This document shows positions 1-38,838 of a stretch of DNA of 38,838 nucleotides, piece after piece. This DNA comes from a virus (taxonomy: Duplodnaviria; Heunggongvirae; Uroviricota; Caudoviricetes), in IMG/VR virus record IMGVR_UViG_3300035670_000017, positions 128,850 to 167,687 of that record. One strand, 5' to 3'. Each line of letters begins with the position of its first letter. Position 1 is the first letter of the stretch. The notes beneath the pieces are model-generated. The model ran no database searches and was not told where the DNA came from. It saw nothing but the letters and a program-made list of their open reading frames with translations. Both the position numbers and the translations under genes were made by a program.

Positions 1-2
1 AG

Positions 3-62
3 TTCATCAAGGACTACGGCCATATTTACAACATCCAAAAGGTAGAAGATGCAACCTGGTGA
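3..62 (+). CDS. 3' end of an upstream gene truncated by the window edge (...FIKDYGHIYNIQKVEDATW*)
   Basis: Frame 3 is open from the window start to TGA at 60-62 and overlaps the ATG at 49. Only 19 codons are visible. Confidence 0.4.
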   Translation, partial: FIKDYGHIYNIQKVEDATW

Positions 63-429
63 TACCGAAGAAGATCGCAAGATCGTCATTTACCATGAAG
101 AATGGTGCTCGATGAATGTCGAAGGCAAAGAAGTGGTTCAGCCTTTCGATATGACCGCACGTATTGTTCCGGAAGAAGCTCTTTTCCCAGAAGGTCAAGA
201 GAGCCTGCAGCCTGGACAAGAGCTGGTCATTGTCAAGAACCAACAGCTTTGGATCACCAACGCCGAGGGTGAGCTGGGTGAGCTGGTCGTCGATCAAGTT
301 CTGGTGCGGAAACTCACTGAGTCTGAGACTCAAGTAGTTACCGGCGGTCTTTTGGTCAATGGTCTACCTACCAAGGAAGTTTTGAACATCTTCGACTCGG
401 GAAAGTACAAAGAACATGGAGCTGATTAA
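49..429 (+). CDS. Hypothetical protein (126 aa), possibly virion-associated
   Basis: ORF overlapping both neighbours, with phage-like codon usage. No motif recognised. Confidence 0.7.
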   Translation: MQPGDTEEDRKIVIYHEEWCSMNVEGKEVVQPFDMTARIVPEEALFPEGQESLQPGQELVIVKNQQLWITNAEGELGELVVDQVLVRKLTESETQVVTGGLLVNGLPTKEVLNIFDSGKYKEHGAD

Positions 430-805
430 AAACAAACAGTACGTCATCGGGCTGCTGACTATTGCTCGTGAAGGAGCGCCGCTTTTACCGACTGAAGGTG
501 CTCTGATGGGCATCTCCCGCAATGACGGAGTTGAAGAGAACTTCATCTTCAGCTCAGTCAGCTCTGCCGGGATCTATCTGGTCCGTGATGATAACGGCGC
601 AACGTATCAATACAGTATCTTCCAGGTGCTCCCTCAGGTCACTATCAATAGCAATGACTTGGAGCCGTTGTTGACCGAAAAATACAAGACTACGATTGAC
701 ACCACTTTGGTTTGGTCTAAAGAAGGTCGAAAGCTTTCTGTTGATAACTTCGGTGAAACACCCGGTATTTCTCAGGCTATCATCCTCATGAAAATGTCCA
801 TTTGA
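416..805 (+). CDS. Hypothetical protein (129 aa)
   Basis: ORF overlaps the previous gene and is followed by a strong hairpin at 811-846. No motif recognised. Confidence 0.7.
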   Translation: MELIKNKQYVIGLLTIAREGAPLLPTEGALMGISRNDGVEENFIFSSVSSAGIYLVRDDNGATYQYSIFQVLPQVTINSNDLEPLLTEKYKTTIDTTLVWSKEGRKLSVDNFGETPGISQAIILMKMSI

Positions 806-810
806 CACAC

Positions 811-846
811 ATACTCAGCTACTCCTTCACGGGAGTAGCTGAGTAT
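811..846 (+). terminator. Hairpin, probable intrinsic terminator
   Basis: ATACTCAGCTACTCC / GGAGTAGCTGAGTAT, 15-bp perfect stem, followed by T-rich sequence. Confidence 0.8.
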
Positions 847-877
847 AGTTTGTTCCCTTTATTTTTTATCAATCCGT

Positions 878-886
878 ATCTTATGG
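878..886 (+). promoter_or_regulatory. Candidate nvRNAP late promoter (ATCTTATGG, TATG core at 882-885)
   Basis: TATG is the known phiKZ late-promoter core. The same 9-mer recurs at 4294-4302, upstream of a gene with a related N-terminus. Confidence 0.5.
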
Positions 887-932
887 CACTTAGGGTGATT
901 TTTCAACCTTTTACTCCTCAGAGGTTACTTAC

Positions 933-1340
933 ATGGCAACAACAGTCATCAATAAAGTTTCCGCATTGCCTGGTGTACTCGTAGCTAATGCGATGTATGC
1001 TGTGGCTGATGGTCCGGATCGTTTCAAATTTTACATGGCCGACAGCACTGGCACAGCTGCCCGTCGCGTTGACCAATCCCAAGAAGTTCTCGATCAAGTT
1101 GTAGCGGTTTCCGAGACTGCTCCTGATCTGGCTACGTCCAAAGCACGCTTCTGGCTGGACTCCAGCCGAGGCATCCTTTTCGTGCGCTATGAAAACGCTG
1201 GCAATCCTATTTGGATGGAAGCTCAGTCTTCGGCACAGCTGCCTGAATTCGCAGGCACAGGCGGTCTGTTTGGTACAGCCGACACCGTGGCTCGCGGCGA
1301 CCACCAGCACGATCACTTGGTCATCGAAGCTGACTGGTAA
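933..1340 (+). CDS. Small tail-fibre/virion structural protein (135 aa)
   Basis: Contains VSETAP...FWLDSSRGILFVRY...W.EA, resembling the SxTAP-x-WxD-xxG-LY fibre module. N-terminus resembles that of the 4338 ORF. Confidence 0.6.
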   Translation: MATTVINKVSALPGVLVANAMYAVADGPDRFKFYMADSTGTAARRVDQSQEVLDQVVAVSETAPDLATSKARFWLDSSRGILFVRYENAGNPIWMEAQSSAQLPEFAGTGGLFGTADTVARGDHQHDHLVIEADW

Positions 1341-1370
1341 ATCCTTTTTCTTTGAAAAGAGAGCAAAAAC

Positions 1371-1805
1371 ATGGCAGTACTTAACTTCCCCACAAACCCC
1401 TCGGAAGACCAACTGTATCAGGCCACTGACGGCAGCCGTTGGATCTTCAAGGGCGGAGCCTGGCGCTCCTATAGCAACGTCAACGGTCTGGAGCCTGTCG
1501 ACCTGACGCTGCCCCGCTACGACCTGGCAGTCGCCCCTATGGGCGCTTCTGGTAATCTGAATCAAGAGCAAGTCTTCACGGTGGACAACACCGTGGCTGG
1601 TGTCAAGACGATGGCTTTCAGCAACATGCCCGCTGGCAAGGCTATGACAGTGGTGCTGGTTGTGAAGGGTAACGTCGGCACCATCGCCATTCCTGGCATC
1701 ACTTTCGCAACCGGTGTGGATAACACCGTTGGCACCAACAAGACGATCTTCGTTCTGTTCTGGGATGGCGCTGCCTTCACCGTGACTTCGAACATCAAGC
1801 AGTAA
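1371..1805 (+). CDS. Tail-fibre-associated structural protein (144 aa)
   Basis: N-terminal NFPTNPSEDQLYQATDGSRWIFKGGAW matches the NFPxxP...WxWxGxxW fibre motif. The rest is beta-rich (Gly/Thr/Val). Confidence 0.65.
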   Translation: MAVLNFPTNPSEDQLYQATDGSRWIFKGGAWRSYSNVNGLEPVDLTLPRYDLAVAPMGASGNLNQEQVFTVDNTVAGVKTMAFSNMPAGKAMTVVLVVKGNVGTIAIPGITFATGVDNTVGTNKTIFVLFWDGAAFTVTSNIKQ

Positions 1806-1818
1806 GGAAACTTTTGAC

Positions 1819-2475
1819 ATGAGCGAAATCACTAATGATCATCTCCTGATCCATGTTGAATCTGATCGCTATCCAGTCTCTTTGACTGAATTCAAGCGTC
1901 TGGTTCCTGGTTATCTCTTCGGTGCAACTGTGCCTGAGGAAATCATCAATGAAAGCGGCTACCGTGTCGTTGATCGAGTAGACGCACCTATTGGTGATGT
2001 GGTTGTTGAGCAACCCCCTCAGCCTAATGGTGCACGCTATGTTCAGATCTATTCTTTCCGTGCTTTCAATGAGCAGGAAAAAGCTGAGCAACTGGCTTTG
2101 GCTAAGGAAGCTGCGCTGAACGAAGCCAAGATCGCTGCAGCATGGACACGCGAACAAGGTGCTCCTTACCAGTTTGCTTCTGGTGAGCAGCATGTGCAGC
2201 TGCGTGATGCGGACATCAGCAATCTGACAGGTCTGGGTCTGAAGGCTGATCGCGATCCTTCTCGCACCTACTACTTCCGAAGCCAAGAGAACGTCACCAA
2301 CGCTCTGACTGGCGCAGAGGTACGCGCACTCACAGACTATGCTTTCGAGCGCTTTGAGCGCTTCCTGGAGGCTTACTGGGGTGTTCAGAATGTGATCGAA
2401 GGTTGCACTTCGATTGCTGACATTCCTTCCAAGGAAGTGATTCGTCAAACCATCAACAGCTCTGTTCTCGCTTAA
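1819..2475 (+). CDS. Tail fibre assembly protein, DUF4376-like (218 aa)
   Basis: C-terminal HVQLRDADISNLTGL...YYFRSQENVTNALTGAEVRAL pattern typical of DUF4376-like fibre chaperones. Lies directly after fibre genes with SD TAAGGA. Confidence 0.65.
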   Translation: MSEITNDHLLIHVESDRYPVSLTEFKRLVPGYLFGATVPEEIINESGYRVVDRVDAPIGDVVVEQPPQPNGARYVQIYSFRAFNEQEKAEQLALAKEAALNEAKIAAAWTREQGAPYQFASGEQHVQLRDADISNLTGLGLKADRDPSRTYYFRSQENVTNALTGAEVRALTDYAFERFERFLEAYWGVQNVIEGCTSIADIPSKEVIRQTINSSVLA

Positions 2476-2499
2476 GAGAGCCTTGTGATTTGATCCTAC

Positions 2500-2534
2500 T
2501 ACACTCTGTTGTCCTTCATGGGCAACAGAGTGTA
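2500..2534 (+). terminator. Hairpin ending the fibre operon
   Basis: TACACTCTGTTGTCC-TTCAT-GGGCAACAGAGTGTA, 15-bp stem with one G-U pair. No clean U-tract. Confidence 0.7.
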
Positions 2535-2692
2535 TGTATGGTTTGTTATAATATTACACTCTCTAATTATAGAATGAGGCTAACGCTGAAAGACTAGGCA
2601 ATTATGCTGTCTTAAATTTGAATACATATAGAAGAGTGAACGAACTTGGTGAGTGAGCTATTCTATACTGACCATAATGGAGAGGTGAGACT

Positions 2693-3154
2693 ATGAAAAC
2701 ACATCGAACACTAGGCAGTCTACTAGCGAGCCGGGTCATCAATGAGCCTTGGGAGAAGCCTACCAAAGAAGCACTTCTTACCATGAGAGCTATAGGTTTC
2801 TCAGATGACTATGTACCGAGTTATAATGTACTGGCCTTTGGATGGAGGATCAGTCATATATTCCAACACATCCCCGATCTGAGTTCTGATATGTTTGCTG
2901 AAGAGCACAAACAGATGATGTGTAAGGATTTTCTGTGGTTATGTAATCAGATCTCTGGGCTCAAGGTTTTGAGAAAGAAATACTCCGATGGATGCGTGGT
3001 TGAACGCTATAATCAATGCTTGGATGATTTCAATATGAAGCTTTCATGGATCATGCCAGGATGCTACGAATATATTTCTAAGAAAAGAATTCTAGTGAAT
3101 CCAATTACTAAGTCGACGTTCATCGTCGGATGGAAAGAATATAAGGAGGACTGA
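2693..3154 (+). CDS. Hypothetical protein (153 aa)
   Basis: SD GAGGTG upstream, and TGATG coupling to the next gene. Confidence 0.75.
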   Translation: MKTHRTLGSLLASRVINEPWEKPTKEALLTMRAIGFSDDYVPSYNVLAFGWRISHIFQHIPDLSSDMFAEEHKQMMCKDFLWLCNQISGLKVLRKKYSDGCVVERYNQCLDDFNMKLSWIMPGCYEYISKKRILVNPITKSTFIVGWKEYKED

Positions 3155-4281
3155 TGCAGTTACACAATAGGCACACGATGCCTAAGGACATCCAAGCTAC
3201 ATATATAGGCAGAGGGACTATCTGGGGAAATCCTTATGTGGTCAGCGAAAATGGCTTAGATCAAGCTTCAGCGGCTTTGTTGTATCGTAAATCCTTGGCC
3301 AGGCGCTTGGCAGGTAGAGACCCTGTTTCGGTTGACAAAGTTCTGAAGCTCGCTGGTGTCGAACACATTTGCTGCTCGTGCGCCCCTAGACCTTGTCACG
3401 GTGATTGCTTCGTTGAAATCTGGAACATCATCCGGGACAAGAAGATAAAACCCCTAGAAGGTATCCGGGAGTGGGTCAAGCTCAATGGGTATAGCTATGG
3501 TCCTTTGACAGATGGCAAAGACCACATCAATATCTATAGCAAAGCCAAGACTCGGTTAGGGAAGTTCCTGACCAACATGTCGGATGTTCCTGTAAAGACC
3601 AAGCACGGAGTCTTTCAGAGCATGGAGGGCTACTGGTATTGGTTAAGTACTGGTGAGCAGCATGACTTCTTTCGAGACGCTCAGTGTTTTGAGGCTAAGA
3701 AACGCGGCAAGGGGTTGGAACGAATTGGTAATTCTACGATGCAACAAGACATCAAAGATGCCATGTACGAGAAACTCGTACAGTATCCAGCGATGTTGGA
3801 GTTATTTAAGAAGTCTGAGCTTCCATTCACTCATTACTACTTCTTTGGTCAAGACGACGACAGAACTGTAGTCTATCCGGCTTATGATTGGATCACTGCG
3901 GAATGGGAGAGACTCAGAAAGCTTTTCCGTGGTGAGTTAAAGAGATGTATCATTGCTGGTAGTCGAACCATCACTGATTATGAGATCGTTGAGAAGGCTG
4001 TTAAGGACAGCGGCTTTGAGTTTGATGAGGTAGTATGTGGTGAGGCTATGGGAGTTGATACACTAGGACGCTACCACGCCATGCGCAATAAACTCTACAT
4101 CAAGAGCTTCATTCCTGACTGGACCAATCTAGGCAAGAAGGCCGGAATGTTGAGAAACATCGACATGGGTAACTATGCGGATATGGCTATTGTCATCATC
4201 AAAGACCATAGCAAAGGCAGCACTCAGATGAAAGAGTACATGGAGAGTTTGAAAAAGCCTGTATACTCCGTGCATCTGTGA
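3154..4281 (+). CDS. DUF4326 - NADAR-like - YspA/SLOG three-domain fusion protein (375 aa)
   Basis: aa ~1-95: YIGRGTIWGNPY...CCSCAPRPCHGD (DUF4326). aa ~120-255: INIYSK..LGKFLTNM..P....GVFQSMEGYW...EAKKRG...EKLVQYP (NADAR, T4 30.3-like). aa ~264-375: IIAGSR...VVCGEAMGVD...DW...GKKAGMLRN..M..YAD......SKGS (YspA-like SLOG). Confidence 0.8.
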   Translation: MQLHNRHTMPKDIQATYIGRGTIWGNPYVVSENGLDQASAALLYRKSLARRLAGRDPVSVDKVLKLAGVEHICCSCAPRPCHGDCFVEIWNIIRDKKIKPLEGIREWVKLNGYSYGPLTDGKDHINIYSKAKTRLGKFLTNMSDVPVKTKHGVFQSMEGYWYWLSTGEQHDFFRDAQCFEAKKRGKGLERIGNSTMQQDIKDAMYEKLVQYPAMLELFKKSELPFTHYYFFGQDDDRTVVYPAYDWITAEWERLRKLFRGELKRCIIAGSRTITDYEIVEKAVKDSGFEFDEVVCGEAMGVDTLGRYHAMRNKLYIKSFIPDWTNLGKKAGMLRNIDMGNYADMAIVIIKDHSKGSTQMKEYMESLKKPVYSVHL

Positions 4282-4286
4282 GCGAA

Positions 4287-4335
4287 GGCGAGGATCTTAT
4301 GGGAAACCGTTAACTTTTCTAAGGAGATCCTTGTT
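4287..4335 (+). promoter_or_regulatory. RBS-sequestering hairpin containing a TATG late-promoter candidate (4298-4301)
   Basis: 4287-4298 pairs with 4324-4335 (12 bp with G-U pairs) and 4300-4306 pairs with 4315-4321. This covers SD AAGGAG (4321-4326) of the GTG start at 4338. Confidence 0.55.
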
Positions 4336-4337
4336 CT

Positions 4338-4934
4338 GTGCCGCCTCAACCTTTATTTATTAAAAAGCTAAGTGAGCTGCCGTCTCAATTGGAGCCCAGC
4401 ACACTTTACATCACTCCAGATACGGGAGATCCTACTAATTTGATATTCACCGCCACTAACCAAGATGGCACTGTTTCTAAAGGTACCTATACCTGGCAAG
4501 ACATCGTGGATATTGTCAAAGCGGAAGTATCTCCTATCAGAACTAGAGTCAGGACGTTTGATCTTCCAAACGTCGGAGATAGCTGTGATGTTGATCTGGA
4601 TGGAATCATTCGAATCAACTACGTCAAAACAACTAACTCCGGATACGAGGGATATCAAGTCCACCTGTACGCCATAGGTCCTGATCGGACTGTTGGATTC
4701 AGGCGAGACACTATCTATGACAACACAGCCTTAGAAGGCTACAATAACAATAACCTGGTCTTGTCCGAGACTACTGGGTTTTTATCAGACTCTCTGGCTT
4801 ATGGAAGCATGCGTGAGTTTACTCGAAAAGTCATCATCGATTACTCCACCATGGTCTCATGGCAGATTGACATCTATGGCTTCGGTAATGGTAAACTTAG
4901 GTTTATTGTTGCTCGTTACCAGGAGAGTGATTGA
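4338..4934 (+). CDS. Putative virion/tail-fibre-related protein (198 aa, GTG start)
   Basis: N-terminus FIKKLSELPSQLEPSTLYI...TATNQDGT resembles VINKVSALPGVLVANAMYA...YMADSTGT of the 933 ORF. C-terminal part is beta-rich. Confidence 0.55.
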   Translation: MPPQPLFIKKLSELPSQLEPSTLYITPDTGDPTNLIFTATNQDGTVSKGTYTWQDIVDIVKAEVSPIRTRVRTFDLPNVGDSCDVDLDGIIRINYVKTTNSGYEGYQVHLYAIGPDRTVGFRRDTIYDNTALEGYNNNNLVLSETTGFLSDSLAYGSMREFTRKVIIDYSTMVSWQIDIYGFGNGKLRFIVARYQESD

Positions 4935-4935
4935 T

Positions 4936-5232
4936 ATGCGTAGGTATTTGTTCTTACTGCTTTGCTTGGGTCTGAGCACATCCGTGAGTTCAGGTATCGT
5001 ATATCATAAAAATCAACCAGAACATGCGTGTTTGGTAAGATTCAAAGATCCTTATAGAGAAGAAACTATAGTGATTGATTTGAATCATGTTCGCAGAATC
5101 TATACTGCGATGGATATGTACCTACATATCCGAACAAGCAATGAAGTACAGGTGGCTGACTTCAAAGATGAAGATGAAAGAGATAGGGTTTTTGGGGTAT
5201 TGGTGAGAAGATGGCAGGAATGCTTAAAATAG
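4936..5232 (+). CDS. Secreted/periplasmic hypothetical protein (98 aa)
   Basis: ATG at 4936 after SD AGGAG. MRRYLFLLLCLGLSTSVSS is a signal-peptide-like N-terminus. I shortened the start from the track ORF (4801). Confidence 0.65.
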   Translation: MRRYLFLLLCLGLSTSVSSGIVYHKNQPEHACLVRFKDPYREETIVIDLNHVRRIYTAMDMYLHIRTSNEVQVADFKDEDERDRVFGVLVRRWQECLK

Positions 5233-5237
5233 ATAAG

Positions 5238-5272
5238 GATACTATCCAGGCTAAAAAAGCCTGGATAGTATC
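5238..5272. terminator. Hairpin
   Basis: GATACTATCCAGGCT / AGCCTGGATAGTATC, 15-bp perfect stem, immediately before a promoter motif. Confidence 0.75.
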
Positions 5273-5298
5273 TACTGTTTATAAAAAATTTCATTCAC

Positions 5299-5314
5299 AT
5301 ATACTCTACTTGAG
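5299..5314 (+). promoter_or_regulatory. Candidate early (vRNAP) promoter motif ATATACTCTACTTGAG, copy 1
   Basis: Identical to 19699-19714 and near-identical to 10137-10152 and 24810-24825. All copies are intergenic and upstream of plus-strand genes. Confidence 0.75.
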
Positions 5315-5383
5315 GATAGATAGCAGTATATCCTTATCCAATATCTTTCTATAACCCTCCTGCTAATTAAAAGGAAATACATC

Positions 5384-5905
5384 ATGTTCAATCTCGGTTT
5401 CACTGTTCAATACGTCGAAGGTATCCGTCTGGAAATTATCTCTGACTGGATGCTGTCCGTGAATACGACTCTGCGTACTCGCTTGTGGTCGGGCTGCGGT
5501 GCTGTCGCTGTTCGATTGGAGAACCCCTTGGTCGATCCAAATACCACTCGTCCGGACATCTGTATCCTCATGGCTGAAAAGCTCAAGGAGTATTTGACTG
5601 AAGACGAATTCAATGCTATCTTGGAACACGAACTGGCCCATATCCGCAATGGTGATTTGGATAATCTTCAGATCTCCAAGAAGATGAAGATCCAAGTAAA
5701 CATGGATTATGAAATGGCTGCTGACCAAGCGGCTGTTGCTAAATACGGAGCAGCCACTTTGCTGTCGGCTTTGACTAAGATCCGTCGCGCTCAGATCGAA
5801 AACCTGCTGTTCATTAAGAACAAGAAGGTTGTTGATTTCATCTGCCGTGTGTTTGTGGACAAAGTGACCCGCAAACGCTTGGCTGTTTTGAAGCAAGCTA
5901 TCTAA
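5384..5905 (+). CDS. Zn-metallopeptidase, M48-like, soluble (173 aa)
   Basis: EFNAILEHELAHIRNGD (HEXXH) plus downstream EMAAD, and the LxSALxKI motif of the M48 family. No transmembrane segment. Confidence 0.8.
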   Translation: MFNLGFTVQYVEGIRLEIISDWMLSVNTTLRTRLWSGCGAVAVRLENPLVDPNTTRPDICILMAEKLKEYLTEDEFNAILEHELAHIRNGDLDNLQISKKMKIQVNMDYEMAADQAAVAKYGAATLLSALTKIRRAQIENLLFIKNKKVVDFICRVFVDKVTRKRLAVLKQAI

Positions 5906-5912
5906 ACCAACC

Positions 5913-5947
5913 GACCTAGACGGCACCCTCGTCTAGGTCTTTTTTTC
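5913..5947 (+). terminator. Intrinsic terminator
   Basis: GACCTAGACG / CGTCTAGGTC 10-bp stem followed by a T run. Confidence 0.85.
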
Positions 5948-5964
5948 TTAAAAGGAAATCCATC

Positions 5965-6435
5965 ATGAATCAACCTGTCACTCTGGGAACATTGATCCGT
6001 CGTCATTTGGAAAGTCCAAAGACCATCGTTAGCCTGCAAAAATCTCTTCGCTCTGCTTCGCATAACAACACGATGCGGCGCCTTCATAAGTATGCAAAGA
6101 GCCAGGGTAGCGACCGGGTCGCAGCGACGCTTTCCTTCCATGCGAATTCATCTTTCTTTACCAAGGCAATGACGAAGGATTCAGGCTTGCAAGACCTGAA
6201 TGTTTCTCTGGTCTTCGACAAGCGTCGTTATTTTATTTTTGACGCCAAGCAATCCCGACTCAATGAACTGACGTGGCTCTCCGCGAAGATGCGCATCGTC
6301 GAAGGGCGTCTCAAGGACATTGTTTTTGTTGCGGAAACGATGTTCCATGAAAATGGCTGTCAGTTGGAAAGCTATCAGGCTATGGAAAACTACATGGTCA
6401 ACGAACATCAAGTGCAACGCAAACAACACGTCTAA
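5965..6435 (+). CDS. Hypothetical protein (156 aa)
   Basis: SD AAAGGAAA. No motif recognised. Confidence 0.75.
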   Translation: MNQPVTLGTLIRRHLESPKTIVSLQKSLRSASHNNTMRRLHKYAKSQGSDRVAATLSFHANSSFFTKAMTKDSGLQDLNVSLVFDKRRYFIFDAKQSRLNELTWLSAKMRIVEGRLKDIVFVAETMFHENGCQLESYQAMENYMVNEHQVQRKQHV

Positions 6436-6445
6436 AGGAAACTGT

Positions 6446-6619
6446 ATGCTCAGATCATTTTTGTTGAAAGTGTTTGACTTCTTTGGAGTCGGTAAAAACT
6501 TCGACGCCAAGATAGCCGCCAATTTAAAATATCTGAGCTACGATCCCTCGACTCGCGAAACCACATTCAAAACCCCTCCCTCATTATCAAATCAAAAGGA
6601 AACTCAAAATGGAACATAA
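6446..6619 (+). CDS. Small hypothetical protein (57 aa, MLRSFLLKVFDFFG...)
   Basis: ATG at 6446 with SD AAGGAAA. It fills the gap between neighbouring genes. Confidence 0.55.
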   Translation: MLRSFLLKVFDFFGVGKNFDAKIAANLKYLSYDPSTRETTFKTPPSLSNQKETQNGT

Positions 6620-7112
6620 AGATCACCTAAGCGCGGCGATTCGCATGGCTAAGCTGGAGCGCTTTCGCATCAAGAAAGTCGAGGAACTGAAGGCTGGAGT
6701 CTATTTCCGATTCTTCGCGTCCTATCATAATTCAGGAGTCATGATCACTGAGCTGATCAGCAAACCTATGAAGTACAAAACCCATAAAAAGAAAATTATG
6801 GGAATTGTTTCCGACGGCACTGTTAAGCTTAGTGAAATGGAGGCAATCATTGACAGATGGCTAGTCATGAATGCTCGGCCTCTTGAGACAAATACAGGTA
6901 TTGAAGTTGAGCATGATCGAGATGAAAAATGCTGCTTTGTCAGTGATCAATTCGTGACATCCAATTGTTACCGCGCCAATAGCAAAGTCGAAAACTTCGC
7001 TAAGGAATGGAAGTGGATGTCAGTTGCTGACGCAAACATTGTCTGGCAAATGTATCTCAAGATCGTAAATCGTGAAAACGAGGATCTCGAATACCTGGAT
7101 TCCGGTCTTTGA
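6609..7112 (+). CDS. Hypothetical protein (167 aa)
   Basis: SD AAAAGGAAACTCAAA-ATG. No motif recognised. Confidence 0.75.
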   Translation: MEHKDHLSAAIRMAKLERFRIKKVEELKAGVYFRFFASYHNSGVMITELISKPMKYKTHKKKIMGIVSDGTVKLSEMEAIIDRWLVMNARPLETNTGIEVEHDRDEKCCFVSDQFVTSNCYRANSKVENFAKEWKWMSVADANIVWQMYLKIVNRENEDLEYLDSGL

Positions 7113-7130
7113 ATTAAAAGGAAACTCAAT

Positions 7131-7457
7131 ATGGAAATCAAAATTATCTCATTGACGGAAGTTGAATTTTCTTTCTGGAATACCCAGTTCCAAAAGTTCC
7201 ATCCGAACTCAATGGAAAACTTCACTCGATATTTTTCCGCTATCAATGACAAATTCCCTGTCAGTGAAGAACGCGCGAAGGAATACATTCGAGTGATGAA
7301 GGAAGTTCTTTCGAAAGAAAGTAATTTCACCGTCATGGAAAAAGAATTCCGGGGACTCAAAGGCAAGTACCATCGGGCGCGCATTCAACTTGAACGCCGG
7401 GTGACGGAAGTCTCTCGTGCCGTCGAAGCCATTAACCGCCTGGTCGTCAAATCTTAA
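7131..7457 (+). CDS. Hypothetical helical protein (108 aa)
   Basis: SD AAAAGGAAACTCAAT-ATG. C-terminus is coiled-coil-like. Confidence 0.75.
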   Translation: MEIKIISLTEVEFSFWNTQFQKFHPNSMENFTRYFSAINDKFPVSEERAKEYIRVMKEVLSKESNFTVMEKEFRGLKGKYHRARIQLERRVTEVSRAVEAINRLVVKS

Positions 7458-7467
7458 GGAAATAAAA

Positions 7468-8154
7468 ATGTCAAATGTTGGTATTTATCTAGTTCTCGCA
7501 GGCATCATCGTCTTTCTCCTATGCGGACTAGCGTCATGTAACCGTAATCCGAAAGGAATACCTAAAGATAAGAAATCGAAGGCTAAAAAACTGAAAGTTT
7601 ACGAGCCCGAAGTCCCTGAACCAATTCCTCCTACACCTCGTCGCTGGACTGTTGAGCAAATTCGTGAAAACACCGAAAGGGCTATTCACCAAGAGCAACT
7701 TGAAAAGCAGCGCCGAAAGGAAGAAGAGAAGGCTTGGAAAGCTCGTCGACTAAACGAGTTCAGCACTAAGACTGGGAAAGCTCTGTGTAAGATAATCACA
7801 GATGCCTTTTCCGGCGACAGAGTTCCGAAGGCCGAGCAACAGATGAGAAACGGAAGCATGTTTCTCGTCATGAATCTGAACGAGCGTCTGAAGTGGACCG
7901 AAGGTAGTATCAATCGTAATCCGGAGAACCTGACTAAGTTCACGGAAATCATCAAGGAAGAAATCTCCAAGTGTCCTGAATTGGGTGTGGTGTCCCGGCT
8001 CTACATCCATATCAAGGAAAATCCGTATAACCTGATGACTACTGATGATTACACCACGGCTGATTTTTACATCACGATTTACATACCACATGTTCCAGAT
8101 CCGTCACCCATCGACGTGACAGTGGAATTCACTGAATCTACTAATGACTATTAA
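7468..8154 (+). CDS. Putative lipoprotein or membrane-anchored protein (228 aa)
   Basis: ATG at 7468 with SD TAAGGA. Hydrophobic N-terminus ends in a lipobox-like L-A-S-C, followed by a Lys/Pro-rich linker. Confidence 0.65.
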   Translation: MSNVGIYLVLAGIIVFLLCGLASCNRNPKGIPKDKKSKAKKLKVYEPEVPEPIPPTPRRWTVEQIRENTERAIHQEQLEKQRRKEEEKAWKARRLNEFSTKTGKALCKIITDAFSGDRVPKAEQQMRNGSMFLVMNLNERLKWTEGSINRNPENLTKFTEIIKEEISKCPELGVVSRLYIHIKENPYNLMTTDDYTTADFYITIYIPHVPDPSPIDVTVEFTESTNDY

Positions 8155-8165
8155 GGAAAATCAAG

Positions 8166-8438
8166 ATGTGCGAAAAACTAATCACTGAAGCAACGGTGAC
8201 AGCGAGTACCGAGCGAAGCACGAATAAGTGCTCGGTGTATGTTGAATCCCTCACCAGGGACAATCATCCATCTAAGACAACCACAGTGCGCATCGGTATT
8301 TACACCTTTTCGTACGAAGACTTCGCTGCTATTCAGCAAGCGGTCCAAGGACATCGGGAAACATTGGAAAAGAAGTTTCCTGATGATAAGACAATTCATC
8401 TTAAACCAATCCCTGCCTTTCCACCACTTTCCGATTGA
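8166..8438 (+). CDS. Hypothetical protein (90 aa)
   Basis: SD TAAGGA. No motif recognised. Confidence 0.7.
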   Translation: MCEKLITEATVTASTERSTNKCSVYVESLTRDNHPSKTTTVRIGIYTFSYEDFAAIQQAVQGHRETLEKKFPDDKTIHLKPIPAFPPLSD

Positions 8439-8454
8439 ACACCTGAGACAAGAG

Positions 8455-9078
8455 ATGGAAAAACAAAAAACATTGAGGGACGTCGAAGCGTTGAAAATCA
8501 ACTCGATCTTGATCGATGAAATCAATGCTCGGCGAAAGCAACTGAAGCTGACTGATCGAGATATTATCGGTCTCACTGGTTTTAGTCGCACAGCCATCAA
8601 GACAGTATTCGCTCAAAAGACGTCTTTGTATAAGGCTTGGTCGAAAACTTCCGTCGGAAGTCGTCGACTCAAGACTATCTTAGTCATCTGTGAGAAGATC
8701 GGTATCCAAGTACGTGTCCGTATCAAGGACTACTACGGACCTCTGGATGAAGAAGCTTTTCCGGTTATCTGTAAGTTCTGCTTGGACCAGGGAGCCAACC
8801 ACAGTAGCGCTAATTCCGTCTTCCTAGCTCAGGCCAGGTACTATACCGGACAAAGGCTTGATAAACCAGCGATCGGGTACGGTGCTATTCGGATGCTTGA
8901 ATACTACGAGCTATTCGGTGGTCTGTATGAACTGGAGATAACGGTTAAAGATGTCCCAGTAGAAATCCCTAAGTTCACACTAGCTAGCGGTGGCACTTTC
9001 AAGGTTCGGCCTCCGTCTGTTCCTAGTAGTGTTTTTAACCTGACACATTCCCGCAAGGATAATCATGTCTTTCTTTGA
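8455..9078 (+). CDS. XRE/Cro-like helix-turn-helix protein, possibly two tandem units (207 aa)
   Basis: INARRKQLKLTDRDIIGLTGFSRTAI is an XRE-type HTH entry, and LKTILVICEKIGIQVRVRIKD is a typical XRE tail. A similar tail recurs (MLEYYELFGGLYELEITVKD). I moved the start to ATG 8455 to avoid overlap with the 8166 gene. Confidence 0.55.
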   Translation: MEKQKTLRDVEALKINSILIDEINARRKQLKLTDRDIIGLTGFSRTAIKTVFAQKTSLYKAWSKTSVGSRRLKTILVICEKIGIQVRVRIKDYYGPLDEEAFPVICKFCLDQGANHSSANSVFLAQARYYTGQRLDKPAIGYGAIRMLEYYELFGGLYELEITVKDVPVEIPKFTLASGGTFKVRPPSVPSSVFNLTHSRKDNHVFL

Positions 9079-9250
9079 ATCCAACGACTTCAAGAGAATC
9101 TCCAAGAATGTCAGTGAAAAAGTACGAAAAGAATGGCTGGAAGAAATGAACCGCCAAGAACGTCGTCGTAAGTTCTGGGATAAAGTACTGACAGCCATTA
9201 TCTTGATTGTCTCATTGACGATCATCCATTTTGTCTCTAAGCAAACTTAA
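9065..9250 (+). CDS. Small C-terminally anchored membrane protein (61 aa), paralog A
   Basis: SD AAGGA. MSFFESNDFKR..KN N-terminus, a basic stretch, then one TM helix. Confidence 0.7.
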   Translation: MSFFESNDFKRISKNVSEKVRKEWLEEMNRQERRRKFWDKVLTAIILIVSLTIIHFVSKQT

Positions 9251-9263
9251 CCAAAAGGAAACT

Positions 9264-9470
9264 ATGTCGTGGTTTGAATCTGAAGACTTCAAGAAATTTG
9301 CTAAGAACTTCTTGAATGGCGAAGCTATGCAAAAGCAAAGTCGAGCTTTACAGAAAAAGCAAGACCATCGCTTGCGCCGAGCAAAGATGATTGACCGCGC
9401 AGTCGGTTGGATTATCTTTGCGGTCGGTATCTTTATGATCTGGGCTGCTTCTAACAGCATCTTTAACTAA
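9264..9470 (+). CDS. Small C-terminally anchored membrane protein (68 aa), paralog B
   Basis: ATG at 9264 with SD AAAAGGAAA. MSWFESEDFKK..KN N-terminus and one TM helix. Confidence 0.7.
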   Translation: MSWFESEDFKKFAKNFLNGEAMQKQSRALQKKQDHRLRRAKMIDRAVGWIIFAVGIFMIWAASNSIFN

Positions 9471-9472
9471 GT

Positions 9473-9520
9473 ACACAGAAGTCTCTTCGGGGGCTTCTGT
9501 GTTACAACTTTTTTCTTTTC
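9473..9520 (+). terminator. Intrinsic terminator
   Basis: 13-bp stem (9473-9502) with a cUUCGg loop and a T-rich tract a few nt downstream. Confidence 0.8.
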
Positions 9521-9603
9521 GTAAAATCCAGTGGCAAAGGAGTGGAATCGCGGAGGCTACGTGTGTTCGACCACCCTGTCATCCTAGACGAAGTGTTTTC
9601 AAC

Positions 9604-9810
9604 ATGACAGTACCGGCTATCATATTCATCGTGTTACTCCTTGTGACTATGGTGATTCTTTATGTGATGGATGACCTGGTATTCGGTAAAGATTACATGA
9701 CTGGTTGGGATAGAGATGTTTGCCACTTTGTGGTGAGCGTACTTGTAGGGATATCTGGATCTTTACTCGCACTGATAGCGCAGCGTATCCTGGAGTTGTT
9801 TAACGAATGA
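9604..9810 (+). CDS. Small two-TM membrane protein (68 aa)
   Basis: Two hydrophobic segments. ATG 9604 chosen because the longer track start lies inside the terminator. Confidence 0.6.
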   Translation: MTVPAIIFIVLLLVTMVILYVMDDLVFGKDYMTGWDRDVCHFVVSVLVGISGSLLALIAQRILELFNE

Positions 9811-9837
9811 CTCATCCTAACTAAAAAGGTTCAATCC

Positions 9838-10068
9838 ATGAGACGATTTACTGTTGTCCTTAAAGAACACATGACCATCAATATCGCCAGCGAAATTTCA
9901 ACTTTGTTGCACAACAAAATTGGGAAACCCGTTTGGCTTGACACGCTCCATGACAAACGTGCGACGTTTGGATACAATGGACACAATTGCGATATAGAGA
10001 CCGTAAACTCTGCAATGACTGAAGTGTTCGTTCAATTCAATGCGGAAGCCGTTCAATATGGAACATAA
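9838..10068 (+). CDS. Hypothetical protein (76 aa)
   Basis: SD AAAGGT, followed by a hairpin. Confidence 0.65.
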   Translation: MRRFTVVLKEHMTINIASEISTLLHNKIGKPVWLDTLHDKRATFGYNGHNCDIETVNSAMTEVFVQFNAEAVQYGT

Positions 10069-10074
10069 GTAAGT

Positions 10075-10110
10075 CATATACACACCTAGTTAATTCTAGG
10101 TGTGTATATG
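10075..10110. terminator. Hairpin
   Basis: CATATACACACCTAG / CTAGGTGTGTATATG, 15-bp perfect stem, just before a promoter motif. Confidence 0.75.
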
Positions 10111-10136
10111 TACCGTTTCTAAAATTATTCACACGT

Positions 10137-10152
10137 ATATACTTTACTTGAG
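10137..10152 (+). promoter_or_regulatory. Candidate early promoter motif ATATACTTTACTTGAG, copy 2
   Basis: One mismatch to copy 1, and shares upstream AAAATT...ATTCAC with it. Confidence 0.75.
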
Positions 10153-10215
10153 CAATGTGCAGAGTTCTGCTAGCTTAGTGAAAGTATACATAATTAGGTA
10201 AAGGGAATTGAGAGG

Positions 10216-10473
10216 ATGTCTGGAAAAAAGATTCTCAATGCATTCGACATGGCTCCGCCAAGATCAACTGAGGTTAAGCCTTATAAGTTTGGTCTGAAGC
10301 CCGGCCAGAGGTTGGATACAAAAGGAAGGATCATCTGCGAAAAAGCAGTGAAACAATATGCTGCATTTCGCGTCGATCCAGCCAAGTCAGTTGAAGAACA
10401 AGTGACGAGGGCTATCCGTACGGCGCAAAACGATGCAGCCTACAGAATCGCTAGAAGGACAGGGAAAAAGTGA
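10216..10473 (+). CDS. Small basic hypothetical protein (85 aa)
   Basis: SD GAGG. Sits alone between promoter copy 2 and a hairpin. Lys/Arg-rich. Confidence 0.7.
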   Translation: MSGKKILNAFDMAPPRSTEVKPYKFGLKPGQRLDTKGRIICEKAVKQYAAFRVDPAKSVEEQVTRAIRTAQNDAAYRIARRTGKK

Positions 10474-10485
10474 CCATGTAGTTAA

Positions 10486-10516
10486 ATGTACTGGGCCCTT
10501 CAGGGGTTCAGTACAT
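10486..10516. terminator. Hairpin
   Basis: ATGTACTGGGCCC / GGGTTCAGTACAT, 13-bp stem with two G-U pairs. CTTATG follows at 10522-10527. Confidence 0.65.
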
Positions 10517-10587
10517 GTAAGCTTATGTGCGTCTTAATCAATCGCTCTTAGGCATTCACAATTTAAAGACCTAAAACTAAGGCAATT

Positions 10588-11694
10588 ATGAACCAAGAAA
10601 CCAAACCTGCTGTGATGTACACAGTCTGTCATACTGACCTGGACGAACTTGTCCTGGATATCATGACTCTGGTACAACAAGGCCAGATCACCACACTACC
10701 ACCCATTCTAGATGAGAGTTACTCTAATCTAGGTAACGTAATGTCACCGGAGGACATCAACCAGATTCACAATCTGCTGAATCGGCGCAAATACACCGCT
10801 TATGAAGAGAACGTACTCAACGCCATTGCGCAGTGGAACCTACGCAACAGCAGCTCGTTCCTGAAATCCATCATGGCGGCAATTTGCTATACGCTGCATT
10901 CGACCCAACGGTTGGGTCAGCTGCCTTCTACGACTGAATTGCTTGCCGTCAAAACAGGCATGCCTTCAGATGTAGCTCGATCTTTACACATGGAAACTCC
11001 TGAGACCATTCGTCGGCTGATCAAAGCTGCAGTGGGTAACGGTCCTGTGGAGGCAAAGATCCCTGTCAATGGGTATTCGGACGAGATCTCGAAGTTGATC
11101 AAGATCGACTCGCGTGATCCGACTGAAGTGGAGAACCTGCGTCGTTACCTGGGCTCCACGGATACCAAGACAGTGTTGAAGGCGAATTCCATGGATCGCA
11201 AAGAGTACATTGCTCGTTTGTTGATCCAGACGACGAAGACTGTGAGTGAGTATAAGAACGAAGACTCGTTCAGTACTCTACGCAGCTTCCTCAATAACGC
11301 CGGTCACATCTGCACATTGATCCGTGTCTTCTCGAACACCACGGACAATTATCAGTGGATCTCCAAGCTGGCTTGTGATGTCAATGACCAAATCCATAGC
11401 CTGGATCGTCTGTTGAGCGCAAACGCTGTGCTGGCCCGGCAAATGCTGACACGCATGATTCAGAACAATGAGGTCATCTACAAGGACCTGATGGATCTGA
11501 CTCGTCACCAGCACCGTATCCTGGCTATCGAAGCGGCCGGGGTATTCACAATGTTCAGCTATCTGTTCAAGAGCGTAGAGTATGATTTCATCCTGCGCCA
11601 TGAAGAGTTGAGCAAATCCATCACGCGCATGTTGCGCTATACAGAAATCTCTACCAAGTACACCAACGAGATCTCTGTCAAGTTGGAAAGCTGA
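10588..11694 (+). CDS. Hypothetical alpha-helical protein (368 aa)
   Basis: Long ORF with biased codon usage. No motif recognised. Confidence 0.8.
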   Translation: MNQETKPAVMYTVCHTDLDELVLDIMTLVQQGQITTLPPILDESYSNLGNVMSPEDINQIHNLLNRRKYTAYEENVLNAIAQWNLRNSSSFLKSIMAAICYTLHSTQRLGQLPSTTELLAVKTGMPSDVARSLHMETPETIRRLIKAAVGNGPVEAKIPVNGYSDEISKLIKIDSRDPTEVENLRRYLGSTDTKTVLKANSMDRKEYIARLLIQTTKTVSEYKNEDSFSTLRSFLNNAGHICTLIRVFSNTTDNYQWISKLACDVNDQIHSLDRLLSANAVLARQMLTRMIQNNEVIYKDLMDLTRHQHRILAIEAAGVFTMFSYLFKSVEYDFILRHEELSKSITRMLRYTEISTKYTNEISVKLES

Positions 11695-11725
11695 GAAGAG
11701 AGTTCATTAATTCAAGAGGAGTCAA

Positions 11726-12373
11726 ATGCAAATTAGCATGAGACGTGTATCTGACATCGACACGGTTGACCGAATCTTCAACCCGATCGAAGACACACAG
11801 TTCAGAACTTATCTTCGTGATAAATATGAACGCACCATGGAGCACTTGGAGAAAGTCACTACAGGGACCGCTCGCGATTTTCTCGATCGCTCCAAGCGGA
11901 TCTTTGAAGAGATCAACTCCAGTGCTGCTTTGCGTAGAACGCGAGCTGCTATTCGTGCTGTCACTGGGGTGCGGCGCAGTGATAGCATCTATCGTCCTGT
12001 GGATCTAGGGGAATTCCAGGCAGTGGGACTTCGCATGCAGCGATTCCTGTTGGCTGACCCTGTGATCCGTCGCAAGGTCATCAAGCAACAGATTGATGGC
12101 TACAGCCATTCTCAACCAGCTCCTGATCCAACTGCCATCGGAGAAAACGATTACGACTATCGTCGTGTTGTTAACGGTGTCTTCATGGAGCAGCCTGGTG
12201 AGGGTGATGAGAAGAACTTTGTGCATACAGAGTACTTCGAGAAACTTAAGGAAGGCGATCGTGAGTTGGATGTCGAAGAGCAATTCGATATCATCGACAG
12301 CTGGTATATGCAACGCGCATTGCAAGCTGCAGGTGCCGACACTACATCGCTTCGTGGTGATTTGATCACTTAA
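11726..12373 (+). CDS. Hypothetical protein, probably chimallivirus core (215 aa)
   Basis: SD GAGGAG. Lies upstream of the SbcD-like gene, where conserved unknown genes occur in phiKZ-like phages (synteny inference). Confidence 0.75.
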   Translation: MQISMRRVSDIDTVDRIFNPIEDTQFRTYLRDKYERTMEHLEKVTTGTARDFLDRSKRIFEEINSSAALRRTRAAIRAVTGVRRSDSIYRPVDLGEFQAVGLRMQRFLLADPVIRRKVIKQQIDGYSHSQPAPDPTAIGENDYDYRRVVNGVFMEQPGEGDEKNFVHTEYFEKLKEGDRELDVEEQFDIIDSWYMQRALQAAGADTTSLRGDLIT

Positions 12374-12378
12374 AGCAC

Positions 12379-12410
12379 ATCTTCAGGATCTCCGAAGAGA
12401 TCCTGAAGAT
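12379..12410. terminator. Hairpin
   Basis: ATCTTCAGGATCTC-CGAA-GAGATCCTGAAGAT, 14-bp perfect stem. Confidence 0.7.
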
Positions 12411-12440
12411 TACTGCTTATTAATTGAAAGGAAAATTGAC

Positions 12441-12956
12441 ATGAAAAAAGCTTCTGTATTCTACATCGATTCTGCTGAGGATCTTCGAGACCTGGGACCT
12501 ATTATTGCGTCTCACGCCAAAAAGAAAAAGATCTGTATCTTGGCCCGCTATTGCGGGGATGAGACACTAGGTCGTTTGAATCTTCGTGACATGGCTGTCA
12601 ATGCCGGACTACAAAGCCGAGTCGATCATTATGTTGCTTCCAAAGAGCAGTCTTTGAAAGACAAGATTGCCGAGCTGGGCTACGAGTGTATCGCGTACTA
12701 TGGCGTTAACATGGATCTCTATGCGAAGCCAGTGAGTGAGCACGGAACTAAGGCCAAGGATATGAAATATGTCTATCGCTATGCCTGTGTTTGTTCCAAA
12801 TGTGAATCGATTGTCTCGGAGATCGTGAAATCGGTATCAAAAGCCACCGTGCGCAAACTGCGTGAAGAATACACCAACAGCGATACGATCGAAGTGACTG
12901 AAACTTCGTCGACCATCAATGTTATCGACACTTCAAATAAGTGCATGGTTTGCTAA
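12441..12956 (+). CDS. Hypothetical protein with CxCxxC and terminal CxxC (171 aa), possible Zn-binding
   Basis: SD AAGGAAA. Contains ACVCSKC and ends in KCMVC*. Confidence 0.7.
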   Translation: MKKASVFYIDSAEDLRDLGPIIASHAKKKKICILARYCGDETLGRLNLRDMAVNAGLQSRVDHYVASKEQSLKDKIAELGYECIAYYGVNMDLYAKPVSEHGTKAKDMKYVYRYACVCSKCESIVSEIVKSVSKATVRKLREEYTNSDTIEVTETSSTINVIDTSNKCMVC

Positions 12957-13016
12957 AATTCACACGGGCGGTCAATGGTATGGACTGTAAGTTTAACAAA
13001 ACGAAAGTACTCTACC

Positions 13017-13415
13017 ATGGCCGCCCCATATCCATCCATCGACGCCGGGTATATTCATGACCCGGCTAAGAAACTCGATTGTCTGATGTCTGACTTCTTT
13101 GAAGCAGAGCACAGCCAGTCATATCTTTTTTTTAATCAGGTAACGTCGTTTCCCTGGATTATTCAGCAGTATCAGACTGATCCCAACGAGATCATCAACC
13201 AGCTGAGAGTTCGGCTTCGACCCTACTTGCTGCGTTACTTCGATGACGTAGACATTGAATGTGCCTTGATTGATAATCAGGTCACAACCACCAGTTACTC
13301 TATCCGACTTTATGTTGAAGTTCAACAGGATGGAGCCCTTCCCGTTAACTTGGTCAATCAGATCAATATATCCGACAATAACAAGTTTGAACGCTCGATT
13401 GCCCTTCGAACATAA
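13017..13415 (+). CDS. Conserved phiKZ-like protein, possibly T4 gp25-like baseplate wedge fold (132 aa)
   Basis: DPAKKLDCLMSDFF..E.SQS.L....VTSFPWIIQQY..DP...L..YL.RYF..V.I pattern, recalled from phiKZ-like core genes. The fold call is inference. Start at ATG 13017 is preferred over 12975. Confidence 0.5.
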   Translation: MAAPYPSIDAGYIHDPAKKLDCLMSDFFEAEHSQSYLFFNQVTSFPWIIQQYQTDPNEIINQLRVRLRPYLLRYFDDVDIECALIDNQVTTTSYSIRLYVEVQQDGALPVNLVNQINISDNNKFERSIALRT

Positions 13416-13432
13416 TCTTTAGGAGTTACACC

Positions 13433-14056
13433 ATGAACCAACCAAAAAACCCTCGCCTGGCTGGAAGCATCGCTGAGATGCAACGCCAAGAATCTATGCG
13501 GATCTTGCAAGACAGTGAGCGCGCTGTCGCTGATCTGAGTACTCCGAAAATGACAGAACGGCGCAAGTTCCCAGAAGAACAGTTTCGTCGTAACTTCCTG
13601 CCTGTGGTTTCAGGAGAAGCCTATAAGCGTCTGCCTCCTGGCTATACACCAGAGCGCCTGCATGACGAAGCTTATAACTTCTGGTGTCAGGTAGCCGGAG
13701 GTCCTACTGGTGAAGTCGATGTGGTTGAACCCGATGGTACTGTTGCTTTCACAGTCCCTGCTCTGATGGATACATCCATCATGAACATCGCTCAACCCAG
13801 TAACCGTGCAGGATTGCGAGCACTGAACAAAGAATACATCGAGCGCTCTCCAGGGATGCCTCATGTCGCTAAGACCACCCTGCAAGTTGGTCTGGCTCAG
13901 CAAATTAGCTATATGTTCCAAAACACTCCTGATCCCCGTGAGACTAATGCAAAGATCAAGAAAATGCACGAGTACTACGGTATCAAGCCAGTTGAGCAGG
14001 AAAACAAAACCAGTGGACCTACTGATGACTTCTTGGGTGAGTTGAGCTTCGACTGA
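13433..14056 (+). CDS. Hypothetical protein, probably chimallivirus core (207 aa)
   Basis: SD AGGAG, TGATG-coupled to the nuclease gene. Acidic/aromatic C-terminus (DDFLGELSFD). Confidence 0.75.
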   Translation: MNQPKNPRLAGSIAEMQRQESMRILQDSERAVADLSTPKMTERRKFPEEQFRRNFLPVVSGEAYKRLPPGYTPERLHDEAYNFWCQVAGGPTGEVDVVEPDGTVAFTVPALMDTSIMNIAQPSNRAGLRALNKEYIERSPGMPHVAKTTLQVGLAQQISYMFQNTPDPRETNAKIKKMHEYYGIKPVEQENKTSGPTDDFLGELSFD

Positions 14057-15195
14057 TGATCAAGAAGGATATCTCTTATCTAACGATCTCAGATATACAC
14101 ATGCTCAATGATCTCAATGAGACTGCGTATATCTGTGGATCTTTTCGGGAGTACTTCGGTAACTTTGAACCTGATTCTCGATTCGTTGACTTAGATATCA
14201 TTTTCCTGGCTGGCGATATCTTTGACTCATACAAGGACTCTAAGAGCCCTGATGTTGTGCGAGTGACGACATTGATGCGAGAGCTGATGAGCTTTTGTGC
14301 GAAACATAACATCAAGTTGAGAAACCTCAAAGGTACGCCGGGACACGATTACGATCAATCCGAACTATTTACCCCAATAGCTCTAGCCTACGAAGGTAGG
14401 CTAGACTATAAATACATGAGTGTGCTTTCCATTGAGAAAATGGATGACTTAGGTCTAAGCATACTGTATGTTCCGGATGAATGGGCAGGATCTGCCGCGG
14501 CTTGTAAAGAGCAGGTGATTGAATTGATGCAGATGCATCAGCTCGATAAGATCGATATTGCCTGTATGCATGGCATGTTTGATTTTCAAATTCCTGATTT
14601 GGGAGAGCACCCCCTTAAGCACGACACCCAGTGGTATCTCTCCATTATCAATTACTTCATCAACATTGGACACGATCATACGTTCAAGACTTGTGACCGA
14701 ATCATTGTCCAGGGTAGCTTTGATCGCATAGCCCATGGTGAAGAAGGTAAGAAAGGTGCAGTCGTCTGTTATCTTCGCAGGGAAGGCGATAGTTGGTTTG
14801 ATTTCATCGAGAACAAACGCGCGCGAATATTCAAGACTATTGTTGTCAAGACTAAAGATCTTGATGCAGGAGTTGAACAGGTACGTAAAGTCCTGGATAA
14901 ACTTCCTGACAACTCACACATCCGTGTTTCCACTGGGCCCGATAACCCAATTTTAACTGTCCTTGATGAGTTCAAGAAGGCACATCCCAAGATGGTCTTC
15001 AAAAAGCACAAGGATAAGAAACAGCACAGCGAGTCTGTCAACGAGTTAGCCAAGGCAGTTGACTTATCGACGACTTACGAAGTAGTAGCTTTGACTCCAG
15101 AGAGCATCGTGAAGATGGTCATGGAAAACATCAGCATTCCTTTAGATCCTCAGACCTCGGAGCTATTGAAAGCTGAACTAGAAGCTATTGTCTAA
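14056..15195 (+). CDS. sbcD: SbcD/Mre11-like metallophosphoesterase nuclease (379 aa)
   Basis: Motifs SDIH, GDIFD, GTPGHD, MHG and GHDH appear in calcineurin-like order. Position matches the chimallivirus core SbcD-like gene. Confidence 0.85.
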   Translation: MIKKDISYLTISDIHMLNDLNETAYICGSFREYFGNFEPDSRFVDLDIIFLAGDIFDSYKDSKSPDVVRVTTLMRELMSFCAKHNIKLRNLKGTPGHDYDQSELFTPIALAYEGRLDYKYMSVLSIEKMDDLGLSILYVPDEWAGSAAACKEQVIELMQMHQLDKIDIACMHGMFDFQIPDLGEHPLKHDTQWYLSIINYFINIGHDHTFKTCDRIIVQGSFDRIAHGEEGKKGAVVCYLRREGDSWFDFIENKRARIFKTIVVKTKDLDAGVEQVRKVLDKLPDNSHIRVSTGPDNPILTVLDEFKKAHPKMVFKKHKDKKQHSESVNELAKAVDLSTTYEVVALTPESIVKMVMENISIPLDPQTSELLKAELEAIV

Positions 15196-15215
15196 ACCCT
15201 TACGACTTAAAAGCT

Positions 15216-16085
15216 ATGTCCAACCCGTCCCTTTTTGATCGCACGACCTCAGGCTTTCCCCTAAGTATCTCTACGGGCCTAGCTTTTGAGTCCATCTTTC
15301 CTCCGCGTCAATCGGTATATGACCCGGAGCGTGAGATACCGCAAAAAATCAACATCGCTGACTATAATCAGATATGGATCAACGTCGATACGCTGTTCCG
15401 GAACATGTTGCAATCGGCTGATAAGAGTGCTGTGGCTTCAACAGGCTACAAAGAAACCACTGCTGTGTTGATTGATGAAATCGACACGATCCAAAGCCTG
15501 ATGTTCAATGAAGGCGGCGGAGTCTGCATACCAGTCTTTTACGTCTGTGATTATCAGCATGCTTTGAAGAACATACATGCAGGTATTACTTTGCGTAAAG
15601 ACACTACAGCTATTCAGCTTCACTACACTGATCTTCGCGACAAGACCATGAAGGAGTTGAAGAAGATCCGCACAGACATCAAGTTCTTTCCAGGAGCCAT
15701 TCGTGCTTCTCAAGGACAGGACTCTGTACTGATGCTGACGCACATTCCCTATGACCTTTTGAGTAAGCGAGACTTTAAGAAGTTGGACTTGCTGGAAAGT
15801 AATACGGGTAAACTGAAGAAACCATTTCAATGGAATACGAAGTACTACCCAGTTCCTAAACGGGACATGAGTATCTTGCCGTTCCATCGGTTTCTTTTGA
15901 TGGCTCTGGGTGATAAGGTCCTTATCCAACCCATGCCTATGAAGATCCGTACACAGATCATGGATACTGCCGATAAACGTAACTGGACTCCGGCTACTAC
16001 GTCAGAGAAATGTCTGCTGGATCTGAGCATTGATTTGCATCCATTTGACTACGCTGTTTTGCAATCCGCGCGCATCGCGCATTAA
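15216..16085 (+). CDS. Conserved chimallivirus core protein, possible PIN/5'-3' nuclease-like fold (289 aa)
   Basis: Lies between SbcD-like and ChmC-like genes. IWINVDTLFRN resembles the first strand-helix of PIN/FEN folds (weak). Confidence 0.6.
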   Translation: MSNPSLFDRTTSGFPLSISTGLAFESIFPPRQSVYDPEREIPQKINIADYNQIWINVDTLFRNMLQSADKSAVASTGYKETTAVLIDEIDTIQSLMFNEGGGVCIPVFYVCDYQHALKNIHAGITLRKDTTAIQLHYTDLRDKTMKELKKIRTDIKFFPGAIRASQGQDSVLMLTHIPYDLLSKRDFKKLDLLESNTGKLKKPFQWNTKYYPVPKRDMSILPFHRFLLMALGDKVLIQPMPMKIRTQIMDTADKRNWTPATTSEKCLLDLSIDLHPFDYAVLQSARIAH

Positions 16086-16087
16086 TC

Positions 16088-16120
16088 ACATCTAGGCGTC
16101 CCGAAAGGACGCCTAGATGT
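16088..16120. terminator. Hairpin
   Basis: ACATCTAGGCGTCC / GGACGCCTAGATGT, 14-bp perfect stem. Confidence 0.7.
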
Positions 16121-16146
16121 ACTCTTTATACTTTAAGGAAATTGAC

Positions 16147-17214
16147 ATGGAAAAACTTATCGCATCTTCTCCAGCTCAAGCTGTAGTTTTGAAGCTGATG
16201 ACACCTGGAACGGAAAACGAAACAGAGGCGGCATTGATGACTCTCGGCCTACGCCGCTCTAATATGACTGAAGTCGTCATCCCTAATGCTTCTATCACTT
16301 TGCGATATGACACTCATAATTTTGCAAAAGTTAATGATGAACTCTATGTTTGCAAAGACGAACAGGGTAATTATATCTTCGCTTGGCTGTATCATCAGTT
16401 AAATGGATACGACCTAGTGTCGGTTGCTCGTCTGAATAAGGAAACGGAGGCCATCGAGTTTCCTGCATTGTTTACGCCTTACCTGACACTCAAGAGTAAC
16501 TCGGACATCATCGGTAACAATATAGAGATGTTGGAATCGGTTCGATGGTATCGACACAATCAGACATTTTCCATGAATGTCTTTGGTCGCATTATTAAGG
16601 GAAGCTCCAAAGATCCGAATGTTGTATCTAGACGAAGTGAATGTTCCGATATTGAAATTCTAGAAACTCAAAAACAGTTCTCCATTAATTTTAGCGGAGG
16701 TCGGCTATCGTTTACAGAGTTATCTGTTTATCTAGAAGGGTCTCCAATAGCATCCACTAAAGAAATAATAGCTATGAATGCACTGGCGTTGCCTGACAAA
16801 AAGCAAGAACCCCCCAGTGACACAGCGTATAATAAAATATTGGAATTGATGCCCAGATGCATCGATGAGCACCTCGTGCATAATTACGATTATTTTCGTG
16901 ACATCGATACATGGTTGGAGCTAGCGCTATTCTTAGAAAACAAGATTAGAGATCATGAACTCTATATCATGCAAAAAAGGCGCGAAGATGAAGAGAAGTA
17001 TGAACGCGAAAGACAACAGCGATTGCGAGAACTAGAGCGCATCGCGGCTGATCTAAAGAAAAAACGGGAAGAAGGAGAGCAAAGAGAAATCAATGGAAAT
17101 GCCCCTAAGGGACCTGAAAATCCAGACAACCACAATAATTTCTATAACGGCCTAGCATTAGCTGCCTTGTTAGTTGCGGTTCTGGTAACGGTGCTCAATT
17201 GCTCAGGATCTTAA
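16147..17214 (+). CDS. Hypothetical protein with a charged coiled coil and C-terminal TM anchor (355 aa)
   Basis: ATG at 16147 with SD TAAGGAAA. E/R/K-rich helix, then LALAALLVAVLVTVL at the C-terminus. Confidence 0.75.
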   Translation: MEKLIASSPAQAVVLKLMTPGTENETEAALMTLGLRRSNMTEVVIPNASITLRYDTHNFAKVNDELYVCKDEQGNYIFAWLYHQLNGYDLVSVARLNKETEAIEFPALFTPYLTLKSNSDIIGNNIEMLESVRWYRHNQTFSMNVFGRIIKGSSKDPNVVSRRSECSDIEILETQKQFSINFSGGRLSFTELSVYLEGSPIASTKEIIAMNALALPDKKQEPPSDTAYNKILELMPRCIDEHLVHNYDYFRDIDTWLELALFLENKIRDHELYIMQKRREDEEKYERERQQRLRELERIAADLKKKREEGEQREINGNAPKGPENPDNHNNFYNGLALAALLVAVLVTVLNCSGS

Positions 17215-17217
17215 GAA

Positions 17218-17613
17218 ATGTCACACGTCACCTATACTCACAAAAACTACACCCATAACCTATCAACCAATTCCAGAGCCTATGAGCTTTTACAGGAGTC
17301 CAAAAAGGATCCCAGTAAAAGTCAAGCACTTGTTAAACATTTGGAACAAGTCAGCAAAGAAGCCAAGGAAGCCTCTAAGAACACCCTGACTCCAGTCCAA
17401 TGGCTCGCTTCGATGGGTTTCAAGGTAGTTCCTACTATTGTCGAAGCACCTAACGCTTATAGCCTGGAATATCACACATACACCACAAGACGAATCAGTC
17501 GTACGGATAATGAACCCATCACTAAACTTGATCTAGCGCGCTGGGAAGCAGTGACTCAACTATTCCAGGCTAAGTATCCAGATAGAGATATCTGGGCCGT
17601 AGAGAGTGAATAA
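17218..17613 (+). CDS. Hypothetical protein (131 aa)
   Basis: Starts 3 nt after the previous stop. No motif recognised. Confidence 0.7.
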   Translation: MSHVTYTHKNYTHNLSTNSRAYELLQESKKDPSKSQALVKHLEQVSKEAKEASKNTLTPVQWLASMGFKVVPTIVEAPNAYSLEYHTYTTRRISRTDNEPITKLDLARWEAVTQLFQAKYPDRDIWAVESE

Positions 17614-17711
17614 ATAGGAAAAAGAAACAAGATGCATATCTAGTGCATTCTCCATGGTGCGTGCCGTAGCTAAGCGCGCATCTTCCTTCCCTTAACGTAC
17701 GTTAAACAACT

Positions 17712-18422
17712 ATGTCTGAACAACAAACATCCGATTTCAAGGTCCAAGAATTCCCCTGGGCTTCGCTTTACATCCCTACTCCTGGTAAAGACCGGGAGCG
17801 ATCTTCTTTCATGTGGAGTGCTTTGAACCGCAATCCCCGAGCTACCGTGTGGACACGTATTGACGATGAAGAAGTCGTCGACGGTAAGAAGAAGGGTCCG
17901 ATCCAAGTAGGCTTTGGTCATGCTGTGATCATGGATATCCTGGATGAAGCCGAAGCGTTCTTCCGATCTGAAGATCAAGACATTTTGGCCTGGGACAACA
18001 TGGTCAGCGCCAAAGATGCAAATTCCCAGACCGGCTACGAAAAGACCATCGGCTCGACGCTGATCATGGGTCGCTTGGAAGATGGCATTTGTTTCATCGG
18101 TTTGAAATCGGCTGACAAGTCTCGTCCTGAGCTGACGTTCCATTTCCGCGGTTTTGACTGGCATGTCCCCCGTCGTAAAAACATGCCTGTGACGGAAGCA
18201 GAAAAGTCCAAGCGTCACGCTATCGCCACCATTCGCTATCTGCGCACAGCTTTCAGCAACATGATGGATGGGCAAACTCCTGAAGAGCGCAAGGCTCAAG
18301 CAGAAGCGCGCAAGGCGCGTCGTGAAGGCGGCGGCTATCGCCCACGTCAAAACGGCCAGAACAGCGCCCCTAAGCCCAAGATGGCCTCGACAAGCGGTTT
18401 TGACGACGATTACCAGTTCTAA
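17712..18422 (+). CDS. chmC: ChmC-like phage-nucleus-associated nucleic-acid-binding protein (236 aa)
   Basis: Size, a beta-strand-rich core with a disordered R/G/Q-rich tail, and position just upstream of the gp68-like and PicA-like genes match ChmC (PhiPA3 gp61 family). Mostly synteny. Confidence 0.65.
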   Translation: MSEQQTSDFKVQEFPWASLYIPTPGKDRERSSFMWSALNRNPRATVWTRIDDEEVVDGKKKGPIQVGFGHAVIMDILDEAEAFFRSEDQDILAWDNMVSAKDANSQTGYEKTIGSTLIMGRLEDGICFIGLKSADKSRPELTFHFRGFDWHVPRRKNMPVTEAEKSKRHAIATIRYLRTAFSNMMDGQTPEERKAQAEARKARREGGGYRPRQNGQNSAPKPKMASTSGFDDDYQF

Positions 18423-18431
18423 ATGAAAGGA

Positions 18432-18459
18432 TCGAGTATCTCCGCAAGGAGATACTCGA
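18432..18459. terminator. Hairpin with GNRA loop
   Basis: TCGAGTATCTCC-GCAA-GGAGATACTCGA, 12-bp perfect stem with no U-tract. Confidence 0.65.
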
Positions 18460-18468
18460 CAATCAAAT

Positions 18469-19107
18469 ATGCGCGAAGACTTGACAGAAAAACTTATCAC
18501 AGAGATCTCTCCTACTCCCAAACGGGACTATGGAATTACTGCTCTTAAACAGACCACGAAGAAGCCGTCATGGTTTATTAAGCCATGGTGGTTATTTGTT
18601 CCTGGCACGCTAAGCCACGCGGCTTGTCCAGACGAAGATACTGCGCTGGAGATCTATACTCAGTTCTTCCTGTTCAATAATCCCCAGTGTCAAAAGGCCC
18701 TGTTTGGTTCCTTGATGCAAGACATCGTCCATGCTGAGACAGCGATCTTCAATATCTACGACGACTCCAAAGCTTCTGTTGAATTTGCAGTTGCGACTGT
18801 AGACGGTATCGTCAATCGCTGGAAAGAAAAAATCAGTGGTTTGATTGGTACCAATTTTCTGCATCAGTTTGGATTCTTCATTGATACGCCAGCTGTTTAC
18901 CAGCATCATGATCCCGTCAACACCTACGATGCATCTCCGGTCATGAAGGCGCTGTGTAATGGCGCTGCTCCTTATGATTTTCTGGCTAATCATCCAGAGA
19001 CTCAGAACCAATTCAATCGGCATCTGTTGGGACTTTCCTATCACGCCCTGAATAATAAGTTACAGGTTGCAAAAATTGTAACTGACTCTATTCAAAATAA
19101 ATCGTAA
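18469..19107 (+). CDS. Hypothetical protein (212 aa)
   Basis: ORF between chmC and the gp68-like gene. No motif recognised. Confidence 0.75.
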   Translation: MREDLTEKLITEISPTPKRDYGITALKQTTKKPSWFIKPWWLFVPGTLSHAACPDEDTALEIYTQFFLFNNPQCQKALFGSLMQDIVHAETAIFNIYDDSKASVEFAVATVDGIVNRWKEKISGLIGTNFLHQFGFFIDTPAVYQHHDPVNTYDASPVMKALCNGAAPYDFLANHPETQNQFNRHLLGLSYHALNNKLQVAKIVTDSIQNKS

Positions 19108-19177
19108 GTATCTATATATTGTGAGCCTAGAACAGCTTCACTTTCTAGATATCTCAAACCCAACCTTTACCTCCAAA

Positions 19178-19558
19178 ATGCAAACTCAATTCCAGCCCCG
19201 TTCCGATTCCTTCCGTCAACGCACTCCTGGTGGCGCTCAGCGCCGTCAGTACGGCAATCGTCCCTCGTATGGTCATCAAGACCACAACGAACCCCAAGAG
19301 ACCTATCAACAGCTGATGGAGCGTCTGTACACCCATGCTGACCGTGTCGTGAAGACTCGCAGTCTGCGTGAAGCTCATGAGCATGCAGCCATGGTCTTCC
19401 GTGCAACTCGTTCCGGCAACACCCCTCGTGTTCTGTTCGATGCCGGTACTTGGACCAAGGAAGACGAGAAGCCTACACTGACACTGGTTCAGTTCAGTGA
19501 CAAGGTTCAGCAGATCCTGCGCCAGCTGCGCACTCGTCAATTCCAAATCGTCGAATAA
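19178..19558 (+). CDS. Hypothetical protein with a Q/R/G-rich disordered N-terminus (126 aa)
   Basis: ATG 19178 after an A/C-rich leader (start uncertain). QPRSDSFRQRTPGGAQRRQYGNRPSYG is followed by a helical domain. Confidence 0.65.
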   Translation: MQTQFQPRSDSFRQRTPGGAQRRQYGNRPSYGHQDHNEPQETYQQLMERLYTHADRVVKTRSLREAHEHAAMVFRATRSGNTPRVLFDAGTWTKEDEKPTLTLVQFSDKVQQILRQLRTRQFQIVE

Positions 19559-19565
19559 TGACACT

Positions 19566-19593
19566 CTACCAGGTACCTTTCGGTACCTGGTAG
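19566..19593. terminator. Hairpin
   Basis: CTACCAGGTACC-TTTC-GGTACCTGGTAG, 12-bp perfect stem, then TTGTCTGTTTGTT. Confidence 0.75.
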
Positions 19594-19698
19594 TTGTCTG
19601 TTTGTTCTTGGAAAAATACAAAACATAAGATAAGGAAAAAACGATATAGGCGGTATATCTGATGTGGAAGGATGCCGTTTGTAAACTTATACAAGCAT

Positions 19699-19714
19699 AT
19701 ATACTCTACTTGAG
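19699..19714 (+). promoter_or_regulatory. Candidate early promoter motif ATATACTCTACTTGAG, copy 3
   Basis: Identical to 5299-5314, 41 nt upstream of the nvRNAP gp68-like start. Confidence 0.8.
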
Positions 19715-19754
19715 GTATAGAGAGTATATCTCTGAATTTATTAAGAGGAAGTCT

Positions 19755-21326
19755 ATGCGTATTACGCCAGATGTATCTTCGCTGCTTAGCCAAGAGCGAT
19801 GCGTGCTTGTGGAGCACGAAATAGATGGAGTTATGAGGAAGATCGTCTTCCCGCTCAGTCTGTACAAAAAGAACCACTTTTCAGGCGACAATGAAACCTT
19901 TCACTGCATCAATGACTATTGGGCAAGCCTGAGCTATGATGACCAATCCAAGATCTATGCAATCTACGAAGACATTCGTGAATTGTTCGACTCTCCGATT
20001 GGTAACAACGAACTTCGTGTCGAGTTGACTAAACTTGTCACAGAACTTCTGAGTTTCCACCAGACCCACGATGTGGTCAACTGGATTAAGACCAAATCCA
20101 AACTGAAGGTACCAGCTACAGGCATCGATGCTGAGTATGTCTATGACGTAGACAAGAACACTACGTTGGATAAGACTTACATCCGTGAAGACTATATCGG
20201 CCTGATGGCTCTGTCTGTGATCTTCCGGTGCATGATTCCCATCTGGGCTATGTTCAGCAAGCCTGTCAAGGATGCTGTCGGTAAAACCCTGAAGGAAACC
20301 TATTCGTTCTTGCTGGTCAAGGATTCTCAAATCTGGCACTCTCCTGAGTTGCTGCGTTTGCTCAATTACATCAAGGCTAACATCAACAAAGACAGCTACA
20401 CTGGCAATCATACACTTGAAGGCATCTGCTCGGATGACATGCCGATGTATTTGCTGTGTTTGGTTTGCGTGCGTAAACTGTATCAAGGTGAAGATCTGTA
20501 TTCTGATAGCCCTCGTCAGAATCTGGCAGCCTTGGTCTATACGTATGTGATCGATCGACCTGGACCTAATGGCAACGACTATAGCCAGCAAGTTCGCAGC
20601 AAGGTCATCAATCGCGAAGGCAGTGGTGAGACCAATGAGAACTCCGGTGGTTCCCTGGAGCTGTACAAAGCTCGGGCACCCGTGACTGTCGGACGTATCG
20701 CTGAGATGGAATACTCTTTGCGTGATCCGTACTCTTTGGTGATCCAGCTGTGTCCTGATGCTGATGACCGGGAAATCACCCGCGACATGGAACGAGCACT
20801 GGTGACGTCCATGGAGATGCTCAACAAAGACGTGCAGTCTCCCCAAGTGACGCTGACTCAATGGGTCATTGCCCCTGTGTTCCCACCACAAGGCTTGTTC
20901 TATATGGAAGAAGACATCGTTGTTCGATGCTGCGCCATTGCTGAGACAGTCTTGCGTCATCGCGGATTCGACTATCTGGCTTTGCTGGCTACCAGCGTGC
21001 CGATCATCGAAGAAAACAACATGCGCATTACTCCGATCGGGAGTAAAGCACAGATCACAGAAGAGCTAGCTACAGCCTTGTCCAAGAACTTCCCGTTCCG
21101 TCGGGAACCTAAGAAGAAGACCGTGACCAATGTGAGTCATGATTTTGTTCAAGAGGACATCAAGAACTTAGCAGCTGACTTTTCTCGGCAGGTTTGGCGT
21201 GCAACCGCAGATGAAGCTTTGGTCCGTAAGGTCCTAGGCTCACATATGCGACGCATCCCGATCCTCCCAAGCTTGCGCAGTGATATCGGATTCATGCTTG
21301 TCAAAGCTGAAGAACAATTCAACTGA
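19755..21326 (+). CDS. nvRNAP promoter-specificity subunit, phiKZ gp68-like (523 aa)
   Basis: ATG 19755 with SD GAGGA, downstream of promoter copy 3. About 520 aa, helical, and in the canonical gp68-PicA-gp70-beta-beta'-helicase order. Confidence 0.7.
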   Translation: MRITPDVSSLLSQERCVLVEHEIDGVMRKIVFPLSLYKKNHFSGDNETFHCINDYWASLSYDDQSKIYAIYEDIRELFDSPIGNNELRVELTKLVTELLSFHQTHDVVNWIKTKSKLKVPATGIDAEYVYDVDKNTTLDKTYIREDYIGLMALSVIFRCMIPIWAMFSKPVKDAVGKTLKETYSFLLVKDSQIWHSPELLRLLNYIKANINKDSYTGNHTLEGICSDDMPMYLLCLVCVRKLYQGEDLYSDSPRQNLAALVYTYVIDRPGPNGNDYSQQVRSKVINREGSGETNENSGGSLELYKARAPVTVGRIAEMEYSLRDPYSLVIQLCPDADDREITRDMERALVTSMEMLNKDVQSPQVTLTQWVIAPVFPPQGLFYMEEDIVVRCCAIAETVLRHRGFDYLALLATSVPIIEENNMRITPIGSKAQITEELATALSKNFPFRREPKKKTVTNVSHDFVQEDIKNLAADFSRQVWRATADEALVRKVLGSHMRRIPILPSLRSDIGFMLVKAEEQFN

Positions 21327-21368
21327 GCATAACTATTTCGCCCTCCGTTAACTTAAAAGGAAATACAA

Positions 21369-22835
21369 ATGTCACATTCTCGCTTCGGTGGTGATATCGT
21401 CAAGATTCGCAGCATGTTTATTCAGCAGACTGGTGCGTTTCATGACGTCTACAACCGTGCTTTTCAAATGGAACTCAATGAGCATTCCATGGAAAGTATT
21501 CGGAATCGACTGATGTCTGCTGGCAAAGGTCGTATCACAGCCAATAGCTTCCGTGGCATCAGCGCTGGCATTTTGGCTCCCGTATCTTCGGTAACAGATC
21601 GTGACTTGATCGAGATTCCAGAAGGCTGGGGCGAGTCTCGTTGCCGATTCATGATGGAAGTCGTGGTGGAGTCTCGTCTGGGTGGTGAAGATGTTTACTA
21701 CTTCCAGGGATTCTCCTCGTATCTGGGTTTGACTCGCAATGGCAACATTGATGAGAATATGCCTTGGTACATCAATGGCTTCATTCGTGTGCAGCGCGTC
21801 GAACGCATGACTCCTCGCGGTCCTGAGTATTTCGGGATTGTCAAGGAATCGGCTCAGGTGATCGATGGCCGCTTGGTCTATGATAGCAACAACCGCGTGG
21901 AACTCATGCGGACTGTTGACGTCTATAGCAACATGCAGCAGCGCTTCATCTCCAATGGCTATGCCAGTGAAGTCAGTGACTATCGCACTCGCTTGAATTC
22001 TCCAGCAGATGCGATCTTCGCTCGTCGAGCCGACAACCTTCCCGGCCAATACCTCAGCTCCACACTGGAAACTTATCGCCGAAATATCCAGCCCATGGAC
22101 TTCGGCGTAGATAGCGACAATATCCTGGCACGCACTCAGCAAGAGCTGGCTTCGGATATCGCTATGCTGGAGGACAATCCATTCCTGCGTCAGCTAGCTG
22201 TGATCAAGCAAGTACAAGTGGCGACCAACTTCACGTTGCGTGACCTGTACGATCTGGATCCAGACTGCCGCCGGAACGGTGTGATCGAGGGCACCATCCT
22301 GGAAGGTCGTGCATTGGCTAAGCTGGCTAGCACCGATGCTTATGTGAGTGACTGGCGCGCGGCGACCATCGAAGCTCAGTGGGCTACGCAGATCGCAAAC
22401 AGCCTGGGCGCGATCATGATGAGTAACTATCATCGTGGTTACACTGGTAGCATCAGTAACCTGAACATCGATCATGAAATCGTGGTGATGACTGAAGATG
22501 CTCTTCCGATTGCAGAGAACATGCCTTTGGAGATCTTCGAGCGTATGGAGCAACAAATCCATGATCTGTTGTTCGATCTGTCTGGCGCCGGTCGGGATGA
22601 CTTCGCAATTCGCGTGTCTGCTAACCTGTATGACCAGACAGAAATCTTTGTAAGTGTCCACGGTGGTCACGAGCAGCGATTCTTCGTGCCGTCTTTCGCA
22701 GACAGCTTGATGACTCCGTTCTTCACTCGTGACGCAACTCACTTGGAGAATCTCTCCAATGACATCGAGACACTGATCCACCGTCTGCCAAACGAGCTGG
22801 ATTCCTCCACAGGTTACGCTGTAAGCGGCATTTAA
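21369..22835 (+). CDS. picA: PicA/Imp1-like phage-nucleus protein import factor (phiKZ gp69-like, 488 aa)
   Basis: Lies immediately downstream of the gp68-like gene, with compatible size. Assigned by synteny, not by motif. Confidence 0.6.
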   Translation: MSHSRFGGDIVKIRSMFIQQTGAFHDVYNRAFQMELNEHSMESIRNRLMSAGKGRITANSFRGISAGILAPVSSVTDRDLIEIPEGWGESRCRFMMEVVVESRLGGEDVYYFQGFSSYLGLTRNGNIDENMPWYINGFIRVQRVERMTPRGPEYFGIVKESAQVIDGRLVYDSNNRVELMRTVDVYSNMQQRFISNGYASEVSDYRTRLNSPADAIFARRADNLPGQYLSSTLETYRRNIQPMDFGVDSDNILARTQQELASDIAMLEDNPFLRQLAVIKQVQVATNFTLRDLYDLDPDCRRNGVIEGTILEGRALAKLASTDAYVSDWRAATIEAQWATQIANSLGAIMMSNYHRGYTGSISNLNIDHEIVVMTEDALPIAENMPLEIFERMEQQIHDLLFDLSGAGRDDFAIRVSANLYDQTEIFVSVHGGHEQRFFVPSFADSLMTPFFTRDATHLENLSNDIETLIHRLPNELDSSTGYAVSGI

Positions 22836-22843
22836 GCAACCCT

Positions 22844-22876
22844 GACTCATGGACCTTAACGGGTCCATGAGTCTTT
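22844..22876 (+). terminator. Hairpin, probable terminator
   Basis: GACTCATGGACC / GGTCCATGAGTC, 12-bp stem followed by TTT. Confidence 0.7.
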
Positions 22877-22887
22877 GAGAAACAAAT

Positions 22888-24354
22888 ATGAGCGAACCTA
22901 CCATTTTGGATTTCTACTTTGACTTGCTGGATTCGGCTGGTCTTCAGGTAGATGATGACTTCTTCGTCGTACACAAACCAGAGTCCGACAAGAAGAAGCC
23001 TGATAACGTAATGGTTATGAACCGTAAACTGGTTCTGCCGTTCCCAGGACACTTGAAGAACCCTGATCCTGACAACAACGTCTTCTTTCATCCGCTGTGT
23101 GAGCAGATTATCCGCGGTGAGTCTGAAGTCTTTGCGTTCTACAAGCGCGCGATGACTATGCGACTGATCTTGTCGATCAGTACGCTGGGCTCTGGTCTGA
23201 TCCGCCTGCACACCGACATCAATCTGCAAAAGAGTATGTCGATTCAGCAAATCGAGTTCATCAAGGACTTGGTGGATGCGGAAGACAAGACCATCGCCAC
23301 TTGGACTTCGTTCATCTGGGGTCACATCAAAGCTCATCCGCATGACTCGACACACTGGCCTTTGCGTCTGTATGTCAAACAAAATGGTCGTCATGGCGGT
23401 AAGAGCTACCAGCGTGTGTGTTCTGTGGCGTTTCCTCTGTTTGAGCGTCTGTTTGAAGGTGAAGAGCCATGCAAGCCAGGCACTGATCAGAAGTACCGCG
23501 CTAAGGACTACAAAGCTTTCAAACAACTGGCAAAGGCTATCTTCCCAGAAGTCGATGCCGATGTGTCTGAAGCTTACAATAGCGGCTATGGCGATACATT
23601 TGCGCCGAACTTGCTGTCGTTCTTGATGAGCGTCAAGAAGATCAGTGATCGAATCAATCTGATCGCTGAAACTCTGAAGGAACCCCTGGAGCGTGCCGGT
23701 ATCAGCACTGATACCATTCTGGTCAAGACACCGTGGGAGACTTTCCTGACTGAAGATGGAGTGGCTAAGCTGGCTGTCTTCAATCGGAGAATCCCTGCGC
23801 TTCCTGGCAATATGGGTGTATCGGGCAATCAGGTTGAACCTACTGCTGAGGAAAATGCTCCTCCAGTGCGAAGCACTCAGCGTCCTACTCAAACTTCTGA
23901 CAATGACGCTAAGGCTCGCCTGCGTCAGCGTTGGGAAGCTGAAAAGGATGACACCGTGGATCCGCCGTGGGAAGATCGTCGACAGTCGTCTGAGTCCAAT
24001 GAGCCCAAGCCTACAGGACAAAAGACCATCGGCGACATTCTGCGCAAGCGTCCAGACCTGGAGCGTAGCACGCTGACCTACGAAGAAGAGAATCGACGCT
24101 ACGAGCCCCGTGGTCGTCAGTACGATGATTCCCGCGGTCGCACTAGTCGTTACGGTTCTCGTTACGACGAAGAAGATCGTCGTCGTGGTTGGCGTGAAGA
24201 GCCTGTTTCCCGTGGGCGCGGTTGGCGCGAAGATCCAGAGCCTCGGGGTTATGGACGGGACTACGGGCGTGATAATGGTCGCTACTCAGCACCTAGCCGA
24301 GGTCTTTATGACGATGAACCACTAGCTCGTCGCGGAGCTAACTGGCGTCGCTAA
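22888..24354 (+). CDS. phiKZ gp70-like core protein with an R/G/D/Y/W-rich disordered C-terminus (488 aa)
   Basis: Lies between the PicA-like gene and nvRNAP beta. Folded N-terminal ~315 aa followed by a long low-complexity tail. Confidence 0.65.
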   Translation: MSEPTILDFYFDLLDSAGLQVDDDFFVVHKPESDKKKPDNVMVMNRKLVLPFPGHLKNPDPDNNVFFHPLCEQIIRGESEVFAFYKRAMTMRLILSISTLGSGLIRLHTDINLQKSMSIQQIEFIKDLVDAEDKTIATWTSFIWGHIKAHPHDSTHWPLRLYVKQNGRHGGKSYQRVCSVAFPLFERLFEGEEPCKPGTDQKYRAKDYKAFKQLAKAIFPEVDADVSEAYNSGYGDTFAPNLLSFLMSVKKISDRINLIAETLKEPLERAGISTDTILVKTPWETFLTEDGVAKLAVFNRRIPALPGNMGVSGNQVEPTAEENAPPVRSTQRPTQTSDNDAKARLRQRWEAEKDDTVDPPWEDRRQSSESNEPKPTGQKTIGDILRKRPDLERSTLTYEEENRRYEPRGRQYDDSRGRTSRYGSRYDEEDRRRGWREEPVSRGRGWREDPEPRGYGRDYGRDNGRYSAPSRGLYDDEPLARRGANWRR

Positions 24355-24364
24355 GACCTGACAC

Positions 24365-24398
24365 TACCCAGATCTGCCCGAATGGACAGATCTGGGTA
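24365..24398. terminator. Bidirectional hairpin between convergent genes
   Basis: TACCCAGATCTG / CAGATCTGGGTA, 12-bp stem between stops at 24354 (+) and 24413 (-). Confidence 0.7.
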
Positions 24399-24412
24399 TG
24401 TGTGAATTTTTC

Positions 24413-24784
24413 TTATTGTCCTGGTTCGGTCTTAAGATTGGCTTTGCCTGTATTATATACAGACAGAATCTGATCAATGATATCTGTATCAGGAAGACGC
24501 ACTGTGGTCAGTTGGTTGACGAATTCAATTGGATTTGTCATCCCATTGAGAAGCAAAGTAAGGTAATGATACTTAGGCGCTAGTCCGAGGTCAGACAAGA
24601 CCGCGTAAAAGTCGCCATAGTACTTTCCTTTGTACTTATTATCAATAAGCACCTCTCGGACATTACCAGCTGTTTTGAGATATTGAAGGTGTTGCTCCAT
24701 GCAGGTCTTGACTGAAGGATCAAACATGGGCCAGCTGGCGTTGCTGTAAATCAGGAGTTCGTAGAGTTTTTGATTGGAGGCCAT
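24413..24784 (-). CDS. Conserved small protein, possible LysM-like (T4 gp53 / P2 gpX-type) baseplate component (123 aa)
   Basis: KYYGDFYAVLSDLGL...HYLTLLLNGMTNPIEF....VRLP pattern resembles LysM-type baseplate modules. Fold is inference. Confidence 0.5.
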   Translation of the reverse strand: MASNQKLYELLIYSNASWPMFDPSVKTCMEQHLQYLKTAGNVREVLIDNKYKGKYYGDFYAVLSDLGLAPKYHYLTLLLNGMTNPIEFVNQLTTVRLPDTDIIDQILSVYNTGKANLKTEPGQ

Positions 24785-24809
24785 GGCTTTTCTAGAATTT
24801 TAAGTTGGT

Positions 24810-24825
24810 ATATACTTTATATGAG
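24810..24825 (+). promoter_or_regulatory. Candidate early promoter motif ATATACTTTATATGAG, copy 4
   Basis: Two mismatches to copy 2, about 55 nt upstream of the nvRNAP beta gene. Confidence 0.65.
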
Positions 24826-24879
24826 CCGCATCTTCGATGTGACTCAACCGGTTAGTTAAAAAGAAAGGCTACTATCGAT

Positions 24880-27021
24880 ATGTTAGAATCGCAACGTGAA
24901 CTAGGTCAACACCAAGTTAACCAGATGCGTCCTGAAGTTGTGGGTTTCCATGCATGGAATCCATTTCTGACAAACAACTCACCGTCTCGATCCACGATGA
25001 TGAGTTCGCATGCATCCCAGCACTTGGTGATCGACGGCGCGGAACTACCCTACACTCTTGCAGGGGTGGAAGTTGAGTACAGTAAGTACACTACGAGTGA
25101 ACGAGTGCCATTCGACGCCCGGGTGTTCCAAGCGATTGATCGATATCCACGGGGTGTTGGTCAAGGCAGTCTGGGATTCAATCCCGAGACTGTGGTGGTT
25201 ATTGTTGACGACGAGACTGGTCTATATGACGTGGTATGCGTCCCGTACCATAAGTCGTATCATCAGTATTTCGGCTATCGCAACAAACTGTCGGACCATC
25301 TCAAGAACATCTCACCAGGCATGAAGCTGGCCAAGGATACAGTTCTCGGGGACACACCAGCGAACATCGGTGGTTTCCACACGATGACCACCAACCTCAA
25401 CTGTATGCTGGCATCTGCTGACATCGTGGCTGAGGACGCGGTTTTGATCAATGAGGACTGTCTGCCTAAGCTGGGGTATAAAGTCTACGAACGCCGCAGC
25501 GCCAACATTGGTGTGAAGAAGTTCCCAGTCAACATCGGAACTGATGAGAACTACAAGGGCTTTTACGATATCGGCGAATACACCGAAGACGACGGAGCTT
25601 TGCTGTGGCTGCGTGAATATGCACCTGGTCTGGCTCCCGTGACGATGTCTCGCTCGGCTACCAAGCGTATCAATTATGCGTTTGATGAACCGATCTATGC
25701 TCGTCAAGGCCATCGTGGTCGAATCGTAGATATCAAGGTCATCGGTAATGCAGATACCATTTCTGCTTTGCCGCCTCAAATGACACAGCAGCTGGAGAAG
25801 TATCGCCAGGCATATATCCGTTTCAACGAAGAACTGCTGGAATGTGAGCGTCGTATTTGCCGAGAGGCTTATACGAAGTTTGGTACTAACACACCGAACT
25901 TCTCCAAGGAACTCAAAGCCATGCTTGTGCATGCTCGCGCGATCTGCGACCACAAGCGTCGCGCTCATAACGAGAAGCCCTTGCAAGGCATTATGAACAA
26001 GGAACCGCTGGACGAATACTATATCGAGTTTGTCGTTGAGTATGAGCTGCTGCCTACCTTGGGTGCCAAGCTGACTTCGTTGTCTGGTGACAAGGGCGTG
26101 ATTGCTCAGATCCTTCCTTCTTACCGGATGCCCCGAGACGCAGACGGTAATGTGGCTGACGTGGTCATGGCGCCAGATGGTACTGTGGCGCGAACCAACT
26201 TCGCTCGACTGTATCTGATGCAGTTCGGCGCTGCTGCTGTCAAGGCTGGGCGAGTTCTTCGGGAAATCACTGGTCTCAAGCCAGGATGTAGTCCGGAGGA
26301 AGTCGAGTATCTGAGTGATGAGGTGTTCAATAAGGCATGGGAGTTCTTGATGAAGACCTATGCTTGTGTGAATCCCGAACACTCTGAGCGACTGGATCGA
26401 CTGCCAGTCAAATACAAACGTCTGCATGTCTATGAATGTATCGAGGATAATCCACGTTTCATTCGGGATATCGGTTGCAAGAAGCCCGCTCCTTTGGCTG
26501 CGTGGGATATGGAACAATGGCTGCCTGTCTGCTATGGTCCCGTGACTCACCAGTTGATCGAAGACGGACACAGCGAGCCTACCAAGGATCCAATCTTGAT
26601 CGCACCATTGCCGATCATGCTCTTGGACAAGACAGCCGAAGACACTCTGACTGTCGCTACTGCCGCCCATGGTCCGTTTGGAGTATTGATCAAGCATAAC
26701 CAAGCTGATAAGTACAGCAAGCCATGGAAGGACAGCCCAGCTCGAACCATCGGTGAATCCGAGGCTCGCGCTTATGCGGCTCACACTCAAGACCCCGAGA
26801 TGATCGCAGACATGATGGACCGAGCCAGCAACCCTGTGGTACAGCTGCAGATGGCGCGAGCTTTGGTTTCCTGTGAGCATTCCGGCAATATTGACAATAT
26901 CATCGATCGGACTCAGTTCGACTATGGTGATACACGCCCTATCGGGATTGCTACGAACTTCTTGCACTGTTATGGTGTTGAGATGGTTTATGTGCCCGAG
27001 GAGGGAAAGGTTTATCCTTAA
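24880..27021 (+). CDS. rpoB: nvRNAP beta subunit, C-terminal half (phiKZ gp71-73-like, 713 aa)
   Basis: Beta motifs: NNSPSRSTMMSSHASQ (cf. DANRALMGANMQRQ), GAKLTSLSGDKGVI (cf. GDKMAGRHGNKGVI), ADVVMAPDGTVARTN (cf. DIVLNPLGVPSRMN), RTIGESE (cf. QRFGEME). Confidence 0.92.
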   Translation: MLESQRELGQHQVNQMRPEVVGFHAWNPFLTNNSPSRSTMMSSHASQHLVIDGAELPYTLAGVEVEYSKYTTSERVPFDARVFQAIDRYPRGVGQGSLGFNPETVVVIVDDETGLYDVVCVPYHKSYHQYFGYRNKLSDHLKNISPGMKLAKDTVLGDTPANIGGFHTMTTNLNCMLASADIVAEDAVLINEDCLPKLGYKVYERRSANIGVKKFPVNIGTDENYKGFYDIGEYTEDDGALLWLREYAPGLAPVTMSRSATKRINYAFDEPIYARQGHRGRIVDIKVIGNADTISALPPQMTQQLEKYRQAYIRFNEELLECERRICREAYTKFGTNTPNFSKELKAMLVHARAICDHKRRAHNEKPLQGIMNKEPLDEYYIEFVVEYELLPTLGAKLTSLSGDKGVIAQILPSYRMPRDADGNVADVVMAPDGTVARTNFARLYLMQFGAAAVKAGRVLREITGLKPGCSPEEVEYLSDEVFNKAWEFLMKTYACVNPEHSERLDRLPVKYKRLHVYECIEDNPRFIRDIGCKKPAPLAAWDMEQWLPVCYGPVTHQLIEDGHSEPTKDPILIAPLPIMLLDKTAEDTLTVATAAHGPFGVLIKHNQADKYSKPWKDSPARTIGESEARAYAAHTQDPEMIADMMDRASNPVVQLQMARALVSCEHSGNIDNIIDRTQFDYGDTRPIGIATNFLHCYGVEMVYVPEEGKVYP

Positions 27022-27096
27022 GAGGGATATATAAAATAAAGATGACCATGGTACATAGTCATGGTTGGACTGTGGTTGTCTTTATATATGGGATAA
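27012..27096. promoter_or_regulatory. Long imperfect stem-loop in the beta/beta' intergenic spacer
   Basis: 27036-27048 pairs with 27073-27085 (13 bp), with inner pairing 27056-27060/27068-27072 and outer TTATCC/GGATAA (27012-17/27091-96). Confidence 0.5.
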
Positions 27097-27144
27097 GGAA
27101 TCAGAACGACCAAATGCAATAACTCTTAGGTTCAGAAGTTGTCA

Positions 27145-29199
27145 ATGAACAAATACAAAATACGCGAGCTTATTCATAAGCGTCCAGAGGAAATACTAGA
27201 GAGGTTTGACAAGAAGTTCGAGATTGAGTTTGACGACGGGGAGGTTATCGAGGTAACTCGAAAGAGAACATTTGCCAGTTCCTTTTATTGGCGGATATTC
27301 TTGGATTTCCCAGAAGTCAAAATCACCAAGGGGTGTCACTTCACCCACGTCTTGGGATCGAAGATGCTTCAAGCTTCCAGCCATGCGAAGCTAGCATCCA
27401 ATATCTTCAAGATGATCGCGGAGCATTACGAGTTTGTGACTCCTGAGCAGCGCGAGCGTATCCAGCTCGTGATCCAGGAAGCTACGAACGAATTGTACGT
27501 TGCACTACGAAAACACTCTGGCCAGCATCTGCAGACGATCCACCTCATGGATTGTATTGACCTGATGTACCATCCCAAGATCTGGGAAGCTTCCATGACT
27601 TCACCGGCATCCCCCAAGGGTGTCGAGCATGTCTATAAGGTTATCGGGGACGTTATCAACAATGATAAAGCCTACGCTAACAATGGAATGGTCAAAGCTG
27701 TTCGCAGTGGCGCAGTTAAACTGAATCAGGTATGCCAGTCGATTGGTGTTCGTGGATTTCCTAAAGAAGTCAACGGTCGCATCTTCCGACACCTGGCTCG
27801 GTCTAACTATCTGTTTGGTATGAACAACCTGTATGAGTTCGCAGGGGACTCCCGGGGTTCTGCTGAGCACTTGTCCGCGACTGAATCTCCATTGCAGGAC
27901 TCTGAGTATTTCTCTCGACGCCTGCAACTACAGACGTGTGTCCTGGAACGTATCCACTATGAGGATTGTGGAACACATAAGACCATCCCATTCTTCGTGC
28001 GTCCTGCAGGGATTATCGAATCGACTGGTGAATGGCGTAACTCCGACCTAAAGTACTTGGTCGGTAAGTACTATGTGGAAGCAGGCACTGGAAAGCTGAA
28101 GTATGTCAAGGAGTCTGACAAGCATCTGGAAGGGACAACGATCCAGATGCGCTCTGTTCTGACGTGTGAACATCCAGACGCACACGGTGTGTGTCAGGTG
28201 TGTTTCGGTCAATTGAGCAACAATCACTCGCGTTGGGCTAACTTGGGTGTGGTGTCAGCTACGACTGTGGTCTCCAAGATCTCACAGAAGACGCTGTCTA
28301 CCAAGCACCATATCTCTTCGGGTCAAGGCTCCGGTATCGTCTTCACGGATGATCTGCGACTGTATTTCCGTCGAGGTGTCAAGAACACTGACTATGTCCT
28401 TCAACCGGACGTATTGAAGTGGAGTCCAAGGCTGATTGTGGCGCGTGATGATGCATTGGGTTTGGTTGATGTGGTCAATAGTGAAGACATCACCATGTTC
28501 AATCCCGAGCGTATCACAAGCTTCGAGAAGATTCGAATCGTGTACAACTCGCCGCGTGATGGTTCCCAGGGCTCCGATACCCTGAAACTGGAACAAGGCA
28601 AACGACAAGCTTCGATGTCCTATCAGCTGCTCAAATATATTCATGAACATGGATATAAGACTGACGAGCGTAACAACTTCGTGATCCATTTGGATAAATG
28701 GAACCCGGACGACGTGATCTTCACGTTGCCTGATATCCAGGTATCGTTCTCTGCTCACGGTAACGCAATCGCGGAACTGATTGAGTCCAAGTTCGAAAAC
28801 CTGGCCGAACGTAGTACAGAAGACGCACCAGTGCGTGTGCTGGGTCAAGTCTATGACTTGGTCACGCCTAAGCTGGACGTTAATATCGCACCTATGGAGG
28901 CGATCATGTACGCGTTGCTACAAGCTGGTGTCAATAACTATGCGATGGGTCGAGGCAGTGAAACTGCATGCCTTGGTATTGGTAAGGCGTTGATCTGGAA
29001 CCGTTCGATGGGTACTGCTGTCAGTTTCCAAGAATGGGCTCCGTTGCTGATCAATCCCGATTCCTATCGTCGCAAGGGTGTGGATACCATGATGGATGTA
29101 TTCATCCGTCCTAAGGAGTATCTGACGTACAATAGCCGTACGTATGTGAACTCCAACTACCAGCGCCGACTCAGAGGCGAATCTGAGATCGTGTACTAA
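27145..29199 (+). CDS. rpoC: nvRNAP beta' subunit, C-terminal part (phiKZ gp74-like, ~684 aa)
   Basis: Bridge helix SRGSAEHLSATESPLQDSEYFSRRLQ (cf. [22 protein letters not shown]), Zn site RSVLTC...VCQVCFG, trigger-loop-like SQKTLSTKH. ATG 27145 preferred over TTG 27139. Confidence 0.92.
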   Translation: MNKYKIRELIHKRPEEILERFDKKFEIEFDDGEVIEVTRKRTFASSFYWRIFLDFPEVKITKGCHFTHVLGSKMLQASSHAKLASNIFKMIAEHYEFVTPEQRERIQLVIQEATNELYVALRKHSGQHLQTIHLMDCIDLMYHPKIWEASMTSPASPKGVEHVYKVIGDVINNDKAYANNGMVKAVRSGAVKLNQVCQSIGVRGFPKEVNGRIFRHLARSNYLFGMNNLYEFAGDSRGSAEHLSATESPLQDSEYFSRRLQLQTCVLERIHYEDCGTHKTIPFFVRPAGIIESTGEWRNSDLKYLVGKYYVEAGTGKLKYVKESDKHLEGTTIQMRSVLTCEHPDAHGVCQVCFGQLSNNHSRWANLGVVSATTVVSKISQKTLSTKHHISSGQGSGIVFTDDLRLYFRRGVKNTDYVLQPDVLKWSPRLIVARDDALGLVDVVNSEDITMFNPERITSFEKIRIVYNSPRDGSQGSDTLKLEQGKRQASMSYQLLKYIHEHGYKTDERNNFVIHLDKWNPDDVIFTLPDIQVSFSAHGNAIAELIESKFENLAERSTEDAPVRVLGQVYDLVTPKLDVNIAPMEAIMYALLQAGVNNYAMGRGSETACLGIGKALIWNRSMGTAVSFQEWAPLLINPDSYRRKGVDTMMDVFIRPKEYLTYNSRTYVNSNYQRRLRGESEIVY

Positions 29200-29205
29200 A
29201 GCCAG

Positions 29206-29235
29206 TCACTCTGTGGTCGAAAGACCACAGAGTGA
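29206..29235 (+). terminator. Hairpin with GAAA loop
   Basis: TCACTCTGTGGTC-GAAA-GACCACAGAGTGA, 13-bp perfect stem, then TAGTTTATTATTTT. Confidence 0.75.
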
Positions 29236-29258
29236 TAGTTTATTATTTTAAGAAAATC

Positions 29259-29825
29259 ATGCAAGAAAAGACTGAACAAATACGTTTCAAAGTGATTATC
29301 GACGCGTCTCGTGCTGAAGTAAACACACACGCTATTAAAGTAGCACGAACTAGATTTTTGGGTAATATCAACGTAGAAGTACCGGAACCGACTGATCCGG
29401 AGATCAAAGACATGAAAATCAATGAAGGCCAAACAATCGCCATCTTTGATTTTAGTAATTACCCATCCGACGTGACGGGAAAGCTTTTGTATTATGTCTT
29501 CTTATTCTGTAAACTGGGGAACTTTCCGTTACCGACAAAAGCTCAGAGTCCTCAACCTACTGAGTTTGACAGCGGAGAGGTCTGTATTATCAGTAACCCA
29601 GCAGAAGAGCTTCTTTTTATGTTCCAATATAATAAAGGAACTCTGGGTAACACAAATGGATATCCTTATGTCTTATATTCGAAATATGACTTCGTCAGTA
29701 CTAAGTTTTTACGTTTTACCCCTAAGTGTTACACTGTCGCACAGTGGCAAGAATATTTGGAAAACCGAATAAGTATCACGGCTGCTGCACTTCAAACTTT
29801 TAAAGACAAACTGAATATTAAGTAA
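29259..29825 (+). CDS. Hypothetical protein (188 aa)
   Basis: ATG 29259 (the track start lies in the hairpin). No motif recognised. Confidence 0.7.
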   Translation: MQEKTEQIRFKVIIDASRAEVNTHAIKVARTRFLGNINVEVPEPTDPEIKDMKINEGQTIAIFDFSNYPSDVTGKLLYYVFLFCKLGNFPLPTKAQSPQPTEFDSGEVCIISNPAEELLFMFQYNKGTLGNTNGYPYVLYSKYDFVSTKFLRFTPKCYTVAQWQEYLENRISITAAALQTFKDKLNIK

Positions 29826-29838
29826 TCGAAAGACAATC

Positions 29839-30861
29839 ATGATCGAATTTGAAACAATTGACGGCTACACCATTTATAAGTGCATTATTAAAACCGCTGT
29901 TGCTCATACAGAGCGCCTTCGTCTATCCAGCAGCTGGTGCAACTGGGACGCTAAATTAATCGGAGATAACCCATCTCTCGTGCTATTAACACTGAAGATC
30001 AAGGGAGAAGCTCTCACTATTACACCGCTACTGAAGATTCTGGAAGAAGCGAAACTTCCTTTGCCTGAAGGTCTTCGAAAACCAGAGCGGAAAAGCATCT
30101 GTGATCTGATCCATTACTACACCGTCAAGTCTATGCATGAGCTGGAGTGCGTGTTGCACGCCACCAATGGCTCACTGTTGACAGGAGAGCACTGGGAGCA
30201 ACGAATCACTGATATCATTGCTCGCGGTGAGATCGCTTTCTTGATTGAAAAGAAAGCCGACAGTGTGATGTTCTTTGAAACCTATTCTGTAGGTACTTTC
30301 AACAGACTGTTGAATGATATCAAGGATGAGGTTGGGGAATTGATCGCTTCTACCAACAACGTAGTTTTCTATGAGATGTTCGTCCAGAATGAACAAGAAT
30401 TGAAAATCTACACAGACGCATTGGTTGACTCTAATGACAAAGCGGCGCTCGGAGATGTATTTATTGAATCCATTCAAGAAAAAGATGATGGATTTATGGT
30501 TAAATTCGGGCGAGTGGTTCGGGCGATCACCAGAGATCCAGCCACAGCTATTCTGAATGGTCTTTTGACTTCGAACCTACCTATCCCAGGTAACAGGAAA
30601 TGTCCCGAGGTGTTCGAAGGACTGGCGTATCTGACGGATGCTACTGATTACCGATTGCTCTACATTGCACTCAAGAAGACGGTACAAGAGAACCCGGATA
30701 ATCTGAAGTACCCGCTTTACGCCCGACTAGGCGATGGGGAAGTCGGTAACCTTTACACGCCTTTTGAAATCCTCACTAGGACACAAATCGAATTAGAAAC
30801 GCGTAACCAGGGACTTCAAAAAGTTCAGAACCGCCTCAAATATCTTCAACAAAAGGGTTAA
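29839..30861 (+). CDS. Hypothetical protein (340 aa)
   Basis: Long ORF ending at a hairpin. No motif recognised. Confidence 0.75.
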   Translation: MIEFETIDGYTIYKCIIKTAVAHTERLRLSSSWCNWDAKLIGDNPSLVLLTLKIKGEALTITPLLKILEEAKLPLPEGLRKPERKSICDLIHYYTVKSMHELECVLHATNGSLLTGEHWEQRITDIIARGEIAFLIEKKADSVMFFETYSVGTFNRLLNDIKDEVGELIASTNNVVFYEMFVQNEQELKIYTDALVDSNDKAALGDVFIESIQEKDDGFMVKFGRVVRAITRDPATAILNGLLTSNLPIPGNRKCPEVFEGLAYLTDATDYRLLYIALKKTVQENPDNLKYPLYARLGDGEVGNLYTPFEILTRTQIELETRNQGLQKVQNRLKYLQQKG

Positions 30862-30866
30862 GTAAT

Positions 30867-30895
30867 CTCCTGTACTCCACCTAGGAGTACAGGAG
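30867..30895. terminator. Hairpin
   Basis: CTCCTGTACTCC / GGAGTACAGGAG, 12-bp perfect stem. Confidence 0.7.
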
Positions 30896-30984
30896 TTACC
30901 TTTCATATATTCACAAAATACACAGATACAATAGGATCAAATATGGCAACTTAGATTAGAAACAGGATAGAAGGATGTAGATAG

Positions 30985-32595
30985 ATGCTGCATAGTAAGA
31001 AAGATGTCGGGACTATTCAGGTCTTTACGCATGGATTTAAAGTCATTGCAAATGACCCTCGTATCAAGGTGGCTTGTAGACGGGTACTCAATGACTGGGT
31101 AGTCAGAACTGATAAGAAGGTTGAGAACTCCAGAGGAGAGATGGTCACTGTTAGTGTACCTACTCAAATCTACGGAGCTGAGCTAAATGACGGGGAGGCG
31201 TTTTGGTTTCATAAAGGACAATTCCCTGGTCTACAGACTGAACTGCGTGCTGTTCAGTTATTAGCTGAAGACTTGACCATCGAATACATCAAGACACACA
31301 AACCAGATAAGATCGACTTTCGTCTGCAACAAGGGCGTGTTCTTCGAGACTATCAGGAAGATGCTCGAAGGTTTGCTTTGGATGAAGTCGACATCGGAGA
31401 TCACTTCTCTAAGCTGATTGCCATCCCTACTGGAGGTGGTAAAACCGTTACCTTCTGTGGGATCATGGAAAAGCTTAGTGAACGGGTGATTATATCTGTT
31501 TTACCCAAGTACCATGTGAAATGGGTGGGTGATAAAGATGTCACCGGTGATTTGGAATCTAATCTTCAGATCAAGAAGTCTGAGATCATGCCAGTAGACT
31601 CCAAGGCGCAGTTACGTGGTCTGATTCATATTTGCAAGGAGCAAGGCTCCAGGAAGCTACCCAAGGTCATCGCTATTACGCTGACGACCATGGATGCTTT
31701 TATCAGTGATTATGAGGATGACCCTGAGGGTTGTTTACAGGACTACGGTGCAGTGCCATGGCAGCTACCAGCATTGACTGGTGTGGGTCTAGTAGGTGTA
31801 GACGAAGCTCACGAACACATCTATAAAGTCTTTAAACTGGCAGCACATCTACACGGCGTTAAGTTCATTGCTCTATCCGGCACTATGCGTGCTGAGGATG
31901 CTTTTGTTGAGCGTGTGCAAAACGTGATCTTTCCGAAGATCAAACGCTATGAAGAAGTGAAAATGGAGAAGTACATCGATGTGGAATTCATCGGGTACCA
32001 TTTCGCTAGAGATCTTCTACACAAAATACGGTACCAGGCATTTGGACGCAATGATTACTCTCATGCAGTCTTGGAGAAAAGCATTCTTCGCTATCCAAGA
32101 CTTCTTAAGGGTTACATCCAGATCGTCACAGGTATCCTAGACTGGGACTTCATGAAAGTCCGACAAGAGGGAGAGAAAGCTATTGTCTATGTTGCTACGG
32201 TGGACATGGCCGATAAATTCATCCTGGCTTTGACGCTCAGATATCCGCAATTGAAGATTGCTCGATACTGCGCTGCACAAGGCGACAAGTATGCTGATCT
32301 GATGTCTTCTGATATCACTGTCAGTACGATTCAATCCAGTGGCACTGCTGTGGATATTCCAAACTTGATTTGCAACATCTGCACAACCATGGTCAATAGT
32401 AGTAAATCAAATCTCCAAGTGCTTGGTCGCTTGAGAAAGCTACCGGGTGGACGAAAGGTGACTTTGTATATGCCGTTTTGTCGGGATATCAAAAAGCACT
32501 TCCAGTACACTCAGTTCAGATTTGAGTTATTCAAAGACATCACTAAGTCTATCAAGACTTTCAACTACGGTGCTCGTATTGGCGAGGACCACTAA
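30985..32595 (+). CDS. SF2 (DEAH-box) helicase, phiKZ gp75-like (536 aa)
   Basis: Walker A IPTGGGKT, DEAH, motif III ALSGT, motif V STIQSSGTAVDIPNL, motif VI QVLGRLR. LRDYQ Q-motif upstream. Confidence 0.92.
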   Translation: MLHSKKDVGTIQVFTHGFKVIANDPRIKVACRRVLNDWVVRTDKKVENSRGEMVTVSVPTQIYGAELNDGEAFWFHKGQFPGLQTELRAVQLLAEDLTIEYIKTHKPDKIDFRLQQGRVLRDYQEDARRFALDEVDIGDHFSKLIAIPTGGGKTVTFCGIMEKLSERVIISVLPKYHVKWVGDKDVTGDLESNLQIKKSEIMPVDSKAQLRGLIHICKEQGSRKLPKVIAITLTTMDAFISDYEDDPEGCLQDYGAVPWQLPALTGVGLVGVDEAHEHIYKVFKLAAHLHGVKFIALSGTMRAEDAFVERVQNVIFPKIKRYEEVKMEKYIDVEFIGYHFARDLLHKIRYQAFGRNDYSHAVLEKSILRYPRLLKGYIQIVTGILDWDFMKVRQEGEKAIVYVATVDMADKFILALTLRYPQLKIARYCAAQGDKYADLMSSDITVSTIQSSGTAVDIPNLICNICTTMVNSSKSNLQVLGRLRKLPGGRKVTLYMPFCRDIKKHFQYTQFRFELFKDITKSIKTFNYGARIGEDH

Positions 32596-32596
32596 T

Positions 32597-32628
32597 ACTA
32601 CACAGGAGGCCGTAGCCTCCTGTGTAGT
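32597..32628. terminator. Hairpin
   Basis: ACTACACAGGAGGC-CGTA-GCCTCCTGTGTAGT, 14-bp perfect stem. Confidence 0.7.
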
Positions 32629-32651
32629 CATCTTTATACACAAGGAAAAAC

Positions 32652-33095
32652 ATGAACTTCAAAACTCTGGAAAACTACAAGTACGCTCGTTCTGCACTGA
32701 GCATGTTGGTGAAGATCAATCCTGGATTCATTATGAATATGCAGCTGGATCCGCGCATGATCAGTTCTCTGTATAGCCTATTGGCGAATTGCCCGCGGAT
32801 TGATTTGGAAGATCCACTTCGCACAGAACACGCACTCCTTGATCGTTTCCAGCACGTAGGAGGAACCTTCCAACTGCTAGTGAAATTCATCTCTGCTTTC
32901 ATGAGTCTGGATAACAAGCTGACTGTTGATCGTAACAAGGATGAAGCCATCAATCACACAGCGATGTATCTCCAAGCCACAATTGCCGAAGCTCAAGGTA
33001 CACGCAAGAATGGGAAGATCACTCTGCATCCAAGCTTCAAGGATTTGATCTTTGAAGAGATTGACGAATTCGTCTACCAAATCGAGCAAGCATAA
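32652..33095 (+). CDS. Hypothetical protein (147 aa)
   Basis: SD AAGGAAA. Helical, no motif recognised. Confidence 0.75.
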   Translation: MNFKTLENYKYARSALSMLVKINPGFIMNMQLDPRMISSLYSLLANCPRIDLEDPLRTEHALLDRFQHVGGTFQLLVKFISAFMSLDNKLTVDRNKDEAINHTAMYLQATIAEAQGTRKNGKITLHPSFKDLIFEEIDEFVYQIEQA

Positions 33096-33100
33096 ACACT

Positions 33101-33150
33101 TACCACTCCCTCTGCTTTCGCAGAGGGAGTGGTAGTGGTTTGTTTTTTAT
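33101..33150. terminator. Bidirectional terminator between convergent blocks
   Basis: TACCACTCCCTCTGC-TTTC-GCAGAGGGAGTGGTA, 15-bp stem, T-rich on the + side. Confidence 0.8.
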
Positions 33151-34088
33151 TTCAGATAGAAAGCGATCACACGACCGCGGCCTTCTTCACTGAACTTCTC
33201 ACCGACGATCGCATTGACGTTCACCACTTGGTTCACGCTCTTGGGATCGAGGGCAGTTGCTTCCAGCAGGTTAGTCAGAGACGTCAGAATCTGATACTGC
33301 TTGGGATCGCGTTTCCATTCCTTGGCACCACGGCTGTAGTACACAGGGCTGAAACACGCAGAGCGATACTCACCGAAGTAAGCGATAGCCAGACGCCACA
33401 GACGTGGGAACTCATGGCTGGGCGAGCGCTCAATAATAGACACCAGCTTGTCGTACAGACCTTCTTGCCACTTCAGGATGTCAGCAGGCGAAGTGATGCG
33501 ACGAGGAGCCATGACTTCAACGTAACGCTCGAAGAACGAGATCACATCGACAGCCCAGGTAGAACCCTTGACCTTCTCAGCTGCGATCATCGCTGCGAAC
33601 TCATTGGAGGTCACGACTTTCGCCGCGTTACCCGTACTTTGAGGGGAAGCTTGGCGAGGAGCGGCGCCATCGGGTCGTTTGACGATCTTGGGATCGACGG
33701 CCTTGGGCTTAGCCTGGATGGTGGGTTGTTCACTTGGTTGCTTCGCTTGGGTGGTGTCTGTGACATCAGAAGTAACTTTCACGGCTTGAGGTGCTGGATC
33801 CTTGACATCCTTGGCTTCAGAGACCAGGGCGCCCAGATCCACCACTGCTGGGGTGGACGATTCGGTTTTGCCAGCATCAGCAGGCGCTTCGGTACCAGGC
33901 ACAGATGCCTCAGTCACAGGGACAGGTGCCTCACTCGCAGATTCTGTATCAGCAGGCTTTTGTGCTTCGCTGGAACCTTGTGCTTCCTTGGCAGCAGCTT
34001 CAGCCAGGGCCTTGGCGTGTGCCTCTGCAACTGGATCAGTTTGCGGGGCTTGAGTGGACTTGTTGAATACGTTGTTTTGCTTCGACAT
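33147..34088 (-). CDS. Hypothetical protein with an A/P/E/T/Q/K-rich disordered N-terminal half and a helical C-domain (313 aa)
   Basis: About 150 aa of low complexity followed by a folded-looking domain. Strong codon bias on this strand. Confidence 0.8.
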   Translation of the reverse strand: MSKQNNVFNKSTQAPQTDPVAEAHAKALAEAAAKEAQGSSEAQKPADTESASEAPVPVTEASVPGTEAPADAGKTESSTPAVVDLGALVSEAKDVKDPAPQAVKVTSDVTDTTQAKQPSEQPTIQAKPKAVDPKIVKRPDGAAPRQASPQSTGNAAKVVTSNEFAAMIAAEKVKGSTWAVDVISFFERYVEVMAPRRITSPADILKWQEGLYDKLVSIIERSPSHEFPRLWRLAIAYFGEYRSACFSPVYYSRGAKEWKRDPKQYQILTSLTNLLEATALDPKSVNQVVNVNAIVGEKFSEEGRGRVIAFYLK

Positions 34089-34091
34089 TGT

Positions 34092-34985
34092 TTAGGACTC
34101 CAAGAATTGACGCAAACGAGGGATTGCGTTGGGGTTAGAGAGATTGATGACGGGGATGTTCATCGCCTTAGCAATCGCTGCGACGTGACCGGCTTGACCG
34201 GACTGCATCGTGCGGGTAGCTGGACCTTCACATCCATCTTCAGACCAAATGATGACAATCTGGCATGGTTGCTTCAGGTACTTGCCCAGGATCAGACGCA
34301 CGTTCTTGGCATAGAACGATTGTTGTACTTCCTTGATGTTACTCCATTCAGGCAAATAGCGCTTGGCAAATTCCTTGCACTCGTCGTTGCTGAAATAAGA
34401 AGCTTCGCCCTGGACTTGGTTGAAGTTCTTCCACGGAATGTGAAGCTCGACACCTGGAATGGTTTCCATCACCATTTTGTCAAAACCGTCCATACAGGAT
34501 GCACGGATGGTATATCCATGGTGAGCCAGGATGTTGCCAGCTTCTGCAATCAAAGGCTTCAGTTGATCAGGCGCGCGGCCGTTACCGGTAATGACAGCAG
34601 TCTTGGGGAGCTTAAGCTTTTCCAGTTCCTCAGGGGTCAGAGGCTTCGGTTGTTGACGATTCTTCCAGTTACCGCCACCGCCACCTCCGCCACCATTGCG
34701 ATTCCAATTACCACCACCTCCTTGGCGATTCTGCCAGTTACCGCCGTTGTTTCCACCTTGACGGTTTTGCCAATTACCACCATTGTTGCCTCCGCCGCCA
34801 GTCGAGGTGTACTGAGGCTGCTGCTGTTGTGGAGCTTGGTTCTGATAGCTGCCACCGGAGTAGCTGTTTTGAGAAGGCGCAGGTGCTTGGTTGCTGCTTT
34901 GACCGAAGTTCATCGGTTGTTCAGTGAATCCAGGGCGAGATTCAGGCTGGCCGCCTTGACCCTGGTTATTTTGATAGAAATCCAT
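34092..34985 (-). CDS. Prion-like Q/N/G-rich domain fused to a divergent DprA/Smf-like SLOG domain (297 aa)
   Basis: aa 1-112 low complexity. Then ITGNGRAP...GYTIRASCMDGFD...LHIPWKNFN...FYAKNVRLILG......IVIIWSEDG...SGQAGHVAAIA..MNIPVINL, aligned by eye to phage DprA-like SLOG (GIGSR...RSGGADGAD...YLPW..FN...ARN...LG...VICWTPDG...GGTG.A..IA...IPVFNL). SD AAGGAG. Confidence 0.75.
   Translation of the reverse strand: MDFYQNNQGQGGQPESRPGFTEQPMNFGQSSNQAPAPSQNSYSGGSYQNQAPQQQQPQYTSTGGGGNNGGNWQNRQGGNNGGNWQNRQGGGGNWNRNGGGGGGGGNWKNRQQPKPLTPEELEKLKLPKTAVITGNGRAPDQLKPLIAEAGNILAHHGYTIRASCMDGFDKMVMETIPGVELHIPWKNFNQVQGEASYFSNDECKEFAKRYLPEWSNIKEVQQSFYAKNVRLILGKYLKQPCQIVIIWSEDGCEGPATRTMQSGQAGHVAAIAKAMNIPVINLSNPNAIPRLRQFLES
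34653..34793 (-). repeat. Coding tandem repeat (GGNNGGNWQNRQ x2, GGGGNWNRN, G8NWKNRQ)
   Basis: Read directly from the translation. The DNA copies differ at synonymous positions. Confidence 0.85.
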
Positions 34986-35030
34986 AACTACTCCTTGGGT
35001 GTTGTTTAAGGTATACCCACCTTATACAGG

Positions 35031-35054
35031 CCAGTCCAGGTTTCCCCGGACTGG
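35031..35054. terminator. Hairpin
   Basis: CCAGTCC-A-GG-TTTC-CC-C-GGACTGG, in the gap between the 35073 and 34985 genes. Confidence 0.5.
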
Positions 35055-35072
35055 TTTATATATGATTTTTAA

Positions 35073-35258
35073 TCAATTGCTGTTGAAGAATGTATTTAAA
35101 AATCGAAAGGTTTGAAGTTGGTTCTCAACCATCGAATCAGCCAGGGAATCTGTCCAATTCTTAATCGTTGAGTGACCACATATCGCCTGAAGGCATTCGG
35201 TGTTGAGCTTCGTCCAGTACTTCAGAGCCTGGTTAAAGTGATAAGCCGCATCGCACAT
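35073..35258 (-). CDS. Small hypothetical protein (61 aa, MCDAAYHF...)
   Basis: ATG at 35258 avoids overlap with the RNAP gene. Start uncertain. Confidence 0.5.
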   Translation of the reverse strand: MCDAAYHFNQALKYWTKLNTECLQAICGHSTIKNWTDSLADSMVENQLQTFRFLNTFFNSN

Positions 35259-35280
35259 TATCTCATGTCCCTGTCCGTTT

Positions 35281-36621
35281 TTACGTGAATAGATCATCGA
35301 GGTTAAAGTCATTAACCGTCAACGAGTTAGTGTGCATCGCCTTCATAGATGCCGTCAAAATCGCGTGAGAGATTTCAGTCAGTGGCAAAGCGATACCTGT
35401 CTTGTATTTAGCCATAGCATCACCAGCACATGTCGAGCAGATCTCTTCCCCAGGTAGACGACAGTACATGGGAGAGCGGGTTCTCACTACTTGGCCTAGA
35501 TACTTACTGACATCTTCACCGTCGCCGATTTTCACTTGCGTAGAGCCGTTGATGACTGTGCGTCCTCGTAGAGAGTTCACTAGCCAAGGATAATACTTGC
35601 GAGTAATACCCATGGTCGATCCGCAGTTACCTTCCACGATCACGTAGTTATTAGAAGCGGCCAGCATTCGCTTAGCAGCCACGCCACCTTGCATGGTCTC
35701 ATAACCACGAGAGAATGAACCAGCACGGGATCCGTTGATCGTCGCTACGTATTGATCAGGGTCAGTAGGGAGTCCTTCTGACAGAGAGCGGGAGATACCA
35801 GTGATGCCTCCGTCTTTTCGGAAGCCTCCTTCTGCGCCCATGGATAAGAACAGTTTCTTTCGGCTGTCCTTGAGGATCTTGCCACTTGCGAACTTGTCCA
35901 GACTTGGATCGCCTTTGAGGTAGTCATAGTCGAATTCCAAAAGTTCCTTTTCAAATGCAGCCATTTGAATAGGGTCATTCAGATTCAGACCTGGGCGCTG
36001 AAGCATCTGTTTCTTCTTTTCCTCAATACCAGGAGGAGGAAGCAGTGTCTTTTGGGTCAGGCCCACTGTGAACAGATCCATCACTGTCGCGATCAATTCG
36101 ATACCTTTAGTCAGGTTCAAATATTCGTAGACATAGATCTTTTCTTTTTGAGGATCCGTGACAGAGCTGGGAACCGCTACGATCTGACCGGGTACATAGT
36201 TGTCCGGATTGCTTTCCAACCGGGGCATGATGATCTTTTCAATTTCAGAGATCTTCACTTCCTTGTTGATGTAAGGAATCTTCGCTCCAAATACCTCAGC
36301 CAGCAAAACAGCATTACTAACCAAGATACCGAACGTGGTATCCATCGGTGCTGTGATGTTCGGTAGCCACGTCTGGTCTACATGGACTGGGTCTTTAGCT
36401 ACGAACAACGGCCCTTTGCCAGAGTAGTCTTCAATAGGCTGGATCTCTAGATTCTGATCATAAGTACCCAAGCCCCATGGTTGCCGGATCAGCGTAAATG
36501 GTTGCTTGGGTACCTGTGCTGGATCCGGATCACTGAAATTGGACATACAGCGAACCCACCAATCACTTTCCAAATACCTCTTGTTAAGGAAAGACCCTTT
36601 CAAAAAGTCTAAGCGTTTCAT
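35281..36621 (-). CDS. rpoC: vRNAP beta' subunit, phiKZ gp80-like (446 aa)
   Basis: INGSRAGSFSRGYETMQGGVAAKRM (bridge helix), Zn site RSPMYC...ICSTCAG, trigger-loop-like LTASMKAMH. A second diverged beta' C-terminal segment, as expected for the virion RNAP. Confidence 0.88.
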   Translation of the reverse strand: MKRLDFLKGSFLNKRYLESDWWVRCMSNFSDPDPAQVPKQPFTLIRQPWGLGTYDQNLEIQPIEDYSGKGPLFVAKDPVHVDQTWLPNITAPMDTTFGILVSNAVLLAEVFGAKIPYINKEVKISEIEKIIMPRLESNPDNYVPGQIVAVPSSVTDPQKEKIYVYEYLNLTKGIELIATVMDLFTVGLTQKTLLPPPGIEEKKKQMLQRPGLNLNDPIQMAAFEKELLEFDYDYLKGDPSLDKFASGKILKDSRKKLFLSMGAEGGFRKDGGITGISRSLSEGLPTDPDQYVATINGSRAGSFSRGYETMQGGVAAKRMLAASNNYVIVEGNCGSTMGITRKYYPWLVNSLRGRTVINGSTQVKIGDGEDVSKYLGQVVRTRSPMYCRLPGEEICSTCAGDAMAKYKTGIALPLTEISHAILTASMKAMHTNSLTVNDFNLDDLFT

Positions 36622-37460
36622 GCATTTTGCTCCTTATGTCGGGTCATCTTGGTGATCATCTCCGCGATGACCTTACCCAAGCGATTTGCAGTCTCCAGAT
36701 CGCCGACCAAGCGGTCGGCGTATTCTGTATAAACAGCGATAGGGTTGAGTGTACCGTTGCCCGAGTACAGTAACAGGAACACCAGTGTCTGGACCAACAT
36801 GTTTTCATCTGTGATCAAACCACGTAGTTCGTCGTACAAAGGCAGATACAACTCGAAGTCTTCTCCCATGATGACATCGGAGTCCATGATGATTCGAACT
36901 GCTTCGTTGATCCCGAAGACTTTGGTAAACAAACGCACATTCTCTTTCAAGATAGGTAGCTCTTTGGTAGCTAGCTTTTGCGTCTCTTCTTGTTCGTACA
37001 GGTATTCAGCCAATAGCTTCAGGCAAACTGGACGAACTGTATCTACGATCTGCAAGAACGTGGTATCTGGAGTATTGGTGAACATCTCCAGGATCTGACA
37101 CAACTTGATAGAGTCGTCATTGTCGGATTCCAATACACGCAGTACTGGAACTGGATCTTCTAGACGTTGTAGTTGGAACATCACGCGCAGCACTTGGTTA
37201 TTGAAGGCCAATGTAGTGTCTTCCGACAAAGAGATACCGTGACGATCTAACAGGTACGCCTGTGCGTTCAGGATGATCAATGAGAACTTGTCAACCATGA
37301 CAATGGGATCCTCATAGGACTCATTCATCAACAAGTCTTCCATGGGGAGAAAAGGATCCAGGTAGTTAAAGACTCGCATGAGTCCAATCGCTTCAAAGAT
37401 ATCCTCCGCTTGTTGCTCGGTGTAGTTCGATTGCACAAACAAAGTAATCAGATCATCCAT
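36618..37460 (-). CDS. Acidic helical hypothetical protein, probably core (280 aa)
   Basis: SD AGGAG, with a 4-nt ATGA overlap onto the vRNAP gene. Confidence 0.8.
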   Translation of the reverse strand: MDDLITLFVQSNYTEQQAEDIFEAIGLMRVFNYLDPFLPMEDLLMNESYEDPIVMVDKFSLIILNAQAYLLDRHGISLSEDTTLAFNNQVLRVMFQLQRLEDPVPVLRVLESDNDDSIKLCQILEMFTNTPDTTFLQIVDTVRPVCLKLLAEYLYEQEETQKLATKELPILKENVRLFTKVFGINEAVRIIMDSDVIMGEDFELYLPLYDELRGLITDENMLVQTLVFLLLYSGNGTLNPIAVYTEYADRLVGDLETANRLGKVIAEMITKMTRHKEQNA

Positions 37461-37500
37461 AGCGCCACTCCTAGTGAAGAGAAAGTTTATTTAATCAATA

Positions 37501-37504
37501 CATA
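37501..37504 (-). promoter_or_regulatory. Candidate TATG late promoter for the minus-strand vRNAP operon
   Basis: TATG on the minus strand 40 nt upstream of ATG 37460, in AT-rich DNA. A 4-mer alone is weak evidence. Confidence 0.3.
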
Positions 37505-37646
37505 CAATTTAAGGCAAGTGCCTATATGTTCATTAGATTTGGCGCCAATGCTTGTATTTTGTATTAATAATACGTACTGTATAAATAGAGTAGAGACCTC
37601 TCGATGTTTAAGAGACTCTTTCGCCCAACCAACACAGAGTTTAATC

Positions 37647-38309
37647 ATGACTAAAACAATTGTCGACGAACTTCCATCTTTCTACAAGGACATACTTCAA
37701 AACAAGAAGCATGAGTCTCCTACTTCGATCTACTATGGCGAACTCCAGCGCAATGAAGAGATGCGCAAGCGCGTTCGCGAGACGTCTCGCCTATATCCCA
37801 TGTTCAAGGAAGACATCATGTCTTTCGTGACGGCCAAGGGTGATCTGAATCTACCAATTCAGTTGGATGTCATCAGTGATTTTATCGACGATATCGATCG
37901 AGAGATTCGACTGTCTAATTTCATCATCCAGCTTTACAAGAAGCTCGATGAAACGCCCTCGATTCCTGTAGTACTGGATACCAAGGGCGATAAGGATATT
38001 TGGCTGTCCCCTAAATACAACGACGAAGTCAAGAAGATCGAGGAAGACCGGAAAGACATGGAGGACGCAAAGAAGGATCTGTTCTCCACTGCTCCTACCA
38101 CCACTGATTCGTTAAGTAACTACGAACCTCGATACCTCAATCGTGAACTTCGGGAAATGGTCAAGGCTGTTCATTTCCTAATGAGCAAGATCGCCCGTCG
38201 AAAGCTGGAAATCCATAACCAACAGTTCATTGCGCTGTCGGTCAAACCCAAAGAACTCGATCAATTCGTCAAATCGATCAACTGGCGTGCTGTTTTTGTG
38301 AAAAAATAA
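37647..38309 (+). CDS. Hypothetical protein (220 aa)
   Basis: ATG 37647 chosen because the longer track ORF overlaps the divergent gene and the intergenic region. Confidence 0.7.
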   Translation: MTKTIVDELPSFYKDILQNKKHESPTSIYYGELQRNEEMRKRVRETSRLYPMFKEDIMSFVTAKGDLNLPIQLDVISDFIDDIDREIRLSNFIIQLYKKLDETPSIPVVLDTKGDKDIWLSPKYNDEVKKIEEDRKDMEDAKKDLFSTAPTTTDSLSNYEPRYLNRELREMVKAVHFLMSKIARRKLEIHNQQFIALSVKPKELDQFVKSINWRAVFVKK

Positions 38310-38366
38310 AATAGCATATTAATAGCCTGGACTATTACAACAACTTTTTACATCTAGAAAGAAATC

Positions 38367-38838
38367 ATGACAAACGCAGCAACTCAAATCCAAGCGCAAC
38401 TGGGCGTCGACAATGCACTGTTTCGCAAGCAATCCAACAACGCCTCCTGGAGTGAACTGGCCAATGGCGTAGAAGCCAAGGTACGCGATCAGATCGCGGG
38501 TTCAACTAATCTGGCTGAACAGATCCGTATCGTGGTAGATATGGCAGGAACCAGCAATGGTGAATTCCAAACTTTCTATACTGGCGTGATGCGAGATCTG
38601 AAGATCTATGCTCAGCGCTGGTCCGCACTGGCCTCTCGCCGCAATGGCCGCCTTGGTGTCATCCAAGATCCCGCTGAATACACTGACTACCTGTCTTTGG
38701 GTCTGGAGTTCGTTTCTCTGAGTGAGGAAATGGCGATCGTGGTACCTGATACTCTTTTCAACCTGCAAGAGCATCATCACTTTGCACTGGAGACTCTGCG
38801 CAAGCGCGCGGAAGAAGCCAATGTTGCTGAAGCTGACG
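38367..38838 (+). CDS. Helical hypothetical protein, 3'-truncated by the window (MTNAATQIQAQLG..., >157 aa)
   Basis: Open from ATG 38367 to the window end with biased codon usage. Missing from the ORF track because there is no stop. Confidence 0.75.
   Translation, partial: MTNAATQIQAQLGVDNALFRKQSNNASWSELANGVEAKVRDQIAGSTNLAEQIRIVVDMAGTSNGEFQTFYTGVMRDLKIYAQRWSALASRRNGRLGVIQDPAEYTDYLSLGLEFVSLSEEMAIVVPDTLFNLQEHHHFALETLRKRAEEANVAEAD

What the first reader, a model, noticed from the sequence alone, without database searches (positions are those of the whole stretch)
3154..4281. DUF4326-NADAR-SLOG three-domain fusion: candidate ADP-ribose/NAD counter-defence enzyme
Seen: three recognisable domains in one 375-aa chain. 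Established: NADAR proteins, including the T4 30.3-like family and DarT1-associated NADARs, remove ADP-ribose from guanine in DNA. SLOG domains bind nucleotides (the ThsA SLOG binds NAD+, LOG enzymes cleave AMP). DUF4326 has unknown function and often occurs in such neighbourhoods. Inference: a single-polypeptide pathway that reverses host ADP-ribosylation and processes the released nucleotide, or degrades NAD-derived immune signals. It is notable in a phage whose DNA should be shielded by a nucleus, which points to action before shell assembly, on RNA, or on signalling molecules. I do not know of a characterisation of this architecture.
Basis: partly seen in the sequence, partly recalled or inferred. 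Interest (0 to 1): 0.8.

Follow-up and report, generated by a model that had tools for sequence, protein, structure and literature searches.

The report
Jumbo-phage three-domain ADP-ribose eraser candidate
A nucleus-forming giant phage encodes one protein that joins DUF4326, a divergent NADAR-type enzyme domain and a DprA-like nucleotide-binding domain; it most likely strips bacterial ADP-ribose marks from phage nucleic acid, a kind of fusion already predicted from genomes but never assayed.

Summary
ORF 3154-4281 (+) is a real 375-aa gene. It has a strong ribosome-binding site, and full-length relatives (97% down to about 31% identity) occur on jumbo-phage contigs.

All three domain calls are right:
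- **DUF4326:** Pfam match above the cut-off.
- **Middle domain:** NADAR/YbiA fold (Z 11.7 and 10.7). It is the phage gp30.3 type, with invariant Glu158 and His227, but the phosphate-binding Lys is replaced by Ser165 and no Pfam NADAR model matches it.
- **C-terminal domain:** YAcAr/DprA-like SLOG with the DprA base-pocket motifs GSR and RN. It lacks the LOG motif.

- The genome does encode chimallin, so it is a nucleus-forming phage.
- The two-domain homologue in Erwinia phage RAY (gp153) was shown by GFP to sit inside the phage nucleus. Its gene lies directly after an AdfM-like Macro gene.
- Four-domain relatives fuse an AdfM-type Macro to the same DUF4326-NADAR-SLOG chain.

This points to removal of ADP-ribose from phage nucleic acid inside the nucleus, not to action before shell assembly.

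Fusions of DUF4326 with SLOG, Macro and NADAR were already described computationally (Iyer et al. 2021, 2022). This scan has also noted such cassettes in at least 70 other genomes. I rate it a new member of a known kind: moderate interest, untested biochemistry.

The parts
3143..3149 (+). Shine-Dalgarno sequence AAGGAGG, ending four bases upstream of the ATG
   Evidence: Read directly from the sequence.
3154..4281 (+). Whole gene, 375 codons plus stop: DUF4326-NADAR-SLOG fusion protein (P0001)
   Evidence: full-length homologues.
3154..3444 (+). DUF4326 domain, residues 1-97. Invariant I18, R20, N26, C74, C76, C81, H82 and G83 (P78 is invariant among the 32 full-length homologues)
   Evidence: Pfam PF14216 E 2e-13. 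Separate model with pLDDT 95.9. All top AlphaFold DB clusters are DUF4326. Best solved-structure match is the RapZ C-terminal domain at only Z 4.9, followed by Cys-phosphatases near Z 3.
3445..3492 (+). Linker helix, residues 98-113
   Evidence: Helix 100-110 in the model.
3493..3936 (+). Divergent NADAR (YbiA-fold) domain of the phage gp30.3 type, residues 114-261. Invariant N126, N141, E158 and H227. Ser165 stands where other NADARs have the phosphate-binding Lys
   Evidence: Fold matches. Profile against the PDB puts YbiA first (E 0.017) and 8bau second (E 0.057). hhalign to T4 gp30.3/AdfN gives 84% probability, E 7e-6. No Pfam NADAR or Phage_30_3 match.
3937..4278 (+). SLOG domain (YAcAr/DprA-like), residues 262-375, with G269-S270-R271, G296/G300/D302, R334-N335 and S353/G355
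   Evidence: Pfam YAcAr E 2.3e-5. phrog_289 E 2e-19. YpsA Z 12.0, DprA Z 11.6, ShosA Z 11.6, ThsA SLOG Z 8.1. Motifs compared with PMC3950713.
2693..3154 (+). Upstream 153-aa ORF, overlapping the fusion gene's start (TGATG); no known family. Not a conserved partner
   Evidence: Absent from the 79%-identical relative's locus L006.
2500..2534 (+). Terminator-like hairpin; possible upstream limit of the transcription unit
   Evidence: Consensus scan only.
5237..5273 (+). Terminator-like hairpin; possible downstream limit of the transcription unit
   Evidence: Consensus scan only.

Best explanation
The gene encodes a counter-defence enzyme centred on ADP-ribose.

Most likely mechanism:
- After import into the phage nucleus, the NADAR domain hydrolyses the N-glycosidic bond between ADP-ribose and a base, using Glu158 and His227. 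The base would be guanine, as made by DarT1-type toxins, and possibly cytosine. The substrate would be phage single-stranded DNA, or RNA.
- The DprA-like SLOG domain supplies a pocket, built from the GSR and RN motifs, that grips a flipped-out base of ssDNA or the adenine nucleotide of the adduct. This would raise affinity for the substrate.
- The DUF4326 domain, with its invariant Cys/His cluster, adds a second activity that is still unknown. It sits at the position that an AdfM/DarG2-type Macro domain occupies in relatives.

Shown here: the gene, the three folds, conservation of the candidate catalytic residues, the fusion and neighbourhood links to Macro, and chimallin in the genome.

Taken from papers: the activities of NADAR enzymes, and the nuclear localisation of the RAY homologue and of AdfM.

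Inferred: the substrate, the role of SLOG, the role of DUF4326, and nuclear import of this particular protein.
For: 1. **NADAR fold with catalytic residues kept.** YbiA Z 11.7 and ADPr-bound NADAR 8bau Z 10.7 over nearly the whole domain; Foldseek probability 1.00. E158 aligns with E43 of the Phytophthora NADAR. H227 aligns with H123 of T4 gp30.3, which is the His that defines phage NADARs (PMC11543638, PMC11125620). Both residues are invariant in 32 full-length and 29 domain-level sequences.
2. **Tested NADARs are base-ADPr hydrolases.** Every phage NADAR tested so far removes guanine-ADPr. T4 AdfN and the Bas32 and Bas60 NADARs counter DarTG1 (bioRxiv 10.1101/2024.07.11.602962). NADARs act on base-linked ADPr in both DNA and RNA (PMC11833690, PMC12945103).
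3. **Recurrent linkage to DNA-ADPr-removing Macro domains.**
   - P0053 is Macro-DUF4326-NADAR-SLOG. Its Macro domain is 38% identical to phiKZ gp104/AdfM.
   - P0066 is DUF4326-Macro-NADAR-SLOG.
   - In RAY, gp152 is Macro (34% identical to AdfM, E 1e-21) and lies directly before gp153, the NADAR-SLOG protein.
   - In Salmonella phage SA002, a Macro-NADAR fusion is flanked by SLOG genes.
   - P0339 is DUF4326 plus a canonical Pfam NADAR.
4. **Nuclear localisation of relatives.** RAY gp153 (32% identity over residues 117-364, E 4e-33) localises with phage DNA in the nucleus (PMC10299810). AdfM is also nuclear and removes DarT2 marks (PMC13309987).
5. **Chimallin.** The genome encodes chimallin (phrog_4795, E 6e-43). 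All four IMG/VR contigs tested with near-full-length matches to the fusion also encode it.
6. **SLOG motifs.** The SLOG domain has both DprA ssDNA-pocket motifs, G-S-R and R-N, which are invariant (PMC3950713).
Against: - **Missing Lys.** The Lys that coordinates the ADPr phosphate is Ser165 here. This is K50 in the Phytophthora NADAR, K95 in E. coli C7 and K42 in T4. K95 was essential in E. coli C7 (PMC11543638).
- **Weak sequence evidence.** No Pfam NADAR or Phage_30_3 model matches. Comparison with a single canonical NADAR sequence was not significant. Family membership therefore rests on fold, on one 84% hhalign result and on marginal profile hits.
- **Untested steps.** Nuclear import is known only for a 32%-identical homologue that lacks DUF4326. 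No host, DarT system or assay is available.
- **Possible limits on activity in cells.** T4 AdfN and YbiA failed to rescue cells from DarT1 in one study despite in vitro activity (PMC11125620).
- **Alternative published view.** Iyer et al. (PMC9503650) favour soluble ADPr derivatives as substrates for phage NADAR, SLOG and DUF4326.
Confidence: 0.5

Rival explanations
1. Degrader or sponge of soluble NAD-derived molecules. The three domains would cut different bonds of diffusible immune signals or toxic metabolites, such as cyclic ADPR isomers of Thoeris, His-ADPR, ADPr-1''-phosphate or Appr>p. SLOG would act as sensor or N-glycosidase, and DUF4326 would remove terminal phosphates.
For: This is the published prediction for phage NADAR, SLOG and DUF4326 fusions (PMC9503650, PMC7824862). 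The SLOG fold also matches the ThsA SLOG bound to 3'cADPR (7uxs, Z 8.1). A SLOG protein, ORF83, is listed as an anti-Avs protein and is predicted, not shown, to bind AMP through an R-N pair; our domain shares that pair (preprint 10.1101/2025.06.06.658234).
Against: - The RAY homologue is concentrated on phage DNA inside the nucleus, whereas TIR/Thoeris signalling is cytoplasmic (PMC10299810).
- The fused or adjacent Macro domains are of the DarG2/AdfM type, which acts on DNA.
- The reported NADAR activities are an N-glycosidase acting on riboflavin-pathway intermediates, as cited in PMC9503650 and PMC11125620, and base-ADPr hydrolysis on nucleic acids (PMC11833690). None of the NADAR papers read here reports activity on cyclic ADPR or other immune signals.
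- The LOG catalytic motif PGGxGTxxE is absent.
Confidence: 0.25
2. Clean-up of by-products of the phage's own NAD-consuming enzymes. Tpt1/KptA produces Appr>p during RNA repair and the NAD-dependent ligase consumes NAD. The protein would be a housekeeping or NAD-salvage enzyme, not a counter-defence one.
For: The same contig encodes an intact Tpt1 about 15 kb upstream (PF01885, E 1.6e-50). NADAR has been linked by context to RNA-repair systems (PMC9503650).
Against: None of the five related jumbo-phage genomes carrying the fusion or its NADAR-SLOG form has Tpt1; three of them are rated complete. The gene's neighbourhood is not conserved and holds no repair genes.
Confidence: 0.08
3. Eraser for a phage-encoded ADP-ribosyltransferase. 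The enzyme would protect phage nucleic acid from, or reverse, marks written by the phage's own transferase on host targets.
For: T4 AdfN lies near the alt ADP-ribosyltransferase genes, and Iyer et al. note early co-expression of NADAR with transferases. An earlier unchecked note of this scan proposes an ART-like ORF at G000 58447-58929.
Against: That ORF has no Pfam match at E up to 1, and the protein atlas gives no ART family for it. No transferase lies near the gene here or in relatives.
Confidence: 0.07
4. DprA-like recombination mediator, as RAY gp153 is annotated. The SLOG domain would load a recombinase on ssDNA, and the other domains would be accessory.
For: The SLOG fold matches DprA (Z 11.6), and the two DprA ssDNA motifs are present (PMC3950713). 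RAY gp153 is nuclear and lies three genes after UvsX (PMC10299810).
Against: - The Pfam DprA model scores only E 0.26, whereas YAcAr scores 2e-5.
- Of DprA's three domains, only a SLOG domain resembling its Rossmann-fold domain is present. The SAM and winged-helix domains are my recollection of DprA architecture, not a tool result.
- Two-thirds of the protein is DUF4326 plus NADAR with conserved catalytic residues, and relatives add Macro.
Confidence: 0.05

Closest known systems
T4 gp30.3 / AdfN and other phage NADAR anti-DarT1 factors (NADAR Bas32, Bas60)
   Same: Phage-encoded NADAR-fold domain with the catalytic Glu and the phage-type His in the last strand (hhalign 84%). No toxin partner. 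The expected chemistry is removal of guanine-linked ADP-ribose.
   Different: AdfN is a single 152-aa domain in a phage without a nucleus, and it keeps the phosphate-binding Lys (K42). Here the Lys is Ser165, the Pfam Phage_30_3 model does not match, and the domain is flanked by DUF4326 and SLOG.
Erwinia phage RAY gp153 ('DprA-like protein') and the equivalent genes of Ea35-70-like and SPN3US-like chimalliviruses
   Same: Same NADAR-like plus SLOG module (32% identity over 262 residues, E 4e-33; best BFVD fold match, E 3.5e-23). Also a nucleus-forming jumbo phage. A GFP fusion is nuclear (PMC10299810).
   Different: gp153 has no DUF4326. Instead, an AdfM-like Macro gene (gp152) lies directly upstream. 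It was interpreted as a recombination protein; its NADAR half is not mentioned in the passages read.
AdfM (phiKZ gp104), the chimallivirus DarG2-like Macro anti-DarT2 factor
   Same: Precedent that a nucleus-forming phage still needs an imported DNA de-ADP-ribosylase. AdfM-type Macro domains are fused to this very architecture in relatives (P0053, 38% identity).
   Different: Different fold and chemistry: Macro acting on thymine-ADPr. No Macro domain was found on this contig, which is rated 61% complete.
Predicted viral ADPr-processing fusions of DUF4326 with SLOG, Macro and NADAR (Iyer, Burroughs, Anantharaman, Aravind 2021 and 2022)
   Same: The same set of domains, in jumbo phages. DUF4326 is placed in the rhodanese-phosphatase superfamily, which agrees weakly with the Cys-phosphatase fold matches here.
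   Different: Those papers are comparative genomics only and favour soluble ADPr derivatives as substrates. They do not use the nuclear-localisation data.
DarG1 / DarT1-associated NADAR antitoxins (E. coli C7; G. lovleyi, PDB 8BAT)
   Same: Shared fold (Z 9.4) and the conserved Glu.
   Different: Those enzymes use Asp in the last strand, keep the Lys, and are encoded next to DarT1. None of this holds here.

Membership tests
Pfam DUF4326 (PF14216) | Match to the family model above the curated cut-off | tested here: met
   51.2 bits against a cut-off of 25, E 2e-13, residues 12-87.
Pfam DUF4326 (PF14216) | Same predicted fold as other family members | tested here: met
   The N-terminal model (pLDDT 95.9) matches DUF4326 clusters in AlphaFold DB with probability 1.00 and TM up to 0.68.
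Rhodanese / Cys-phosphatase superfamily (proposed home of DUF4326) | Strand-loop-helix active site with a catalytic Cys, and clear fold similarity to solved members | tested here: inconclusive
   The best solved match is the RapZ C-terminal domain (Z 4.9). Several dual-specificity phosphatases score Z 2.8-3.3. Invariant C74/C76/C81/H82 lie between strand 71-74 and helix 83-96, but there is no CX5R motif.
NADAR superfamily | YbiA fold | tested here: met
   2b3w Z 11.7 (138 aligned); 8bau Z 10.7 (137 aligned, rmsd 3.3); 8bat Z 9.4. Foldseek top hit YbiA, E 2.4e-4.
NADAR superfamily | Match to Pfam NADAR (PF08719) or Phage_30_3 (PF08010) | tested here: not met
   No match for the protein at E up to 1. 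Among 29 domain homologues, only 3 touch Phage_30_3 (best E 0.051) and 1 touches NADAR (E 0.078). None of the 120 relatives listed, out of 1247 found, carries a Pfam label on this domain.
NADAR superfamily | Conserved catalytic Glu (E43 in P. nicotianae, E88 in E. coli C7) | tested here: met
   E158 aligns with this Glu in YbiA, 8bau and T4 gp30.3 and is invariant.
NADAR superfamily | [quoted passage not shown] | tested here: met
   Invariant H227 aligns with H123 of T4 gp30.3 (hhalign 84%). By spacing it falls at E125 of 8bau. A residue-level structural superposition was not possible.
NADAR superfamily | Phosphate-binding Lys seven residues after the Glu (K50, K95, and K42 in T4) | tested here: not met
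   The position is S165, followed by nearly invariant T166-G167.
Anti-DarT factor NADAR (AdfN), a functional class | Removes guanine-ADPr from DNA and restores phage growth on DarTG1 hosts | not testable with these tools
   Needs enzyme and plaque assays.
SLOG superfamily, YAcAr family (PF10686) | SLOG Rossmannoid fold | tested here: met
   YpsA 2nx2 Z 12.0 (113 aligned, rmsd 2.7); DprA Z 11.6; ShosA Z 11.6; LOG 5wq3 Z 8.5; ThsA SLOG Z 8.1.
SLOG superfamily, YAcAr family (PF10686) | Match to the family model above the cut-off | tested here: inconclusive
   24.6 bits against a cut-off of 28.2 for this protein. Homologues with the same architecture pass, for example P0080 at 41 bits and P0066 at 28.6 bits. 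phrog_289 E 2e-19.
DprA/Smf (PF02481) | Family model match, plus the G-S/T/A-R and x-x-R-N/D ssDNA-pocket motifs | tested here: inconclusive
   The model scores only E 0.26. Both motifs are nevertheless present and invariant: G269-S270-R271 and R334-N335 (PMC3950713).
LOG phosphoribohydrolases | PGGxGTxxE catalytic motif | tested here: not met
   The equivalent stretch reads S-K-G-S-T-Q-M-K, with no conserved acid.
Chimalliviridae-type nucleus-forming phage (genome context) | Encodes the nuclear shell protein chimallin and multisubunit RNA polymerases | tested here: met
   A 642-aa ORF at G000 82381-84309 matches phrog_4795 'nuclear shell protein' at E 6e-43 and phiKZ gp54 at E 5.6e-8. RNA polymerase subunits and phiKZ-like gene order are present in the window.

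The most novel reading that the evidence does not exclude
DUF4326 is a new Cys/His-dependent hydrolase that removes a class of ADP-ribose adduct which NADAR cannot remove, for example thymine-linked or phosphate-linked ADPr. It would stand in for the AdfM-type Macro domain, which is missing from the two complete genomes whose loci match the fusion over nearly its full length. The protein would then be a broad-spectrum nuclear ADP-ribose eraser whose SLOG domain docks on ssDNA.
Probability: 0.2. Interest if true: 0.75.

Novelty: new member of a known kind. Interest (0 to 1): 0.45.

Why it matters
Nucleus-forming phages were thought to be shielded from DNA-targeting defences, until AdfM showed that DarT2 still reaches their DNA. 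If this NADAR-SLOG module is the guanine-side counterpart, chimalliviruses carry a paired set of nuclear enzymes that remove ADP-ribose from DNA. RAY gp153, currently called DprA, would then need re-annotation.

The protein also offers a convenient test case for two unassayed domains: DUF4326, and the large NADAR-like clade that Pfam does not recognise (at least 1247 sequence clusters). That clade has lost the canonical phosphate-binding Lys.

Tried and rejected
- **Direct sequence searches of solved structures and phage records.** phmmer against PDB sequences gave only chance hits. Megablast of the region against cultured phages found nothing. No cultured phage record covers 80% or more of the protein.
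- **Pfam and NCBIfam for the middle domain.** No match.
- **hhalign of the domain profile against one canonical NADAR (P0339).** Not significant, 5% probability.
- **Solved-structure search for DUF4326.** Nothing above Z 5.
- **Window ORF 33129-35009 (+) as chimallin.** Rejected. There is no similarity to phiKZ gp54, no phage hits, and low recognition in the protein atlas. Two minus-strand genes with PHROG matches lie under it. Chimallin is elsewhere on the contig.
- **The genome search with phiKZ gp54 on the contig.** Found nothing. An unfiltered phmmer search over the six frames did find it.
- **Conserved operon partner.** None. The neighbourhoods differ between relatives.
- **Tpt1 co-occurrence.** 0 of 5.
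- **phiKZ itself.** No match to the fusion profile.
- **ART-like ORF noted earlier in this genome.** No Pfam support.
- **Burroughs et al. paper on the rhodanese-phosphatase superfamily.** It could not be retrieved, so its view of DUF4326 is not used.
- **Residue-level structural superposition and inter-domain geometry.** Not possible, because model coordinates are not exposed.
Full report
**1. The gene is real.**
ORF 3154-4281 on the + strand encodes 375 residues. The opposite strand is closed by many stops. AAGGAGG lies at 3143-3149, and the ATG overlaps the stop codon of the upstream 153-aa ORF as TGATG. A search of 5.8 billion proteins found 73 relatives. About 50 of them cover the whole length, at 97% down to about 31% identity, and several lie on contigs of 214-322 kb. 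An exhaustive profile-free search found 74 clusters (at 50% identity) with E at or below 1e-30; roughly two dozen of these span all three domains. An alignment of 32 full-length members has invariant residues in every domain.

**2. Domain anatomy.**
An AlphaFold2 model built from that alignment is confident throughout (mean pLDDT 93.8, pTM 0.85).
- **Residues 1-97: DUF4326.** Pfam gives 51 bits against a cut-off of 25. Folded alone (pLDDT 95.9), the domain matches only other DUF4326 models in AlphaFold DB. It has no strong solved relative: the best match is the RapZ C-terminal domain at Z 4.9, followed by a run of Cys-based dual-specificity phosphatases near Z 3. This agrees weakly with the published placement of DUF4326 in the rhodanese-phosphatase superfamily (PMC9503650). 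The invariant residues are I18, R20, N26, C74, C76, P78, C81, H82 and G83. The Cys/His cluster sits between a strand and a helix.
- **Residues 114-261: NADAR fold.** There is no Pfam or NCBIfam match. The fold matches E. coli YbiA (Z 11.7, 138 residues aligned) and the ADP-ribose-bound Phytophthora NADAR 8BAU (Z 10.7, 137 aligned), and G. lovleyi NADAR 8BAT, a DarT1-system species (Z 9.4). Foldseek ranks YbiA first with probability 1.00.
- **Residues 262-375: SLOG domain.** The best matches are YpsA (Z 12.0), DprA (Z 11.6) and ShosA (Z 11.6). The ThsA SLOG and LOG enzymes score lower. Pfam YAcAr scores 24.6 bits, just under its 28.2 cut-off. Homologues with the same architecture pass the cut-off.

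**3. What kind of NADAR.**
- A profile of 29 domain homologues ranks YbiA first and 8BAU second in the PDB, but only at E 0.017 and 0.057.
- Profile comparison with T4 gp30.3 (AdfN) gives 84% probability and E 7e-6.
- These alignments place invariant E158 on the catalytic Glu (E43 in Phytophthora, E88 in E. coli C7). They place invariant H227 on His123 of gp30.3, the histidine that the literature uses to define phage NADARs, as opposed to Glu in the YbiA type and Asp in the DarT1-linked type (PMC11543638, PMC11125620).
- The Lys seven residues after the Glu is Ser165 here. That Lys binds the ADPr phosphate and was essential in E. coli C7 NADAR.
- The domain family is large, with at least 1247 clusters at 90% identity. 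It occurs alone, with DUF4326, with SLOG, or with both, and the relatives listed carry no Pfam label on this domain.
- I therefore accept superfamily membership on fold and catalytic residues. This is a divergent clade, and its activity cannot be assumed to be identical.

**4. What kind of SLOG.**
The two motifs that Wang et al. defined for the ssDNA base pocket of DprA are G-S/T/A-R and x-x-R-N/D (PMC3950713). Both are present and invariant here, as G269-S270-R271 and R334-N335. The LOG catalytic motif PGGxGTxxE is absent. This argues for a binding role, for a DNA base or a nucleotide, and against AMP cleavage. A preprint predicts that an anti-Avs SLOG protein, ORF83, uses the same R-N pair to bind AMP, and reports homologues fused to DUF4326 in amoeba viruses (10.1101/2025.06.06.658234). 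That is a prediction, not an assay.

**5. Context in this genome.**
The window is the last 38.8 kb of a 167.7-kb IMG/VR contig rated 61% complete.
- The contig has phiKZ-like multisubunit RNA polymerase genes and phiKZ-like gene order.
- It has a 642-aa chimallin gene: phrog_4795 at E 6e-43, and phiKZ gp54 at E 5.6e-8.
- The contig encodes Tpt1/KptA. No Macro domain was found on it.
- The immediate neighbours have no known family. They are not conserved even in a 79%-identical relative.
- Terminator-like hairpins at 2500-2534 and 5237-5273 may bracket the transcription unit. This rests on a consensus scan only.

**6. Context in relatives, which carries most of the functional argument.** The order [Macro or DUF4326]-NADAR-SLOG recurs both as fusions and as adjacent genes.
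- P0053 is Macro-DUF4326-NADAR-SLOG. Its Macro domain is 38% identical (E 1e-33) to phiKZ gp104. That protein was shown to be AdfM, a nucleus-imported enzyme that removes DarT2 thymine-ADPr from DNA (PMC13309987).
- P0066 is DUF4326-Macro-NADAR-SLOG.
- P0339 is DUF4326 fused to a canonical Pfam NADAR, at 53 bits.
- In Erwinia phage RAY, gp152 is an AdfM-like Macro protein (E 1e-21 to gp104). It lies directly upstream of gp153, which is the NADAR-SLOG homologue of our protein (E 4e-33).
- In Salmonella phage SA002, a Macro-NADAR fusion is flanked by SLOG genes.
- Prichard et al. found GFP-tagged RAY gp153 co-localised with phage DNA in the nucleus, and read it as DprA (PMC10299810).
- All four IMG/VR contigs tested whose loci match the fusion over nearly its full length encode chimallin. 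Their full domain composition was not checked. The shorter forms also occur outside nucleus-forming phages: one complete 211-kb genome lacks chimallin.
- Two complete genomes with such near-full-length matches have no Macro domain at all. This is compatible with DUF4326 taking Macro's place, but the sample is very small.

**7. Mechanism.**
- Tested NADARs hydrolyse base-linked ADP-ribose (guanine, and for some cytosine) on DNA and RNA, and do not touch phosphate-end ADPr (PMC11833690, PMC12945103).
- Phage NADARs from three lineages counter DarTG1 (10.1101/2024.07.11.602962).
- The stronger activity of E. coli C7 NADAR was attributed to nucleic-acid binding (PMC11833690). A fused DprA-like pocket could provide that binding here.
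- I therefore favour a nuclear nucleic-acid de-ADP-ribosylase, at confidence 0.5. The more general statement, that this is an ADP-ribose-centred counter-defence enzyme, I would put near 0.75.
- The main rival is the soluble-signal model of Iyer et al. (0.25). Nuclear localisation of the RAY homologue and the DNA-type Macro partners weaken it, but it is not excluded, because small molecules may enter the shell.
- By-product clean-up for Tpt1 is weakened by 0 of 5 co-occurrence.
- A writer-eraser pairing lacks a confirmed writer.
- A pure DprA role ignores two-thirds of the protein.

**8. Novelty.**
Fusions of DUF4326 with SLOG, Macro and NADAR in jumbo phages and giant viruses were reported from comparative genomics in 2021 and 2022. 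This scan has 76 earlier notes on such cassettes in at least 70 genomes. New here:
- the placement of the middle domain in the gp30.3-type branch, with a lost Lys;
- the DprA-type pocket motifs in the SLOG domain;
- the link between this family and published nuclear-localisation data, which suggests that RAY gp153 is a NADAR enzyme and not a recombination mediator.

The finding is a new member of a known, computationally predicted kind, and no biochemistry exists for it yet.

Noticed in passing
L002:1315-2643 (G000 10670-11998, outside the window): A 442-aa ORF has a very basic N-terminus followed by a second NADAR-like segment (DGIDHINIW...). The catalytic Glu is replaced by Asn (FRNIYALW), so the copy is probably inactive. 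It has no Pfam match.
   Followed up: partly
window 33129-35009 (+), 33147-34088 (-) and 34092-34985 (-): The 626-aa + strand ORF looks like a shadow of two minus-strand genes. One of these (34092-34985) is a second SLOG protein in the window, matching phrog_768 'DprA-like' at E 1e-21.
   Followed up: partly
L090:382-2310 (G000 82381-84309): Chimallin (nuclear shell protein) gene, 642 aa. The filtered genome search missed it; an unfiltered phmmer search and PHROG 4795 found it.
   Followed up: yes
L089 (G000 116457-116957): Intact Tpt1/KptA RNA 2'-phosphotransferase (PF01885, E 1.6e-50). It is absent from five related jumbo-phage genomes that carry the NADAR-SLOG module.
   Followed up: yes
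L092:3495-4852 (Erwinia phage RAY gp152-gp153): gp153, annotated and published as DprA-like, is a NADAR-like plus SLOG fusion. gp152, annotated 'putative phosphatase', is an AdfM-like Macro protein. The pair looks like a two-gene ADP-ribose eraser module next to UvsX.
   Followed up: yes
L093:1616-3918 (Salmonella phage SA002 MGA_141-143): Three adjacent genes: SLOG, a Macro-NADAR-like fusion, and a further SLOG protein. This is another arrangement of the same module.
   Followed up: partly
window 5384-5905 (+): A 173-aa ORF with weak matches to zinc metallopeptidase models. M48 scores 23.8 bits, above its cut-off; M56 and PhageMetallopep also match weakly. A 187-aa ORF overlaps it on the opposite strand.
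   Followed up: no
Pfam gives no match at E up to 1, and the protein atlas offers only unnamed clusters, with DUF6886 in 12% of one cluster.
   Followed up: partly
window 1819-2475 (+): DUF4376/phrog_4998 protein directly upstream of the unit. It is conserved at the same place in the 79%-identical relative, and a second DUF4376 gene lies further upstream there.
   Followed up: no
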